From contig CAJJNQ010000002.1 in assembly GCA_905193155.1 (NCBI GenBank), forward strand, positions 12,270 through 76,269: a DNA stretch of 64,000 nt, written 5' to 3'. Positions 1 through 64,000 of the stretch are shown here, piece after piece (position 1 is the stretch's first letter; every line of letters starts with the position of its first letter). This DNA is from an uncultured Christensenella sp. (GTDB lineage: Bacteria > Bacillota > Clostridia > Christensenellales > UBA1750). A model generated the notes under the pieces. The model made no database searches. It was not told the DNA's origin and worked only from the letters and a program-made list of their open reading frames with translations. The position numbers were made by a program, and so were the translations under genes.

Positions 1-1
1 T

Positions 2-244
2 TCGCAGGTCGGGCTGAACGCGCAGCAGCGCATCGAGAATATGCAGGGCGCGGTGCTGCCGGGCAAACACGCAGGCGCAGTGGAGGGCAAAAGTGTGCTG
101 TTGATCGACGATGTGCTGACCACCGGTTCGACGGCGGAGGCCTGTGCCAAAGCACTGCGGGAGGCGGGCGCGAAGGAGCTCTATCTGCTCACCGCCGCGC
201 GCCGCGATCCCCACGCACACCTGAGCGCGCCCATCGAGGACTAA
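2..244 (+). CDS. ComF-family phosphoribosyltransferase-domain protein, C-terminal fragment (5' end outside window)
   Basis: Frame is open from the window edge. PRPP-binding signature VLLIDDVLTTGST. Stop at 242-244. Confidence 0.7.
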   Translation, partial: SQVGLNAQQRIENMQGAVLPGKHAGAVEGKSVLLIDDVLTTGSTAEACAKALREAGAKELYLLTAARRDPHAHLSAPIED

Positions 245-496
245 AAAAGTACCGGACAACAGAAGTTGAATTTGCTATCCTGAATACAGAAAGAACATTC
301 GAGAGCGGTTCACTTTCGGCACCTGTCGCCGAAGTGGGAGAAACTCCGGATGTTTTTTCTTTGCCCCAAACCTTGTTTTGTATAAGAATATGCGGATCGC
401 AGAGCGAACCTACCCGGCGCCCCTGTGTAAGGGGAGCTGTCCACCACAGCGGACTGAGGGGTTGTCCTCTTGCGCGCAGCATCCCGTTCCTACAAA

Positions 497-530
497 CCAA
501 AAGAGCGCTGTTTTTACAGCGCTCTTTTGG
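497..530. terminator. Perfect 14-bp stem hairpin at the 3' end of the GH3 gene (possibly bidirectional)
   Basis: ccaaaagagcgctg / cagcgctcttttgg with a 6-nt loop, read directly. It sits 22 nt downstream of the GH3 stop on the minus strand. Confidence 0.6.
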
Positions 531-551
531 CGTTCTATATCCAGAAACAGT

Positions 552-2690
552 TTACTTTACTTCAAAGCGGGCGGAAAGCGGGCGCACGCCGGTCAGCTCG
601 GCAGAACGGTCGTCGGGCGCGGTCAGGCCGGCAAAGAGCGTGAACTCGCCGGGCTCGATGACGCGCTCGCCCTTTTCCGTCACCAGCTCCATGGCGCGCG
701 GCGCGATGCGGACGGAAACCTGGCGGCTCTGGCCGGGCTCCAGCTCGATGCGCTCGAAGGCGCAGAGCGAGAAGTGCGGCACGCGCGTGGACGCTTCCTC
801 ATCACGAAGGAAGAACAGCACGGGCGTTGCGGCGAGGATGTCGCTGTCATTGCGGACGGTGACCGTCGCGTCAATGGAGTCGCCGGACGCGATGCTCTCC
901 GCGGAGAGCTGAAGGTTTTCGCAGGTGAACTTCGCATACGACAAACCGTAGCCGAAGGGGTAGAGCGGAATGGCGTGCAGATAGCGGTAGGTGCGGCCTT
1001 CCATCGCATAATCGGTGAAGGCGGGCAGGTCGTCCTCGCTCTTGTAGAAGGTTACGGGCAGGCGGCCGCTCGGGCTGTATTGACCGAAGAGCAGCTCGGC
1101 CACGGCTCTGCCGCCCAACGCGCCGGGATACCAGCTCTGCACGACGGCATTGCAGTGCTCCTGCGCGAAGTTGACGGCCAGCGCGGAGCCGGAGGCAAGC
1201 ACGAGAATCGTGGGCTTGCCGACCGCCACGACCTTTTCGAGCAGCTTCTGCTGAAGGCCGGGCAAACGGAGATGATTTTTGTCGCCCGCACCGTATTCGT
1301 TCGATGCGTCGCCCTCTTCGCCTTCGATGGACGGATCAAGGCCAAGGCACAGCACGACCACGTCCGCTTGCTTAGCAACGGAAACCGCCTCGGCCAGGCG
1401 GTCGCCGGGCAGCGCCAGCCCTTCGCACTTATCGCGCCAGAGCGGGCAGCCCTCGGAGTAATAGACGCGCGCCTTGCCCGCGCAGAGATCCTCGATGCCT
1501 TCCAGAATCGTGACATAGCGGGAGGCGGTGCCATTGTAGTTGCCCTGAAGCACGGCGCGGCTGTCGGCGTTGGGGCCGATGACCGCCACGGCGGAGAGCT
1601 TGTCCGCGTCCAGCGGCAAGATGCCGTCATTCTTCAGCAGCACTTGCGCGCGGCGGGCAGCTTCCAGCGAAACCTCGCGGTGTTCGGGTGAATCGTTGGC
1701 GGAGAAGGGAATATCGTCATAGGGGCAGTGCTCGTCGAACATGCCCAGCTTCATGCGGGTAGCCATCAGGCGCTCCACGCAAGGCGTGACGTCTTCTTCG
1801 GTGAGCAGTCCTTCACGGATGGCGGTCAGGATGTGCAGATAGACCGAGCCGCAGTTCAGGTCGCAGCCGTGCTTGACGGCCAGCGCGGCGGATTCCGGCG
1901 CGGTATCCGTGACCTTGTGATGCAGATGGAAATCGCTGATTGCGCCGCAGTCGGAGACAAAGTGTCCCTCAAATCCCCAGTCGCCGCGCAGAATCTTGGT
2001 CAGCAGATCGTTGGCGCAGGCGGGCTGGCCATAGACGCGGTTGTAAGCGCCCATGACGCTTTCGACCTTCGCTTCCTTGACCAGTGCCTCAAAGGCGGGA
2101 AGATAGGTATCGTAGAGATCCTGCTTGGAAACCACCGCGTCAAATTCGTGGCGCAGGGATTCCGGGCCGGAATGCACGGCAAAATGCTTGGCGCAGGCGG
2201 ACGCCTTGAGATACTTCGGGTCGTCGCCCTGTAAGCCCTTGACAAAGCGCACGCCGAGCGTCGCCGTCAGGAAGGGATCCTCGCCGTAGGTTTCGTGACC
2301 GCGGCCCCAGCGCGGATCACGGAAAATGTTGATGTTCGGGGACCAGAAGGTCAGTCCCTTATAGATGTCGCGGTCGTTCTGGCGGGAATATTCGTTGTAT
2401 TTTGCGCGGCCCTCTTCGGCGATGATGGAGCCGATGTGCTCCACCATATCTGCGTCGAACATGGCGGCCATGGCGATGGCCTGCGGGAACATCGTAGCCG
2501 TGCCGGCGCGGGCGACGCCGTGCAGCGCTTCATTCCACCAGTTGTAGGCGGGAATGCCCAGCCGCGGGATGGCGGGGGCGGTGTAGACCATCTGGCTGGC
2601 CTTTTCTTCCAGCGTCATGCGGGAGACGAGATCCTTGGCGCGTTCCGCAAAGGACAGGGATTCGTCCAGATATTTCGGACTTTCAGACAT
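552..2690 (-). CDS. Glycoside hydrolase family 3 (beta-glucosidase/beta-xylosidase type) with C-terminal Fn3-like domain
   Basis: 712 aa. Motifs include NWWNEALHGV, FRDPRWGRGHETYGEDP, GFEGHFVSDCGAI (SDC nucleophile region) and a C-terminal beta-sandwich-like tail. RBS GGAGG upstream. Confidence 0.9.
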   Translation of the reverse strand: MSESPKYLDESLSFAERAKDLVSRMTLEEKASQMVYTAPAIPRLGIPAYNWWNEALHGVARAGTATMFPQAIAMAAMFDADMVEHIGSIIAEEGRAKYNEYSRQNDRDIYKGLTFWSPNINIFRDPRWGRGHETYGEDPFLTATLGVRFVKGLQGDDPKYLKASACAKHFAVHSGPESLRHEFDAVVSKQDLYDTYLPAFEALVKEAKVESVMGAYNRVYGQPACANDLLTKILRGDWGFEGHFVSDCGAISDFHLHHKVTDTAPESAALAVKHGCDLNCGSVYLHILTAIREGLLTEEDVTPCVERLMATRMKLGMFDEHCPYDDIPFSANDSPEHREVSLEAARRAQVLLKNDGILPLDADKLSAVAVIGPNADSRAVLQGNYNGTASRYVTILEGIEDLCAGKARVYYSEGCPLWRDKCEGLALPGDRLAEAVSVAKQADVVVLCLGLDPSIEGEEGDASNEYGAGDKNHLRLPGLQQKLLEKVVAVGKPTILVLASGSALAVNFAQEHCNAVVQSWYPGALGGRAVAELLFGQYSPSGRLPVTFYKSEDDLPAFTDYAMEGRTYRYLHAIPLYPFGYGLSYAKFTCENLQLSAESIASGDSIDATVTVRNDSDILAATPVLFFLRDEEASTRVPHFSLCAFERIELEPGQSRQVSVRIAPRAMELVTEKGERVIEPGEFTLFAGLTAPDDRSAELTGVRPLSARFEVK

Positions 2691-2724
2691 GAAAATGCCT
2701 CCTAGCGTTTATGATCTGATTCTT

Positions 2725-2753
2725 ATGTTAACGGATTGTTGAGCGCTTGTCAA
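2725..2753 (-). promoter_or_regulatory. Candidate sigma-A promoter for the GH3 gene
   Basis: On the minus strand, TTGACA-17 nt-TAACAT. It lies about 35 nt upstream of the start codon. Confidence 0.4.
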
Positions 2754-2755
2754 AT

Positions 2756-2787
2756 AAAAAAGCGGGCCCTCCAAAGGAGAAGCCCGC
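2756..2787 (-). terminator. Rho-independent terminator after the glycine-rich repeat gene pair
   Basis: Minus-strand hairpin gcgggc..ctcc aaa ggag..gcccgc followed by a T6 run, 18 nt after the stop at 2805. Confidence 0.7.
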
Positions 2788-2804
2788 AGGTGCTTGCCTG
2801 TGCG

Positions 2805-3659
2805 TCAACCCATGCGCACGATGCCGCCCAGCACCGTGCCGTTGTTCTTGCCGTGCAGACGATCCACACGTCCCTTGATGACTGCGCCGGGAGCGATGTC
2901 GCCCTTGATCTCGGTGACGTCGCCGTCCACGGTGCCGGTCACATCGCCCATGACTTTGCCGAAAACGCTGCCCCCGACATGGCCGCGCAGATCGCCGCCC
3001 AGCATCCGCTTGGTGCGGGTGCGCTCATTGCCGAGGTTGCCGCCGATTTCGCCGCTCATATTGCCGCCGATGGGCGCGAGCACATCTTTGTCCACCGTAC
3101 CGGTCAGGTTGCCGCCGATGGGACCGCAGATGCGGCCGAGAACGTGCCCGTCCATGTTGCCGCCCACCGGGCCGTCCAGATCACCGCGGATTTCCGCGCC
3201 GTTCCCGATGCCGCCACCGATGGGGCCGCTGACTTTGCCCCGAATGATGACCTCGCGGCCGATGGAACCGCCGACCGTGCCGCTGATGTTGCCGTCGATC
3301 TGCGCGCCGTCGCCGATGCCGCCGCCCAGCATGCCGTCCACCTTGCCGCCGATATGCACACCGGGGGCGATGCCGCCGCCGATGATGCCGCTGACATTGC
3401 CGTCCACATCGAAGGTGATGGTGGAGGAGAAGATGCCGCTGACGCTGCTGCGGCTGGGACGCTGTGCCGCGCTGCCCTGCGCCTTGGCCTGTTCCGCGTG
3501 GGGAATCTGTTCGGCGTGCTCAAAGGGAATGCCCTGCGCGTCATTGACAGGCTGCTCGGAGTGCAGCTGTTCGATTTCGGCGTCCGCCTGCTCAGGCGTG
3601 AGGCGCCCGGCAGAAACGTCTTCCAGGATTTCCGAGATATTCTTATACATGCTTGCCAT
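2805..3659 (-). CDS. Glycine-rich repeat protein (about 18-residue periodicity, bactofilin-like beta-solenoid candidate) with an N-terminal SHOCT-like/LiaX-YvlB-like helix motif
   Basis: 284 aa. N-terminus MASMYKNISEILEDVSAGRLTPEQADAEIEQL, a Gln/Ala-rich linker, then repeats such as GNVSGIIGGGIAPGVHIG / GKVDGMLGGGIGDGAQID. RBS GGGAGAG. The start is 18 nt after the stop of the upstream paralogue. Confidence 0.8.
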   Translation of the reverse strand: MASMYKNISEILEDVSAGRLTPEQADAEIEQLHSEQPVNDAQGIPFEHAEQIPHAEQAKAQGSAAQRPSRSSVSGIFSSTITFDVDGNVSGIIGGGIAPGVHIGGKVDGMLGGGIGDGAQIDGNISGTVGGSIGREVIIRGKVSGPIGGGIGNGAEIRGDLDGPVGGNMDGHVLGRICGPIGGNLTGTVDKDVLAPIGGNMSGEIGGNLGNERTRTKRMLGGDLRGHVGGSVFGKVMGDVTGTVDGDVTEIKGDIAPGAVIKGRVDRLHGKNNGTVLGGIVRMG

Positions 3660-3677
3660 GATCTTTTCTCTCCCACT

Positions 3678-4829
3678 TTATTTTTTGCGGATATCGCCGT
3701 AAACCGTGCCGTGGTTGCTGCCGCAGAGCAGACGAACGTCGCCTTTGATGATTGCGCCCGGCAGAATGTCGCCGCGAATCTCACGCACGTCGCCGCCGAT
3801 TTCGCCGGAAACATTGCCGCAGATCACACCGCAGTCGCCGTGCACATGGCCGGAGAGGTCGCCCGTGACCGTGCCACGGTAATCGCCGCTGACCGAACCG
3901 GTCAGATTGCCTGCGATGTCGCCGCTGTAATCACCACCGACCGAGCCGGTGAAGTTACCGGCCACCTTGCCGCGGTAATCGCCGGAAACCTTTCCGGCGA
4001 AATTGCCCGCTATGTCGCCCTTGCAGTCGCCGCTGATGGTGCCGGTGAAGGCTCCGCCGATGGTGCCGGAGAAATCCCCGCCCACCTTGCCGGAAAAGTC
4101 CTTCCCGATATTGGAGGTGCAGTCGCCGCGCACCTCGCCCGCCAGATTGCCTCCGATATCGCCGGAAAGGTCGCCGCCAATGCGCCCGGATGCAGCCAGA
4201 TCGCCGCCAATCATGCCCGAAAGGTCGCCGTCGATCAGTCCGGCCATGCAGCCGATCACCGAGCCGGTCACATCGTCGCAGATGTGCGCGCCCTCGGCAA
4301 CATTGCCCTTGACCGAGCCGTAAAGGCAGCCGCGGATAACTTCGCCACTGCGCACCTCGTCCACGTCGCCGTGAACGTTTCCCGCCGGACCGTCGTAATC
4401 ATCCGAATTGCTGCCCACGCCGAAGGCGCGATTGACGCTCTGGGTGATGCGGGCAGCAAAGCGGTTGGCGCTCTGCGTGATGGAGCTGGCCCAGTCGTGC
4501 GCATCGCCGTTGAAATCGGTGTAGGTCATGCTGCAAACCTTCGGCGGCTTCGGCGGTTTGACATAGTAGCGGTTGGCGTTGCCGCACCCTGTATCGGTGC
4601 TGTTGGAAGGTTCGCTGCGGGGCGCATCCGGCTCGGCAGCCTTTTCGGGCTGCGTGCCTGCGTCAGGCGCTTCGATCCATTCGGTTTGCGGTTTGGCTTC
4701 AGCCTGCGTTTCGTCCGCCTTAGCGGCCTCCTGCGCGTTGTCCAGCGCTGCCATCTCAAACTCGGCTTCGTCGGGGGATAGGTCGCCGCGCGCCACGGCG
4801 GCCAGGATTTCCTGCATATCTTTATACAT
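3678..4829 (-). CDS. Glycine-rich repeat protein (octad G[DN]xxGxxx repeats, 16-residue super-repeat) with an N-terminal SHOCT-like/LiaX-YvlB-like helix motif
   Basis: 383 aa. N-terminus MYKDMQEILAAVARGDLSPDEAEFEMAAL, an acidic Pro-rich linker, and about 18 octads (for example GDYRGKVAGNFTGSVG). The C-terminal cap is shared with the 2805-3659 protein. RBS GGGAGGAA 6 nt upstream. Confidence 0.85.
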   Translation of the reverse strand: MYKDMQEILAAVARGDLSPDEAEFEMAALDNAQEAAKADETQAEAKPQTEWIEAPDAGTQPEKAAEPDAPRSEPSNSTDTGCGNANRYYVKPPKPPKVCSMTYTDFNGDAHDWASSITQSANRFAARITQSVNRAFGVGSNSDDYDGPAGNVHGDVDEVRSGEVIRGCLYGSVKGNVAEGAHICDDVTGSVIGCMAGLIDGDLSGMIGGDLAASGRIGGDLSGDIGGNLAGEVRGDCTSNIGKDFSGKVGGDFSGTIGGAFTGTISGDCKGDIAGNFAGKVSGDYRGKVAGNFTGSVGGDYSGDIAGNLTGSVSGDYRGTVTGDLSGHVHGDCGVICGNVSGEIGGDVREIRGDILPGAIIKGDVRLLCGSNHGTVYGDIRKK

Positions 4830-4989
4830 GATGGGTTCCTCCCGTATGGTCTTTTAGAATAGAGGGATCAGCGGTTGAGCAAAGCGGTCTGCGGAGGTTC
4901 CGGCACATGCCCGGCCTGAATCTCATGCGGGCAGCACCTGCATACAGGATGATTTCCCCCCCTGGTAATCTGGAAAGATGCGGGATAAA

Positions 4990-5355
4990 TTATTTCAGCA
5001 TCTCCATGGCTTGTTCCTGGGTCAGCTCTCCGCGGGAGAGCATTTCCAGCACTTCTTTGCGAGTAGGCTTGTTGTCCGCCGCCTTGGCGGGCTCGATGCC
5101 CAGCGCCGCGATGACCTGATCCAACCGCGCGCGCACCGTAGGATAGCTGATGCCCAGCTCTTTTTCCATTTCGCGGATGTTGCCGCGATTGCGCAGGAAG
5201 GAATAGACAAAGGAACGCTGCTCCGGCGTCAGGGCCAGCAGACGCTCCGCCTGAAAATCGCCTTCAATCGTCGTACCGCAGGAGGGGCAGTGCAGCCGGG
5301 TGACATGCAGTGCCTTGTGGCAGACCGGGCAATCGTGAAGCACATCGTGTGCCAT
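4990..5355 (-). CDS. DUF2089-type protein: N-terminal zinc ribbon, HTH, and a C-terminal SHOCT-like tail
   Basis: 121 aa. CPVC..(12)..CPSC, then FLRNRGNIREMEKELGISYPTVRARLD (HTH), and the tail RKEVLEMLSRGELTQEQAMEMLK. RBS AAAGGAGA. Confidence 0.8.
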   Translation of the reverse strand: MAHDVLHDCPVCHKALHVTRLHCPSCGTTIEGDFQAERLLALTPEQRSFVYSFLRNRGNIREMEKELGISYPTVRARLDQVIAALGIEPAKAADNKPTRKEVLEMLSRGELTQEQAMEMLK

Positions 5356-5404
5356 AACGGCTCATCTCCTTTTCCAGGAGGTCCGGGATTGATTTCTTGA
5401 ATAC

Positions 5405-5432
5405 AGAATATCACAGAATTTAAAATTGTCAA
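5405..5432 (-). promoter_or_regulatory. Candidate sigma-A promoter of the DUF2089 gene
   Basis: On the minus strand, TTGACA-16 nt-TATTCT. It lies about 50 nt upstream of the ATG at 5355. Confidence 0.55.
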
Positions 5433-5439
5433 TAGAAAA

Positions 5440-5478
5440 GCTCAAGATCTTTTAGAATAAATCTAGAAGATTTTGAGC
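5440..5478. promoter_or_regulatory. Near-perfect 17-bp inverted repeat (candidate operator) just upstream of the DUF2089 promoter
   Basis: gctcaagatcttttaga-ataaa-tctagaagattttgagc has 15 of 17 positions complementary. A half-site, TCTTTTAGAATA, recurs at 4850-4861. Confidence 0.5.
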
Positions 5479-5528
5479 ATAACTTTTTGAGGTTTCAAGA
5501 ACGAATTTTAAGAAAGTTCAACCCTGCC

Positions 5529-6305
5529 TTACAGACGCGGGATGTCGCCCACGCCGGAGAGGACGTATTTCGGGCAATAGGGGAAATCGGCCAGCATCTC
5601 GCGCGAGGTCACGCCGGAGAGCACCAGCACGGTATCCAGCTCGGTTTCGATGCCCGCGATCACATCGGTATCCATGCGGTCGCCGATGATGGCGGTGTCG
5701 GCACGGTGGGTGCCCAGGTGCTGCAAGGCATGGCGCATCATCAGCGGGTTGGGTTTGCCGATGAAGTAAGCCTGTTTGCCGGTAGCCAGCTCGATGGGCG
5801 CGATCAGCGCGCGGGTGGCGGGAACGATGCCGCCCTCGACCGGGCCGGTCAGGTCGGGGTTGGTGCCGATGAGGCGCGCACCGGCGCGAACCAGACGCAC
5901 GGCATGCTCCAGCTTTTCAAAGTTATAGCTGCGCGTCTCACCCATGACCACGTAGTCGGGGTTGACGTCGTTCATGCTGATCCCCTCGTTATAAAGGGCG
6001 TTGATGAGGCCCGGTTCGCCGATGACATAGGCGGAGCAGCCGGGGCGCTGGGAGGACAGAAATTTCGCCGTGGCCAAAGCGGAGGTATAGAAGTTCTCTT
6101 CAGGTACGTCCAGCCCAAGGCGGTTGAGCTTCATTTGCAGCTCGCGGGGGGAACGCTCGGAGCTGTTGGTGAGGAAGAGGTACTTTTTGCCGTTGGCACC
6201 GAGCCAGTCGATAAATTCCTTCACGCCCGGCAGCAGATAGTTGCCGTGGTAGATCACGCCGTCCATATCGCAGATAAAGGCCTGTTTGTCTCGTAAGCTC
6301 TGCAT
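5529..6305 (-). CDS. HAD-IIA family hydrolase (NagD/sugar-phosphatase like)
   Basis: 258 aa. DMDGVIY motif I, LTNSS motif II, GKPNP and GDRMDTDV motifs. RBS GGAGGA. Confidence 0.85.
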   Translation of the reverse strand: MQSLRDKQAFICDMDGVIYHGNYLLPGVKEFIDWLGANGKKYLFLTNSSERSPRELQMKLNRLGLDVPEENFYTSALATAKFLSSQRPGCSAYVIGEPGLINALYNEGISMNDVNPDYVVMGETRSYNFEKLEHAVRLVRAGARLIGTNPDLTGPVEGGIVPATRALIAPIELATGKQAYFIGKPNPLMMRHALQHLGTHRADTAIIGDRMDTDVIAGIETELDTVLVLSGVTSREMLADFPYCPKYVLSGVGDIPRL

Positions 6306-6393
6306 GGTCTTGCATCCTCCGTAAAATAAAGTCCTGTTTTTCCATTAAAAGAGTACAACGCATCCCCATATCTGTCAAGCAAAAGCGCTTCGC

Positions 6394-6422
6394 TTGCAAA
6401 GACGCGCGCTTTGCGCTATCAT
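6394..6422 (+). promoter_or_regulatory. Candidate sigma-A promoter for prmA
   Basis: TTGCAA-17 nt-TATCAT, about 30 nt upstream of the prmA ATG. Confidence 0.5.
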
Positions 6423-6453
6423 AGAGGACGAATAATCCTTGGGAGGACGAAAC

Positions 6454-7425
6454 ATGGATTGGAAGAAAGTCTCCATCATGACGACGGAAGAGGGGCTGGA
6501 GTTCCTCTGCTATAAGCTGGATGAAATCGGTATTACGCAGTTTGAAATGGTTGAGGATGCGGCCAGCACCCAGAAGATACTGGATGAAACGGCACAATAT
6601 TGGGATTATGTGGACGCGGAGAGCGTGCTGGCGGCGCGCCAGCCCTGCGTGCGCGTCTATCTTTCCGACAACGACGTGGGCGCGGAGCAGATGAAAAAGC
6701 TCACCGCCATGGTCGATGAGTTGAGGAGCATCAAGGATGGCCTGGATCTTGGCAGCCTGGAGATCGTCAGTGAAAACGTGCGCGATGAGGACTGGGCCAA
6801 CAACTGGAAGCAGTTCTATAAGCCCATGGCAGTGGGCAAGCGCCTGATGGTGACGCCTTCCTGGGAGAACCCGCCGGAGGGCACCGGCCGCATTACGCTG
6901 AAGATGGATCCCGGCATGGTGTTCGGCACCGGCGCGCACGAGACGACGCAGCTCTGCCTGGCGCAGCTGGACGAATATGTCAAGCCCGGCATGAAGGTGA
7001 TCGACCTGGGCTGCGGCAGCGGCATTCTGTCGGTGGCGGCGCTGCTGCTCGGCGCGGACAGCGCGGTGGGCGTGGACATCGACCCCAACGCCGTGCCCAC
7101 GGCCTACCAGAACGCGGAGGACAACGGCATCGACCGCAGCCGATACACGGTGCTGGCGGGCAACGTGCTGGACGATCACGGCTTTGTCGATTCGCTGGGC
7201 AAAGATTACGACATCGTGGTGGCCAACATCGTCGCGGGCGTAATCGTGCCCATGACCCCTATCGTGCCGCGGCTCATCAAGAAGGACGGCATGTACATTA
7301 CCTCCGGCATCATCGCGGAGCGCGCGCAGGAAGTCATGGACGCGATGGAGCAGAACGGCTTCGAGGTCGTCTATACCGAAAACCGCAAGGATTGGATGGT
7401 CATCGTCTCCAAATACCGCGGATAA
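6454..7425 (+). CDS. prmA: Ribosomal protein L11 methyltransferase
   Basis: PrmA layout: N-terminal domain, then the SAM-binding motif VIDLGCGSGILS, then DIDPNAV. I chose the ATG at 6454 (RBS GGGAGGA 6 nt upstream) over the TTG at 6439. Confidence 0.9.
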   Translation: MDWKKVSIMTTEEGLEFLCYKLDEIGITQFEMVEDAASTQKILDETAQYWDYVDAESVLAARQPCVRVYLSDNDVGAEQMKKLTAMVDELRSIKDGLDLGSLEIVSENVRDEDWANNWKQFYKPMAVGKRLMVTPSWENPPEGTGRITLKMDPGMVFGTGAHETTQLCLAQLDEYVKPGMKVIDLGCGSGILSVAALLLGADSAVGVDIDPNAVPTAYQNAEDNGIDRSRYTVLAGNVLDDHGFVDSLGKDYDIVVANIVAGVIVPMTPIVPRLIKKDGMYITSGIIAERAQEVMDAMEQNGFEVVYTENRKDWMVIVSKYRG

Positions 7426-7431
7426 ATACAG

Positions 7432-7463
7432 AAAAAATCCCCCTGTCCGAGGGGGATTTTTTG
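7432..7463. terminator. Bidirectional rho-independent terminator (prmA / GNAT pseudogene)
   Basis: aaaaatccccc-tgtccga-gggggatttttt, a 10-bp stem flanked by A and T runs. Confidence 0.8.
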
Positions 7464-7477
7464 TATGGGAGAAAACA

Positions 7478-7953
7478 TTAAGACTGCCATTCTTTTTTCA
7501 GAATGGCATATTGCAGGGTGGTCTCATAGAGTGGATCGCCCTTTTCGTCATTTACAAAGGTGACGAACTCGCGGAAAACGCCCTCCTTGCGCATGCCGAG
7601 CTTTTCGCTCAGGCGCTGGCAGGAGAGATTGTCCTCCTCGGTGTAGAGATAGATGCGTCGCGTTCCTTTCTGCGTAAAAAGGTAGTCGAAATAGGCGCGA
7701 GCGGCTTCCAGCATGAAACCGTAACCCTGGGCGTCCGGCGCAAGCATCCAGCAAGGGGAATAGGTGTCAGGAATGGCCTGCTCCGGCCCGATACGCTCCG
7801 GTTCGGAAAAGATTTCACCGATGACCCGGCCGTTGTCTTTGCGCGTGATGGCAAAGGTCAGGTCGGGATGCGCGCTGCGTTCCAGCGCAGCGGCACGGGG
7901 GCGTCGCTCTCCGTAAAGGGGCGAAGAATCAGGCGTTCGGTTTCGATTGACAT
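7478..7953 (-). pseudogene. RimJ/RimL-like GNAT N-acetyltransferase, apparently frameshifted and internally shortened
   Basis: The classical N-terminus MSIETERLILRPFTESDAP starts at the ATG at 7953 and stops after 31 codons. The GNAT core (QGYGFMLEAARAYFDYLF..RIYLYTEEDNLSCQRLSEKLGMRKEG) continues in another frame. That frame has no usable start unless it overlaps the MFS gene. Confidence 0.55.
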
Positions 7954-7973
7954 GGAAAACACCTTTTGCAAAA

Positions 7974-9140
7974 TCAGGCTTTGCCGGGCTTATTGATGAA
8001 GCGGCGCAGCAGGGGATAGCCCGCCGCGGTAACGATGCATATAATACCCACGACGGCAAAGGCAGGGGTCATGGTCAGGCGATCGATCATTGTGCCCATC
8101 AGCGAGGGTCCGGCCATGATGCCGATGGAATAGACCGACTGGAAGAAGCCCATGGCCGTGGAGCGCTGCTCGTTTGGCACTTCCGCGATGGCGTCGGACA
8201 TGATGATGGAGAAGGTGGAGGTTCCACCGCAGCCGCCGACGAATTGCAGGATTGCCATGCCCCAGATGGTGTGTAGGCGCGGCAGCACCAGGCAGTAGAT
8301 CGCCAGCAGACCAAAGCCCGTCATGCTCAATTTGACCGGCCCCAGCTTCTGCGCGGTCTTCGAGCCGACAAAATAAGAGGAGAGCATGCCGCCCAGCGTG
8401 AACAGCGCCGAGCACGCAGAAAGCTCCACGGCAGTCGCGCCAATGTTTTTGATCACCGTGTTGGAGAAGGAGTTGGCCGTGGCGAACACGATGAACTGGA
8501 ACAGCGTCGAGAGCAGCGAGAACACGATCAGCCGCTTCTGCTTGATGACGCTGAGCAGTTTGCCCACGGGCAGCGCGGGATTGCGCGGCGGCTCATCCTT
8601 GATCATCAGCGCCGCAACTGCGCCGAGAATGCCGGAGGCGAGGCTCAGCCAGAACATCATCACCATGCCGTATTTTTCATAGAGCAGCCCGCCCAGGATA
8701 TATGCGGTCAGGATGCCGGCATTGTTGAAGGCGTTGATCGAGCCGATGGAGCGGGAAAGCTCGTGCGGCTCGTAGTACATCGAGTTGAGAATCGTGAACG
8801 AAATCCACGTCGAGGAAGCCATGCCGGAGATGGCGTTGGCCCCCAGCAGCGCCCAGGGATTCTGCGTCAGTACGCGCAGCAGAGAAGCGGCAGCGCAAAG
8901 CAAAAGTCCGGAGACGATGAAGAAGCGGTGCTTCTGCGCATGATCGGCCATTACGCCCAGCGGCAGGCGGCAGATCAGCTGCGTGGAGCCGTACATGCCG
9001 ACGATCACGCCTGCAAAGGAGGCCGTGATGTTCAATCCCAGCAGATAGGGCGTCATGTACGGATTGTAGACATATTGAGCGAACCAGAAAAAGAAAGTGG
9101 CAAGGTAGATCAGGAATCTTTTTTTCTTGAGTTCTGTCAT
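7974..9140 (-). CDS. MFS transporter
   Basis: Twelve-TM-like hydrophobic pattern. I chose the start at MTELKKKRFLIYLATFFFW (ATG at 9140). Confidence 0.8.
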   Translation of the reverse strand: MTELKKKRFLIYLATFFFWFAQYVYNPYMTPYLLGLNITASFAGVIVGMYGSTQLICRLPLGVMADHAQKHRFFIVSGLLLCAAASLLRVLTQNPWALLGANAISGMASSTWISFTILNSMYYEPHELSRSIGSINAFNNAGILTAYILGGLLYEKYGMVMMFWLSLASGILGAVAALMIKDEPPRNPALPVGKLLSVIKQKRLIVFSLLSTLFQFIVFATANSFSNTVIKNIGATAVELSACSALFTLGGMLSSYFVGSKTAQKLGPVKLSMTGFGLLAIYCLVLPRLHTIWGMAILQFVGGCGGTSTFSIIMSDAIAEVPNEQRSTAMGFFQSVYSIGIMAGPSLMGTMIDRLTMTPAFAVVGIICIVTAAGYPLLRRFINKPGKA

Positions 9141-9206
9141 GGCCGTTTGTTTGCACCTCTTAAAAATCAAGCCGGCCATATCTCCAGCCGGCTTTTTTGC
9201 GCAATT

Positions 9207-9241
9207 AAAAAAGGGAAGGGGCATATTGCAGTCCCCTCCCC
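9207..9241 (-). terminator. Rho-independent terminator after the RraA-like gene
   Basis: Minus-strand hairpin ggggagggg..ccccttccc followed by a T6 run, 16 nt after the stop at 9257. Confidence 0.6.
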
Positions 9242-9256
9242 TTTTGTTTTTAGCAA

Positions 9257-10162
9257 TTACAGACGAACGTCGGAAGCATTGGCATCCTTTTCGTACTTCT
9301 CGGCCTCGGCAAGCTCCTCGTCCCAGGTGAGGTGACGGTACTCTTCGGCCTTGTCATCGGTATTGAACCAGTTGATGAAATCCTGCCACATATCGTAGGT
9401 CCAGCGGGCGTCGACCTGAGCGGTGGTGTACACCTTGTCGTGCAGACGCTGGAAGCCGAAGATATCGCGGACATGGGACTTCTCCGCGCCGATGACAACC
9501 TCTTCCGCCAGATGGGAGGGGATGAAGATGACGCCGGAGATGGTGCCCAGAACGACGTCGCCGGGCAGGCAGGTCGCCTTGCCGATGCGGCAGGGAACGT
9601 TGAAGCCGGTCATGGTCACGTCGCCGATACCGGTGGGATCGATGCCACGGTAGTAGACATTGATGCCGTCGATCTTAACGATCTGTTCCATGTCACGGAT
9701 GCCGCCCCAGATGACAGCGCCGCCGCGCTTGGTGCGGGTCTTGATGGCGGTGGACAGGTTGCCGCCGACATAGGTGCCCTGGAAGATCTTATCGAACATA
9801 TCCACGACAACGACGTCGTCCTCGACCAGAGAGTCGATGACCCACTGGTTGAAGTAACCCTTGCGGCCCTCTTCCTCGTGGCCGTACTTGAGCAGATAGT
9901 CGTTCAGGTCGGGACGCATGGGAACGTACACGCCGGTCACAGCGCGGCCAACCAGGGTGGCGCCGGGGTGAGTCGTGCGGAACTCGCCCTCGAACTGATA
10001 CTTATAACCCTTCTGCCAGAGGGGACCCCAAGCCTCCTCCAGGGTGATCTTGCGCAGACGACGCAGCACGTCGGAGGAAACCTTGGGACGGCCGTCTTCC
10101 ATACGCTCGCCCTTCCAAAGAGGCGTGATCTGGATGATGTCTTCTTTGCAGTTGAACTTCAT
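9257..10162 (-). CDS. RraA-family protein (RraA / 4-hydroxy-4-methyl-2-oxoglutarate aldolase fold) with N- and C-terminal extensions
   Basis: 301 aa. The core has GRAVTGVY..VVVVDM..GGNLSTAIKTRTKRGGAVIWGGIRD..GDVVLGTISGVIFIP, typical of the RraA/DlpA family. Confidence 0.75.
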   Translation of the reverse strand: MKFNCKEDIIQITPLWKGERMEDGRPKVSSDVLRRLRKITLEEAWGPLWQKGYKYQFEGEFRTTHPGATLVGRAVTGVYVPMRPDLNDYLLKYGHEEEGRKGYFNQWVIDSLVEDDVVVVDMFDKIFQGTYVGGNLSTAIKTRTKRGGAVIWGGIRDMEQIVKIDGINVYYRGIDPTGIGDVTMTGFNVPCRIGKATCLPGDVVLGTISGVIFIPSHLAEEVVIGAEKSHVRDIFGFQRLHDKVYTTAQVDARWTYDMWQDFINWFNTDDKAEEYRHLTWDEELAEAEKYEKDANASDVRL

Positions 10163-10409
10163 TTGAGTGTTCTCCCTTCAGCGCTTTTTCAAAATGCAGG
10201 CTGTCTATTTTCCCGCATATGCGTTGCTCTCATCATAACACCTCCATTTGATTTTTACAATTACTTTTGTAAAAATTCAATGGATAAAAGTTCTTTGTAT
10301 CGTCTTTTGAAAAATTGTCCCGTATTGTGGAAAAGAAGGGGGGCGTGGTTGCAATTCGGAGATGAAAGAGCTATCATAAAAGTAAAAAAGTAATTCAAAG
10401 GAGAGCACG

Positions 10410-11117
10410 ATGGAAAAGCTCTACAAAATTGAAACGCATATGCACACTTCACAGGGGAGCGCCTGTGCAGTCTCCACCGGAGAAGAGATGGCGCGTGCCC
10501 ACAAGGCGGCGGGATACGATGCGATCATCATCACCGATCACTTCTTCGGGGGAAACACCACTGTGCCGCGCGATTTGCCGTGGGAGCGGAGAATCGATCT
10601 TTACTGCGCAGGCTATGACGAGGCCCGGCGCGTGGGAGAGGAGATCGGGCTGAAGGTGTTCTTTGGTTTGGAATGGGCTTGGCAGGGCACGGAATACCTG
10701 ACCTACGGCATTGGCCGGGAGTGGCTCAAGGCGCACCCGGAGATGGAGGAATGGGATATTCCGACGTATTTGACGAACGTGCGGTCGGCGGGCGCTTATG
10801 TCAGCCACGCGCATCCGTTCCGTCAGGCGAGCTATCTCCACGGAGAGCCGCGCATTTTCCCGGAATTTGAGGATGCGGTGGAGATTTACAACAGCGGCAA
10901 CGCCGACAACGCCTGGAACCTTCAGGCACTGGAATATGCGCGGAAATACGGCCTTGCAATGACCTCCGGCTCGGACGATCACGATGCAAAGGCGCTGCGC
11001 GGCGGCGGGATGGCGTTCGCCACGCCGTTTGATACCATGGAGGACTTCATCCGCGCGGTGCGCACGCGCCAGCCCTTTGAGGTGCTGACCGGCGAAAAAG
11101 AAGCGTTTCCTCATTGA
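10410..11117 (+). CDS. PHP-domain (polymerase/histidinol-phosphatase family) metal-dependent phosphoesterase
   Basis: ETHMHTSQGSACA at the N-terminus, later HAHPFR and SGSDDHD metal-ligand motifs. RBS AAAGGAGAG. Confidence 0.75.
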   Translation: MEKLYKIETHMHTSQGSACAVSTGEEMARAHKAAGYDAIIITDHFFGGNTTVPRDLPWERRIDLYCAGYDEARRVGEEIGLKVFFGLEWAWQGTEYLTYGIGREWLKAHPEMEEWDIPTYLTNVRSAGAYVSHAHPFRQASYLHGEPRIFPEFEDAVEIYNSGNADNAWNLQALEYARKYGLAMTSGSDDHDAKALRGGGMAFATPFDTMEDFIRAVRTRQPFEVLTGEKEAFPH

Positions 11118-11163
11118 TTTTGCGAAGAGAAACTCCTAAAAATCATAAGGAGGATGAAAGATC

Positions 11164-12378
11164 ATGAACGAAAAACTCCAGAAGCTCTATGACCTGGCGG
11201 TTGACGAGTTGACCAACAACATCCTGCCCTGGTGGATCGAGCACGATGTGGACGAGGAACACGGCGGATTCTACGGCGCAGTGACCAACGACAACGCGCC
11301 CGTGCCGCACGCGACCCGCTTCATCACCCTCAACGCGCGTCTGGTCTGGACCTTCTCGGCGGCTTATCGCGTGATGGGCAATCCCGAATACAAGAAGATG
11401 GCGGATCGCGCCTACAACTACTTCATCAAGTATTTCTGGGATGACGAATACAACGCCGCCAACAACCGTGTGGACGAGTTCGGCGACCCGGTGAGCAAGC
11501 AGCGCTATATCTACGGCGAAGCGTTTGCCATCTACGGCCTGTCTGAATATGCTCGGGCCATGGGCTGCAACGAAGCGCTGGAATATGCCCGGAAGCTCGT
11601 CGCGTCCCTCGAAAAGCACGTCTACGACCCGGTTTACAAGGGATATTTCGAGTCCTGCAAGCCGGACTGGACGCACGATCCCTGGACGCGCGGCGTCAAC
11701 CGCCTGCCCACGGACGAAAAGACCATGAACAACCATCTGCATCTGATCGAAGCGTACACCTGCCTGCTGCGTACCGATAAGAGCGATTTCATGCAGAACA
11801 AGGTCCGCGAGCATCTTTATGTGATGCTCAACAAGATCGTCGATCATGACATTCATCACTACTTTTACTTCCAGGCCCGCGACTGGAAGCCCACTACGCA
11901 GGAAATCTCCTTCGGCCACGATATTGAGGGCACCTGGCTGATGATGGAGACCGCCGAGGTGCTGGGCGAGCCCGAAGCGATGCGCTATACGAAGGACACC
12001 TGCATGAACATGGCGCGCGCTTGCTATGAGCAGGGATTCCGCAAGGAGGATGGCGCGATGCTCTCTGAGTACGATCCGGTTACCGGTCATTCGTCTCCCT
12101 TCCTTTCCTGGTGGGAGCAGAACGAAGCCGTCGTCGGTTTCCTCAATGCATGGGAAGTTACCGGCGAGGAGAAGTATCTCGACGCGTCGCTCAAGTGCTT
12201 TGAGTTTGCTCGCGAGCACTTTGTCGATCATGAAAACGGCGGATGGTTCGCACGTTTGTCGCTGGATGGCAAGACGGTGCTTTCTACCGATAAGGTCAAC
12301 GACTACACCTGCCCTTACCACAACAGCCGCATGTGCATGGAGATCATCGAGCGCTACCGCAAGCTGAGCAAAGCATAA
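11164..12378 (+). CDS. AGE-family epimerase/isomerase (N-acylglucosamine 2-epimerase / cellobiose 2-epimerase fold)
   Basis: 404 aa with the alpha/alpha-barrel pattern: ILPWW..D.EHGGFY, NNHLHLIEAYT, FGHDIEGTWL, CPYHNSR. Confidence 0.8.
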   Translation: MNEKLQKLYDLAVDELTNNILPWWIEHDVDEEHGGFYGAVTNDNAPVPHATRFITLNARLVWTFSAAYRVMGNPEYKKMADRAYNYFIKYFWDDEYNAANNRVDEFGDPVSKQRYIYGEAFAIYGLSEYARAMGCNEALEYARKLVASLEKHVYDPVYKGYFESCKPDWTHDPWTRGVNRLPTDEKTMNNHLHLIEAYTCLLRTDKSDFMQNKVREHLYVMLNKIVDHDIHHYFYFQARDWKPTTQEISFGHDIEGTWLMMETAEVLGEPEAMRYTKDTCMNMARACYEQGFRKEDGAMLSEYDPVTGHSSPFLSWWEQNEAVVGFLNAWEVTGEEKYLDASLKCFEFAREHFVDHENGGWFARLSLDGKTVLSTDKVNDYTCPYHNSRMCMEIIERYRKLSKA

Positions 12379-12425
12379 GGGATCGGAGGAAAAGACTCCC
12401 ATTCAACTTTGTGTTTTAGAGAGTG

Positions 12426-12470
12426 ATTGCCGTATAAACAAAAAACCTTGTTTATACGGCAATTTTGTAT
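12426..12470 (+). terminator. Rho-independent terminator after the AGE epimerase gene
   Basis: Perfect 16-bp stem attgccgtataaacaa / ttgtttatacggcaat with a 6-nt loop, then a T-rich tail. Confidence 0.85.
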
Positions 12471-12861
12471 ATTCGTCGAGCTGGCACTTCAGCAGAGAAA
12501 AGGAGAAAGATAGAGCATGGGTCTCGAAAGTGATTCATTCTTTTGCAGGAGCAGGTTGCCGAAGCGTTTAGCGCGTTCGGGCAAGCAAGAACAGGGGGGA
12601 TCAGGTGCTTTCCATCGCTTGGAAAATTTCCGCACCAACCATCTAAAAAAATACACAAAGGGTTTTTCCGAAAAAAAGTGAAATATGCGGGGTCTTTCGA
12701 CAGAGGTGAATCGATTCCCTGCCAGCTTACGATCAAAACAGTCTGTGCGGAGCCGCTTTTTGCCGGCGGCATCCTCGAGGAATCCTGCAAGCGTCCCTGC
12801 GAACATCCATTTGAAGACGAAGAAATTCATTCCTGCTCACAAGAAGAGCGCTGCCTGCCCA

Positions 12862-12891
12862 TTGAAAGGGGTGTTGAATATATGGTATAGT
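12862..12891 (+). promoter_or_regulatory. Candidate sigma-A promoter for the small-ORF/lipoprotein unit
   Basis: TTGAAA-18 nt-TATAGT, about 50 nt upstream of the ATG at 12942. Confidence 0.5.
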
Positions 12892-12941
12892 GAATATGGA
12901 AAGAATACAGATCTGACAAGCTATGGAGGGGAGGTAACGCC

Positions 12942-13046
12942 ATGTATTGCTCCTATGGCGACCTGTTTGGTTTCGCGTGTCGGCGGAAATGGTGCGGTTC
13001 CCCATTGTGGAAAGGTTGTATTAAAATCATTTCTGCTGGCGCATGA
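12942..13046 (+). CDS. Candidate 34-aa cationic, Cys- and aromatic-rich small peptide (hypothetical)
   Basis: Strong SD GGAGGGGAGG 6 nt before the ATG. Translation MYCSYGDLFGFACRRKWCGSPLWKGCIKIISAGA (4 Cys, net positive charge). It is too short to be in the ORF track, and I recognise no family. Confidence 0.3.
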   Translation: MYCSYGDLFGFACRRKWCGSPLWKGCIKIISAGA

Positions 13047-13105
13047 GCCGGATGGATATCAGTCGGCTTGTGCGCTTTTTAGTAAACTTCTCGGAGGTGT
13101 ACGCT

Positions 13106-13414
13106 ATGTCATTTGCAAAAAGAATGCGCGGTATCGCTATCCTGTTTGCCTTGGCTGGCTTTATCTGTGCTTTTTCCGCCTGTTCCGGCAATACGACGCC
13201 GCAGAAGCTGTCGGAGTTGGATGAAACCGCACTTCTTCAGCGTCTTACAGACTATGAAGTCGTGATTCCTGCGAATCTTGAAATATCGGCAATTCGTGAC
13301 GCAATTGCCGACCTCGAGGCCGATCCGGACAGACCCGCACCCGTTGTTGGCTGGATAGAGGCCGCAGATTTTTACGAAGAGCTAAGAAGCATCGTAAAAG
13401 AACAGATGAGATGA
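13106..13414 (+). CDS. Small acidic lipoprotein (hypothetical)
   Basis: MSFAKRMRGIAILFALAGFICAFSAC has a signal peptide and a lipobox (FSAC). RBS GGAGGTG 6 nt upstream of the ATG at 13106. The mature part is Asp/Glu-rich. Confidence 0.65.
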   Translation: MSFAKRMRGIAILFALAGFICAFSACSGNTTPQKLSELDETALLQRLTDYEVVIPANLEISAIRDAIADLEADPDRPAPVVGWIEAADFYEELRSIVKEQMR

Positions 13415-13437
13415 CGCTCGTGGGGAAAACGAAAAAT

Positions 13438-13476
13438 AAAAACGGCTGTATCCCTCTGGGATTGCAGCCGTTTTTG
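13438..13476. terminator. Bidirectional terminator between the lipoprotein and VOC genes
   Basis: aaaacggctg(t)a..t(g)cagccgttttt hairpin flanked by A and T runs. Confidence 0.7.
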
Positions 13477-13486
13477 CCTATAAAAA

Positions 13487-13885
13487 TTACTTCTTGAACA
13501 TTCCGCGGTCGTCCTTCCACTTGGCAAAGTGGACGATGTTTCCATCGGGATCGAGGAAGAAATAGGTGCAGTAGCCGTCATCGCGGTAGTTCGGGCCGGA
13601 AATGACCTTCACGCCCAGCGCGGCGGTTTCCTTGACGGCTTCGTCAAAGTCCTCGGGCACCAGCGCGATGTGCTTCCAGCCGATAGCAGGCTCTTTCGCG
13701 TCAATATCATGATCCTTCATCGGGACCATGATCTCCAGCAGGATCTTGTCGGGCGATTCCACGAAGTAATTGCCCGCGTTGCCCACGGAGTGAAGGGTGA
13801 AGCCGAAGTTGTTGATGTACCAGTCCGCCAGGACTTTAGGATCTCTGGCGCAGATGCCGATGTGGTCGATGCCGAGCATTTTCAT
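13487..13885 (-). CDS. VOC (glyoxalase/bleomycin-resistance/dioxygenase) family protein
   Basis: 132 aa. IDHIGICARD at the N-terminus, WKHIALVPEDFD and YFFLDPDGNIVHF are typical of the paired beta-alpha-beta-beta-beta fold. The start overlaps the rnr stop (ATGA). Confidence 0.8.
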   Translation of the reverse strand: MKMLGIDHIGICARDPKVLADWYINNFGFTLHSVGNAGNYFVESPDKILLEIMVPMKDHDIDAKEPAIGWKHIALVPEDFDEAVKETAALGVKVISGPNYRDDGYCTYFFLDPDGNIVHFAKWKDDRGMFKK

Positions 13886-16026
13886 TTGCGTTTACCCCCT
13901 GAAAAATGTTTTTCCTCAGTATACCCCGCGGGGCGGTCCTCGTCAACTGCGAAATCAACGCGGCGCGTGGAAACGTCGGCTGAAGTCACGACGATTTTGA
14001 TCGGGTCGCCCAGGCGGTATTGCTTGTGGGTGCGCTCACCCAGCAGCAGATAGCTGTTTTCAACAAAGGTATAGTGATCGTCGTCCATGGTAGAGACGTG
14101 GATCAGACCTTCGACCGTGTTGGGCAGTTCGACGAACAGGCCGAAGCCTGTCACCGAGGAAATTACGCCCGCGCTCTTTTCACCGATGTGTCCCTGCATG
14201 AACTGCGCCTTCTTCAGGTCGTCCACGTCGCGCTCGGCCTCCATCGCCTGACGCTCCTTTTCGGAGCAGTGCACGGCACATTCCTGTGTGCGGGAAGCCA
14301 GCCTTGCCAGATCGCCGCCTTCAAAGAAGGTGTGCAGCGCGCGATGCACCGTAAGGTCGGGATAGCGGCGGATGGGGGAGGTGAAGTGGCAGTAGTCCGG
14401 CGCGGCCAGGCCGAAGTGCCCCAGCGGCTGGGGAGCATAGCGCGCCTTTTGCAGCGAACGCAGCATCAGGCGGGAGATGATGTCCTGCTCCGGCGTGCCG
14501 CGGGAAGCATCCAGCACCGCCTGCAAGGCCTTGGGGGAGACTTTATCACCCTTGAGTCCCTTGATGGGGTAGCCGAGGTTCGTCAAGAACGTTGCAAACG
14601 TGTGCAGCTTTTCGGGATCGGGATCCTCGTGCACGCGGTAGAGAATGGGCAGCTTTTTCTCTTTGGCAAAGCGCGCCACGCACTCATTGGCTTTGAGCAT
14701 GAATTCCTCGATCAGTTCGTTGGCGGGGCCGTGTTCTTCGCGCTCGATGGAGGTCGGTATGCCGCGCTCGTCCAGCGTGATGACCGCCTCGTCAATATCC
14801 AGATCCAGCGCGCCGCGCTCAAAACGCGCCGCACGCATCTTCTTCGCCACATCGTTCATGCTGCGCAGCGTCTGCGCCAGTTCCGGCGTAAAGCCGGCTT
14901 CGTCACCCTCGGTCAGCAGGCGCGATACATCATCGTAGACCAGCCGCGCGTGGGAATGAATCACCGACGGGAACACCTTGTAGGACAGCACCTGTACATC
15001 GTCGTTCAGCTCCATCATGCAGCTCATCGTCAGACGATCCACGTCCGGGTTCAGCGAACAGAGCCCGTTGGACAGCGCTTCGGGCAGCATCGGCAGCACA
15101 CGGTCGAGCAGATAGACCGATGTGCCGCGCTTATAGGCCTCGCGGTCCAGCGCGGAGCCGGGCGTGACATAATGGCTCACATCTGCGATGTGAACGCCGA
15201 GCGTCCAGCCGGACTCGGTCTTTTCCAGCGAAACCGCATCGTCGAAGTCCTTGGCGGTTGCACCATCGATGGTGAAGGTGAGGGTTCCGCGCAGATCGAC
15301 GCGGCCGGGAATATCCTTGGGATCGACTTCCTGCGGCAGCGCGGCGGCTGCGGCCAGCACGTTCTGCGGGAATTCCTCGTCCAGCTTGTGCTGACGGATC
15401 AGGGACTTGACGTCGGTGCCGATGTCGTCCTTGTTGCCCAGCACTTCGATCACGCGGCCGCGCGGGCCTCTGCCTCCCTTACCCCACTGCGTCACGCGCA
15501 CGACGACCTTATCGTCGTTCTTCGCGCCGCTGCGGTCGTCACGGGAAACATAAACGTCGGAGGCGATGCGGCGCTCGTCCGGCACCACATAGGCCGCCGG
15601 ACCGTCGGTTTCAAACGTGCCCACGATCACATCATTGGCGTGGGTCAGCACGCGGACGACTTCGCCCTCACGGCGTTCGGCATTGACGATGCGCACAAAA
15701 AGCGTATCGCCGTGCAGCGCGCCGTTCATCGCGTCCGCGGGAATGAATACATCCTGTACATCCTCTTTTTCGGGAATCAAAAAGCCAAAGCCGCGCGCAT
15801 TTCCCTGAAGCCGTCCGCGCAGCAGTCCCAGCGTTTCGGGCAGAGCGTAGCGCTCCTTGCGGGTCTTAAACAGGCGGCCTTCTTCCGCCATGGCTTCCAG
15901 CAGCTGATAGGCCTCGGCCGGGCGGACATGGGTCAGTTCCGCCATTTGCTCCGAAGTGCGCGGGCCGCGTTCGGCCAGCAGCGCTTCCGCCTGATCCTTC
16001 CATTCCATAATTTTCTGTGCATCCAT
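13882..16026 (-). CDS. rnr: Ribonuclease R
   Basis: 714 aa with cold-shock/OB N-terminal domains, an RNB catalytic core (TIDGATAKDFDDAVS, SPIRRYPDLTVHR) and a C-terminal S1 domain (GVISSVTGFGLFVEL). Confidence 0.95.
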   Translation of the reverse strand: MDAQKIMEWKDQAEALLAERGPRTSEQMAELTHVRPAEAYQLLEAMAEEGRLFKTRKERYALPETLGLLRGRLQGNARGFGFLIPEKEDVQDVFIPADAMNGALHGDTLFVRIVNAERREGEVVRVLTHANDVIVGTFETDGPAAYVVPDERRIASDVYVSRDDRSGAKNDDKVVVRVTQWGKGGRGPRGRVIEVLGNKDDIGTDVKSLIRQHKLDEEFPQNVLAAAAALPQEVDPKDIPGRVDLRGTLTFTIDGATAKDFDDAVSLEKTESGWTLGVHIADVSHYVTPGSALDREAYKRGTSVYLLDRVLPMLPEALSNGLCSLNPDVDRLTMSCMMELNDDVQVLSYKVFPSVIHSHARLVYDDVSRLLTEGDEAGFTPELAQTLRSMNDVAKKMRAARFERGALDLDIDEAVITLDERGIPTSIEREEHGPANELIEEFMLKANECVARFAKEKKLPILYRVHEDPDPEKLHTFATFLTNLGYPIKGLKGDKVSPKALQAVLDASRGTPEQDIISRLMLRSLQKARYAPQPLGHFGLAAPDYCHFTSPIRRYPDLTVHRALHTFFEGGDLARLASRTQECAVHCSEKERQAMEAERDVDDLKKAQFMQGHIGEKSAGVISSVTGFGLFVELPNTVEGLIHVSTMDDDHYTFVENSYLLLGERTHKQYRLGDPIKIVVTSADVSTRRVDFAVDEDRPAGYTEEKHFSGGKRK

Positions 16027-16097
16027 CTTTTCTGTCTACTCTCCCGTTTATTCTGCCCTAAGTATAGCACAGCTGCGGGCGGAAAAACCATTTTTCC

Positions 16098-16137
16098 AAA
16101 AAGAAAACAGAGCGGAGGAGAAAATCCACCGCTCTGT
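16098..16137 (-). terminator. Rho-independent terminator after secG
   Basis: Minus-strand hairpin acagagcgg..ccgctctgt followed by a T-rich run. Confidence 0.65.
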
Positions 16138-16155
16138 AATGCGTCTTGGTCGTTT

Positions 16156-16407
16156 TTAGCCGGCAAAGCGCTGCAGGATGAGCAGCACCAGGCACAGCAC
16201 CATGAACACCGCACCGGTAATTTTGGTCAGCAGTTCCAGCTTGCCTTCGTAGCTGGCGGCCTTCTTCTTGCCGAAGAAGGTTTCCGCACCGCCGGCGATG
16301 GAACCGGAAAGACCGGTCGCCTTGCTCTGCTGCATGAGCACCAGCACAATCAGACCCAGGCAATCAATAGCCAGGATGACGCTGAGAATGATGCGAATCA
16401 CATTCAT
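16156..16407 (-). CDS. secG: Preprotein translocase subunit SecG
   Basis: 83 aa, two TM segments, and the LMQQSKATGLSGSIAGG signature. ATG at 16407 with RBS GGGAGG 8 nt upstream. Confidence 0.85.
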   Translation of the reverse strand: MNVIRIILSVILAIDCLGLIVLVLMQQSKATGLSGSIAGGAETFFGKKKAASYEGKLELLTKITGAVFMVLCLVLLILQRFAG

Positions 16408-16568
16408 CTTGAAATAACCTCCCAAACGCTTCATGCAACGGAACCGGGTTTCGTCACAGCACTAGAAATATATCACATTTCGGCGCGCTTTGCAAGCCCT
16501 TTTCACGCAAAAAGCCTGTTTCACGCGGGAAAGTGAACCGGCGGCGGGGAAGGTGCATAGGGTTTACC

Positions 16569-17537
16569 TTATGCCCACCACATGGCGCCCTTGTCCTCGA
16601 ACATCATGACGTCCTTCAGGAACGCGATGGCCTTCTGCAGACCCTCGTTGGGGGTCATCAGGCTGTCCTCATGCTCGATGGAGATCGCATCGTCGTAGCC
16701 GACCATGCGCAGCGCACTCATCATGTCCTTCCAGACCTGGTAATCGTGGCCGTAGCCGACGGAGCGGAAGATCCAGGAGCGATGGATTTCATCACCATAG
16801 TGCTTGGTGTCGAGCACGCCGTGGGTCTTGGTGTTGATCTCGTCGATCTTGGTATCCTTGGCATGGAAGAAGTAAATCGCCTTGCCCAGGTAGCGGATGG
16901 CATAGACGGGATCAATGCCCTGCCAGAACAGGTGAGAGGGATCGAAGTTTGCACCGATCAGATCGGAGCCGACCTGGTTGCGCAGCTTCATCAGCGTTTC
17001 GGGATTATAGACGCAGAAGCCGGGGTGCATTTCATAGGCGATCTTCTGGATGCCGTGCTCGGCGGACCAGGCGGTCATCTTCTTCCAGTAGGGCACGAGT
17101 ACTTCGTTCCACTGGTACTCCACAATGTTGGAAAAATCGTCCGGCCAGGGGCAGGTAACCCAGTTGGGGGTCTTGTCCTCCGGGCAGCCGCCGGGGCAGC
17201 CGGAGAAAGTGATCACGCGGGTTACGCCCAGCTTTTCCGCCAGCAGAACGGTGTTGACATAGTCGTCATGGAAAACCTTCGCCACGGCGGGATCGGGGTG
17301 CACCGCGTTGCCGTGGGTGGAAAGAGCGGCGATTTCCAGACCATGCTTTTCGATGGTGTTGCGGAATTCTTCGATCTTCTTGTCATCCTTGAGCAGCTCG
17401 GCAGGGTTGCAGTGCGCCTTGCCGGGGAAGCCGCCCGCACCGATTTCAATGGCCTGAACGCCGGAATCCTTCAGATATTTGCAGGCGTCGTCCAGGCTTC
17501 TGTCCGCAAGCAGAACCGCAAAAACAGAAAGCTTCAT
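16569..17537 (-). CDS. Sugar phosphate isomerase/epimerase (xylose-isomerase-like TIM barrel)
   Basis: AP-endonuclease-2/TIM-barrel-like pattern (IEIGAGGFPG, YEMHPG, SIEHED). I chose the ATG at 17537 because GGAGGA abuts the ATG at 17546. Confidence 0.8.
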   Translation of the reverse strand: MKLSVFAVLLADRSLDDACKYLKDSGVQAIEIGAGGFPGKAHCNPAELLKDDKKIEEFRNTIEKHGLEIAALSTHGNAVHPDPAVAKVFHDDYVNTVLLAEKLGVTRVITFSGCPGGCPEDKTPNWVTCPWPDDFSNIVEYQWNEVLVPYWKKMTAWSAEHGIQKIAYEMHPGFCVYNPETLMKLRNQVGSDLIGANFDPSHLFWQGIDPVYAIRYLGKAIYFFHAKDTKIDEINTKTHGVLDTKHYGDEIHRSWIFRSVGYGHDYQVWKDMMSALRMVGYDDAISIEHEDSLMTPNEGLQKAIAFLKDVMMFEDKGAMWWA

Positions 17538-17661
17538 TTGGGTCATTCCTCCGTTTCACAGCATGGTATGCCATGCTCTTTTTCATATTATACAATCCTT
17601 TGTGAAAAAATTCAATCTGTGATATACTGAGGAAAATCTCGGATCAGAAGGAGGTTTCCGG

Positions 17662-18693
17662 ATGGATATTGCGGCATTTTTGCAGGAAATCTGCGCGATG
17701 CCCGGTCACTCGGGCATGGAGAGCGCGGTTGCCTGCCGCGTCGCGGAGGAGTTTTCTAAATATTCCGGCGACGTTTGCATCGATAAATTGGGAAATGTGC
17801 GCGCTGTGATGGGCGACCACGGCCCGACGGTGCTGGTCTGCGCCCACATGGACGAGGTGGGCATGATCGTCACCGGCATTGAAGACAACGGCTTTCTGCG
17901 CATCTGGCAGATGGGCGGCATCGACCCGCGCATTTTGCCGGGGAGCGAGGTGACGGTGTTCGGGCGGGAAAAGCTCTACGGCGTGATCGGCGCAAAGCCC
18001 CCGCATTTGAACAACGGCCCGCTCAAGGCAGCGGGGCTTTCCGATTTGGCGGTGGACGTGGGGCTGCCGAAGGAAAAGGTGGAGCAGCTCGTGCGCGTGG
18101 GCGACCCCATTGCCTTTCGCGTGCCAATGACGCAGCTGATGAACAACCGCGCGGCCTACAAGACCTTTGACGACCGCGCCTGTGTGACATCGATGCTCGT
18201 GGCGATGGAGGCACTCTCCCGCGTGAAGCTCAACTGCCGCGTGGTGTTCTGCGCAACCACGCAGGAAGAGGTCGGATCTCGCGGGGCGAAGATCGCTGCC
18301 TGGGACGTCGATCCCGATCTGGCCGTGGCCTTTGACGTTTGCCATGCCGATCAGCCCGGCGCGGACCCGTGGGACACCATGCCCATCGACAAGGTCGGCC
18401 TGGGACTCGGCCCCACCATTCACCCCGCGATGTTCCGGCGGATGCGTGATACGGCAGACGCGCTGCATGTCGATATTCAGCTCGACCCCTCTGCGGGGAC
18501 GACCTATACCGATGCGGACAACGTGTTTGAAACCCGCATGGGCGTGCCCACGGCGCTGCTGTCGCTGCCACTGACCTATATGCACACGATGGTCGAGACC
18601 ATCAGCCTGACCGCCTGCGAAGAGGCCGGCCGGCTGCTGACCGGCTTCCTGACGCGCATCGATGAAAAATGGGAGGAATGGCTATGCTTCTGA
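17662..18693 (+). CDS. M42-family metallo-aminopeptidase (TET/FrvX/CelM-like), paralogue 1
   Basis: 343 aa with CAHMDEVGM, DDRA, QEEVGSRGA and HTMVE motifs. RBS AAGGAGG. Confidence 0.85.
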   Translation: MDIAAFLQEICAMPGHSGMESAVACRVAEEFSKYSGDVCIDKLGNVRAVMGDHGPTVLVCAHMDEVGMIVTGIEDNGFLRIWQMGGIDPRILPGSEVTVFGREKLYGVIGAKPPHLNNGPLKAAGLSDLAVDVGLPKEKVEQLVRVGDPIAFRVPMTQLMNNRAAYKTFDDRACVTSMLVAMEALSRVKLNCRVVFCATTQEEVGSRGAKIAAWDVDPDLAVAFDVCHADQPGADPWDTMPIDKVGLGLGPTIHPAMFRRMRDTADALHVDIQLDPSAGTTYTDADNVFETRMGVPTALLSLPLTYMHTMVETISLTACEEAGRLLTGFLTRIDEKWEEWLCF

Positions 18694-19706
18694 AAGAGCT
18701 GACCGCGCTGCGCGGCGTTTCCGGCGACGAAGGGGAAGTGCGCAGTTTTATCGTCGATCAGGCCGCGCCCTGGTGCGACGAGATCAAGGTGGACAACATG
18801 GGCAGCGTCATTGCGTGGAAGCACAGCAAAACCGAAGGCGCACCCATCGTAATGATCGATGCACACATGGACGAAGTAGGCTTCCTCGTGCAGTATATCC
18901 GCGATGACGGCATGATCCGCTATCTGCCGGTGGGCGGCGTGGACGCGGCGGTTTGCGTCTCCAAGCGCGTGCGTATCGGCAAAAACGCTGTGCCGGGCGT
19001 GATCGGCTACAAGGCGGTGCATCTGCAGGAGGCGGGCGAGCGCAGCCAGGCCTTGAAGCACAGCCAGCTGTTGATCGACATCGGCGCAAAGGACAAAAAA
19101 GACGCTCTGACCAAGGTCAAGGTGGGCGACTACATCACGTTTGATTCTGATTTTGTAGAGTTTGGCGAAGGGCTGGTCAAGAGCCGCGCGCTGGACGATC
19201 GCGTCGGCTGTGCGGTGATGCTGGAGCTGATGAAGCACGAATATCCCTGCAACGTGGCGTTCTGCTTTACCGTTCAGGAGGAAATCGGTCTGCGCGGCGC
19301 AAAGGCGGCGGCCTTCCGCGTGCAGCCGGACTGCGCGCTGGCGCTGGAGGGCACTACCGCCAACGATACCACCGGCGCAAGGGCGCACGAGGAGATCTGC
19401 TCGCTGCACAAGGGGCCGTCCATCAGCTTTATGGATAAATCCCAGATCGTCAACCCTGCGCTGTTTGACAGGATGCGCGCGCTGGCGAAGGAGAAGAACA
19501 TCCCCTGGCAGCTCAAGCGCGGCGTGGCGGGCGGCAACGATGCGGGCAGCATCCAGCGCGCCGCCTGCGGGTGCGCGACGGTGACGCTGTCGGTGCCCTG
19601 CCGTTATATTCACAGCCCGTCCTCAGTCTGCGCGACGGAGGATGTGGAAAATCTTTACCGCCTGGTCAAGGCTTTTCTGGATGAAGGAGGAAAATTCGGA
19701 TGCTGA
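18684..19706 (+). CDS. M42-family metallo-aminopeptidase, paralogue 2
   Basis: DAHMDEVGF, LDDRVGC, QEEIGLRGA and RYIHSP motifs. The start overlaps the paralogue 1 stop by 10 nt. RBS GGGAGGAA. Confidence 0.85.
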   Translation: MLLKELTALRGVSGDEGEVRSFIVDQAAPWCDEIKVDNMGSVIAWKHSKTEGAPIVMIDAHMDEVGFLVQYIRDDGMIRYLPVGGVDAAVCVSKRVRIGKNAVPGVIGYKAVHLQEAGERSQALKHSQLLIDIGAKDKKDALTKVKVGDYITFDSDFVEFGEGLVKSRALDDRVGCAVMLELMKHEYPCNVAFCFTVQEEIGLRGAKAAAFRVQPDCALALEGTTANDTTGARAHEEICSLHKGPSISFMDKSQIVNPALFDRMRALAKEKNIPWQLKRGVAGGNDAGSIQRAACGCATVTLSVPCRYIHSPSSVCATEDVENLYRLVKAFLDEGGKFGC

Positions 19707-20683
19707 AGGATACGTTGCTTACGCTGCTGAGCATTCCCGGCCCCTCGGGCAGCGAGGGCGCCTGCGCGGACTATATCGAAGAAACCGTTCGTCCCTATGT
19801 CGATCAGATCGATCGCGACGTGATGGGCAACCTGATCTGCATCAAGCACGCCGCCGAGGGCGCGCGCCGCGTGATGCTCACGGCGCACATGGATGAAATC
19901 GGCTTTATCGTCACCGCCATTGAGGAGCGCGGCTTTTTGCGCGTGACCAATATCGGCGGTGTAAATCCCAAAGTGACCACTGCCAGCCATGTGGTGATGA
20001 AGTCCGGCGCGCAGGGCGTGCTCTTTACCGAGGCGGGCAGCTCGAACGACGCACTGTTTATCGATATCGGCGCATCCTCCAAGGAAGAGGCGGAAAAGAA
20101 GGCGCAGGTGGGCGATTGGGCGGTCGTGCGCGGCGCGGTGTCCGACATGGGCGATAAGATTGCCGCGCCCTATCTGGACGACCGCTCCGGCTGCGCGGTG
20201 CTGATTGAAACCCTGAAACGCCTGAAGAACAGCAAGGACGAGATCATCGCCGTGTTCACCACGCAGGAGGAAGTCGGCCTGCGCGGCGCACTGGTGGCGG
20301 GCTACGCCGTTGCGCCCGATATGGCGATTGCGCTCGACGTGACGATTGCGGGCGATTATCCGCGCAGCAATGAGAGCAACTGCTATGTTGTGTCGCATCT
20401 GGGCAAGGGACCGGCGGTCAAGATCATGGACCGCGGTGTTATTGCGCATCCTGCCGTGGTACAGGAGATGGAAGAGGCCGCAGTCAAGGCAGGTGTGCAG
20501 GTGCAGCGCGAAGTGCTCACCGGCGGCGCGACCGACGTCGGCGCGATTCACACCACCCGCGCGGGCGTGCCCTCCGGCACGCTGTCCATTCCCTGCCGTT
20601 ATGTTCATGCGCCCTGCGAGACGGTGGACTTAAACGACATGGAGGGCGCGGTGCGTCTGCTGGAGGAGATGCTCCGTGGCTAA
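19700..20683 (+). CDS. M42-family metallo-aminopeptidase, paralogue 3
   Basis: TAHMDEIGF, LDDRSGC, QEEVGLRGA and RYVHAP motifs. The start overlaps the paralogue 2 stop by 7 nt. Confidence 0.85.
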   Translation: MLKDTLLTLLSIPGPSGSEGACADYIEETVRPYVDQIDRDVMGNLICIKHAAEGARRVMLTAHMDEIGFIVTAIEERGFLRVTNIGGVNPKVTTASHVVMKSGAQGVLFTEAGSSNDALFIDIGASSKEEAEKKAQVGDWAVVRGAVSDMGDKIAAPYLDDRSGCAVLIETLKRLKNSKDEIIAVFTTQEEVGLRGALVAGYAVAPDMAIALDVTIAGDYPRSNESNCYVVSHLGKGPAVKIMDRGVIAHPAVVQEMEEAAVKAGVQVQREVLTGGATDVGAIHTTRAGVPSGTLSIPCRYVHAPCETVDLNDMEGAVRLLEEMLRG

Positions 20684-21626
20684 CCGCAGAGGGAAACAGA
20701 ACAACTGGGTGTCTGTGGCGCTGACCATCATCGCGGTGGTGATTGTATTTTTCCGCATCCTGAACGGCGATGCGGAAGAGCCTGCGGCAACCGGGGCGCA
20801 GACGCCCACGCCTTCCCCTACCGTCGTCGCCGTGCAGCCCACGGATCCTGATGAGCAGGGCATGACGCTCAGCGTGCTGGAGGTCGGCAAAGCGGATTGC
20901 CTCGTGCTGCAATGCGACGGTGAGAGCATGATCATCGACGGCGGCAATGAGGGCGACGAGGAATATATCCTGGCGCAGCTCAAAAACATGGGCATTTCGT
21001 GGTTCAAATACCTTGTGGCGACCCATCCGCACGAGGATCACATCGGGTCGCTGGACGCGGTGATTTACAACTATCCCGTCGGCACGGCGATTCTCTCCCC
21101 GCGCGAGCACACGACCAGGAGCTATGAGAACCTGCTGACCGCGCTTTCCGAGCGCGAGGTTGAAACCGTGGACGCCAAGCGCGGCGATACCTATGCGCTG
21201 GGCGGCGCGACGATCACGATTCTTTCGCCCGATGAGAGCGACGATTGGGAGAACATCAACGATTGGTCCGTGGTGATGATGGTGCAGTATGGTCGGGTGA
21301 AATACCTGCTGACGGGCGATGCGGAAACGCCGGTGGAATCCTATCTGCTGGAAAACAACGCCGATCTTTCCGCCGACGTGCTCAAGATGGGGCATCACGG
21401 CAGCAACACCTCGTCCAAGAAAACCTTCCTCAATGCGGTGCATCCGACGTTGGCGCTGATCACCTGCGATAAGACCGAAAAGGCGGGCGAGCCCAATGCC
21501 AAGGTCGTCGCTCGTTTGGAGGAATTGGGCATTCCCTATCTGCGTACGGATCTTTGCGGCGTGATTTCCGTCTATACCGACGGAGAGGATATCGCCGTGA
21601 CGACCGAGCGTGAGGACGCGGCCTGA
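20676..21626 (+). CDS. Membrane-anchored/exported MBL-fold hydrolase (ComEC C-terminal-domain-like)
   Basis: N-terminal TM anchor WVSVALTIIAVVIVFF, a Pro/Thr linker, then the HPHEDHIGSL (HxHxDH) metallo-beta-lactamase motif and MGHHGS. The GTG start overlaps the upstream stop. Confidence 0.75.
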   Translation: MANRRGKQNNWVSVALTIIAVVIVFFRILNGDAEEPAATGAQTPTPSPTVVAVQPTDPDEQGMTLSVLEVGKADCLVLQCDGESMIIDGGNEGDEEYILAQLKNMGISWFKYLVATHPHEDHIGSLDAVIYNYPVGTAILSPREHTTRSYENLLTALSEREVETVDAKRGDTYALGGATITILSPDESDDWENINDWSVVMMVQYGRVKYLLTGDAETPVESYLLENNADLSADVLKMGHHGSNTSSKKTFLNAVHPTLALITCDKTEKAGEPNAKVVARLEELGIPYLRTDLCGVISVYTDGEDIAVTTEREDAA

Positions 21627-21653
21627 GCGTGTGCACAATAAAAAGAATAGGTT

Positions 21654-21697
21654 AAGCGGTGCGGAACGAAGGAACGCCTTGTTCCGCACCGCTTTTT
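21654..21697 (+). terminator. Rho-independent terminator
   Basis: Perfect 14-bp stem aagcggtgcggaac / gttccgcaccgctt followed by a T run. Confidence 0.85.
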
Positions 21698-21795
21698 AGC
21701 TATTGATTTGAGAAATAGGGATACATAGGTAAAATCAATGAAACGAAAATAAAAAGAAGTTGGAAAATTTTTTTGAAGAAAATGTTAATTATGGG

Positions 21796-21824
21796 TTGAA
21801 AAATTCCGCAGAATGGAATACAAT
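21796..21824 (+). promoter_or_regulatory. Candidate sigma-A promoter upstream of marR
   Basis: TTGAAA-17 nt-TACAAT in an AT-rich intergenic region. It implies a 5' leader of about 120 nt. Confidence 0.5.
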
Positions 21825-21949
21825 GAATTTCATAAAGATATGGATGTAGGAACAAGGGCTGTTACCGAGGATCAGAAGCAGGACGACCGGGCACGAAACG
21901 GGGGAAACAAATCGCTCCCCGCGCCTAGAATACGCAAGGGGGACTGACC

Positions 21950-22414
21950 ATGCCGCGTAAAAAGTCTGTCAACAAAGATACGGTCGAAACCGTGGCCAAC
22001 ACGACCTTTGAGGTGCTGCCGTTGCTGCGGAAAAAACTGCTGCGCATGGATGTTGTGCAGGCAGAGCACAACATGCCCATGTCTCAGGTTCAGATGCTCG
22101 CCATGCTGGGGGAGAACGGAGCGCTCTCCGTTTCCGAAATCAGCAAACGGCTGGGCATCGCCAAGCCCAACATCACGCCTTTGATCGACCGGCTGATTGA
22201 CGAAGGCTTTGTCGAGCGCCGCCGCGACGAAAACGACCGCCGCGTCGTCAACGTGGTGCTGCTGCCCGCGGGGGAGGAAAAGCTCACCTCCATTCGCGAA
22301 ACCATCGTCCGCCAGGTGATGCGCTGGACGGGAACCATCCCTGAGAAGGAGTTCTTCGAGCTGGAGCACGCTTTGCAGACCATCTCCACCGTGCTGGAAT
22401 CCGCACAAATTTGA
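21950..22414 (+). CDS. MarR-family transcriptional regulator
   Basis: 154 aa with a winged HTH: LSVSEISKRLGIAKPNITPLIDRLIDEGFVERRRDENDRRVV. Confidence 0.9.
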   Translation: MPRKKSVNKDTVETVANTTFEVLPLLRKKLLRMDVVQAEHNMPMSQVQMLAMLGENGALSVSEISKRLGIAKPNITPLIDRLIDEGFVERRRDENDRRVVNVVLLPAGEEKLTSIRETIVRQVMRWTGTIPEKEFFELEHALQTISTVLESAQI

Positions 22415-22432
22415 TTTCTATTGAAATCATCG

Positions 22433-22462
22433 AAAAGACGCCTGATTTCGGGCGTCTTTTTT
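22433..22462 (+). terminator. Rho-independent terminator after marR
   Basis: aaaagacgcc-tgatttcg-ggcgtctttttt. Confidence 0.8.
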
Positions 22463-22503
22463 GTGTGCGGCGGGCGTAGGTTTGGGGAGAGGGAGGGCTG
22501 CGC

Positions 22504-23079
22504 ATGAAGGAATTATTTATCGCGGCGACGCTGTTCTGCGGCGTGCTGGCGCTGCTGACGGGGCGCGCGGAGGCGCTCGGAGCAGAGATGATGGCGGCGG
22601 GCGACGCGGCGGTGGAGCTGGGGCTGACGCTTTGCGGGGCCTATATGATCTGGTGCGGCCTGCTGCGCGTGATTGAGGAGGCAGGACTGGCAGAAAAGCT
22701 GGCGCACCGGCTATCCGGCGCGATGCGGCTGCTGATCGGGAGGGAAGCGGAGGACGAACTCGTGTGTCAGTCGGCGGGACTGAACTTGACGGCCAATCTG
22801 CTGGGGCTGGGCAACGCTGCTACGCCTGCGGGACTTGCTGCCGTGCGGCGCATGGCAGAGCTTGCGCCGGGAAAAAATGCTTCGCCGGGGCTGTGCCGGT
22901 TTATGCTGCTCAACGCTTCGTCCTTGCAGCTGGTGCCGACCACGGTGTTGTCGCTCAGAGCCGCTGCGGGCGCGGTGCGGCCGGACGATATTCTGTTGCC
23001 GGCGCTGGCGGGATCGGCAGCGTCGTTTCTGTGCGCGGTGCTGTTGGGGAAAACGTTCTGCCGGGAGGAAAGGCAATGA
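22504..23079 (+). CDS. spmA: Spore maturation protein A (nucleoside-recognition-domain membrane protein)
   Basis: 191 aa hydrophobic protein with LGLGNAATPAG and LNASSLQLVPTT motifs, paired with spmB. Confidence 0.8.
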   Translation: MKELFIAATLFCGVLALLTGRAEALGAEMMAAGDAAVELGLTLCGAYMIWCGLLRVIEEAGLAEKLAHRLSGAMRLLIGREAEDELVCQSAGLNLTANLLGLGNAATPAGLAAVRRMAELAPGKNASPGLCRFMLLNASSLQLVPTTVLSLRAAAGAVRPDDILLPALAGSAASFLCAVLLGKTFCREERQ

Positions 23080-23567
23080 TTGCGGTGGGTGCGGCGTTGC
23101 TGATCGTGCTGGCGGGTGTGCTGTGCCGGACGGATGTCTACGGCGCGTTTCTGCGCGGAGCGCAGCAAGGAATGGAAACGGCGAAAAGCATACTGCCCGC
23201 GCTTTGCGCCGCGCTGTGGATGACCGCGTGCCTGCGCGGCAGCGGCGCGCTGGAGGAACTGGCGAGGGCGGCGGGGCCGCTGCTGTCTGCGCTGGGGATT
23301 CCGACGGAGCTGCTGCCCTTTTTGGCTGTGCGGCCGGTGTCAGGTGCGGCGGCGCTGGCAGAACTTTCCCAGCTGATGGCGCGAACCGGCGCGGACAGCC
23401 GCGCCTCCCGCATGGCTGCCGCAATGATGAGCTCGTCGGAAACCGTTTTGTATGTGCTGGCGCTCTATCTGGGAGCGGCAAAACGGCGCGCACCACGTTG
23501 GCTGTTGCCCTGCGCACTGGTTTCCATGGCGGTAGGAATGATCGTATCGGCGCTGTGCATCCGCTGA
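23076..23567 (+). CDS. spmB: Spore maturation protein B
   Basis: 163 aa. The ATG overlaps the spmA stop (ATGA). PFLAVRPVSGAAAL and SSSETVLYVLALY motifs. Confidence 0.75.
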   Translation: MIAVGAALLIVLAGVLCRTDVYGAFLRGAQQGMETAKSILPALCAALWMTACLRGSGALEELARAAGPLLSALGIPTELLPFLAVRPVSGAAALAELSQLMARTGADSRASRMAAAMMSSSETVLYVLALYLGAAKRRAPRWLLPCALVSMAVGMIVSALCIR

Positions 23568-23668
23568 AGAAAAAGAGGCGCTGTGCGGCGGTGTCCCTAA
23601 AAACAGAGGGTTTGGAAGCTTTTTTGAAGAGAAAAAGGGCACGAAACCTGCAAAATTTGCCGATTCTC

Positions 23669-23696
23669 TTGCCAGATGCGGTTTTTGTGGTATAAT
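23669..23696 (+). promoter_or_regulatory. Candidate sigma-A promoter for comB-like gene
   Basis: TTGCCA-16 nt-TATAAT, with an upstream TG. Confidence 0.55.
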
Positions 23697-23723
23697 CTGG
23701 GTAGACCAGAAAGGGGATTGGAC

Positions 23724-24446
23724 ATGGCGATTGAACTCTATGCAACGGCAGGATCGGTGGAGAAGGACCTGAGAAACTGTGTGGTGATCGTGGTGGACGT
23801 GCTGCGTGCAACCAGCGTGATGACCACGGCGGTGCAGAACGGCGTGCGCTCCATCATACCCGTTTCCGAAGTGGAGGAGGCGGTCGATATGGCGCGCCAG
23901 CTCGGCAACCAGCGCGTGCTGCTCTGCGGCGAGCGCGAGGCCAAGCCCATTCCGGAATTCCATCTGTCCAATTCACCGCTGGAATACACGGCGGATATGG
24001 TTTCGGGCCGCGTGATGGTGATGACCACGACCAACGGCACCCGTGCGATCCTGCGGGCGCGGGATGCAAAGCAGCTGCTGATCGGTTCGCTTCTCAACGC
24101 TTCGGCAGTAGCGCAGGCCGCGCGTTCCTGCGGGGAGAATATCGCCATCATCTGTGCCGGCACTTACGGCAAGTTTTCGCTGGACGATATCCTGTGCGCT
24201 GGAGCGATCATCTCGCGCATTCTCGAAATCGACGGCAAGCAGTATCTGGACGATCTGGCCAGAACCGCGCTGACGCTTTACGACTCTTATAAGGACGATC
24301 TCCGCGCGCCGCTGGCGGGCTGTGCGCACGTCCAGCGTCTAAAAGCGCTGGGGATGGAGAAGGATATAGATTTTTGCCTTCAGGAGGACATCATGGACGT
24401 CGTTCCTTGCTACCTGGATGGCGTAATCCGCAACGCCTACGCTTGA
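23724..24446 (+). CDS. comB: 2-phosphosulfolactate phosphatase family protein (ComB-like)
   Basis: VVIVVDVLRATSVMTTAVQNG..CGERE..SNSP..TTTNGTRA pattern. ATG at 23724 with RBS AAAGGGGA. Confidence 0.75.
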   Translation: MAIELYATAGSVEKDLRNCVVIVVDVLRATSVMTTAVQNGVRSIIPVSEVEEAVDMARQLGNQRVLLCGEREAKPIPEFHLSNSPLEYTADMVSGRVMVMTTTNGTRAILRARDAKQLLIGSLLNASAVAQAARSCGENIAIICAGTYGKFSLDDILCAGAIISRILEIDGKQYLDDLARTALTLYDSYKDDLRAPLAGCAHVQRLKALGMEKDIDFCLQEDIMDVVPCYLDGVIRNAYA

Positions 24447-24471
24447 CAAGGGCTTTTTCGGGCATTATAAT
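24443..24471 (+). promoter_or_regulatory. Consensus sigma-A promoter driving the metG leader
   Basis: TTGACA-17 nt-TATAAT (perfect hexamers). The -35 overlaps the comB stop. Confidence 0.75.
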
Positions 24472-24477
24472 GAGCAT

Positions 24478-24750
24478 GATAAGGCAGAGAAGAGCAGAGT
24501 AACGCGCTGCGGACGCCGAAAAGAGAGCCGGGAAAGGTGAAAGCCGGCGGCGGGCGGGTGCGCGAAGATGGGCTCGGAGCTGCGCAGGCGAGGCGGATGC
24601 TGCCCAGTCTGCGACGGTTGGACGTTCCGTTATCCGTCCGGCCTGTGTTGGCAGGCCGCAAAGGCTTCGCGCGTGAGCGCGGGGCGCAACAGGGTGGTAC
24701 CGCGAAAGTTCTTCGTCCCTGCACCAAGGGGAGGAAGGGCTTATTTTTTT
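24478..24750 (+). promoter_or_regulatory. T-box leader (tRNA-Met-responsive riboswitch) of metG
   Basis: Conserved T-box sequence AACAGGGTGGTACCGCG at 24688-24704, followed by a terminator-like hairpin and a T7 run (24711-24750). AGAGAG/GGTGAAAG stem-I-like elements. Candidate AUG specifier at 24568-24570. It sits directly upstream of the Met-tRNA ligase. Confidence 0.8.
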
Positions 24751-24803
24751 GCCGGAGAGCCGGCGGGGCAGCCGGCGCAACCGTTTAAGGAGGAAAATCA
24801 ATC

Positions 24804-26810
24804 ATGTGTGAAAACTGTGCGGGCAAGCGCGGCAAGTTCTATGTCACCACGCCCATCTACTATCCCAGCGACAATCTGCACATCGGCCATGCTTACTGCA
24901 CGACAGCGACCGATACGCTGGCGCGCTTCAAGCGCCTGCAGGGATATGACACCTGGTTCCTGACCGGCCTGGATGAGCACGGCCAGAAGATCGAGCGCAA
25001 GGCCGAGGCCAAGGGCGTTTCTCCGCAGGAATACGTCGATAAGATCTGCGAGGACACCAAGGAACTGTGGAGAATCATGGATATTTCCTACGATGATTTC
25101 ATCCGCACGACCGAGCCGCGCCACACGAAGATTGTGCAGAAAATCTTTGAAAAGCTCTATCAGCAAGGCGATATCTACAAGGGTGAATACGAAGGCTGGT
25201 ACTGCACCCCCTGTGAGAGCTTCTGGACGGAGCATCAGCTGGTGGACGGCAAGTGCCCCGACTGCGGCCGCGCGGTGGAAAAGGCTCATGAGGAAAGCTA
25301 TTTCCTGCGCCTTTCCAAGTATGCGCCCCGCCTGATCGAATACATCAAGACGCACCCCGAGTTCATTCAGCCCGAGAGCCGTGCCAACGAGATGATCAAC
25401 AACTTCCTGCTGCCCGGCCTGGAGGATCTCTGCGTGTCCAGAACCTCCTTCAAGTGGGGCATCCCGGTTACGTTTGATCCCAAGCACGTCATTTACGTCT
25501 GGGTGGACGCGCTTTCCAACTACATCACCGCTCTGGGCTATCTTTCCGAGGACGACAGCAAGTTCAGAAAGTATTGGCCGGCGGACGTCCACATCGTGGG
25601 CAAGGAGATCGTCCGCTTTCACACCATCATCTGGCCCATCATCCTGATGGCGCTGGATCTGCCGCTGCCCAAGCAGGTCTTCGGCCATGGCTGGCTCGTC
25701 ATGGACGGGCAAAAGATGTCCAAGTCCATCGGCAACGTGGTGGACCCTGTTGTGCTGTGCGACCGCTACGGATCCGACGCGATCCGTTATTTCCTGCTGC
25801 GCGAGATGCCCTTCGGCGCGGACGGCAACTTCACCAATGAAGCGCTGCTCAACCGCATCAATTCCGACCTGGCCAACGACCTTGGCAATCTGTTGTCCAG
25901 AACGGTTGCGATGATCGAAAAGTATTACGGCGGCGCAGTGCCCGCCATGGGGCAGACCGAAGAGGTGGATAACAACCTCATTGCCCTGGCCGAAGCCCTT
26001 CCTGCAAAGGTGGACGACCTCATCACCCGCATGCAGTTCTCCACCGCGCTGACCGAGATCTGGAAGCTGGTGGGCGAGTGCAACCGCTACATCGACCTGA
26101 CGCAGCCTTGGGTGCTCGGCCGCAGCGAAGAGGGCAAGGAGCGCCTGAACACCGTGCTGTATGTGCTGGCGGAGTGCTGCCGCGAGGTGGCGGTGCTCAT
26201 CACGCCGTTCATGCCGCGCACGCCTGCCCGCATCTTTGAGCAGCTGGGCGTGACCGATCCCGCGCAGACCGGTTGGGATTCCGTGGCGAAGTTCGGCGGC
26301 CTGACCGCAGGCACGGTCGTGCACAAGGGGGCGGCGCTCTTCCCGCGCATTGACATCCCCAAGGAGATGGAGGCGCTGGCCGCGCTGAACCCTAAGAAGG
26401 ACGAAGCTTCCGCCGCTCAGCCGGAGCAGAAGGCAGAAAAGAAGCCCGAAGCACCCAAGGCAGAGGAGAAGGCGGACGAAGAACTGATCGACATCGATAC
26501 CTTCGCCAAGGTCAAGCTCAAGGTGGCCAAGGTGGTCGCGGCCGAGGCGGTCAAGAAATCCAATAAGCTGCTCAAGCTCACCGTCAAGTGCGGCGACGAG
26601 ACCCGCACCGTGGTCAGCGGCATTTCCACGCACTATTCGCCGGAGGACATGATCGGCAAGACCGTGGTGCTCGTGGCGAACCTGAAACCCGCCAAGCTCA
26701 AGGGTATCGTGTCGGAAGGCATGCTGCTGGCGGCTGCGGACGATGAAAAGGGCACGCTCCGCCTGCTGACCGTCGATGGCGACATCGCGGACGGCACCGA
26801 GATCGGCTAA
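24804..26810 (+). CDS. metG: Methionine--tRNA ligase with C-terminal tRNA-binding (Trbp111/EMAP-like) domain
   Basis: 668 aa with TTPIYYPSDNLHIGHAY (HIGH), KMSKSIGN (KMSKS), a zinc knuckle CTPCE..CPDCG, and a C-terminal LKVAKVVAAEAVKKSNKLLKLTVKCG OB fold. Confidence 0.97.
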   Translation: MCENCAGKRGKFYVTTPIYYPSDNLHIGHAYCTTATDTLARFKRLQGYDTWFLTGLDEHGQKIERKAEAKGVSPQEYVDKICEDTKELWRIMDISYDDFIRTTEPRHTKIVQKIFEKLYQQGDIYKGEYEGWYCTPCESFWTEHQLVDGKCPDCGRAVEKAHEESYFLRLSKYAPRLIEYIKTHPEFIQPESRANEMINNFLLPGLEDLCVSRTSFKWGIPVTFDPKHVIYVWVDALSNYITALGYLSEDDSKFRKYWPADVHIVGKEIVRFHTIIWPIILMALDLPLPKQVFGHGWLVMDGQKMSKSIGNVVDPVVLCDRYGSDAIRYFLLREMPFGADGNFTNEALLNRINSDLANDLGNLLSRTVAMIEKYYGGAVPAMGQTEEVDNNLIALAEALPAKVDDLITRMQFSTALTEIWKLVGECNRYIDLTQPWVLGRSEEGKERLNTVLYVLAECCREVAVLITPFMPRTPARIFEQLGVTDPAQTGWDSVAKFGGLTAGTVVHKGAALFPRIDIPKEMEALAALNPKKDEASAAQPEQKAEKKPEAPKAEEKADEELIDIDTFAKVKLKVAKVVAAEAVKKSNKLLKLTVKCGDETRTVVSGISTHYSPEDMIGKTVVLVANLKPAKLKGIVSEGMLLAAADDEKGTLRLLTVDGDIADGTEIG

Positions 26811-26823
26811 ATTGAAAAACGGC

Positions 26824-26857
26824 AAAAAGGCGTGTGCGAAGAGCGCACGCCTTTTTT
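26824..26857 (+). terminator. Hairpin and T run after metG
   Basis: aaaaaggcgtgtgc..gcgcacgcctttttt. Confidence 0.7.
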
Positions 26858-26875
26858 AAGAGAAGGGGCAAAGCA

Positions 26876-27649
26876 ATGTTTTTTGATACGCACGCGCATC
26901 TGGACGATGCGCGGTACGACGAGGATCGGGAAGCGGTCATCGCGAGCATGAAGGAGGAGGGCATCTCTCCCTGCATGACCGTCGGGGCCAATATGCGCAT
27001 GAATCGCATGGCGGTGCAACTGGCGCAGGCCCATCCCGGCTATCTTTACGCGGCGGTGGGCATCCATCCGAGCGATTCGGAAGAGTGCACCGACGAGGCG
27101 ATGGAGGAGATGAAGCGCCTGGCTGCGCTGCCCTGCGTCAAGGCATGGGGGGAAATCGGGCTGGATTACCATTGGGACGATGTGCCGCGGGATATTCAGA
27201 AGGAGGTTTTTCTGCGGCAGCTCGAAACGGCAAGGGAGCTGGATCTGCCTGTGATCCTGCACATCCGAGAGGCGCACGGCGACGCGCTGGAGTTGCTGCG
27301 CGCCCGCAAGGGGCGGCTGCCGCGCGGCGTGGTGCACTGCTATTCCGGCAGCTGGGAGAGCGCGCAGGAATACATGGCGTTGGGCTTCCACATTTCGTTT
27401 ACGGGATCGGTGACGTTCAAGAATGCGGTGAAGCTGGCGGAGGTCTCCGACAAAATCCCGCTGGATCGGCTGATGATCGAGACGGACAGTCCCTATATGA
27501 CGCCGACTCCGCTACGCGGTCAGCGCAACGATCCGTGCAAGGTGAAATTGGTGGCGCAGTTTTTGGCTGACCGTCGGGGAATGCCTGTGGAGGAGCTGGC
27601 TCGCATCACCAGGGAAAACGGAATGCGGTTCTTCCGCATTGAAGAATAA
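26876..27649 (+). CDS. tatD: TatD-family metal-dependent DNase/hydrolase
   Basis: MFFDTHAHLDD, GEIGLDYHW, ILHIREAH, VVHCYSG and ETDSPYM motifs. Confidence 0.9.
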   Translation: MFFDTHAHLDDARYDEDREAVIASMKEEGISPCMTVGANMRMNRMAVQLAQAHPGYLYAAVGIHPSDSEECTDEAMEEMKRLAALPCVKAWGEIGLDYHWDDVPRDIQKEVFLRQLETARELDLPVILHIREAHGDALELLRARKGRLPRGVVHCYSGSWESAQEYMALGFHISFTGSVTFKNAVKLAEVSDKIPLDRLMIETDSPYMTPTPLRGQRNDPCKVKLVAQFLADRRGMPVEELARITRENGMRFFRIEE

Positions 27650-27692
27650 AAGGACTCGCCGCGTATCGGCAGAGCGGGCCCTGAACACCGTT

Positions 27693-27729
27693 CAGCCTCC
27701 GTATGCTATCGTCATACGGAGGCTGATTT
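27693..27729. terminator. Bidirectional hairpin between tatD and the GNAT gene
   Basis: Perfect 13-bp stem cagcctccgtatg / catacggaggctg with a 7-nt loop. Confidence 0.75.
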
Positions 27730-27733
27730 CACT

Positions 27734-28195
27734 CTATATCGGTTTAATTGTGTGTTGAGGTGGTTTGCCGAGCACAGGATAATGCGTATACGCAGGTTTG
27801 GATGGAGAGCAGACGTTTGCCGGACACACGTTCATCTTTTTGCAGGAGACGAACGCTCTGCCTACATCGTTAGAAGGGTGACCAAAGATGACGATGCGCT
27901 GATGCCCCATCTTATGAGCCTTTTCAAACGTCGTCTCGATTAAAGCACGACCGATTCTGCGACGCTGAAAATCGGGATGCACGGCGATAGGGCTGAAGGA
28001 CAGACAGTCGCACTCAGAACCATCTTCCGCAATCGGTTTGACTTTTGTGTAGAGGATGCTTCCTATGATCTTCCGGCCAATTTCAGCGATGCAGTCAGGC
28101 TCCGGAACAAAATCCGGGAGGCTGCGCATTCGGTATGCCGGAAGGTACTCCGTCACACCTGGAACATACAGGTTCCGAAAGGCGTCGCGGATCAT
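27734..28195 (-). CDS. GNAT-family N-acetyltransferase, possibly degraded (no canonical start for its N-terminal coding extension, atypical C-terminus)
   Basis: GNAT core SFSPIAVHPDFQRRRIGRALIETTFEKAHKMGHQRIVIFGHPS. The frame stays open and GNAT-like (IPILLRRERPEDIPATDA) for about 25 codons upstream of the first Met with no ATG/GTG/TTG. Confidence 0.5.
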   Translation of the reverse strand: MIRDAFRNLYVPGVTEYLPAYRMRSLPDFVPEPDCIAEIGRKIIGSILYTKVKPIAEDGSECDCLSFSPIAVHPDFQRRRIGRALIETTFEKAHKMGHQRIVIFGHPSNDVGRAFVSCKKMNVCPANVCSPSKPAYTHYPVLGKPPQHTIKPI

Positions 28196-28280
28196 TGCAT
28201 CTGTGGCGGGAATATCTTCGGGACGTTCTCTTCGGAGCAGGATCGGAATCTCTTCTGTTTGCGGGAAAAGAGGACCGGGT

Positions 28281-29306
28281 TTACAGCAGCAGCGTCGCGT
28301 CGCCGAAGGAGAAGAAGCGGTATTTCTCCTGCACGGCGATGTTGTACATCCGCAGCGCTTCCTCCCGGCCGATGAAGGCGGAAACGAGCATCAGGAGCGT
28401 AGATTCGGGCAGATGGAAGTTGGTGATGAGCGCATCGACCGCCTTATAGGTGTAGCCGGGCATGATGAAGATCTGCGTCCAGCCGCTGCCGGGATGCACC
28501 ATGCCGTCCGGCGTGGAGACGGTTTCCAGCGTGCGCACCGAGGTCGTGCCTACGCAGACAATGCGCCCGCCGTTTTGGCGCGCCTTGTTGATGCGTGCGG
28601 CGGCCTCTTCCGTCACCATGTAGTATTCGCTGTGCATATGGTGCTCTTCAACGTTTTCTTCCTTTACGGGGCGGAAGGTGCCCAAACCGACGTGCAGCAG
28701 CACCGGCACGATGTCCACACCCTTTTGCCGGATGCGGTCCATCAGTTCCGGCGTGAAGTGCAGACCGGCTGTCGGCGCGGCGGCGGAACCCTCTTCCTTA
28801 GCATAGACCGTCTGATAGCGGTTTTTGTCTTCCAGCCGTTCGGTGATGTAGGGCGGCAGGGGCATCTGACCCAATTCATCCAGCAGCTCTTCAAACACGC
28901 CGTCGTAGAGAAAGCGCACGATGCGCCCGCCGTCCTCGCAGTTGCCCTCGACCACGGCGCGCAGCTGTCCGTCGCCAAAGGAAAAGGTCACGCCGGTCTT
29001 GGCGCGCTTGCCGGGCTTGACCAGCGTTTCCCAGCGGTCTTTATCCAGCCGTTTGAGCAGCAGAAACTCCATTGCGCCGCCGGTATCCTCGCGCTGGCCG
29101 ATCAGCCGCGCAGGCAGCACGCGGGTTTCGTTGACCACAAGCACGTCGTTGGGATTCAGATAGTCGATGACGTCGCGGAACACCTTGTGCTCGATCGCGC
29201 CGTCGTCCCGGTGATAAACCAGCAGGCGGGAAAGGTCGCGAACCGGCGCGGGGGTCTGCGCGATCAGTTCTTTGGGCAGGTCATAGTAAAAATCGCTCTT
29301 ATTCAA
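28281..29306 (-). CDS. queA: S-adenosylmethionine:tRNA ribosyltransferase-isomerase
   Basis: 341 aa with [33 protein letters not shown] and [10 protein letters not shown] signatures. Confidence 0.95.
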
Positions 29307-30364
29307 TGATGGTCATCCTCTTCTTCTTCGGTTTCAAAGCGCAGCTGCTGCGCAAGCGCCGACGCGGCGGGCATCGGGCAGCCCATGTGCTCATAGGCCA
29401 GTGGTGTCAGCACGCGCCCGCGGGGGGTGCGCATCAAAAAGCCTAGCTGCAAAAGATAGGGCTCGTAAACATCTTCAATGGTGCCGGAATCCTCGCCCGT
29501 GGAAGCGGCCAATGTATCCAGCCCCACCGGACCGCCGCTGAATTTGCCGATCATGGCGTTCAGGATCATGCGGTCGATGTGGTCAAGACCCAGGTTGTCC
29601 ACATGGAGCATATCCAACCCTTCACGCGCGGCATCCAGCGTGATGCGGCCCTCCGCACGGACAACGGCATAGTCGCGCACGCGCTTGAGCAGACGGTTGG
29701 CGATGCGCGGCGTGCCTCTGGAACGTCGTGCGATTTCCAATGCGCCCTCCGGGTCGATCTCGATCTTCAGGATGCGCGCCGAGCGCTCCACGATTACGGC
29801 AAGCTCTTCCGGCTTGTAAAGCTCCAAGCGGAACGTAATGCCGAAGCGGTCGCGCAGCGGGTTGGTGAGCATGCCTGCGCGGGTGGTCGCACCAATGAGC
29901 GTAAAGTGCGGCAGATCCATGCGGATGGAGCGCGCGGAGGGGCCTTTGCCGATCATGATATCCAACGCGTAATCCTCCATCGCCGGGTAGAGCACCTCTT
30001 CCACAGCGCGGCTCAGGCGGTGGATTTCATCCACAAACAGGATGTCGCCCGTGTTCAGCCCCGTCAGAATCGATGCAAGGTCGCCCGGCCGCTCGATAGC
30101 GGGGCCGGAGGTGACGCGCAGCTGCGCGCCCATTTCCGCCGCGACAATGCCGGCCAGCGTGGTCTTTCCCAAACCGGGCGGGCCGTAGAGCAGCATATGG
30201 TCCAGCGGCTCGTGCCGCAGGTTTGCCGCCTGCATATAGATGGACAGCGAGTCCTTGATGGGCTGCTGGCCGAAATATTCCGTCAGCGACCGGGGGCGCA
30301 GCGAGGTTTCCATTTCGTCCTCAAAGGGGTTGTACCCCCCGCCGGTCATTCTGTCCTGACTCAT
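29303..30364 (-). CDS. ruvB: Holliday junction branch migration DNA helicase RuvB
   Basis: Walker [10 protein letters not shown], Walker [10 protein letters not shown], and the [10 protein letters not shown] winged-helix region. Overlaps the queA start. Confidence 0.97.
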
Positions 30365-30383
30365 AAACTCTGCGCTCCTTTCA

Positions 30384-30995
30384 TTATGCCTGATTCATCG
30401 CCCGAAGCGACAGACGGATCAGTTCTTCTGCCGTGTCGGCCTGCCCCTTGACGCGCGCCAAAGCCCCGGCGGCCTCGCCTTGCGAATAGCCCAGCGCTTC
30501 CAACGCTTCCAGTGCGTCGCGCTCGGCGTTGCTGGCGGCGGGGAGTACGGGGGCGGCTCCCTTGGCGGGGGCTTCATAACCGCCGCCGATCAGTTCGTCC
30601 GTACTGATTTTATCCTTGAGCTCCAGTATCAAACGCTGTGCGGTCTTGGGGCCGATGCCGGGGGCGGACTTGATCGCCTTGACATCGCCCGTGACGACGG
30701 CCAGCGCCAGCTGCCGCACCGGCAGCGCGCCCAGCACGCCCAGCGCCGTCTTGGGGCCGACGCCCGAAACCGCCGTTAAGCGGTCGAACATCTCCCGCTC
30801 TTCCTTGGCCAGGAAGCCGAAGATGTCCATCCCGTTTTCCTTGAAAACCACGCGGGTGTAGATGCGGCAACGGTCGCTGTCCGCCTGCGAGATGGTCTGG
30901 GGAGATGCGTAAACCAGAAAGCCCACGCCGCCGACGTCCACTGTCATGCAGTCCAGATCACGTTCCGTGACGCGCCCTTCCAAATATGAAAACAT
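30384..30995 (-). CDS. ruvA: Holliday junction DNA-binding protein RuvA
   Basis: MFSYLEGRV.., HhH motifs [13 protein letters not shown] and [16 protein letters not shown]. Confidence 0.95.
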
Positions 30996-31009
30996 AAGCT
31001 TTTCCTCCG

Positions 31010-31501
31010 TCAGATTCGGTAGTTCTGCCGCATCCTGAGGGAATGGGCGTGGGTGATGGCGGCGGCAAGGCCGTCCGCCGCGTCGTCCGGGCGGGGAATT
31101 TCATCGAGGCCGAGCAGCATCTTGACCATCTGCTGCACCTGCTTTTTGTCCGCTTTGCCGTAGCCCGTGACGGCCAGCTTGATCTGCATGGGTGTATATT
31201 CGTAGAGATTATTCGTATATTTACGCATGGCCACCATGGCGGCTCCGCGCGCCTGACCGACCGCGATGGCGGTGGTGACGTTCTTGCAGAAGAACAACTC
31301 TTCCATTGCAATGTCATCCGGCGAAAAGCGCTCGCAAAGTTCGGAAACCCCGTCAAACAGGCTTACAAGCCGCAGCGGCAGCGCCATATCCGGCGGGGTG
31401 ATGAGTGCGCCGTAGTCCAATATGCGCGGCTTTACGCCGTCAAAACTGATCGCACCCCAGCCCATTGTGGCAAGGCCAGGGTCGATACCGAGAATCGTCA
31501 T
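31010..31501 (-). CDS. ruvC: Crossover junction endodeoxyribonuclease RuvC
   Basis: ILGIDPGLATMGWG, AMEELFF and GYGKADKKQV motifs. Confidence 0.95.
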   Translation of the reverse strand: MTILGIDPGLATMGWGAISFDGVKPRILDYGALITPPDMALPLRLVSLFDGVSELCERFSPDDIAMEELFFCKNVTTAIAVGQARGAAMVAMRKYTNNLYEYTPMQIKLAVTGYGKADKKQVQQMVKMLLGLDEIPRPDDAADGLAAAITHAHSLRMRQNYRI

Positions 31502-31545
31502 GATGGATTTCCTTTCCTATAACCTGGTTTTAACACAGAAAACAC

Positions 31546-31581
31546 TTGCATTTTTATGCACAAAAATGTATACTCAATGCA
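31546..31581 (+). promoter_or_regulatory. argG promoter overlapped by candidate ARG boxes (ArgR/AhrC operator)
   Basis: TTGCAT-17 nt-TATACT. The palindrome TGCAT-TTTT-ATGCA (31547-31560) matches the ARG-box core TGAAT-W4-ATTCA at 13 of 16 defined positions of the 18-mer. A weaker second box lies about 20 bp downstream. Confidence 0.5.
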
Positions 31582-31638
31582 CATCAAGCAAGAGACGCCG
31601 ACGGGGCGCTCTCCTGAATAAGGAAGGTCGTGTGCATT

Positions 31639-32856
31639 ATGTCTGAAAAGAAAAAAGTCATCCTCGCCTACTCCGGCGGACTGGATACCTCCATCATCAT
31701 CCCGTGGCTGAAGGAAAACTATGATTTCGAAGTCATCGCCGTCGCGGCGGACGTCGGCCAGGGCGAGGAGCTGGAACCCCTCAAGGAGAAGGCCATCAAG
31801 ACCGGCGCATCCAAGATCTATATTGAAGACCTGCGCGAGGAATTTGTCAAGGACTTCGTCTTCCCCACTATTAAAGCACAAGCGGTTTACGAAGGCAAGT
31901 ATTTGCTGGGCACTTCCTTTGCGCGCCCCGTCATTGCCAAGCGACTGGTTGAAATCGCCCGCAAGGAGGGCGCGACGGCGATCTGCCACGGCTGCACCGG
32001 CAAGGGCAACGACCAGGTTCGCTTCGAACTGACCATCAAGGCGCTGGCGCCCGACCTGGAAATCATCGCCCCCTGGCGCATCTGGGGCATCAAGAGCCGC
32101 GATGAAGAGATTGACTACGCCAATGCCCGCGGCATCGATGTGCCCGTCACCAAGAAGCGCCCGTATTCCATGGACCGCAACCTCTGGCACCTCTCTCACG
32201 AGGGCCACGATCTGGAAGATCCGTGGAACGCGCCGCAGGATGATCTCTACCTGATCTGCAACACGCCCGAACAGGCTCCCAATGAGGCAGAATACGTCGA
32301 CATCGAATGGGAAAAGGGCGAACCCGTAGCCGTCAACGGCGAAAAGCTCGGCCCGGTGGAGCTGATTGAAAAGCTCAACGCGCTGGGCGCCAAGCATGGC
32401 GTGGGCATCGCGGACATGGTGGAGAACCGTCTGGTCGGCATGAAGAGCCGCGGCGTTTACGAAACCCCCGCCGGCACCATTCTCTATGCCGCGCACATGA
32501 ACCTCGAAGAGCTGTGCCTTGACCGCGATACCCGTCACTTCAAGGACGCTGCTGCCATCCGCTTTGCGGAGCTGGTCTACTTCGGCCAGTGGTATACGCC
32601 CCTGCGCAAGGCGCTTTCCGCCTTTGTCGATTCCACGCAGGAGACCATGACCGGCACCACCCGCGTCAAGCTCTACAAGGGCAGCTGCACGCCCGCAGGC
32701 ACCAAGTCTCCCTATTCCCTGTATTCGATGGACTTCGCCACCTTCGATGCGGACGACGTCTACAACCAGAAGGATGCGGGCGGCTTCATCAACTGCTTCG
32801 GCCTGCCGATGAAGATCCGCGCCATGCTGCTCAAGGACGGCGAAAAGTTCGAATAA
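31639..32856 (+). CDS. argG: Argininosuccinate synthase
   Basis: AYSGGLDTS (N-type ATP-PPase), [13 protein letters not shown] and [16 protein letters not shown] motifs. I preferred the ATG at 31639 (RBS AGGAAGG) over the GTG at 31630. Confidence 0.97.
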
Positions 32857-32880
32857 ACCTTTTTATCCAGACAAAATGTG

Positions 32881-32916
32881 CAGGAGCGGGCGGAACACCA
32901 ATCGCTCCTGTTTTTT
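32881..32916 (+). terminator. Hairpin and T6 run between argG and argH (partial terminator)
   Basis: caggagcg-(14 nt)-cgctcctg followed by tttttt. Confidence 0.6.
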
Positions 32917-32956
32917 CATCTCAATCTTGACAGTGTGATTTTGCGGAGGAACGATC

Positions 32957-34333
32957 ATGAAGCTTTGGGGCGGACGCTTTGAAAAGTCTACCAATGAAGT
33001 GGTGGACGATTTCCACTCGTCGATCACCTTTGACCAGCGGCTCTACCGGCAGGATATCGAAGGATCGATCGCCCATGCCACGATGCTGGGCGAGCAGGGC
33101 ATCATTCAGAAGGAGGATGCCGACGCTATCGTACAGGGCCTGAAGGATATCTTGGCCGACATTGAGGCGGGCAAGGTGGAATTTGCGTTGGACGCGGAGG
33201 ACATCCACATGAACGTGGAAACCCTGCTCATCGAGCGCATCGGTCAGGCGGGCAAGCGCCTGCACACCGGCAGAAGCCGCAACGATCAGGTGGCGCTCGA
33301 CTGCCGGATGTATGTCAAGGATGCGGCGAAGGAAGCGATTGAGAAGCTGAAAAGCCTGATGAGCGCGTTGCTTGACACCGCGCAGCAGCACACCTTGACC
33401 ATCATGCCCGGATACACGCATATGCAGAAGGCGCAGCCCATCACGCTGGCGCATCACCTCTGCGCCTATGCAGAGATGTTCCGGCGCGATATTCTGCGCT
33501 TTGAGGCGGCCTATGACGCGGCAGACGTGATGCCGCTGGGCTCCGGTGCGCTGGCGGGCACAACCTATCCGCTCAACCGCGCGCGTGTGGCCGAGCTGCT
33601 CGGCTTTTCGGAAATCACCCGCAACTCGCTGGACGGCGTATCCGACCGCGACTTTGTGCTGGACTACCTCTACGCATGCAGCGTGATGATGATGCACCTG
33701 TCGCGCTTCTGCGAGGAAATCATCCTCTGGAATACCAATGAATTCCGCTTTGTCGAGATCGACGACGGCTATGCCACCGGTTCGTCCATCATGCCGCAGA
33801 AGAAAAATCCCGACATGGCGGAGCTGACCCGCGGCAAGACCGGCAGAGTCTACGGCGATTTGGTGACGCTGCTGACCGTGATGAAGGGCCTGCCGTTGGC
33901 CTATAATAAGGATATGCAGGAGGACAAGGAGGCGTTGTTTGACGCGCAGGATACGCTGGTCAAGTGCCTGGATGTGTTTACCGGCATGTTCAAAACGCTC
34001 AAGTTCCGCAAAGACGTAATGCACGCGGGCGCGGGTGGCGGCTTTGCCAACGCGACCGATGCGGCGGATTATCTCGTCAAAAAGGGTTTGCCCTTCCGCG
34101 AGGCGCACGAGGTGCTGGGCAGGCTCGTACTGCACTGTATCAAGGAAAATAAGGCGCTGCTCGATCTGCCGCTTGCGGAACTCAAGGAATTCTCGCCCCT
34201 GTTTGAGCAGGATGTTTACGACGCGATTTCGCTGGAAACCTGCGTCCGCCAGCGCAACGTGCCCGGCGGTCCCGCCCCGGCCATGGTCGAAAATACGATC
34301 CGGGACAACCGCGATTTTCTCGCCGCACACTGA
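32957..34333 (+). CDS. argH: Argininosuccinate lyase
   Basis: MKLWGGRF.., TGRSRNDQV, GYTHMQKAQP, and the GSSIMPQKKNPD fumarate-lyase signature. Confidence 0.97.
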   Translation: MKLWGGRFEKSTNEVVDDFHSSITFDQRLYRQDIEGSIAHATMLGEQGIIQKEDADAIVQGLKDILADIEAGKVEFALDAEDIHMNVETLLIERIGQAGKRLHTGRSRNDQVALDCRMYVKDAAKEAIEKLKSLMSALLDTAQQHTLTIMPGYTHMQKAQPITLAHHLCAYAEMFRRDILRFEAAYDAADVMPLGSGALAGTTYPLNRARVAELLGFSEITRNSLDGVSDRDFVLDYLYACSVMMMHLSRFCEEIILWNTNEFRFVEIDDGYATGSSIMPQKKNPDMAELTRGKTGRVYGDLVTLLTVMKGLPLAYNKDMQEDKEALFDAQDTLVKCLDVFTGMFKTLKFRKDVMHAGAGGGFANATDAADYLVKKGLPFREAHEVLGRLVLHCIKENKALLDLPLAELKEFSPLFEQDVYDAISLETCVRQRNVPGGPAPAMVENTIRDNRDFLAAH

Positions 34334-34398
34334 AAAAAAGGCATAGCTAAAAGCCGTTCCCACAGAAAAAACTCTGCGGGAGCGGCTTTCTCCTATGC

Positions 34399-36335
<1,937 letters not shown>

Positions 36336-36402
36336 CGTCTGCTTGTGAAGGCGGCAGTGGTTTGGTATAATAATACGAAATAACAACGGAGGTGTCCTCA
36401 TC

Positions 36403-36708
36403 ATGCCCGAAAACGTAGCAGCGATTCTCGTGCAGATCGTACCGCTTGTCCTGATCTTCGTCATTTTCTACTTTGTCCTGATCCGCCCGCAGCGCAAGAA
36501 GGACAAGGAAGTTAAGAACATGCTCGCCAACCTCAAGGTCGGCGACCGCATCACCACCATCGGCGGCTTCTATGCCACCATCGCGGCCATCAAGGACGAC
36601 GTCATCACCATCTCCTTCGGCCCCGACAGCACCAAGGCCATGATCGCCCGCTGGGCGGTTCGCTCTCTGGAAAACACTCCGGAGGATGCACAGAACGACC
36701 TGATCTAA
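36403..36708 (+). CDS. yajC: Preprotein translocase subunit YajC
   Basis: Single TM followed by IRPQRKKDKE..L.VGD.I.T.GG, the typical YajC pattern. Confidence 0.9.
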   Translation: MPENVAAILVQIVPLVLIFVIFYFVLIRPQRKKDKEVKNMLANLKVGDRITTIGGFYATIAAIKDDVITISFGPDSTKAMIARWAVRSLENTPEDAQNDLI

Positions 36709-36721
36709 GACAATATGCAAA

Positions 36722-36757
36722 AACCGCTCGGAAGTACGACCTCCGGGCGGCTTTTTT
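36722..36757 (+). terminator. Rho-independent terminator after yajC
   Basis: ccgctcggaag..ctccgggcgg followed by cttttttg. Confidence 0.7.
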
Positions 36758-36830
36758 GCGTCTTGAACGGGACATGATGCGCGGCCCTTCCGCATACAGG
36801 TGAAGCGAGGAAAGGAAGGGAGCGGTGGAG

Positions 36831-37235
36831 ATGGGCGCAAAGACGAATGCGGGCGGGAGAAGATCGGCAGGGGTCAGCGTGATTCGGGGAATCCTGATTG
36901 CAGCGGCGACATCGGTTGTATTGGTGCTGCTGTTTGCCTGCGCGGTGCTGTTGTTTGATTTGGGAGCGGAGGTGATCACGCCGGTCAATCAGGTGCTGAA
37001 GGTGGCGTCGGTGCTGGCGGGAACGCTGGCCGCAGCGCAGGGGGAGATTCGCCTCTGGTGCGCAGGACTGATCGTCGGCGGCGGATACATGGCGCTGGGG
37101 ATCGCACTCTATTGTGCCTTTGAAGGAACACTGCTGCCGATTTCCGTGATCGCGGGAGATCTTGCGCTGGGATTGATTTCCGGTTTTCTGTCCGGACTGC
37201 TCGCCTCGACGATGAAAAGCGTCCGCACATCGTAA
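36831..37235 (+). CDS. Small four-TM integral membrane protein (hypothetical; the kind often found beside SCIFF loci)
   Basis: 134 aa with four hydrophobic segments. ATG at 36831, 8 nt after GGAAGGGAG. I am not confident of any family. Confidence 0.6.
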   Translation: MGAKTNAGGRRSAGVSVIRGILIAAATSVVLVLLFACAVLLFDLGAEVITPVNQVLKVASVLAGTLAAAQGEIRLWCAGLIVGGGYMALGIALYCAFEGTLLPISVIAGDLALGLISGFLSGLLASTMKSVRTS

Positions 37236-37263
37236 ATAATTCGGCAAAACCCGGCTCTTCGGC

Positions 37264-37292
37264 TTGCAAAGGGCACGTCCATCATGTATAAT
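37264..37292 (+). promoter_or_regulatory. Strong sigma-A promoter for the SCIFF precursor
   Basis: TTGCAA-17 nt-TATAAT, about 38 nt upstream of the ATG at 37330. Confidence 0.7.
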
Positions 37293-37329
37293 AATTAAGA
37301 TTTATCAGGTAAAGGAGGGTGTTTACGCG

Positions 37330-37503
37330 ATGAAGCACATCAAGACCGTTGCGGGTTCCTGCATCAACAAGAGCACGGGCGCGGGCTGCGGTGAGTGCCA
37401 GGCTTCCTGCCAGAGCGCTTGCAAGACGTCCTGCACTGTTGCCAACCAGTCTTGCCAGAACAAGGGCGAGAAGGTCTATAACCCCGCGCGCAAGAACGCG
37501 TAA
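37330..37503 (+). CDS. scfA: SCIFF (six-cysteines-in-forty-five) ranthipeptide precursor, atypically long variant
   Basis: MKHIKT...GCGECQASCQSACKTSCTVANQSCQNK matches the SCIFF core. RBS AAGGAGGG. It sits immediately upstream of the radical SAM/SPASM maturase. Confidence 0.9.
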   Translation: MKHIKTVAGSCINKSTGAGCGECQASCQSACKTSCTVANQSCQNKGEKVYNPARKNA

Positions 37504-37528
37504 AGCATTTTTCGCCAAGGGAAAAAAC

Positions 37529-37558
37529 GGGAGCCTCAGTTGTGCGACTGGGGCTTCT
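37529..37558 (+). terminator. Imperfect hairpin between precursor and maturase (possible partial terminator/attenuator)
   Basis: gggagcctcag-ttgtgcga-ctggggcttc followed by a T-rich stretch. Confidence 0.3.
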
Positions 37559-37626
37559 TATCTGTTCGTAAGGAAGATGCGCCCGCGCTGCGCCTTACGG
37601 AGACTGAAGGAGAATAGGATTTAATT

Positions 37627-39003
37627 ATGGTACATACTTTTTGCGTGGACGGGCGATATCTGGCGCTGGACGTGGATTCCGGCACGGTGCATCTGCTGGA
37701 CGAGATGAGCTATGAGGTAATCTCACGCTGGGAAAAGGAAACTCCCGAGCAAATCATCGGCGAGCTTTCCGGCCGATTTGACGAAGAAGAGCTAAAGGAA
37801 GTGATCGAGGAGGTCAAAGTCCTCATCGCCGGCGGTACGCTCTTTTCCTATGATGCGTCGCTGCACACGGTTCCTTCCGAAGAGGAGATGAAGCCCGGCG
37901 TCATCAAGGCGATGTGCCTGCTGGTGGCGCACGACTGCAACCTGCGCTGCCGCTACTGTTTCGCCTCCACCGGCACCTTCCATGGCCAGCGCCTGCTGAT
38001 GCCGCTGGATATCGGTAAGCGCGCGCTGGAATTCCTGATCGAGCGCTCCGGCAGCCGCAAGTTCCTCGAGGTCGATTTCTTCGGCGGGGAACCGATGCTC
38101 AACTTCGGCGTGGTCAAGCAGCTGGTGGCCTACGGCCGTGAGCTGGAGAAAAAGACGGGCAAGACCTTCCGCTTCACCATCACCACCAACGCCTATGATC
38201 TCAAGGACGAGGATATCGAGTTTTTCAACCGCGAGATGAGCAACGTGGTGCTGTCGGTGGACGGCCGCAAGGAAGTACATGATTTCATGCGCCCGACGGC
38301 TCAGGGAGGCGGCTCCTGGGATCAGGCGATGGCCAATGCCAAGAAGGTCGCCGCTGCGCGCAACCAGCAGAACTACTATGTCCGCGGTACGTTCACCAAC
38401 CGCAGCCTGGATTTTTCCAAGGATGTGCTGGCACTGGCGGATCAGGGCTTTGAGCAGATCAGCGTCGAGCCCGTGGTGCTCGCCCCCTCCTCGCCTTATG
38501 CGCTCCTTCAGGAGCAGCTGCCGGGCATCCTGGAGCAGTACGACATCCTTTATAAGGAATACGTCAAGCGCCGTGCGGACGGCCGCTGGTTCTCCTTCTT
38601 CCATTTCTGCGTGGATCTGGCGGGCGGCCCCTGCATCAAAAAGCGCCTGAAGGGCTGCGGCGCGGGCGTGGAATACGTCGCGGTCACGGCCGACGGCGAA
38701 ATCTTCCCCTGCCATCAGTTCGTGGGCCGTAAGGGATACTGCATGGGCAGCGTGCTGGACGGCACGCTGGATGAATCCATCCGTGAGAAATTCGCCCACG
38801 CACATGTCCTGAACAAGGAAAAATGCGCCAACTGCTGGGCGCGCCTGTACTGCACCGGCGGCTGCGCGGCCAACGCCGACGCTTTCCACGACGGCGACCT
38901 GACCAAGCCCTACGACATGGAGTGCGAGATGGAGAAAAAGCGTCTCGAATGCGCCATTGCCGTGACGGCGGGCGAGATGGAAGCGCGCGGTGAGGCGGAG
39001 TAG
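37627..39003 (+). CDS. scfB: SCIFF radical SAM/SPASM thioether-forming maturase
   Basis: 458 aa with the CNLRCRYC radical-SAM cluster motif and C-terminal SPASM cysteines (CGAG..FPCHQF, CANCWARLYCTGGCAANA). Adjacent to the SCIFF peptide. Confidence 0.92.
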   Translation: MVHTFCVDGRYLALDVDSGTVHLLDEMSYEVISRWEKETPEQIIGELSGRFDEEELKEVIEEVKVLIAGGTLFSYDASLHTVPSEEEMKPGVIKAMCLLVAHDCNLRCRYCFASTGTFHGQRLLMPLDIGKRALEFLIERSGSRKFLEVDFFGGEPMLNFGVVKQLVAYGRELEKKTGKTFRFTITTNAYDLKDEDIEFFNREMSNVVLSVDGRKEVHDFMRPTAQGGGSWDQAMANAKKVAAARNQQNYYVRGTFTNRSLDFSKDVLALADQGFEQISVEPVVLAPSSPYALLQEQLPGILEQYDILYKEYVKRRADGRWFSFFHFCVDLAGGPCIKKRLKGCGAGVEYVAVTADGEIFPCHQFVGRKGYCMGSVLDGTLDESIREKFAHAHVLNKEKCANCWARLYCTGGCAANADAFHDGDLTKPYDMECEMEKKRLECAIAVTAGEMEARGEAE

Positions 39004-39046
39004 ATCTGCGCAAAACGCCTGAAAACGGACGGATGAAAGCGAAGTC

Positions 39047-39075
39047 TTGACGTTACGGAAACTTAACGGTATAAT
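39047..39075 (+). promoter_or_regulatory. Candidate sigma-A promoter for secDF
   Basis: TTGACG-17 nt-TATAAT. Confidence 0.65.
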
Positions 39076-39144
39076 ATTTTCTTAGCGAATCATGCGGCGC
39101 GCACTGGACGCGCACGCCGTAAAATCAGAGGAGGTCCAAGCCAA

Positions 39145-40404
39145 ATGAAGAAGAGAAGTGCCATCAATCTGGCCGTCGTGATCATTCTGACCGCGGCCTT
39201 TGGCGCACTGGCCATCTTCGGGCTGAACATCGGCGCGTTGGAAATCAAGCCCCTTGTGTCTGGTATTTCGCAGGGACTGGATCTGCGCGGCGGCGTTTCG
39301 GCCGTTTACCTTGCAGTGGATGAGGGTCAGGAAGATTACGCAAGCCTGCTGTCGGGCACCATGGCGGTGCTCCGCAGCCGTTTGACCGGCCAGGGCTTTA
39401 CGGAAGCTACGGTCACGCAGCAGGGCACCGACCGCATCCGCGTCGAAATCCCGGATGTGGACGATCCCAACGAGATCCTGAACATCATCGGCCAGCCCGC
39501 AAAGCTGGAATTCAAGACCCCCGACGGCGAAGTCATCATGGACGGCTCCGCGGTCAAGAAGGCGGAGATGGGCTATCTGGAAGGCCAGCCCGTTGTGCAG
39601 TTTGAGCTCAATGACGAAGGCACGGATGCCTTTGCCAAGGCCACTGCCGCAAACATCGGCAAGGCGATTTCCATCGAGCTGGACGGCAACGTGATTTCCG
39701 CGCCCACCGTCAACACCGCCATCACCGGCGGCTCCGGCTACATTGAGGGCAACTTCACTGCGGAGTCTGCGCAGAACCTGGCGATGCTGATTCAGTCCGG
39801 CGCACTGCCGCTGAACATCGAACAGCTCGAGGTTCGCACGATTTCCGCGACACTGGGCGAGGATGCGCTGAGCACCTCCATGACCGCTGCCATCATCGGC
39901 GTATTGCTGGTCATCCTCTTTATGATCATCATGTACCGCCTGCCCGGCGCGGTGGCGTCTTTGGCGCTGCTGATCTACATCCTGATCGACCTGTTCCTGC
40001 TGGCCGTCATTCCCGGCGTGCAGCTGACGCTGCCCGGTATTGCCGGTATTGTGCTGTCCATCGGCATGGCTGTGGACGCCAATGTCATCATCTTTGAACG
40101 CGTGAAGGAAGAGCTCAAGGCGGGCAAGACCGTCCGCGCTTCTGTGGAGAGCGGCTTTAAGCGCGCCTTCACGGCCATTCTTGACTCCAACATCACCACC
40201 ATCATCGCCGGCGTTGTGCTGATGATCTTTGGCGCGGGTTCCATCAAGGGCTTTGCCATTACGCTGACCATCGGCGTTGTCGCCTCGATGTTCACGGCGG
40301 TTGTGGTCACCCGCTTCCTGCTCCATCAGATGGTGGGCCTGAACCTGACGAACCACGGCCTCTACGGCGTGAAGGAAGTTAAGGCAAAGGAGGGGAATGC
40401 GTAA
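39145..40404 (+). CDS. secD: Protein translocase subunit SecD
   Basis: 419 aa with an N-terminal TM, a periplasmic-type domain (LGLDLRGG, RVEIPDV) and a C-terminal 5-TM bundle. Confidence 0.95.
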   Translation: MKKRSAINLAVVIILTAAFGALAIFGLNIGALEIKPLVSGISQGLDLRGGVSAVYLAVDEGQEDYASLLSGTMAVLRSRLTGQGFTEATVTQQGTDRIRVEIPDVDDPNEILNIIGQPAKLEFKTPDGEVIMDGSAVKKAEMGYLEGQPVVQFELNDEGTDAFAKATAANIGKAISIELDGNVISAPTVNTAITGGSGYIEGNFTAESAQNLAMLIQSGALPLNIEQLEVRTISATLGEDALSTSMTAAIIGVLLVILFMIIMYRLPGAVASLALLIYILIDLFLLAVIPGVQLTLPGIAGIVLSIGMAVDANVIIFERVKEELKAGKTVRASVESGFKRAFTAILDSNITTIIAGVVLMIFGAGSIKGFAITLTIGVVASMFTAVVVTRFLLHQMVGLNLTNHGLYGVKEVKAKEGNA

Positions 40405-41342
40405 TGAAATTCTCCAAGAATCTCAAGTTTACCATTCTTCTGCCCGCTGCGGTGCTGGTCATCGGTCTGATCGTCGGCATCATTTGCGGCGGCATGAACC
40501 TTGGCATTGATTTTACCGGCGGCACCATGATGACCATCGCGATGCATCAGGACTTTGATTCCTCCGTGGTCACCAAGGCGTTTGTGGATGAGGGCTTCTC
40601 CGAGAAGGACATCTCGCTGACCGTCTCCGGTTCCGGCGAAGAAGCCGAAGCGCTGGTGCGTTTCCCCGATACCAACGATGCGGATCGTGAAAATGAGATC
40701 CGCGCCGACGTCGAAAAGACCATCCAGGCGACCTATCCCAACGCGGAGGTCGCATCCACCGATCGCGTCGGCGCCGTTGCGGGCCGCGACCTGGTCATGA
40801 ACGCGATCTCCTCCGTGCTGATCGCCTGCGCGCTGATGCTGGTCTACATTTGGTTCCGCTTTGAGCTGCACTTCGGCGTGACCGCCGTTGTGGCGCTGCT
40901 GCTGGACGTGGGCGTGATGATTTCGATGGTCACCATCCTGCGCTTGCAGGTCAACTCCTCGTTCATTGCGGCGGTGCTGACCATCGTCGGCTACGCGATC
41001 AACGATACCATCGTCATTTTCGACCGCATCCGCGAGAATATGCGTCTCCACTCCCGCAAGGAAATGACCCGTGCGGAACTGGCGGATCTGTCCGTCAAGG
41101 AGACCCTGCCCCGCACGGTCAACACGAGCATCACGACCCTGCTGACCATCGTCATGCTCTACATCATGGGTGTGACCTCGATCCGCGAGTTTGCGTTGCC
41201 CATCATCATCGGCTTGCTGGCCGGTATCTACACCTCGGTGTTCATCGCGCCGTCGCTGTGGGGCATCTGGCAGGACAAGACCGACCTGAAGAAGGCTGCC
41301 GCTGCGCAGACCAAGGGCAAGGCAAAGGCCAAGAAGGCCTGA
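40404..41342 (+). CDS. secF: Protein translocase subunit SecF
   Basis: GIDFTGGT motif and a C-terminal TM bundle. The start shares one nucleotide with the secD stop. Confidence 0.95.
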   Translation: MKFSKNLKFTILLPAAVLVIGLIVGIICGGMNLGIDFTGGTMMTIAMHQDFDSSVVTKAFVDEGFSEKDISLTVSGSGEEAEALVRFPDTNDADRENEIRADVEKTIQATYPNAEVASTDRVGAVAGRDLVMNAISSVLIACALMLVYIWFRFELHFGVTAVVALLLDVGVMISMVTILRLQVNSSFIAAVLTIVGYAINDTIVIFDRIRENMRLHSRKEMTRAELADLSVKETLPRTVNTSITTLLTIVMLYIMGVTSIREFALPIIIGLLAGIYTSVFIAPSLWGIWQDKTDLKKAAAAQTKGKAKAKKA

Positions 41343-41394
41343 GACACGGCGTCCGAAGGGTCGGAATAAAAACCGAGTTATTGAGCCGCAATTG

Positions 41395-41432
41395 GGCCGC
41401 CGAGGATTTTCCCCGGCGGCCTATGCTTTTTT
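41395..41432 (+). terminator. Rho-independent terminator after secF
   Basis: 8-bp GC stem ggccgccg / cggcggcc, then a T6 run. Confidence 0.65.
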
Positions 41433-41459
41433 GAAAAAATACCCGGAGGAGAGAAGGAC

Positions 41460-43880
41460 ATGCTGGAATTCCGCAGACGCGCCGAACTGGATGAAGAGGC
41501 GGTGCAGCGCCTGTGCGCCATGGGGCTGCCGCTGCGCGTGGCGCAGCTGATGGTGCTGCGCGGTGTCACAACCTGTGAAGCGGCGAAAAAATATCTGCAT
41601 CCCAGTTTGAACGAGCTGTACGATCCGTTCCTGCTCAGCGGTATGCAGCAGGCGGTGGATCGCATCCGTGAGGCGGTAGCGAAAAAGCAGCGTGTTTGCA
41701 TCTACGGCGACTATGACGCGGACGGTGTGACTGCAACGTCGCTGCTGGTGCTCTACTTCCGGACGCTGGGATTGAACCCCGGTTATTACATTCCCGACCG
41801 GCATGAGGAAGGATACGGCCTTAACGAGCACGCGGTGCGAGAGCTGGCTGCAAAATACGATCTGATGGTGACGGTGGACTGCGGCGTGACAGCGGTCAAA
41901 GAGGTGGAGCTTTGCCGACAGCTGGGGCTGGACGTGCTCGTGACCGACCATCACCATGCAGATACCGTGCTGCCGGATTGCGTGATCGTCAATCCGCGGC
42001 TGGGCGGATATCCCTTCCCGTATCTGGCGGGCGTGGGCGTGGCGGCAAAGCTGGTGCAGGCGCTGGGCGGCATGGACGCGCTCAAGCCCTATCTTGACAT
42101 CGTGGCGATCGGCACCGTGGCGGACATTGTGTCGCTGACGGACGAAAACCGCGCGCTGGTCAAGGCAGGGCTGGAAGCCATTGCGCAGAAAACGCGCCCC
42201 GGCGTGCAGGCGCTGACCGAATCCGCCGGGCAGAACAGCAAAGAGCTGACCTCCGGCGCAATCGGCTTTACGCTGGGGCCGCGCATCAACGCGGGCGGGC
42301 GCATCGGGCATTCGTCCCGCTCGGTCGAGATGCTCACCACGCAGGATTTGAACCTTGCCCGGCGCATCGCGTCGGAGCTGGAAAACCATAACCGCATACG
42401 CCAAAGCCAGGAGCAGGAGATATTAAAAGGCGCTCTTGCCCAGGTGGAAGAACAGGCGGATTTCCTCAATGAGCGCGCCATTGTCTGCGCGGGAGAGGGC
42501 TGGAACGCCGGGGTGATCGGCATTGTGGCTTCCCGGTTGGTGGAGCGCTATCATCGTCCCGCGTTCGTGTTGGCAAAGGAAAAAAATACCTATGTCGGAT
42601 CGGCACGGTCGGTGCGCGGCGTGAGCCTGTTTGACCAGCTGCAAGGCATTTCCAACGTATTCCTGCGCTACGGCGGACATGACATGGCTGCGGGGCTGAC
42701 CATCGCGGAAAACCGGCTGGATGAGTTCCGCCGCCGCATCAACGATGAGATGCTGCAAATGGACGACGCTCCCTGGGTGCCCAGTCAGGATTACGATCTG
42801 GAGGTGCGCCTGCCGGAGTTGACGCTGGAGTTCCTGGAAAACCTCAAGTGCCTGGAACCGCTGGGGCAGGGCAACACCATGCCGGTGTATCTGCTGCGCG
42901 GCGTGACGGTGACGGAGGCCAAGACCATGGGCGCAACCGGCGCGCACTTAAAGATGCACATCACGCAGGACGGCGCATCCGCCGACGCGGCGGCCTTCAA
43001 AATGGGCTGGCGCGCAGAGCAGGCCGCGGGGCTGATGGATATGCTCGTCACCATCGACAAAAACACCTGGAACGGCCGCACATCCCTGCGCATTTACGTC
43101 AAGGAATTCAAGCCTTCGCAGGAAAACTACTTTACCAATTTGCAACAGTTCGACGGGAAAAGAATGCGTGATTTTTTGCCGTGGGTTATGTATAATGAGA
43201 GCAAGCCGGGCTTCCGGCGGACGCTCCCGCTGCCCGCGGATAAGGCGGCGGATCGCGTGGAGCATCTGCTGCGGATCAACCTATCCGGCACACTGCTGCT
43301 CTATGCGTCCATCGAGACGGCAAAAAAGTGGGAAAAGATATTGGCAGCGCGCGGGCTTTTACAGCGCGTGGGGCTGGGCGTTGGGCACGAAGCCGACGAC
43401 CGCTGCGCCTACAACCTGATGACTTGTGTCTCCTGTCTGAGCAAAAAGCAGCTTTCGCTCTACCGCAACATCGTGCTGCTGGACGGCTCCTTTGCGCCGA
43501 GCTATGCCGAGCAGTTGCAAGCCGCAGCGCCGGGCAGCGTCATTCATGCCCTGCCGATGCAGCAGGAGGCGCGAGATGCCATGGCGGCAATCTCGCCCAC
43601 CATCGAGCAGGTGCGCGGCATCTACAAGGCGCTCAAGACCATGCAGGGCCGCCTGCGCAGCGTGGGCAGCCTGAGTGCGATGCAGGCGGCCCTGGGGCCG
43701 CTCTGCCCCGGCGGACAGCCGCAGCTCCAGCTGGCGCTGATGGAGATGAAGGACATGGAGCTGATCGAGCTGAGCCTTCAGCCCTTCCGGGTGGCGCTGC
43801 GGGAAGTGACGGGCAAACGCGATTTTTATGCAACGGCAACCTATCAGCGGCTCGCGGAATATTCGGGCCCCAAAGCATAG
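41460..43880 (+). CDS. recJ: Single-stranded-DNA-specific exonuclease RecJ (long Firmicute form)
   Basis: DHH motifs (IYGDYDADGVT, VTVDCG, LVTDHHH), DHHA1 (GGHDMAAG), and a long C-terminal extension. Confidence 0.93.
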   Translation: MLEFRRRAELDEEAVQRLCAMGLPLRVAQLMVLRGVTTCEAAKKYLHPSLNELYDPFLLSGMQQAVDRIREAVAKKQRVCIYGDYDADGVTATSLLVLYFRTLGLNPGYYIPDRHEEGYGLNEHAVRELAAKYDLMVTVDCGVTAVKEVELCRQLGLDVLVTDHHHADTVLPDCVIVNPRLGGYPFPYLAGVGVAAKLVQALGGMDALKPYLDIVAIGTVADIVSLTDENRALVKAGLEAIAQKTRPGVQALTESAGQNSKELTSGAIGFTLGPRINAGGRIGHSSRSVEMLTTQDLNLARRIASELENHNRIRQSQEQEILKGALAQVEEQADFLNERAIVCAGEGWNAGVIGIVASRLVERYHRPAFVLAKEKNTYVGSARSVRGVSLFDQLQGISNVFLRYGGHDMAAGLTIAENRLDEFRRRINDEMLQMDDAPWVPSQDYDLEVRLPELTLEFLENLKCLEPLGQGNTMPVYLLRGVTVTEAKTMGATGAHLKMHITQDGASADAAAFKMGWRAEQAAGLMDMLVTIDKNTWNGRTSLRIYVKEFKPSQENYFTNLQQFDGKRMRDFLPWVMYNESKPGFRRTLPLPADKAADRVEHLLRINLSGTLLLYASIETAKKWEKILAARGLLQRVGLGVGHEADDRCAYNLMTCVSCLSKKQLSLYRNIVLLDGSFAPSYAEQLQAAAPGSVIHALPMQQEARDAMAAISPTIEQVRGIYKALKTMQGRLRSVGSLSAMQAALGPLCPGGQPQLQLALMEMKDMELIELSLQPFRVALREVTGKRDFYATATYQRLAEYSGPKA

Positions 43881-43916
43881 AGAATACAAAAAGACAGTTT
43901 CAGGGAGGATTTCGAC

Positions 43917-44438
43917 ATGGATCTCAGAGATAAGGTGCGCAGCATCAAGGATTTCCCCAAGGAGGGGATCATTTTCCGCGACGTGACGACGATTTTCAAG
44001 GACCCGGAAGCCTTTCATCAGTTGATGGATGAGATGGCGGCGACGCTGGAAGGCCAGAAAATCGACGTGGTCATCGGCCCCGAGGCGCGCGGCTTCACCG
44101 TTGCGTCCGTGCTGGCTTACATGCTGCACGCCGGCTTTGTGCCGGTGCGCAAGCCGGGCAAGCTGCCTGCGGAAACCCTTTCTTACAGCTATGATTTGGA
44201 ATACGGTTCTGATACGATTGAAATCCACAAGGACGCGATTCGGCCCGGCATGAAGGTGGCGGTCGTGGACGACCTGTTGGCCACCGGCGGCACGGCCTAT
44301 GCGGCTTGCAAGCTGGCAGAGCAGCTGGGCGGCGAGGTGGTCGCGGTGCGCTTTGCCATTGAGCTGGAAGGCATGGGCGGTCGCGAAAAGCTCGGCGATT
44401 ACGACGTGAAATCCGTGATGATGTTCGCAGGGGACTGA
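43917..44438 (+). CDS. apt: Adenine phosphoribosyltransferase
   Basis: FPKEGIIFRDVT and the PRPP loop VAVVDDLLATGGT. Confidence 0.95.
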   Translation: MDLRDKVRSIKDFPKEGIIFRDVTTIFKDPEAFHQLMDEMAATLEGQKIDVVIGPEARGFTVASVLAYMLHAGFVPVRKPGKLPAETLSYSYDLEYGSDTIEIHKDAIRPGMKVAVVDDLLATGGTAYAACKLAEQLGGEVVAVRFAIELEGMGGREKLGDYDVKSVMMFAGD

Positions 44439-44489
44439 CGGACCCCGTCAGTATTTTGAAATGAGAATCGGTTAGGGGAGGCGAGTGGA

Positions 44490-46691
44490 ATGCCGCCGGT
44501 TGAATACACAAAGGAATATTTTGACAAGCAGATCGACCTGCTTGTGGACAAAATGCACGCCTATGATCCCAAAGTGGACGGGAGTGTGGTTCACGCGGCG
44601 TTCGACTATGCGCTGAGCATGCACGGCGTGCAGACGCGCGAATCCGGCGAGCCGTATGTGGTGCACCCACTGAAGGTGGCCGAGATCCTGGCCGACATGG
44701 AGATGGATCAGACCACGATCATGGCGGCGCTGCTGCACGACTGCATTGAGGACACCAAGGCTTCGTTTGAAAACATCGAGCAGCAGTTCGGCGCGGATGT
44801 GGCGCGGCTGGTGGACGGCGTGACGAAGCTGGACGGCATTGAGTTCCGCACCAAGGACGAGCAGAAGGCGGAATCGCTGCGCAAGATGTTCTTTGCCATG
44901 GCTAAGGACATCCGCGTGGTCATCATCAAGCTTGCCGATCGTCTGCACAATATGCGCACGCTGAAGTTCTGCAAGGAAGAAAAGCGCGTGCGCACGGCGA
45001 AGGAGACCATTGAGGTCTACGCGCCGCTGGCCAACCGATTGGGTATCAACTCCATCAAATGGGAGTTGGAGGATCTCTGCCTGCGGTATCTGGATCCGGA
45101 GAGTTACTATGATCTGGTGGATCGCGTCAACATGAAGCGCGAAGAGCGCATGGAGGCCATCAGCAAGATCATCGAAAAGCTCCGCGCCGCGCTGGACGAA
45201 GCGGGCATCAAGGCCGAAATCACCGGCCGCCCGAAGCACTTCTATTCCATCTACAAAAAGATGAAGAAGAAAGGGCTGAGCTTTGACCAGATCTATGACC
45301 TGATCGCGGTGCGCGTGCTGGTGGATACCACGCAGGACTGCTATGCCGCGCTGGGCATTGTTCATACCCTCTGGAAGCCGGTGCAGGGGCGTTTCAAGGA
45401 CTATATCGCGGTGCCTAAGACCAACGGCTATCAGTCGCTGCACAACACTATGATCGGCGACCACGGGATGCCTTTTGAGGTGCAGATTCGCACCCACGAG
45501 ATGCACCGCGTCGCGGAATTCGGCGTCGCGGCGCACTATAAGTACAAAAACGACGGCAAGAGCACGCAGTTCGACGAGACGCTGAACTTTGTGCACCAGC
45601 TGATGAGCATTGATAACGAGGTGGACGACACCCGCGAGTTCATGGATACGCTCAAAAAAGAGCTGTTCTCGGACGACGAGGTGTTCGTATTCACCCCGCA
45701 GGGCGACGCGATCGACCTGCCCAAGGATTCCACGCCGCTGGACTTTGCCTACCGCATCCACAGCGCCGTGGGCAACAAGTGCGTCGGCGCGAAGGTCAAT
45801 CAGCGCATCGTGACGCTCGATACGAAGCTGCAAACCGGCGATATCGTCGAGATCATTACCTCGGCCTCGTCCAAAGGCCCGTCGATGGACTGGCTCAAGA
45901 TCGTCAAGACCACGGAGGCCAAGAGCAAGATCCGCGCGTACCTCAAGGCTTCCCTGCGCGATGAGAACATATTGGTGGGCCGCGACATGGTCGAAAAGGA
46001 AGCGCGCCGCCAGAATCTCGATCCCGCAAAGCTCCTCAAACCCGAATATCTCGAAAAATTGCAGCGCAAACAGGGCTTCAAAACGGCGGATGACATCTAT
46101 GCTTCCGTCGGCTTTGGCGGGCTGACGGCAATGCAGGTCGTGATGCGCCTGAATGAGGAGCTCAAGCGGGCGACCCGAGAGGAGGCGCCGCCGCTGCCGG
46201 AAATCCGGCCGGAACGCCCCTCCAGCATCAAAAAAAAGAACAAGGAGCAGGCGGTTTTTGTCAAGGGCGAAGAGGGCATGTTGGTGCGATTTGCGCATTG
46301 CTGCAACCCTGTGCCGGGCGACGACATTGTGGGATATATCACTCGCGGGCGCGGTGTTTCCGTGCACCGCAGGGACTGCATTAACCTGAAGGATTCCTCG
46401 ATGGAAGACATGCGCATGATCGAGGTGTCCTGGAACACCGGTGCAAAATCGTCCTTCAATGCCGATGTGCAGCTGATCGCCTATGACCGCAGCGGCATTA
46501 TTGCCACGCTGACGACCATGATTGCCGGGATGAACATCCCACTGCAGGCGATTTCGGCGCGCTCGACCAAGAACAAGACCACCGTCATCAATTTGACCAT
46601 CGAGGTCAAGGATAAGGAACAGCTCTCCATGGTGATGAAGCAGTTCCAGAAAAATCCGGACATCATTGAGGCGTATCGCGCTTCGACGTAA
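44490..46691 (+). CDS. relA: Bifunctional (p)ppGpp synthetase/hydrolase (Rel/RSH)
   Basis: 733 aa with an HD hydrolase domain ([15 protein letters not shown]), synthetase domain ([15 protein letters not shown]-like, [10 protein letters not shown]), TGS and a C-terminal ACT domain. Confidence 0.95.
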
Positions 46692-46758
46692 AGAAAAAAT
46701 CGAAAGGGCGCGCGCGGAAGCGTGCGCCCTTTCTGTGCGGCGGAAGGAGCAGAAAAAT

Positions 46759-47208
46759 ATGAGAATCGTGGTGCAGCGGGTGACGAGATCGTCCGTGACC
46801 ATCAAGGGAGAATTGATTTCGGAAATCGGCAAGGGCCTGATGGCGCTCATCGGCGTGCAGGAGGGCGATACCGAAAAGGACGCGCAGCTTGCGGCGGAGA
46901 AGATTGCCGGCCTGCGCATCTTTGAAGATGAAGCGGGCAAGATGAATCTTTCGGTGCAGGATATCGGCGGTGAGGTGCTGGCGGTTTCGCAGTTCACGCT
47001 GCTGGGGGATGCGCGCAAGGGTAAGCGCCCGTCTTTCATTGAAGCCGCCCGGCCGGAGATTGCCGATCCGCTCTATGAAAAGGTGGTGGAAAACATCCGC
47101 GCGGCGGGATTGACCTGCAAAACCGGCGTGTTTCGCGCGGATATGCAGGTAGAGCTCATCAACGACGGCCCTGTGACCATCCTCTATGACACGAGGAGGC
47201 TGTTTTGA
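46759..47208 (+). CDS. dtd: D-aminoacyl-tRNA deacylase
   Basis: MRIVVQRV.., [17 protein letters not shown] and NDGPVT motifs. ATG at 46759 with RBS GGAAGGAG. Confidence 0.93.
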
Positions 47209-47801
47209 TGGAGATCGTGCAGCTGACGCTGGGGGCGCTGGGCACCAACTGCTATCTGGTCAAGCGGGAAGAGGGCGTGCTGGTCATCGACCCGGCGGCG
47301 GAGCCGGAGCGCATTGCGTCAAAACTTGCGTCTTTGGGCTGGAAGCCGGACGCGGTGGTGCTGACGCATGCGCATTTTGACCACATGCTGGCGGCAAACG
47401 ATCTGCCGGGAGACACAATCGCGCTGGGCGAAGCGGATGTGCCGCTGCTGACCGACCCGATGTGCAATCTTTCCGGGCTTTGGAGCAGCCCGTTTGTCTG
47501 CAGAAGAGCGCCGCAACCGCTGCGGGATGGTCAGACCTTTATGGGCTTTGAAGTGCTCGGTACGCCGGGGCATACCAAGGGCGGCATCTGCCTGTACGAT
47601 TGGCAGGAAAAGACGCTGTTTTCGGGTGATACGCTGTTCTGCGCGGGCTTTGGGCGCACGGATTTCCCCGGCGGCGATGAGGATGAGCTGCTGCAGTCAC
47701 TGGATCGTCTGTTCGGTCTGCCGGGTGAGAGCCGCGTGCTGCCCGGCCACGGCGGAGAAACGACCATTGAAGCGGAGAGAAACAGGAGGTGGGGACGATG
47801 A
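47208..47801 (+). CDS. MBL-fold metallo-hydrolase (glyoxalase-II-like)
   Basis: THAHFDH (HxHxDH), TPGHTKGG, GDTLF and LPGHG motifs. The ATG overlaps the dtd stop. Confidence 0.85.
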   Translation: MEIVQLTLGALGTNCYLVKREEGVLVIDPAAEPERIASKLASLGWKPDAVVLTHAHFDHMLAANDLPGDTIALGEADVPLLTDPMCNLSGLWSSPFVCRRAPQPLRDGQTFMGFEVLGTPGHTKGGICLYDWQEKTLFSGDTLFCAGFGRTDFPGGDEDELLQSLDRLFGLPGESRVLPGHGGETTIEAERNRRWGR

Positions 47802-49222
47802 CGATCACGCTGCGCACCGCGCTGCCGGAGCTTTATAACGACCTGTGCGAGGTCATCCGGCTGTTTTACGGCGAATGCGAAATCCACGAGGACGCGGATG
47901 GCGAAATCTGCATCGTCCACACCGTTGAGGACGAAAAGCACGTCGTGCGCGTGGAAAACGTCGAAAAAACCGCGCCGCTGACGCCGGTTGGTGAGGATGA
48001 GCTGGAAAACAAGCGTCTGTGCAAGCGCGCGGTGAAGAACACCGTTTATGCCGCGCTCAAGGAGCTGACCGGCAAGCGCATTCCCTGGGGGAGCCTGACC
48101 GGTATCCGCCCGACGCGGCTGTTCTATGAGCAGCTTGCGGCAGGGCTGGATGAGGAAGCGGCCTGCCGTGCGCTGATGGAGAAATTCGATGTTTCGCGCG
48201 AAAAGGCGGAGCTGCTGCGCGACATCGCACGTGTGCAGAGAGGCATGGAGCAGCCCAAGGCAGGGGAAATCGACGTGTACGTCGGCATTCCGTTCTGCCG
48301 CACGCGCTGTTCGTATTGTTCCTTTGCGGCGGTGGATCTCAAGCATGGCGGAAAACTTACCGATGGGTATGTCGAAGCGGTGACGCGCGAGATGCAGCTG
48401 GTGCGCGGCGATTTGTCGCAATACAAGGTGCGCGGGCTCTACATCGGCGGCGGCACGCCGACAGCGCTGACCTGCTCTCAGCTCGACCGCGTGATCGGCA
48501 CGGCGCTGGAGTGCTTCCCCGGGGCGCGGGAGTTCACGGTGGAAGCCGGGCGGCCGGATACACTGGACGACGAAAAGCTGCGCATGCTGCGCGCTCACGG
48601 CGTAGACCGCGTGTCGCTCAACCCGCAGACCATGAACGACGAAACGCTGCGCCGCGTCGGCCGCGACCATACCGCGGAGGATATCCGAAGGATGTACGAT
48701 GAGATGCACGGGATGGGCTTTTCGGTCATCAACATGGATTTGATCCTCGGCCTGCCGGGAGAGACGGCGGAGGACGTTGCCCGCACGCTGGACGCGATTG
48801 CGGAGCTGACGCCGGAAAACCTGACGGTGCATACGCTTGCCATCAAACGGGCCGCGGCGCTGCGGCAGACCGGCTATCACGCCGACGAGGAAGAAGCCAT
48901 GCGCATGGTCGAGCTGGCGGCGCACCGCGCGCGGGAGATGGGCTATCTGCCCTATTACCTCTACCGGCAGAAATACATGGCGGGCAATCTCGAAAACGTG
49001 GGTTACTGTAAGCCGGGCACGGCTTCGATTTACAACGTGGACATCATGGAGGAGATCATGCCCATCGCTGCCTTTGGAGCGGGCGCGATTTCCAAATGGC
49101 TCTATCCAGCGGCGCGGCGCATTGAGCGCGCCCCTAACGTCAAAAACATCGAGCAATATATCGCCCGCGTGGATGAAATGGCGGAGCGCAAGCGCGCGCT
49201 TTGGAACGAGGAGGGGAAATAA
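47798..49222 (+). CDS. hemZ: HemN-like radical SAM protein (HemZ-type coproporphyrinogen dehydrogenase family)
   Basis: CRTRCSYCSF radical-SAM motif, GGGTPT, and an N-terminal extension typical of HemZ. ATG at 47798 after AGGAGGTG. Confidence 0.75.
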   Translation: MTITLRTALPELYNDLCEVIRLFYGECEIHEDADGEICIVHTVEDEKHVVRVENVEKTAPLTPVGEDELENKRLCKRAVKNTVYAALKELTGKRIPWGSLTGIRPTRLFYEQLAAGLDEEAACRALMEKFDVSREKAELLRDIARVQRGMEQPKAGEIDVYVGIPFCRTRCSYCSFAAVDLKHGGKLTDGYVEAVTREMQLVRGDLSQYKVRGLYIGGGTPTALTCSQLDRVIGTALECFPGAREFTVEAGRPDTLDDEKLRMLRAHGVDRVSLNPQTMNDETLRRVGRDHTAEDIRRMYDEMHGMGFSVINMDLILGLPGETAEDVARTLDAIAELTPENLTVHTLAIKRAAALRQTGYHADEEEAMRMVELAAHRAREMGYLPYYLYRQKYMAGNLENVGYCKPGTASIYNVDIMEEIMPIAAFGAGAISKWLYPAARRIERAPNVKNIEQYIARVDEMAERKRALWNEEGK

Positions 49223-49489
49223 ATGAAGAAAGAAAACAAACAGCGCAAGCTGGAGGAACAGCAGCAGGAGCGCGACCGCCGGTTCAAGCGGCAGGGCAAC
49301 ATCTGCATGGGCGTGATCGTGGGCTGCTTTCTGGTGATGCTGATCGTGGGCAGGCAGTGTGCCGGCGCAAGCTGGCTGGGCGGCTTTTTCCTCGTGATGG
49401 GTATCGTGATCGCGGCGGCGTTCCTTTACTCGCTGCGCAATGTGTCCCGCCGCCTGAAAGAGGACGCGCAGCGCGAAAAGAACGGGTGA
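49223..49489 (+). CDS. Small membrane protein (hypothetical)
   Basis: 88 aa with a highly charged N-terminus and two predicted TM segments. It sits tightly between hemZ and the ferredoxin-like gene, with an RBS. Confidence 0.5.
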   Translation: MKKENKQRKLEEQQQERDRRFKRQGNICMGVIVGCFLVMLIVGRQCAGASWLGGFFLVMGIVIAAAFLYSLRNVSRRLKEDAQREKNG

Positions 49490-49493
49490 AGGC

Positions 49494-50258
49494 ATGATTC
49501 TCTATTTTTCCGCGACGGGCAACAGCCGCTATGCCGCGCAGCGCCTTGCGGCGGCACTGAACGACCGGGCGGATTCCATAACCGGTTCGGACGGAAAAAC
49601 AACACTGCGTCGCGGCGAAAGGCTCGGCATCGTCACGCCGACCTATGCCTGGGAACTGCCGGAGCCTGTCCGCAAATTTCTGAAAAACGCACAATTCACC
49701 GCAGAGGGCGAGAATTATGTTTTTTCCGTATCGACTTACGGCACCACGCCCGGCGCTTCCGGGGCGGAAATCCGTCACCTGCTCAAGCAGAAGGGCGTGC
49801 GGGTTAACGCGCTGTACAGCATCCGCTTTCCCGACACCTGGACGCCGATGTTTGACCTGAGGAATGCGGAAAGAAACGCGCGGATCAATGAGCGGGCGGA
49901 AAGCGCCATCGATCGGGTGGCAGCGCAGATTCAAGTGGAAACGCGCGGCAATCATATGCAGTGGCCTGCGCCGTACTTTGTGCGGCTGTTCAGCCATCCT
50001 TCGTATGAAGCCATGCGCAGGACGGCACATTTTCATGTGGAGGAAAGCTGCATCGGCTGCGGCCTGTGTGCCAAGAACTGTCCGGAGCAGGCGATCCGGA
50101 TGCAGGCGGGAAAGCCGGTTTGGGTAAAGAAAAAATGCGCGGCGTGCCTGGGATGTCTGCACCGCTGCCCGAAGTTTGCGATTCAATACAGTGAAAAGAC
50201 GAAGCACCATGGGCAATATTTACATCCGGCGGTTCATGAAACCATCAAGAAAAAGTAA
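49494..50258 (+). CDS. Flavodoxin-like / 4Fe-4S ferredoxin-domain protein (EFR1-type)
   Basis: N-terminal MILYFSATGNSRY (flavodoxin-like) and C-terminal CIGCGLCAKNCP..CAACLGCLHRCP (2x[4Fe-4S]). Confidence 0.75.
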   Translation: MILYFSATGNSRYAAQRLAAALNDRADSITGSDGKTTLRRGERLGIVTPTYAWELPEPVRKFLKNAQFTAEGENYVFSVSTYGTTPGASGAEIRHLLKQKGVRVNALYSIRFPDTWTPMFDLRNAERNARINERAESAIDRVAAQIQVETRGNHMQWPAPYFVRLFSHPSYEAMRRTAHFHVEESCIGCGLCAKNCPEQAIRMQAGKPVWVKKKCAACLGCLHRCPKFAIQYSEKTKHHGQYLHPAVHETIKKK

Positions 50259-50313
50259 AAATGAGCGAAATTGCCCGAGTGGGGTTGACAAAAAACGTTT
50301 GACGGCATACCAT

Positions 50314-50352
50314 GGGATGGGTGCGAAAAAGCGCACTCATCCCTTTTATTTT
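50314..50352 (+). terminator. Hairpin and T-rich tail after the ferredoxin-like gene
   Basis: gggatgggtgcg-aaaaa-gcgcactcatccc followed by ttttatttta. Confidence 0.65.
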
Positions 50353-50354
50353 AT

Positions 50355-50550
50355 ACTGCAATACGGAGGTGACCTGGATGGACGGGAACGATAAATGCGG
50401 CGCCGGCGAAAACATACCGCTGCCGCGAAGTCGCAACGGGCGCGTCCGGATAGGCCGCCCCACAAAGCCCCTTTGCCGACGGTAAGACGTCGCTGAGCCT
50501 GCTTTTATCCTTCCACGGGCAATCGGATTTTTTCGAGGGCGCGTGTTTTT
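50355..50550 (+). promoter_or_regulatory. Probable M-box (Mg2+-sensing, ykoK-type) riboswitch leader of mgtE
   Basis: The leader is about 250 nt long. Segments resemble M-box conserved blocks (GGAGGTGACC; GCTGCCGCGAAGTCGCAACGGGCG; GGTAAGACGTCGCTGAGCCTGC). Position upstream of mgtE is typical in Firmicutes. The match is by eye only. Confidence 0.5.
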
Positions 50551-50613
50551 GTCGTGCAAAAAAACGGTGAAAACAAAAAGCGCGTCCGGACAGCGAAGAA
50601 AGGAGCGAATCCC

Positions 50614-51954
50614 ATGGAGCAGTTTGAGCAGCTCGTAACCCTGATGGAAAAGAACCAGATCGCGGCGCTGAAGAAGCGCCTTGGCGGCATGAATGCAACG
50701 GACGTTGCCGCCTTCCTCGAAAACCTTGACCCGGAAAAGCGCCTGCTGGTGTTCCGGGTGCTTCCCAAGGATCTGGCGGCGGATGCGTTTACCTATCTGC
50801 CCGCCGAGATGCAGCAGACCATTGTCGAAACCATTTCCGACGGCGAAGTTTCGCGCCTGGCCGACGAGCTTTGCCTGGACGATACGGTGGACTTTCTCGA
50901 AGAGGTTCCCGCAAACGTTGTCAAAAAAGTGCTGCGCAACGTGGACAAAGAAACCCGTGAGCGCATTACCGAATTTTTGAAATATCCAAAGAATTCTGCC
51001 GGAAGCCTGATGACGGTGGAGTTTGTGGAACTGCATGACCGCCTGACGGTGGGGCAGGCGCTCGATACCGTCCGCCGCGAAGGCGATCAGATGGAAACTG
51101 TCGATACCCTCTATACCATTGACAACACCCATCACCTGACCGGCACGCTGACGCTGCTCGACCTCGTGCGTGCGGACAGCTCGCAGAAGATCTCCGAGCT
51201 CAAGCACGCGCCCGCCGCCGTGGCGCGCACGTTGGAGGATCAGGAAGAGGTCGCCGCGGATTTCAGTAAATACGACCTGTCGCATATGCCGGTTGTAGAC
51301 GGTGAAGGGCGGCTGGTCGGCCTCATCACCGTGGATGATATCGTGGACGTCATTCAGGATGAGAACACCGAGGATATGGAAAAGATGGCCGCCATGGCGC
51401 CGTCCGAAAAGCCGTATCTCAAGACCAGCCCATGGGATCTGGCCAAGCACCGCATCCTTTGGCTGCTGGCGCTGATGCTCTCGGCCACCATCACCGGCCG
51501 CATCATTACCGGTTTTGAAGAGCTGCTGGCGCAGGCCGTGGTGCTGACCGCCTTCATCCCCATGCTGATGGATACCGGCGGAAACTGCGGCGCGCAGTCC
51601 TCCACGATGGTGATTCGCGGCCTTGCGCTGGGGCAGATTGCCCCGCGCGATATTGGCCGAGTGCTCTGGAAAGAGCTGCGCGTCAGCATCATCTGCGGCG
51701 TGATGCTGGGCGTGGTCAACTTTGCGCGCATCCTGTGCTTTGAGCAGGTCGGCGCGGCGGTTGCGCTGGCGGTCAGCCTGTCGCTGGTGGTGACGGTGAT
51801 CTGCTCCAAGTGCGTCGGCGGCCTGCTGCCCATTCTGGCGAAGATGGTGCACCTCGACCCCGCCGTGATGGCCAGCCCGCTGATCACCACCCTGGTCGAT
51901 ACCGTCAGCCTCCTGGTGTTCTTTAGCTTCTCCAAAATGATTCTCGGAATATAA
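50614..51954 (+). CDS. mgtE: Magnesium transporter MgtE
   Basis: N-domain, tandem CBS domains (MPVVDGEGRLVGLITVDDIVDV), and the TM domain with the PMLMDTGGNCGAQSS motif. ATG at 50614 after AAAGGAG. Confidence 0.95.
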   Translation: MEQFEQLVTLMEKNQIAALKKRLGGMNATDVAAFLENLDPEKRLLVFRVLPKDLAADAFTYLPAEMQQTIVETISDGEVSRLADELCLDDTVDFLEEVPANVVKKVLRNVDKETRERITEFLKYPKNSAGSLMTVEFVELHDRLTVGQALDTVRREGDQMETVDTLYTIDNTHHLTGTLTLLDLVRADSSQKISELKHAPAAVARTLEDQEEVAADFSKYDLSHMPVVDGEGRLVGLITVDDIVDVIQDENTEDMEKMAAMAPSEKPYLKTSPWDLAKHRILWLLALMLSATITGRIITGFEELLAQAVVLTAFIPMLMDTGGNCGAQSSTMVIRGLALGQIAPRDIGRVLWKELRVSIICGVMLGVVNFARILCFEQVGAAVALAVSLSLVVTVICSKCVGGLLPILAKMVHLDPAVMASPLITTLVDTVSLLVFFSFSKMILGI

Positions 51955-51964
51955 ATAAAATCAG

Positions 51965-52003
51965 CGTCCTGCTCTTCAAAAAGAAAAGAGCAGGACGTTT
52001 TTT
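51965..52003 (+). terminator. Rho-independent terminator after mgtE
   Basis: Perfect 12-bp stem cgtcctgctctt / aagagcaggacg and a T6 run. Confidence 0.85.
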
Positions 52004-52087
52004 GACATAAAATTCAAAAAAGTTAAAAATGCAGAAGGAATTTGAAAGAAGATAGAGAATATAATACATTCTCACATCAAATGAAGG

Positions 52088-52116
52088 CGGCCGGACTGAC
52101 CCACCCGGCCGTTTTT
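52088..52116 (+). terminator. Intrinsic-terminator-like hairpin inside the 5' leader of the ABC-2 operon (possible attenuator)
   Basis: 7-bp GC stem cggccgg / ccggccg with a 10-nt loop and a T5 run. It is 70 nt upstream of the ATG at 52187 and downstream of a TATAAT box at 52059-52064. Confidence 0.4.
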
Positions 52117-52186
52117 GTTGCCCCTCCGCATGGGAGGAGGGTGCGTTGCCAACCGTCGGACGTATTCGAGTCGAAAGGGGTAAAGA

Positions 52187-53161
52187 ATGGAAGAGATCAT
52201 TTCAGTGGAAAAGCTCTGCGTGCGCTTTGTTGTGCGCAAACGGGGAAAGCATCTGTTTTCACCGCGGGAAAAGTCGAGCGTGGAAGCACTGGGCGGCGTA
52301 TCCTTCGGCGTGCAGCCGGGGGAATTTGTGGGGTACATCGGGCCGAACGGCGCAGGTAAATCCACCACCATCAAGTGCCTGTCCGGCATTCTGACGCCGA
52401 CATCGGGACAGGCGCGCTGTCTGGGCCTCGTGCCGTGGAAAGAGAGAATCGCCAACGCGCGGGATATCGGCGTGGTGTTCGGGCAGCGCACGCAGCTCTG
52501 GTGGGATTTGCCGGTGCAGGACAGCTTCGATCTGCTGTGCGATCTGTATGACCTGAAAAGGGCGGATTACAAGCAGACCTGCGCAAGGCTCACCGAGGCG
52601 ATGGACATCGGCGCCCTGCTCCGCACACCGGTGCGGCAGCTCTCGCTGGGGCAGCGGATGCGCTGTGATCTGGCGGCGGCGCTGATTCATCGGCCGAAGC
52701 TGCTGTTCCTGGACGAGCCGACCATCGGGCTGGACGCGGTATCCAAGCTCAACATGCGCGCTTTTGTGCGTGAGCTCAACCGGCAGGAGGGAACCACCGT
52801 GCTGCTGACCACGCACGACATGGCTGACGTGGAAAGCCTGTGCGGCCGCGTGATGCTGATCGGTCACGGCAGGCTGCTGCTCGACGGCACGGTGGACAGT
52901 CTGCGCGCGGCGGCGGAACAGAAGCGTGTAATGCGCGCCCGCATCGGTCAGGGCGCGTGGACGCTGCCGGAGGGTGCGGAACTGCTCGACCGCACGGGGG
53001 ATGAGATTACGCTGCGCTTTGATCCGGAAAGGGTCCCTGCGGACCGATTGGTGCTGCACCTGGCGGGGAGCTGCGGGCTGATGGATGTGCAGATTTCCCA
53101 GCCGCCGCTGGAGGAGACCGTTGCCGCCCTCTACCGAAAGCTGGAGGAGGCGGAAGCATGA
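52187..53161 (+). CDS. ABC transporter ATP-binding protein (ABC-2 type)
   Basis: Walker A GPNGAGKST, signature LSLGQRMR, and Walker B LLFLDEPT. Confidence 0.92.
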   Translation: MEEIISVEKLCVRFVVRKRGKHLFSPREKSSVEALGGVSFGVQPGEFVGYIGPNGAGKSTTIKCLSGILTPTSGQARCLGLVPWKERIANARDIGVVFGQRTQLWWDLPVQDSFDLLCDLYDLKRADYKQTCARLTEAMDIGALLRTPVRQLSLGQRMRCDLAAALIHRPKLLFLDEPTIGLDAVSKLNMRAFVRELNRQEGTTVLLTTHDMADVESLCGRVMLIGHGRLLLDGTVDSLRAAAEQKRVMRARIGQGAWTLPEGAELLDRTGDEITLRFDPERVPADRLVLHLAGSCGLMDVQISQPPLEETVAALYRKLEEAEA

Positions 53162-53964
53162 ACACGAAGGGCAGAGCGTTTTCGGGACTTCTGCGCACGG
53201 CGCTGCGGCAGCAGCTGCAATACCGTTCCGCGATGATGGCGGGCGTAGTGACGCAGATCGCCTTCGGGCTGATTTACATCATGGTCTATCAGGCGTTTTT
53301 TCGGGAAGGGCAGGGACGGACGGATCTGACGCTGATGCAGACCGTCTCCTATGTCTGGCTTTCACAGGGGACTTACCGCATGATGCCGTGGTCGGGGCTG
53401 CGCGACATTGAAGCCATGATGCGCGACGGGCGCATCGCCTTCGAACTGACGCGGCCGCGGGATCTGTTTGGAATGTGGTATGCGCGGGCGATGGCGCTGC
53501 GCACCGCGCCGCTGCTGGTCAACCTGCCGCTGGTGCTGGCGGCCGCGCTGCTGATGCCGGGGGAGTTTGTGCTGCGCTTGCCGATAGAATTTCTGCCGCT
53601 GGGCGCGTTATCGCTGCTGTTGGCCATGCTGTTGACCTCGGCGGTGACGGTGGCGCTGACGGGCAGCTATTTCTGGACGATCTCTGGGCAGGGGATCAGC
53701 CGCATCGTTCCGATGCTCGGCAACCTGCTGGCGGGCAACGTGGTGCCGCTGGGGCTGTTTCCGGCAGGAATCCGTCAGGTGCTGCGTGCACTGCCCTTTG
53801 CGTCGATGCTGGACGCTCCGCTTCGCATTCTGGTGGGTGCGGTAAATCTCCAACAGGCGCTGGAACTGGTCGGTTTGCAGATGGCCTGGCTGATCGGGCT
53901 GCTGGCGCTGGGGCGCTGCGTCATCCATGCAGGTGTGCGCAAATGCGTCGTGCAAGGAGGTTGA
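53158..53964 (+). CDS. ABC-2 family transporter permease
   Basis: 268 aa multi-TM protein. The start overlaps the ATPase stop (ATGA). Confidence 0.8.
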   Translation: MNTKGRAFSGLLRTALRQQLQYRSAMMAGVVTQIAFGLIYIMVYQAFFREGQGRTDLTLMQTVSYVWLSQGTYRMMPWSGLRDIEAMMRDGRIAFELTRPRDLFGMWYARAMALRTAPLLVNLPLVLAAALLMPGEFVLRLPIEFLPLGALSLLLAMLLTSAVTVALTGSYFWTISGQGISRIVPMLGNLLAGNVVPLGLFPAGIRQVLRALPFASMLDAPLRILVGAVNLQQALELVGLQMAWLIGLLALGRCVIHAGVRKCVVQGG

Positions 53965-53968
53965 GCTG

Positions 53969-54763
53969 ATGAGAACGATTCAAACGTATTTTAAGCTCGC
54001 TTTTGCCGACGTGCGCTCGCAGATGCAGCATCAGGCCTCCTTCTGGATGAACACGGTGGGGAATCTGATCGCTTCCGGAGAGAGTTTTGTGATGATCTGG
54101 GCCTTGTTTGCCTCTTTCGGCAAGCTGGGGGAGTGGTCGATGGCGGAGATCGCCGTGCTCTATGGCATCGTCAACAGTGCCTATGCATTGGCGGAGGGCG
54201 TCGGGCGCGGATTCGGGCGGTTCAATCAGTTGGTCAAGACAGGGGACTTTGACCGCGTACTGTTGCGGCCGCGCGGCACGTTATTCCAGATCCTTTCTTC
54301 TAAAATGGAAGCGGCACGCGCCGGGCGGCTGATTCAGGCTGTCGGCGCGCTGTGGCTCGGCCTTGCGGCCATGCCGCAGGTTGTGGGGCTGGGGCAAATC
54401 GCGCTGATCCTGCTGTGCATCGTCGGCGGGATGCTGCTGTTTCTTGGTCTTTTGATGATGCAGGCGGCGGTGTGCTTCTGGACGGTGGAATCCATTGAGG
54501 TCTTCAACGTGCTGACCTTCGGCGGCATTTCCGCAGCGGCCTATCCGCTGGACGTGTTCCGGAAATGGCTGCGGGATTTCTTCCTTTATATGATCCCGAT
54601 CGGGTTCATCAACTACCTGCCCTGCGCCTATCTGTTCGGCAAGGCGCTGCCGTATCCCGCATGGACGGCGTTTCTGGCGCCGGTGGCGGGCGCGCTGTTC
54701 CTTGCGCTGGGCGCGGTGCTGTGGCAGGCGGGCGTTCGGCATTATCGCTCCTGCGGCGCTTGA
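53969..54763 (+). CDS. ABC-2 family transporter permease (second subunit)
   Basis: 264 aa multi-TM protein. ATG at 53969 after AAGGAGG. Confidence 0.8.
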   Translation: MRTIQTYFKLAFADVRSQMQHQASFWMNTVGNLIASGESFVMIWALFASFGKLGEWSMAEIAVLYGIVNSAYALAEGVGRGFGRFNQLVKTGDFDRVLLRPRGTLFQILSSKMEAARAGRLIQAVGALWLGLAAMPQVVGLGQIALILLCIVGGMLLFLGLLMMQAAVCFWTVESIEVFNVLTFGGISAAAYPLDVFRKWLRDFFLYMIPIGFINYLPCAYLFGKALPYPAWTAFLAPVAGALFLALGAVLWQAGVRHYRSCGA

Positions 54764-54822
54764 CGGCGGCGGGCAAATAGGCTAAACTGAGAAGGTAATT
54801 CCCCGGAAGGGAGGGTCTTATC

Positions 54823-55284
54823 ATGCCGGAAGGCGTCAAGCAGTGCGCGCAGAACAAAAAGGCGTGGCACGATTACTTCATAGAGGATAAGCTCGAAGCA
54901 GGCGTGGAGTTGTTCGGTACGGAGGTTAAGTCCATACGTGCGGGCAAGTGCAACCTGAAGGACAGCTACGTTGAGATCAGAAACGGCGAAGCCTTCGTGC
55001 AGGGAATGCACATCAGCCCTTACGAGCAGGGAAATATCTTCAATAAAGATCCCTTGCGCCCCAAAAAGCTGCTGCTGCACAAGGCGGAAATCCGCAAGTT
55101 TCTGGCCAAGGTCATGCAAAAGGGCTATTCCATCGTGCCGCTTCAGGTGTACCTGAAAAACGGTCGGGTCAAAGTGGAGATCGCTTTGGCGCGCGGCAAA
55201 AAGCTCTACGATAAGCGCGACGATATGGCCAAGAAGGAAGCGCAGCGCGACATCGAGCGCAGCGTCAAAGATCGCATGAGATAA
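54823..55284 (+). CDS. smpB: SsrA-binding protein SmpB
   Basis: [27 protein letters not shown] and KLLLHK.EI motifs, with a basic C-terminal tail. Confidence 0.95.
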
Positions 55285-55291
55285 TCAAGAA

Positions 55292-55338
55292 AGAACCTGT
55301 GGGATCGTCCGGCAGACGGAGCTCACGGGTTCTTTTTT
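55292..55338 (+). terminator. Rho-independent terminator after smpB
   Basis: agaacctgtgg..ctcacgggttct stem and a T6 run. Confidence 0.7.
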
Positions 55339-55538
55339 GTCGGATTGTTTTTTGGAAAAAATGGGGCAAAAGCGCATTGATTCGATGACGAAAAGTGGAA
55401 TCAGAAAAGAAAGGTGCTGATGTTTATCAGGTCAACAGCAGGGAATTCTGGTTGGATCTGTTCGATGCGAAGAACGTGTTTGAGACGATTCGTTCCGTAT
55501 ACATATCCGGATCGAAAGATTTGCTCTGCCCGTTGGAT

Positions 55539-55997
55539 TCAGGACAGGGACATCACATAAATCTGGCAGGGATTCCATTCGTCCCAGAGCGTCGGAAAGC
55601 ACTCAAATTCCTTAAATCCAAGGCTCAGATAGAAACGGTTCGTTTGGTCGTATTCCTCATACTGCCCCATCTGCACGGTCTTGACCTGCATAAAGGAATA
55701 GCCCTGCGAAACAGCGATGGCCTTTGCCGCTTCAAAAAGTCCGCGGCCGATGCCGCGGCGGTGCAGCTCCTTGCGCACGCCCATCACGGCCAGTTCAACC
55801 GTGTCCCTGCCGGTCTGCTTGAGACAGAGAAACCCGTTTGCGCGGTCGCCGTCCAGGGACGCGACCATCGTCTGCGCCGCGCTTTCCCGGATGTAGGTTT
55901 CGGTGGATTCCGGTATGCCGAACCATTCCGGCAGGGCGTAAAGGATGTCCCGCGCAATGTTGTTCTTCTGCCGCGGGTCGTCAATTTGACGGATCAT
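55539..55997 (-). CDS. GNAT-family N-acetyltransferase
   Basis: 152 aa. ELAVMGVRKELHRRGIGRGLFEAAKAIAVSQGYSFMQVKT is the acetyl-CoA-binding motif A region. RBS GGAGG. Confidence 0.8.
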   Translation of the reverse strand: MIRQIDDPRQKNNIARDILYALPEWFGIPESTETYIRESAAQTMVASLDGDRANGFLCLKQTGRDTVELAVMGVRKELHRRGIGRGLFEAAKAIAVSQGYSFMQVKTVQMGQYEEYDQTNRFYLSLGFKEFECFPTLWDEWNPCQIYVMSLS

Positions 55998-56118
55998 AAA
56001 AATGCCTCCTGCATTTTTAGAAATTACGGGAAGTTTATCCTCAGTATAACAGGCTTGCGGCGGGATGTACAGTGTGGTAAAGTAGACTTACCGCATAAAC
56101 GAAAAAGGGGTGTCCGTT

Positions 56119-57426
56119 ATGTTCAAGTTCGATCGGGAAGAATACAACCGGCGCGTTGCCTGGTTCCGGCAGGATCGTTTCGGCATGTTCATCCATTGGG
56201 GGTTGTACGCCATTCCGGCGCGCGGCGAATGGGTGCGCAGCCAGGAGCGTATCTCCGTGGAAGCCTATCAGCCCTATTTCGACGAATTCAATCCCGTGGA
56301 TTACGACCCGAAAAAGTGGGCGAAGCTCGCCAAAGAGGCCGGCATGAAATACGCCGTGCTCACCGCTAAGCACCACGACGGCTTCTGCCTGTTCGATTCC
56401 AAGCTGACCGATTACAAGGCGACCAACACGCCCGCGCATCGCGACCTCGTGCGCGAATACATCGACGCCTTCCGTGCTGAAGGGCTCAAGGTCGGCCTCT
56501 ATTATTCCATCATCGATTGGCACCATCCCGATTTCCCGCACTACGGCGACCGCCAGCATCCCGAGCGCGACAATGAAGCCTTTAAGGGCGTGCAGCACAA
56601 TTTCGACAACTATCTGGACTACATGCACGGTCAGGTGCGCGAGCTTTGTGAAAACTACGGAAAGATCGACATCATGTGGTTCGATTTCTCCTACGACGAC
56701 ATGGTGGGGGAGAAGTGGCACGCGACCGATCTCGTCCGCATGATCCGCAAGCTCCAGCCCGGCATCATCATTGACAATCGGCTGGAGGCCAGCGGCTCCG
56801 GCTTCGGTTCGCTGCTGACGAAGAATCCCACCGAATATTGCGGCGATTTCGTCAGCCCCGAGCAGATCATCCCGCCGGAAGGCATTTTCGATGAGGAGGG
56901 CAACCGCGCGGTGTGGGAAGCCTGCATCACCATGAACAACCATTGGGGCTACCACGCCACCGATAAGTTCTTCAAGCCCGCGTCCCTCGTCATTCACAAG
57001 CTGGTCGAGTGCGTCTCCAAGGGCGGCAATATGCTCATCAATGTCGGCCCCGATGCGCGCGGCAACATCCCGCCGGAATCCGTCAGAATTTTGCAGGATC
57101 TCGCCGGGTGGATGAGCAAAAACGGCGATTCGATCTACGGTTGCGGCTATGCCGACCTGCCCAAGCCGGAAAACGGCCGCGTCACCCGCAAGGGCAACAA
57201 GCTCTATTACCACGTTTACGAAGAGGCCATCGGCGATATTCCGCTCTACGGCGTACATCGTGCGGACGTGGAGAAGGTGCGCCTGCTCGCCACCGGCGCG
57301 GAAGTGCCCATCTCCGATAACTGGATGACCGCCAATTATCCGGATACTGTGTTCGTAACGCTGGGCGAGAACCCCGTGCTGCCCGATCCCATCGACACCG
57401 TGCTGGAAGTCACGCTCAAGGCGTAA
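56119..57426 (+). CDS. Alpha-L-fucosidase (GH29)
   Basis: FGMFIHWGLYAIPARGEW, KHHDGFCLFDS, DIMWFDF and GGNMLINVGP are GH29 hallmarks. Confidence 0.9.
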   Translation: MFKFDREEYNRRVAWFRQDRFGMFIHWGLYAIPARGEWVRSQERISVEAYQPYFDEFNPVDYDPKKWAKLAKEAGMKYAVLTAKHHDGFCLFDSKLTDYKATNTPAHRDLVREYIDAFRAEGLKVGLYYSIIDWHHPDFPHYGDRQHPERDNEAFKGVQHNFDNYLDYMHGQVRELCENYGKIDIMWFDFSYDDMVGEKWHATDLVRMIRKLQPGIIIDNRLEASGSGFGSLLTKNPTEYCGDFVSPEQIIPPEGIFDEEGNRAVWEACITMNNHWGYHATDKFFKPASLVIHKLVECVSKGGNMLINVGPDARGNIPPESVRILQDLAGWMSKNGDSIYGCGYADLPKPENGRVTRKGNKLYYHVYEEAIGDIPLYGVHRADVEKVRLLATGAEVPISDNWMTANYPDTVFVTLGENPVLPDPIDTVLEVTLKA

Positions 57427-57440
57427 CGCATAAAACGTAT

Positions 57441-57477
57441 AAGCAGCTCCCGAAAAGCCTTTCGGGAGCTGCTTTTG
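57441..57477. terminator. Bidirectional terminator
   Basis: Perfect 15-bp stem aagcagctcccgaaa / tttcgggagctgctt with a 4-nt loop. Confidence 0.85.
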
Positions 57478-57517
57478 CCTGCCGGTCAGTGCGGCAGGTC
57501 TATGCGCTTTGTGTCCT

Positions 57518-57964
57518 TTACAGCAGACGAATGGGGAAGCAGAGCATCTCCACGCCGTCAGCCATTTCGGCGCGTTCCTGAATGGCTGCGGCCAGTGTAA
57601 GGCCTTCGGTCTTCAGATGCGCCATCATCTGCGTCATGGCGTCCGGATGCTGCGGCGTGCAGAGACATTCCATCGCGGGAAGCTCCCAGCGCGTCCATCC
57701 GTCGGGCGCGGCGGAATCCGGAAGCACCTGTGCGCCAGCAAGATACAGCCCGTGCGAGAAAACGTCCGTCCAAGGCGCGAAGGTACGGAAAAAGTCGCTC
57801 ATCGCGCCGTAAAGCACGAGCGGCTGCACGGTCATGGAACGAATCTCCTCAAAGTGTGCGTTGGCCTCCGTCCATAAGCGCTGAACAAAGCCTTCGCCTT
57901 CCTCGGTTGAGCCTTCGCGGCCGATCACCGTACAGGCAGGAAAAGTGCGCCGGGTGATGTCCAT
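57518..57964 (-). CDS. GyrI-like / effector-binding-domain small-molecule-binding protein
   Basis: 148 aa with a pattern similar to AraC-E_bind/SbmC-like proteins (VIGREG....G...LW...NAHF, YG.., WELPA). RBS AAGGAGGGAG. Confidence 0.6.
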   Translation of the reverse strand: MDITRRTFPACTVIGREGSTEEGEGFVQRLWTEANAHFEEIRSMTVQPLVLYGAMSDFFRTFAPWTDVFSHGLYLAGAQVLPDSAAPDGWTRWELPAMECLCTPQHPDAMTQMMAHLKTEGLTLAAAIQERAEMADGVEMLCFPIRLL

Positions 57965-58000
57965 CTGGACTCCCTCCTTAAAATGAATGGAGTATAGAAA

Positions 58001-58279
58001 TCAGTTTTTCTTCCAGCGCTTGAGATACGGGAAGAATTGGTTCATCTGCGCGCGGGCGGCCTCCGCCGGAAGCCCCGGCATCTGGCGCGTCAGAACCGGT
58101 ACGCAGAAGTCGATCATCTGTTCCATCGTGCAGTCGGAGGTAAAGGCGCCGTCCTTGTAGCAGTAGATGCAGTAATCGTGAGCCTTGGCGCCATCCTTTT
58201 CCGTGCCCAGCAGGCTTTCGTCGGTCAGCGGCATGCCGCAGCTCTGGCAAAAAGACGTGTTCGGATTGTGCTTTTCCAT
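58001..58279 (-). CDS. Zinc-ribbon domain module (92 aa) with its own RBS and ATG, in frame with the upstream WYL regulator ORF
   Basis: MEKHNPNTSFCQSCGMPL..YCIYCY (CxxC..CxxC). AGGAGGA 7 nt upstream of the ATG at 58279. There is no stop codon separating it from the WYL ORF. Confidence 0.5.
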   Translation of the reverse strand: MEKHNPNTSFCQSCGMPLTDESLLGTEKDGAKAHDYCIYCYKDGAFTSDCTMEQMIDFCVPVLTRQMPGLPAEAARAQMNQFFPYLKRWKKN

Positions 58280-59248
58280 GGGAATGTCCTCCTGTGTTTG
58301 AGATGAATACAGGATAGCATCCAAATCCTGACAACAGTCTGTCAGCTTTTCGTAGAGCGATAAAGTTTTCTTCAGCCGTTCCGCAAGCGCACTGCGCAGA
58401 AACGGCGGGCCGAGCACTTCCAGATGCGGCCCGAAGGATTGCAGGTAGCCCAGCAGCCAATCGTCCACGGGAAAGCGAGAATGTACGATCCAGCTGCCGT
58501 CTGCGCACTTTTCACGCTGATCGGGATCAAATTCATCCAGCACGCGGTAGGTCATGGCGGAATCGATGCGCAGCGTGAGCAGCGGAAGAACGTGCAGGCT
58601 GTTCGTACCGTAGAGAGAATCGGCAGACGAGGGCGGCACTGCAGAGGGAATAAAGCCCTCGTCCGTTACGCGGAGATGATCCATGCGCGTCAGACGGAAG
58701 GTGCGCATCTCTTGAGCCGAACGGCAGTAGGCATAAAGATACCAGGCACGGCTGCGGAAGCGCAGCTGAACCGGCTCGGCAGAGCGATGAGTTTTTTCGC
58801 CGTAGGAAGAATAATAGTCGAATTCCACAACGCGGCGGTCTAAAATCGACTGGCGAAGCTGCACGAAGATCTCGCGATGAGCATCGCTCCAATCGGAAAA
58901 ATCCACATCGATCCACGGCACGGACGCAGCGCCGAGTGTTGCGCTGAGTTTGTCCACTGTTCCGGAATCCAGCGCGCCACCTGCAGCATACAGGCTTTGC
59001 ACGGCGGCAAGCACGTCCTGCCGCTCGCCCCGCGTGAGCAGCGCGCGGTCAAGCACAAAATCTTTGCGGAGCTTGTAGCCGCCGCCACGGCCGTGCTCGG
59101 CATAGAGCGGCACGCCCGCAGCGCTCAGTGCGTCGATGTCGCGGTAAACCGTGCGCTCCGAAATTTCAAAGTGCTCGGCAAGTTCCTTTGCCGTCGCGCT
59201 GCCGCGCCCGACCAGCCAATAGAGCATTTCAAACAGCCTTTGACGCAT
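58001..59248 (-). CDS. YafY-type HTH-WYL transcriptional regulator, read through into a C-terminal zinc-ribbon domain
   Basis: N-terminal HTH ATAKELAEHFEISERTVYRDIDAL, WYL region EPVQLRFRSRAWYLYAYC, and a WCX-like tail. ATG at 59248 with RBS AAAGGAGA. A single open frame runs to 58001. Confidence 0.75.
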   Translation of the reverse strand: MRQRLFEMLYWLVGRGSATAKELAEHFEISERTVYRDIDALSAAGVPLYAEHGRGGGYKLRKDFVLDRALLTRGERQDVLAAVQSLYAAGGALDSGTVDKLSATLGAASVPWIDVDFSDWSDAHREIFVQLRQSILDRRVVEFDYYSSYGEKTHRSAEPVQLRFRSRAWYLYAYCRSAQEMRTFRLTRMDHLRVTDEGFIPSAVPPSSADSLYGTNSLHVLPLLTLRIDSAMTYRVLDEFDPDQREKCADGSWIVHSRFPVDDWLLGYLQSFGPHLEVLGPPFLRSALAERLKKTLSLYEKLTDCCQDLDAILYSSQTQEDIPMEKHNPNTSFCQSCGMPLTDESLLGTEKDGAKAHDYCIYCYKDGAFTSDCTMEQMIDFCVPVLTRQMPGLPAEAARAQMNQFFPYLKRWKKN

Positions 59249-59351
59249 GGCGGATCTCCTTTCGGAACGGATTGAGATTTTATGCATCCTGTGGTATGCT
59301 GAAGAGCAGAGAAGACGACTCGGCAGGGTCAGATTTAGAGGAGGAACTGTT

Positions 59352-60269
59352 ATGCCGAATATACTGGTGATCGGCTCGATCAATATGGACATGGTGGCGC
59401 GCATCGACCACATTCCGCTTCAGGGGGAGAGCGTGCTGGGCGAGGGTTATTCCTTCAATCCCGGCGGCAAGGGTGCAAACTCCGCTGTGGCGGCGGCGCG
59501 TCTGGGAGGCAAGGTTTCCTTTGCCGGCTGCGTCGGTAGGGACGATTACGGCAAAGCGCTGCGCAAGGTGCTCCAGGATGAAAACGTGGACGATGCGCTG
59601 CTAGCGGAAACTGCGGACGCGCCCACGGGCTACGCGCCGATTCTGGTGCAGAAAAACGGGCAGAACGGCATCATCGTGTTTCCCGGCGCGAACCAGCGCA
59701 TTGACCCTGCGGATGTGCCTGCGATGTTCGACCGCCCGGTGGACGCGGTGATGATGCAGCTGGAAATTGCGCCCGAAATCGTGTTCCTCGCCTCGCAGGA
59801 GGCGGAAAAGCGCGGCATTCCGGTGATTCTGGATGCGGGCCCCGCGCAGGCTTTCCCGGTGGAGAAGGTGAAATCCCTGTTCATCCTCTCGCCCAACGAG
59901 ACGGAAACCACGGCGCTGACCGGTCTGCCTGTCGAAACCGAGGAGCAGACCCGCGCGGCTGCGCAGGCGCTGCTGAAAAAATCCGCAGCGAAATATGTGG
60001 TCATCAAGATGGGAGCGCGCGGTGCGTATGTGCTGGGGCAGGGCGTGGATCAGATGGTGCCGTCGTTTAAGATCCATGCGGTCGACCCCACAGCGGCGGG
60101 CGATACCTTTACCGGCGCGATGACGCTGGAATACCTACGCTGCGGCGATATCCTGCGCGCGGTGCGCTACGGCTGCGCGGCGGGCGCGCTGGCGGCGACA
60201 AAGCTCGGCGCACAGCCCTCGCTGCCGACGCAGCTGGAGGTGGAGCGGTTTCTTGCGGAAAGAAGCTGA
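59352..60269 (+). CDS. rbsK: Ribokinase
   Basis: GSINMDMV, GGKGANSAVAAARLG, and the C-terminal DPTAAGDTFTGA PfkB signature. RBS GAGGAGGA. Confidence 0.9.
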   Translation: MPNILVIGSINMDMVARIDHIPLQGESVLGEGYSFNPGGKGANSAVAAARLGGKVSFAGCVGRDDYGKALRKVLQDENVDDALLAETADAPTGYAPILVQKNGQNGIIVFPGANQRIDPADVPAMFDRPVDAVMMQLEIAPEIVFLASQEAEKRGIPVILDAGPAQAFPVEKVKSLFILSPNETETTALTGLPVETEEQTRAAAQALLKKSAAKYVVIKMGARGAYVLGQGVDQMVPSFKIHAVDPTAAGDTFTGAMTLEYLRCGDILRAVRYGCAAGALAATKLGAQPSLPTQLEVERFLAERS

Positions 60270-60711
60270 TGATCTGATCCTGCGCCCCTTCCGGGCGGAG
60301 GACGTGAAAGACGCACTGCGGTATTTGTCAGATCCCGTGACGATGCGCTTTATCGAGCTGCCGTTTGACGAAGAAAAGACGGAAGCCTTCCTCAGGCAGT
60401 GCGCGCTGGGGAAAAATCCGCCTGTACTTGCAGTGGAAGAAGCGGGCGAGGTGATCGGCCACGCCATCTTTCATCCGTTTGACGGGGAGAGCTGGGAAAT
60501 TGGCTGGGTGCTGCGCAGCGACCGCTGCGGATACGGCATCGGTACAGAAATTGGGCAGCGGCTTCTGACGCTTGCCCGCCGGAAGGGCGTTTCCTTCCTG
60601 AAGGCGGAAGCCGTGCCGGAAAATGCTGCCAGCCGCGCTCTGCTGGAAAAGCTCGGCTTTTCCATTTGCGGGAAAGCGGATGGCTTGTTGCTGTATCAGA
60701 GAAAGGTTTAG
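60253..60711 (+). CDS. GNAT-family N-acetyltransferase
   Basis: LILRPFRAEDV N-terminus, and GYGIGTEIGQRLLTLARRKG..NAASRALLEKLGF. The TTG start overlaps the end of rbsK. Confidence 0.75.
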   Translation: MRKEADDLILRPFRAEDVKDALRYLSDPVTMRFIELPFDEEKTEAFLRQCALGKNPPVLAVEEAGEVIGHAIFHPFDGESWEIGWVLRSDRCGYGIGTEIGQRLLTLARRKGVSFLKAEAVPENAASRALLEKLGFSICGKADGLLLYQRKV

Positions 60712-60713
60712 AC

Positions 60714-60744
60714 AAAGAGGCCGGAGCATATCCGGCCTCTTTTC
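60714..60744. terminator. Bidirectional terminator
   Basis: aaagaggccgga-gcata-tccggcctcttt. Confidence 0.8.
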
Positions 60745-60745
60745 A

Positions 60746-61747
60746 TCATGCTTTGGCAGCGTTTTCCGGAAGCGCGCCGTCCAGCAGGAAGCCGAACACG
60801 GCTTGCAGATAGGGCCGCAGCTGCGCATTTGGGGAGCGATAGATTTCATGCTTGACGCCGGAGACGCGGCAGAGGTGCGCGCATTCTACGCTGCGGACGA
60901 ACGCCTCCTGCCCCTCCGGCCGCACGAGCGCATCCCATTCCGCCTGCATCACCAGCGTCGGCGTTTGAATTTTTGCCAGCTCTTCAGGCTTTAGAATGCG
61001 CTTTTGCGCGCGCAGGCTTTCCCAGATCCAGCGGTAGCTGGCGGCGTTGGTGCGCAGCGCGGGGTTGTCGCGCCGCAGGGCGGTATACCAGGCAAAGCGC
61101 TCCGGGCTGGTGCAGCAGGAGGCTTCAAACTTTTCTTCCGGAGAATAGGGCTTTTGCACCCAGAAGCGGCGCTTACCCTGACCGGTCAGCACAAAGAAGC
61201 CGGAGAGCAGCAGGCCGAGAGACGGCGTTGCGGGCGCGGTGTTCATCGAGAGCATGGGCGAGGAGAGCACGCAGCGCGCAAAGAGATTCGGATAAAGTTC
61301 CAGCACGCGCGCGGCGATGGCGCCGCCCATCGAATGACCGAGCAGCAGCATTTCGCAGTCGGTGGGCAGCTTATCACGGACGGACAGCGCTGCTGCGCAT
61401 AAATCCTGCGCGTAATCGTCAAAATGCTGAATGTAGACGATGGTGCCGTCCCTGGCGCCCTCGCGCAGCGAATGGCCGTGGCCGCGATGGTCGGGACAGA
61501 GCACGCTGACGCCCTGCGCCAGCAGATACCAGACGATTTCCTGAAACTTCAGCCCGCTTTCGCAGAAGCCGTGGGAAATCACCACGCATTTTCGGGCGCT
61601 TTTTGCTTCGTAAAAACGGCAGCGGATCGTGCCGCCGCCCATTACGGGCAGGTCAAATTCCGTGAGGTGCGCTGACAGCGCGGGGATCACGGTTTTATTC
61701 ATGATTTGGTCGTATTGGGTTTCGTCGAGCAGTTGAATCGGAAGCAT
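60746..61747 (-). CDS. Alpha/beta hydrolase (lysophospholipase/monoacylglycerol-lipase-like)
   Basis: HGFCES, nucleophile elbow LLGHSMGG, and a C-terminal His region. ATG at 61747 after AAAGGAG. Confidence 0.85.
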   Translation of the reverse strand: MLPIQLLDETQYDQIMNKTVIPALSAHLTEFDLPVMGGGTIRCRFYEAKSARKCVVISHGFCESGLKFQEIVWYLLAQGVSVLCPDHRGHGHSLREGARDGTIVYIQHFDDYAQDLCAAALSVRDKLPTDCEMLLLGHSMGGAIAARVLELYPNLFARCVLSSPMLSMNTAPATPSLGLLLSGFFVLTGQGKRRFWVQKPYSPEEKFEASCCTSPERFAWYTALRRDNPALRTNAASYRWIWESLRAQKRILKPEELAKIQTPTLVMQAEWDALVRPEGQEAFVRSVECAHLCRVSGVKHEIYRSPNAQLRPYLQAVFGFLLDGALPENAAKA

Positions 61748-61901
61748 GAACGGCTCCTTTCCGCCGAAAGGGCGGCGCATTCTTTTATTCCACTATATCA
61801 CAAACGGCTGCGAAAATGCGACAGTTTTGTCAACTTTTCCCCGGGAATGAAGCGCAGAGTCTCCGCGCACAATAAGGGCGGTGCAAGGAGGCGGGATGGG
61901 G

Positions 61902-62738
61902 ATGAGAAAGGTTTGGACGATTGCGGCGGCTGCGGCGGTCTGCGCGGCGCTCGTACTGACCCGGCAAAAGCCGGTGCAGTATCGCTGCGCGGCGGTGGAG
62001 GTGCGCGAAATAGCGGTGTGCGTCGAGGCGGTCGGGACGGTGAACTTCGCGCAGACGCGTGCGCTGAATGTTCCGGCGGCGGGCACGGTGGCCCGCGTTT
62101 TTTTGCAGGAGGGCGACGCGGTGCAGGAAGGGCAGGCGGTGGCCGAGCTGACTCCGCTAACCGAAGATTGGGAGAAACTCCGCAACCTGGCAGGGGAAAA
62201 GGCGGAAAGCGCCGAATTCAATGAGCAAATGCTGAAGGTCTGTACCCTGCGCGCACCTGCGGATGGCGTTCTTTATTCTCTGCCGATCTACCCCGGCGCG
62301 GCGGTCACGCCCGGCATGGCGGCGGGCGCGGTGGTTTCGCAGGAGAAGTGCGTCAAGGCGCTGGTGCCGGAAAGCGCGATGGAGCAGCTCAAAGTCGGGC
62401 AAGCCGCTTCGGTGACGCGCGCGGGAAAGGAATATGCCGTGAGCATCTCAAAAATCGCGCCGTCGGATGCGCAGGCCGGGCAGATCGAAATTACGCTGAC
62501 CGGCGACGCGCTGCGCCGGCTTTCGGCGGGAATGCGCGCTGACGTGCGCATTGTGCTGGAACAGTGCACCGCGCCCTCGGTACCGCTGGAAGCTTTGCGG
62601 GCGGACGGAGCGGTGCTGTGTGTGACGGAAAGCGGCGCGGTGGCGGTTCCGGTGGAGACAGGGCTTTGCTCGGAGCGCTACGTGCAGCTGGTGGAAGGGC
62701 CGCCGGTGGGCACGCAGGTGGCGCTGGGGGAGGCGTGA
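61902..62738 (+). CDS. Efflux periplasmic adaptor (HlyD/MacA-like membrane-fusion protein), short form
   Basis: N-terminal TM anchor, a lipoyl-like motif (GTVARVFLQEGDAVQEGQAVAEL) and beta-barrel-like repeats. The start is ambiguous among 61881, 61896 and 61902. Confidence 0.7.
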   Translation: MRKVWTIAAAAAVCAALVLTRQKPVQYRCAAVEVREIAVCVEAVGTVNFAQTRALNVPAAGTVARVFLQEGDAVQEGQAVAELTPLTEDWEKLRNLAGEKAESAEFNEQMLKVCTLRAPADGVLYSLPIYPGAAVTPGMAAGAVVSQEKCVKALVPESAMEQLKVGQAASVTRAGKEYAVSISKIAPSDAQAGQIEITLTGDALRRLSAGMRADVRIVLEQCTAPSVPLEALRADGAVLCVTESGAVAVPVETGLCSERYVQLVEGPPVGTQVALGEA

Positions 62739-62742
62739 CGGC

Positions 62743-63903
62743 ATGAATTTTGCGGATACGCTTCGCTCGGCGGCGCAGTCGCTGCGCGCACATCTCACCC
62801 GTTCGTCGCTGACGGTGCTGGGGCTGTCCATCGGTGTGGGCGCGAGCATCGCCATCGGTTCGCTGGGCACGGCGGCGGTGCGCGAGGTGCGCGGCGAAAT
62901 GTCCCGCTTCGGCGTGGATCGGGTCTGGGTGGAAGGCAATGCGGGCAACGCGCGCGGGCTGGAGGAGAGCGACGTGCAGGCGCTGCGGGCGCTCGGCGAT
63001 GCGGCGGCCCCCGTGAGCCTGGGCGCGGCCAAGGCTCAGGCGGGCTTAAAGAGCGCTTCCTGCGTCCTTGTGGCCACGACGGCGGACTATTATGGCATCG
63101 AAAATCTGCATCTCGCTTCCGGAAGGTTCCTGATGGCGCAGGATGAAGAACACCTGCTGCACACTGTTGTATTGGAAGATACGCTGGCGGAGGCGTTGTT
63201 CGGGCAGAGCGATCCGTTGGGGTGGAGCGTCACGGCGGGCGGCGTGCGCTGCACGGTCGTGGGCGTGCTGGAAACCTATTCTTCCCCTTATTTTGCCGGA
63301 GACGGCAAGCCCAAGGCCTATCTGCCCGCAGGCGTGTGGCGGCAGAGCACGGGGCGAAGCGGCGCGGATGAAATCGTGCTGCGCGCGCCGGGAGCGGATG
63401 TTGGCTACACTGCTTCACTGGCCAAGGCGGCGCTTCAGGCTCTTCATCCGGCGGGGGACGGCTTTACCGTGTCCTCCATGGCGGAGCAGATCGAATCGTC
63501 CGAAAGGATTCTTTCTATTGTAACGACGGTGCTGGCCGTCGTGGGGGCAATCTGCATGATGACCGGCGGCGTGGGCGTGATGAATGTGATGCTGACCTCG
63601 GTGCGTGAGCGGCGGCGGGAGATCGGCATCCGCAAGGCGCTGGGCGCACGCGACCGGGAGATCTTTGCACAATTCTTCTGTGAGGCGGCGCTCTACGGTG
63701 CGTTGGGCGCGGCGGCGGGCAGCGCGATGGGCTTTTTGCTCACCTATGCGGGGGAGAGCATTGTGGGCGTGCCCGCACCCATGCAGGGCTGGGCGGTGCT
63801 GCTGGCGGTGGGCTTTTCCTGCGGCGTCGGCGCGGTCAGCGGTATACGCCCCGCCATGCGCGCGGCGGCGGTCCCGCCGGTGACGGCAATGCGCCAAATG
63901 TAA
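62743..63903 (+). CDS. ABC transporter permease (MacB/FtsX-like)
   Basis: 386 aa with TM1, a large extracytoplasmic domain, and a C-terminal FtsX-type 3-TM bundle with VRERRREIGIRKALGA. Confidence 0.85.
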   Translation: MNFADTLRSAAQSLRAHLTRSSLTVLGLSIGVGASIAIGSLGTAAVREVRGEMSRFGVDRVWVEGNAGNARGLEESDVQALRALGDAAAPVSLGAAKAQAGLKSASCVLVATTADYYGIENLHLASGRFLMAQDEEHLLHTVVLEDTLAEALFGQSDPLGWSVTAGGVRCTVVGVLETYSSPYFAGDGKPKAYLPAGVWRQSTGRSGADEIVLRAPGADVGYTASLAKAALQALHPAGDGFTVSSMAEQIESSERILSIVTTVLAVVGAICMMTGGVGVMNVMLTSVRERRREIGIRKALGARDREIFAQFFCEAALYGALGAAAGSAMGFLLTYAGESIVGVPAPMQGWAVLLAVGFSCGVGAVSGIRPAMRAAAVPPVTAMRQM

Positions 63904-64000
63904 CGTAACTGTAATATAAAAGAAAGAAATGTACCGTATTGCGAAATCGCAAAAAAATCTAGGAAGCAGTGCAAAAAAAACGAGGCACATTTTTGTGCAA

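What the first reader, a model, noticed from the sequence alone, without database searches (positions are those of the whole stretch)
2805..5478. DUF2089 zinc-ribbon/HTH protein plus two paralogous glycine-rich solenoid-like proteins, all three carrying the same SHOCT-like helix motif
Three co-directional minus-strand genes form a compact unit with its own promoter (5405-5432) and terminator (2756-2787).
- The first is a DUF2089-type protein with CPVC/CPSC zinc ribbons and an HTH (GISYPTVRARLD).
- Its last roughly 23 residues (RKEVLEMLSRGELTQEQAMEMLK) resemble the first roughly 28 residues of both downstream proteins (MYKDMQEILAAVARGDLSPDEAEFEMAAL and MYKNISEILEDVSAGRLTPEQADAEIEQL).
- After that motif, each downstream protein has an acidic/Pro/Gln-rich linker and 150-230 aa of Gly-rich repeats.
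- Both end in a shared cap (GDV.EI[RK]GDI.PGA.IKG.V...G..(H/N)GTV.G.I).
- I see no signal peptide or TM segment in either.

The helix motif recalls the SHOCT-like / LiaX-YvlB N-terminal module linked to envelope-stress sensing in Firmicutes. Here the usual PspC and holin-like partners are absent, and the repeat part looks bactofilin-like rather than like the DUF4097 beta-repeat. A shared interaction module on a putative DNA-binding protein and two putative polymer-forming proteins suggests a regulator-sequestration or filament-coupled switch. I do not know of any described example.
Basis: partly seen in the sequence, partly recalled or inferred. Interest (0 to 1): 0.7.

Follow-up and report, generated by a model that had tools for sequence, protein, structure and literature searches.

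The report
DUF2089 regulator with two glycine-rich solenoid partners
A gut Clostridia bacterium has a small operon in which a putative DNA-binding regulator and two paralogous glycine-rich beta-solenoid proteins all carry the same short two-helix tag; this is a rare new variant of an operon type already described by comparative genomics, and its function has never been tested.

Summary
Three co-directional minus-strand genes lie between a strong promoter and a terminator:
- A, 4990-5355: DUF2089 protein (zinc ribbon, HTH, tail).
- B, 3678-4829, and C, 2805-3659: paralogues (BLASTP 2e-24).

All three carry a SHOCT-like two-helix module. A profile of the B/C heads matches a profile of DUF2089 tails (hhalign P=2.4e-9). 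An iterated model finds exactly these three modules in the 64-kb window.

The pairing is not new. Pfam has PF22746 'SHOCT-like_DUF2089-C', and Ravi et al. [quoted passage not shown] In 80 species-level DUF2089 loci, 70 have a co-directional SHOCT-like partner, often fused to Toastrack/DUF4097.

What is new is 'X'. It is a confidently predicted beta-solenoid (pLDDT 95-98) built from G-x-hydrophobic-x tetrapeptides, 16-18 residues per coil. It has no detectable relation to Toastrack and only weak, inconclusive bactofilin signals. Every such protein found sits directly after a DUF2089 gene, and only 2 of the 80 loci have it.

My preferred mechanism is inferred, not shown: the matching tags couple the regulator to its solenoid partners.

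Verdict: new variant of a known kind, moderate interest.

The parts
5405..5432 (-). Promoter of the unit: -35 TTGACA, 16-nt spacer, extended -10 TG-n-TATTCT
   Evidence: Best consensus match in the region. The same layout sits upstream of DUF2089 in L004, L011, L007, L003 and L094.
5365..5370 (-). Ribosome-binding site AGGAGA, 9 nt before the ATG of gene A
   Evidence: Read from the sequence. GGAG is conserved in relatives.
4990..5355 (-). Gene A: DUF2089-family putative transcription regulator, 121 aa
   Evidence: Pfam PF09862 at 6.9e-24 and PF22747 at 1.1e-15, both above their cut-offs. 2479 homologues found; the closest named ones are from Candidatus Spyradocola.
5242..5331 (-). A residues 9-38: four-cysteine zinc ribbon (CPVC...CPSC)
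   Evidence: PF22747 match at residues 9-38. The cysteines are invariant in alignment A3.
5092..5232 (-). A residues 42-88: DUF2089 helix-turn-helix (ELGISYPTVR invariant)
   Evidence: PF09862 match at residues 42-88; alignment A3.
4993..5067 (-). A residues 97-121: SHOCT-like two-helix tail (RKEVLEMLSRGELTQEQAMEMLK)
   Evidence: PF22746 E=0.0018, below cut-off. Orthologues at 81-83% identity carry PF22746 in precomputed annotation. hhalign against B/C heads P=2.4e-9. Iterated HMM iE=1.7e-3.
4830..4989 (-). 160-nt A-B spacer with no convincing ORF and no stable RNA fold
   Evidence: fold z-score 0.14. In relatives this position is 25 nt (L004) or holds extra small ORFs with a SHOCT-like motif (L011, L091).
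3678..4829 (-). Gene B: acidic (pI 4.5) SHOCT-like-headed glycine-rich beta-solenoid protein, 383 aa
   Evidence: B-type orthologues are present in L001, L004-9, L011, L012 and L091. B-like single copies are present in L003, L092-094.
4740..4829 (-). B residues 1-30: SHOCT-like head (MYKDMQEILAAVARGDLSPDEAEFEMAAL)
   Evidence: AF2 helices at 5-13 and 19-41. Profile evidence.
4383..4739 (-). B residues 31-149: acidic, proline-rich low-confidence linker with one predicted helix (110-136)
   Evidence: pLDDT below 50 over residues 40-114 and 132-148. Composition.
3681..4382 (-). B residues 150-383: beta-solenoid of G-x-hydrophobic-x tetrapeptides, 16 residues per coil, with a conserved C-terminal cap
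   Evidence: pLDDT 90-98 with a repeating 16-residue strand pattern. Lag-4 autocorrelation is 0.55 for Gly and 0.60 for hydrophobic residues. DNA repeats have 24/48-nt spacing.
2805..3659 (-). Gene C: paralogue of B, 284 aa, with a near-neutral solenoid
   Evidence: C-type orthologues are present in L001, L004-9, L011, L012 and L091.
3561..3650 (-). C residues 4-33: SHOCT-like head (MYKNISEILEDVSAGRLTPEQADAEIEQL)
   Evidence: PF22746 E=0.12 at residues 8-32. AF2 helices at 8-16 and 22-34. Profile evidence.
3453..3560 (-). C residues 34-69: disordered Gln/Pro/acidic linker containing the short motif DAQGIPFE
   Evidence: pLDDT below 50 over residues 36-64. The motif recurs in C-type proteins of five lineages.
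2808..3452 (-). C residues 70-284: beta-solenoid, 18-residue coils then 16-residue coils, with the same C-terminal cap as B
   Evidence: pLDDT 95-98. 54-nt DNA repeat spacing. Strain variants differ by exactly 18, 36 or 54 residues.
2756..2787 (-). Intrinsic terminator after gene C (GGGCTTCTCC-TTT-GGAGGGCCC plus T-run)

Best explanation
**What it is**
- This is a chromosomal, host-composition operon of a Christensenellales (Candidatus Spyradocola-like) bacterium.
- Gene A is a putative DNA-binding regulator whose last 25 residues form a SHOCT-like two-helix hairpin.
- Genes B and C are anciently duplicated cytoplasmic proteins. Each begins with the same kind of hairpin, continues with a disordered acidic linker, and ends in a glycine-rich beta-solenoid built from G-x-hydrophobic-x tetrapeptides (16-18 residues per coil) with a conserved cap.
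- This solenoid stands where other genomes have a Toastrack/DUF4097 beta-helix or a small beta domain.

**Proposed mechanism (inferred, not shown)**
- The three matching hairpins are assembly tags. They bring the regulator and the two solenoid proteins into one complex.
- The state of the solenoid scaffold (free, self-associated, or bound to a still unknown and probably membrane-proximal or envelope-related cue) then sets how much regulator is free to act at the operon's own promoter, and possibly at other promoters.

**Shown**: gene structure, domain identities, paralogy, shared module, strict linkage.
**Inferred**: physical contact between the tags, autoregulation, the nature of the signal.

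The confidence given (0.45) is for the whole statement including the inferred mechanism; the anatomical part alone I would put near 0.9.
For: **Domains of A**.

**Shared module**
- Sub-threshold PF22746 hits fall at the same N-terminal position in 8 of 10 B/C relatives.
- A model built only from B/C heads retrieves, among 9,493 six-frame segments, almost only canonical SHOCT-like heads (E down to 8e-6) and DUF2089 tails.
- hhalign of heads against tails gives P=2.4e-9.
- The window has exactly three hits.

**General rule**
- 76 of 140 ORFs downstream of DUF2089 in 80 species-level loci match PF22746 and 30 match DUF4097.
- 8 of the 9 long SHOCT-headed partners examined from other lineages are SHOCT-like+DUF4097. 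The tenth protein in that scan was the L011 solenoid itself.
- 70 of 80 loci have a co-directional partner module, and none has one on the opposite strand.

**Strict linkage of the solenoid type**
- Every SHOCT-headed solenoid found lies directly after DUF2089 in at least eight distinct loci: the window, L001, L003, L004-6, L007-9/L012, L011, L091, L092/93 and L094.
- B and C form separate orthologous groups that are retained across lineages whose DUF2089 proteins are only 67% identical.

**Solenoid**
- AF2 pLDDT is 95-98.
- Natural indels come in whole coils: 18, 36 or 54 aa in C and 32 aa in B.

**Tags as protein-protein modules rather than lipid anchors**
- The heads carry net charge -3 to -6 over 32 residues.
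- No membrane protein is encoded in the operon.

**Literature**
- Ravi et al. 2024 describe the DUF2089 architecture and propose Lia-like signalling for Toastrack contexts.
- The LiaX C-terminal domain inhibits LiaFSR (PMC6936494).
Against: - No experiment exists on any DUF2089 protein. The literature search found only annotation mentions.
- For classical SHOCT, the authors' own first experiments did not support oligomerisation (PMC3581485).
- Ravi et al. favour membrane anchoring for SHOCT-like modules.
- No conserved operator was identified near the promoter. The large palindrome next to the -35 varies by compensatory changes, as a terminator would.
- Single-sequence support for the A tail and the B head is weak.
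- The solenoid's oligomeric state is unknown. Sequence profiles also hit the trimeric T4 gp5 beta-helix.
Confidence: 0.45

Rival explanations
1. Co-localisation, not mutual binding. Each SHOCT-like hairpin independently docks its protein at the inner face of the membrane, as Ravi et al. predict. The three proteins meet there only because they share an address, and the solenoids act as sub-membrane platforms like Toastrack.
For: - This is the prediction in PMC11237479 for SHOCT-like modules and Toastrack.
- Canonical partners of DUF2089 in other genomes include Toastrack, and in the literature LiaI-LiaF-TM and PspC.
- In L092/L093 a TM2-domain membrane protein follows the solenoid gene.
Against: - B/C heads are strongly acidic (net -3 to -6), which fits poorly with binding an anionic bacterial membrane.
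- No membrane protein is encoded in or next to the window's unit.
- A DNA-binding protein held at the membrane needs a release step, and no component for one is visible.
Confidence: 0.2
2. Cytoskeletal reading. B and C are bactofilin-like self-polymerising filaments, and A is merely their transcription regulator. The shared hairpin reflects common descent of a mobile module and has no coupling role.
For: - Weak Bactofilin (PF04519) hits in two B-type relatives, E=7.8e-4 and 3.7e-3, and PDB 2n3d at E=0.042.
- A long solenoid with a conserved end cap could stack end to end.
- In Clostridium algidicarnis a weak-bactofilin gene sits just upstream of DUF2089.
Against: - The window's B and C do not hit PF04519 even at E<=1, and every hit is below the cut-off.
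- No bactofilin structure appears among the Foldseek matches printed.
- hhalign against the C. algidicarnis neighbour gives P=0.28.
- The repeat is a tetrapeptide with four short strands per 16-18-residue coil, unlike the three-strand bactofilin winding.
- The strict and exclusive linkage of the head module to DUF2089 operons argues that the module matters.
Confidence: 0.15
3. Trimeric needle. The repeats fold as an intertwined three-chain beta-helix like the C-terminal domain of phage T4 gp5, so the AF2 monomeric solenoid is an artefact of modelling one chain. The unit could be a domesticated phage-derived element.
For: - Pfam Gp5_trimer_C 1.5e-5.
- PHROG 430 'baseplate hub subunit and tail lysozyme' 5.2e-11 on B residues 199-330.
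- PDB gp5 chains at 1e-4 to 1e-3.
- Similar G-x-V-T arrays occur in many tail-fibre-like proteins.
Against: - All hits are confined to the periodic repeat and fall below Pfam's cut-off (25.5 against 30.9 bits).
- The period here is 4, with two glycines per 8 residues, not the gp5 V-x-G-x5 octad.
- There are no phage genes nearby, composition is host-like, and the chromosomal neighbours are conserved.
- Natural indels are multiples of 16 or 18 residues, matching the coils of the monomeric model.
Confidence: 0.05
4. Extracellular sentinel like LiaX. B and/or C reach the cell surface by a non-classical route, and their helical heads bind antimicrobial peptides or other envelope-active molecules.
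For: LiaX (helical N-domain plus beta-rich C-domain) is surface exposed and released into the medium, and its N-domain binds daptomycin and LL-37 (PMC6936494). The acidic heads could bind cationic peptides.
Against: - There is no Lia two-component system, PspC or LiaF in the neighbourhood.
- There is no DUF4097.
- The partner here is a cytoplasmic DNA-binding protein carrying the same module.
- Ravi et al. argue that these modules are intracellular.
Confidence: 0.05

Closest known systems
[quoted passage not shown]
   Same: - The regulator has the same architecture.
- The next gene(s) start with the same SHOCT-like module.
- The genes are co-directional and tightly linked.
- The partner carries a beta-helical body.
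   Different: - The body is not Toastrack/DUF4097 and not the small ~129-aa/~89-aa pair common in Bacillus and Clostridium. It is a glycine-rich tetrapeptide-repeat solenoid.
- There are two paralogous partners.
- No sigma/anti-sigma, LiaF-TM or PspC genes are present.
YvlB (Bacillus subtilis) / LiaX (Enterococcus) family: SHOCT-like head plus DUF4097 Toastrack
   Same: A bi-helical head, a linker and a beta-helical C-terminal body, with no signal peptide. The system has a regulatory role: the LiaX C-domain inhibits LiaFSR.
   Different: - No DUF4097 similarity.
- The partner is a one-component DUF2089 regulator, not PspC/LiaFSR.
- The operon context is different.
Bactofilins (PF04519; e.g. 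BacA, PDB 2n3d)
   Same: Cytoplasmic right-handed beta-helix proteins with disordered termini and coils of about 18 residues. Weak profile hits were found.
   Different: - Hits are below threshold and absent for the window's own proteins.
- The solenoid is much longer (about 13-14 coils).
- The periodicity is a tetrapeptide, and there is no fold match.
- Polymerisation was not tested.
Phage T4 gp5 C-terminal triple-stranded beta-helix (PF22178, PHROG 430)
   Same: Glycine-punctuated periodic repeats that are detected by the same profiles.
   Different: - Period 4 rather than 8.
- Non-phage chromosomal context.
- AF2 gives a single-chain solenoid.
- Scores are below Pfam's cut-off.
Ca2+-dependent beta-helical antifreeze protein MpAFP region IV (PDB 3p4g), the nearest solved fold
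   Same: A narrow, glycine-rich parallel beta-solenoid with coils of about 19 residues. It is the best Foldseek hit: E=1.3e-3 for B and 5.8e-2 for C.
   Different: TM-scores are only 0.2-0.3. The antifreeze protein is extracellular and calcium-bound, with no sequence relation, so the resemblance is at fold class only.

Membership tests
DUF2089 family (Pfam PF22747 + PF09862) | N-terminal four-cysteine zinc ribbon | tested here: met
   PF22747 scores 57.8 bits against a cut-off of 27.6, at residues 9-38. C9, C12, C23 and C26 are invariant in A3.
DUF2089 family (Pfam PF22747 + PF09862) | Central DUF2089 helix-turn-helix | tested here: met
   PF09862 scores 83.7 bits against a cut-off of 33.4, at residues 42-88.
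DUF2089 family (Pfam PF22747 + PF09862) | DNA binding and transcription regulation | not testable with these tools
   Inferred from the HTH only. No experimental paper on any DUF2089 protein was found.
SHOCT-like_DUF2089-C (PF22746), tail of A | Match to the PF22746 profile at the C-terminus of a DUF2089 protein | tested here: inconclusive
   - Pfam gives 18.2 bits against a cut-off of 27 (E=0.0018) at residues 97-121.
- Orthologues P0034 and P0042 (81-83% identical) carry PF22746 in precomputed annotation.
- Iterated HMM iE=1.7e-3.
- Homology to the family is clear from alignment A3, but Pfam's own threshold is not reached.
SHOCT-like_DUF2089-C (PF22746), heads of B and C | Match to the PF22746 profile or to bona fide members | tested here: inconclusive
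   - Pfam: C gives E=0.12 and B gives no hit.
- 8 of 10 relatives hit at the same position with E from 2e-4 to 0.11, all below the cut-off.
- A model built from B/C heads finds canonical PF22746-type heads at E down to 8e-6 and almost nothing else.
- hhalign against DUF2089 tails gives P=2.4e-9.
- The feature is met by profile-profile methods and not met by Pfam's gathering score.
Toastrack / DUF4097 (PF13349) | Profile match to DUF4097 | tested here: not met
   - No hit at E<=1 for B and C, nor at E<=10 for ten relatives.
- The same scan finds DUF4097 in 30 partner ORFs of other lineages.
Toastrack / DUF4097 (PF13349) | Profile-profile or fold similarity to Toastrack-type beta-helices | tested here: not met
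   - hhalign of solenoid profiles against an alignment of 8 DUF4097 partners gives P=0.79 and 0.95.
- Foldseek hits to DUF2807-type structures 3lyc, 3jx8 and 3pet reach only E of about 2.
Bactofilin (PF04519) | Profile match to the bactofilin domain | tested here: not met
   - No hit at E<=1 for the window's B and C.
- Two of ten relatives hit at 20.1 and 17.9 bits against a cut-off of 27.9.
- The A2 profile against PDB 2n3d gives E=0.042.
Bactofilin (PF04519) | Self-polymerisation into filaments | not testable with these tools
   Needs purified protein with EM, or in vivo imaging.
YvlB/LiaX family | SHOCT-like head fused to DUF4097, in an operon with PspC or under LiaFSR control | tested here: not met
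   A head is present, but there is no DUF4097 and no PspC or Lia genes nearby.
T4 gp5 C-terminal beta-helix (PF22178) | Profile match above threshold, with octad V-x-G-x5 repeats | tested here: not met
   25.5 bits against a cut-off of 30.9. The dominant period is 4, not 8. PHROG 430 at 5e-11 is restricted to the repeats.
T4 gp5 C-terminal beta-helix (PF22178) | Intertwined homotrimer | not testable with these tools
   Only single-chain AF2 was available.

The most novel reading that the evidence does not exclude
The SHOCT-like hairpins form a specific hetero-oligomeric 'zipper' that tethers a DNA-binding regulator to a previously unrecognised class of cytoplasmic tetrapeptide-repeat beta-solenoid proteins. 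These proteins self-assemble from B plus C into a polymer or scaffold. The operon would then be a filament- or scaffold-coupled transcription switch, and the many DUF2089 -> SHOCT-like+X operons across Bacillota and Chloroflexota would all work by tag-mediated sequestration of the regulator.
Probability: 0.15. Interest if true: 0.75.

Novelty: new variant of a known kind. Interest (0 to 1): 0.45.

Why it matters
DUF2089 regulators are widespread. Yet no member has been studied experimentally.

This locus is a compact, membrane-protein-free version of the system: one regulator, two soluble partners, and three copies of the same 25-30-residue module. That makes the central question directly testable with simple binding and reporter assays. 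The question is whether SHOCT-like modules are protein-protein assembly tags or membrane anchors.

The partner body also defines a narrow, confidently predicted beta-solenoid built on a four-residue repeat, with natural whole-coil length variants. This is of interest for repeat-protein structure and design.

The organism is an uncultured gut Christensenellales lineage that is common in metagenomes, so any function found would annotate many genomes. The practical significance is otherwise modest.

Tried and rejected
- **NCBIfam, PADLOC.** No meaningful hits for B or C; only noise for A. I found no sign of a known defence system.
- **Foldseek of both AF2 models against PDB and of B against BFVD.** Only generic beta-helices came back, with TM 0.1-0.3. 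No specific fold family could be assigned.
- **Toastrack relationship.** Rejected after hmmscan and hhalign.
- **Bactofilin relationship.** Not established.
- **Mobile element or prophage origin.** Rejected. GC content is host-like, the flanking genes are housekeeping, and Spyradocola genomes share the same neighbours.
- **Whole-library HMM search with the B-family profile.** It returned 2440 hits, but nearly all match only the periodic repeat: tail-fibre-like G-N-V-T-G-D arrays and giant repeat proteins. It therefore measures the repeat type, not the family. Only 8 of the top 150 have the SHOCT-like head.
- **Operator search.** The long palindrome at 5440-5478 is the upstream gene's terminator, with compensatory stem changes between relatives. 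No conserved operator was found.
- **A-B spacer.** No ORF and no stable RNA structure. No Rfam family anywhere in the window.
- **Source names for the Spyradocola B/C proteins.** The exact sequences are not in the protein collection. Family sizes from the protein searches are therefore lower bounds.
- **Direct HMM from B/C heads against the window's own A tail.** Only E=0.39. Significance appears only at profile-profile level or after one iteration.

Full report
**1. What is in the sequence**

Three minus-strand ORFs occupy 2805-5355: A 4990-5355 (121 aa), B 3678-4829 (383 aa) and C 2805-3659 (284 aa).

- The best sigma-70-like site of the region is TTGACA-16 nt-TG-n-TATTCT at 5432-5405. An AGGAGA ribosome-binding site lies 9 nt before the ATG of A.
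- The 17-bp-stem hairpin at 5440-5478 with its T-tract follows the stop of the upstream HAD-hydrolase gene (5529-6305). Its stem changes by compensatory substitutions between relatives. It is therefore that gene's terminator and not an operator.
- A hairpin plus T-run follows C at 2781-2767.
- The promoter layout is kept upstream of DUF2089 in L004, L011, L007, L003 and L094.
- GC content is host-like. The flanking genes are ordinary: GH3 glycosidase, HAD hydrolase, PrmA.
- B and C are 18 nt apart. A and B are 160 nt apart, with no ORF and no stable RNA fold between them.

**2. The three proteins**

*Protein A.*
- A matches Pfam Zn_ribbon_DUF2089 (57.8 bits) and DUF2089-HTH (83.7 bits), both well above their cut-offs.
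- Its last 25 residues match PF22746 'SHOCT-like_DUF2089-C' weakly (E=0.0018, below the cut-off).
- The closest named homologues are from Candidatus Spyradocola, Christensenellales.

*Proteins B and C.*
- They are paralogues: BLASTP 2e-24; profile-profile P=3e-35.
- Neither has a TM segment.
- AlphaFold2 gives each two N-terminal helices, a disordered linker and a very confident beta-solenoid. In C the solenoid is residues 70-284 at pLDDT 95-98. In B it is residues 150-383 at pLDDT 90-98.
- The strand pattern repeats every 16 residues in B. In C it repeats every 18 and then every 16 residues.
- The underlying unit is a tetrapeptide, G-x-hydrophobic-x. Autocorrelation at lag 4 is 0.55 for Gly and 0.60 for hydrophobic residues.
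- DNA repeats are spaced 24/48 nt in B and 54 nt in C, at 60-77% identity.
- Close strain variants of C have 284, 266, 248 and 230 residues. They lack exactly one, two or three 18-residue coils. A variant of B lacks 32 residues. This independently fits the coil lengths of the model.

**3. Is the shared helix motif real?**

On single sequences the evidence is thin. PF22746 gives E=0.12 for C and nothing for B. A model of B/C heads hits the window's own A tail at only E=0.39.

At family level the evidence is strong.
- Eight of ten B/C relatives give sub-threshold PF22746 hits at the same N-terminal position.
- The B/C-head model, searched against 9,493 six-frame segments (1.05 million residues) of the window and all fetched loci, retrieves almost only canonical SHOCT-like heads (E down to 8e-6) and DUF2089 tails.
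- hhalign of the head profile against a profile of 82 DUF2089 tails gives probability 96% and P=2.4e-9.
- After one iteration the model has exactly three hits in the whole window: B, C and the A tail (iE=1.7e-3).

**4. Conservation**

*The solenoid type.*
- A-B-C is kept with the same neighbours in Spyradocola merdavium contigs (L004-6).
- It is kept with different downstream neighbours in a lineage whose DUF2089 is 67% identical (L007-9, L012).
- L001 has A, B, a 62-aa fragment with a SHOCT-like motif, and C.
- L091 has A, two extra small proteins with a SHOCT-like motif, B and C.
- L003 and L094 have A plus one long B-like protein.
- L092/93, from an AT-rich organism, have A plus a 180-aa short solenoid, followed by a TM2 protein.
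- B-type and C-type proteins form separate orthologous groups.
- Every SHOCT-headed solenoid found lies directly after DUF2089.

*DUF2089 in general.*
- I scanned one genome per GTDB species with a DUF2089 alignment and found 594 relatives. The 80 best loci span Bacillota, Chloroflexota and others.
- Of 140 downstream ORFs, 76 match PF22746 and 30 match Toastrack/DUF4097.
- Eight of the nine long SHOCT-headed partners from other lineages are SHOCT-like+DUF4097. The tenth protein in that scan was the L011 solenoid.
- 70 of 80 loci have at least one co-directional partner module, and none has one on the opposite strand.
- Only 2 of the 80 loci (L011, L012) have the glycine-rich solenoid.

**5. 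What the solenoid is not**

- *Not Toastrack.* There is no DUF4097 signal in 12 family members even at permissive thresholds. hhalign against an alignment of DUF4097 partners gives P=0.79 and 0.95.
- *Bactofilin not established.* There is no hit for the window's proteins, two relatives score below the cut-off, and PDB 2n3d scores E=0.042.
- *No specific solved fold.* Foldseek finds only generic beta-helices. The best is the Ca2+-dependent antifreeze solenoid 3p4g (E=1.3e-3 for B and 5.8e-2 for C, TM about 0.25-0.3). The viral library adds nothing specific.
- *The gp5 caveat.* Profiles of the T4 gp5 trimeric beta-helix hit the repeats: Pfam 25.5 bits against a cut-off of 30.9, PHROG 430 at 5e-11, PDB at about 1e-4. 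The period there is 8, not 4, and the context here is not phage. I keep an intertwined trimer as a low-probability caveat, because only single-chain models could be made.
- *The repeat type is common, the family is not.* A whole-library HMM search found 2440 proteins sharing the repeat type, many of them tail-fibre-like. Only 8 of the top 150 have the SHOCT-like head.
- *Undercounting.* The Spyradocola B/C sequences are missing from the protein collection, so family counts are lower bounds.

**6. Relation to the literature**

- Pfam already names PF22746.
- Ravi et al. 2024 (PMC11237479) split DUF2089 into ZnR, HTH and SHOCT-like parts. [quoted passage not shown] They link DUF2089 with Toastrack proteins in predicted Lia-like envelope signalling, and they predict that SHOCT-like modules anchor proteins at the inner membrane face.
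- Eberhardt et al. 2013 proposed oligomerisation for classical SHOCT, but their first experiments did not support it.
- LiaX shows that a protein with a helical N-domain and a beta-rich C-domain can sense and regulate.
- No experimental work on DUF2089 was found.

**7. Mechanism**

*Shown.* A putative one-component regulator and two paralogous solenoid proteins share one module and are inseparable in genomes.

*Inferred.* The modules assemble the three proteins, and the solenoid scaffold controls how much regulator is available.

I favour protein-protein contact over lipid anchoring for two reasons. The heads carry net charge -3 to -6, and the unit encodes no membrane protein. This is an argument, not a test. 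The signal is unknown, and an envelope-related cue is suggested only by analogy.

**8. Verdict**

The shared-module idea is right but already described. The bactofilin label is not established. The switch model is untested.
- It is a new variant of a known kind. The new element is the tetrapeptide-repeat solenoid partner and its duplication.
- Interest is 0.45.

Noticed in passing
window 2808-3452 (gene C) and 3681-4382 (gene B); proteins P0148-P0153, P0001/P0002: Near-identical strain variants of C are 284, 266, 248 and 230 aa. They differ by in-frame loss of one, two or three 18-residue coils. A B variant (348 aa) lacks 32 residues, which is two 16-residue coils, plus a PPK triplet. The shorter forms are rare clusters (1-5 members against 352), so assembly artefacts are not excluded.
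   Followed up: partly
L001 5416-5604; L011 2360-2728; L091 321-707 and 727-945: Relatives carry extra small ORFs with a SHOCT-like motif between DUF2089 and B, or between B and C (62, 122, 128 and 72 aa). L091 therefore has five SHOCT-like modules in one operon. In the window the corresponding A-B position is an empty 160-nt spacer.
   Followed up: partly
window 2736-4781, + strand: A 681-aa ORF runs antisense to B and C. Similar antisense ORFs occur in L004-6, and they even score against the solenoid HMM (1e-15). This is a shadow ORF produced by the GC-rich periodic repeats, not a gene.
   Followed up: partly
window 3453-3560 (C linker); also C-type proteins of L001, L011, L091 and P0154: A short motif, DAQGIPFE, is conserved inside the otherwise disordered and variable linker of C-type proteins in five lineages. 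It is absent from L004 and L007. It may be a short linear interaction motif.
   Followed up: no
L010 5034-5849 (Clostridium algidicarnis): A 271-aa protein with a weak Bactofilin hit lies immediately upstream of DUF2089. DUF2089 is followed there by a 123-aa PF22746 protein and an 84-aa protein. hhalign of that upstream protein against the B/C solenoids is not significant (P=0.28).
   Followed up: partly
L019, L021, L026, L033, L039, L042, L051, L054, L062, L064, L078 and others (Chloroflexota and relatives): In these loci DUF2089 is followed first by a roughly 320-460-aa protein and then by a SHOCT-like-headed protein. From their N-terminal sequences the first proteins look Toastrack-like, but they were not scanned individually. 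Several of them end in a further SHOCT-like module (e.g. LEILRALERGEIDVDEA), so the module can sit at either end of the partner.
   Followed up: no
L023, L024, L028, L030, L035, L037 and others (Bacillaceae, Clostridium): The commonest DUF2089 operon has a roughly 129-aa SHOCT-headed protein (MK.EI..VL.LVEEGKI...) followed 4 nt later by a roughly 89-aa protein (MLKVKVKVKDKRFSIPVPY...). The body of the first and the whole of the second were not scanned individually against Pfam and were not among the families most often matched. This is a second uncharacterised partner type.
   Followed up: no
L092 4684-4911 / L093 1530-1757: In the AT-rich lineage with a single short (180-aa) solenoid partner, a 75-aa TM2-domain membrane protein follows. 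It is the only membrane protein seen next to a solenoid-type unit.
   Followed up: no
protein library, e.g. P0181, P0198, P0203, P0208, P0215, P0190: Arrays of G-[ND]-[VL]-[TS] tetrapeptides occur in more than 2,400 representative proteins. Many look like phage or giant-virus fibre proteins. Some are apparently cytoplasmic, for example P0215 with a C-terminal HTH-like region. Whether these repeats are homologous or convergent with B and C is open.
   Followed up: partly
L004/L007/L011 B and C proteins: Exact sequences of these called genes are absent from the 15-billion-protein collection, although their contigs are indexed. Low-complexity proteins of this kind are therefore under-represented in the protein searches.
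   Followed up: partly
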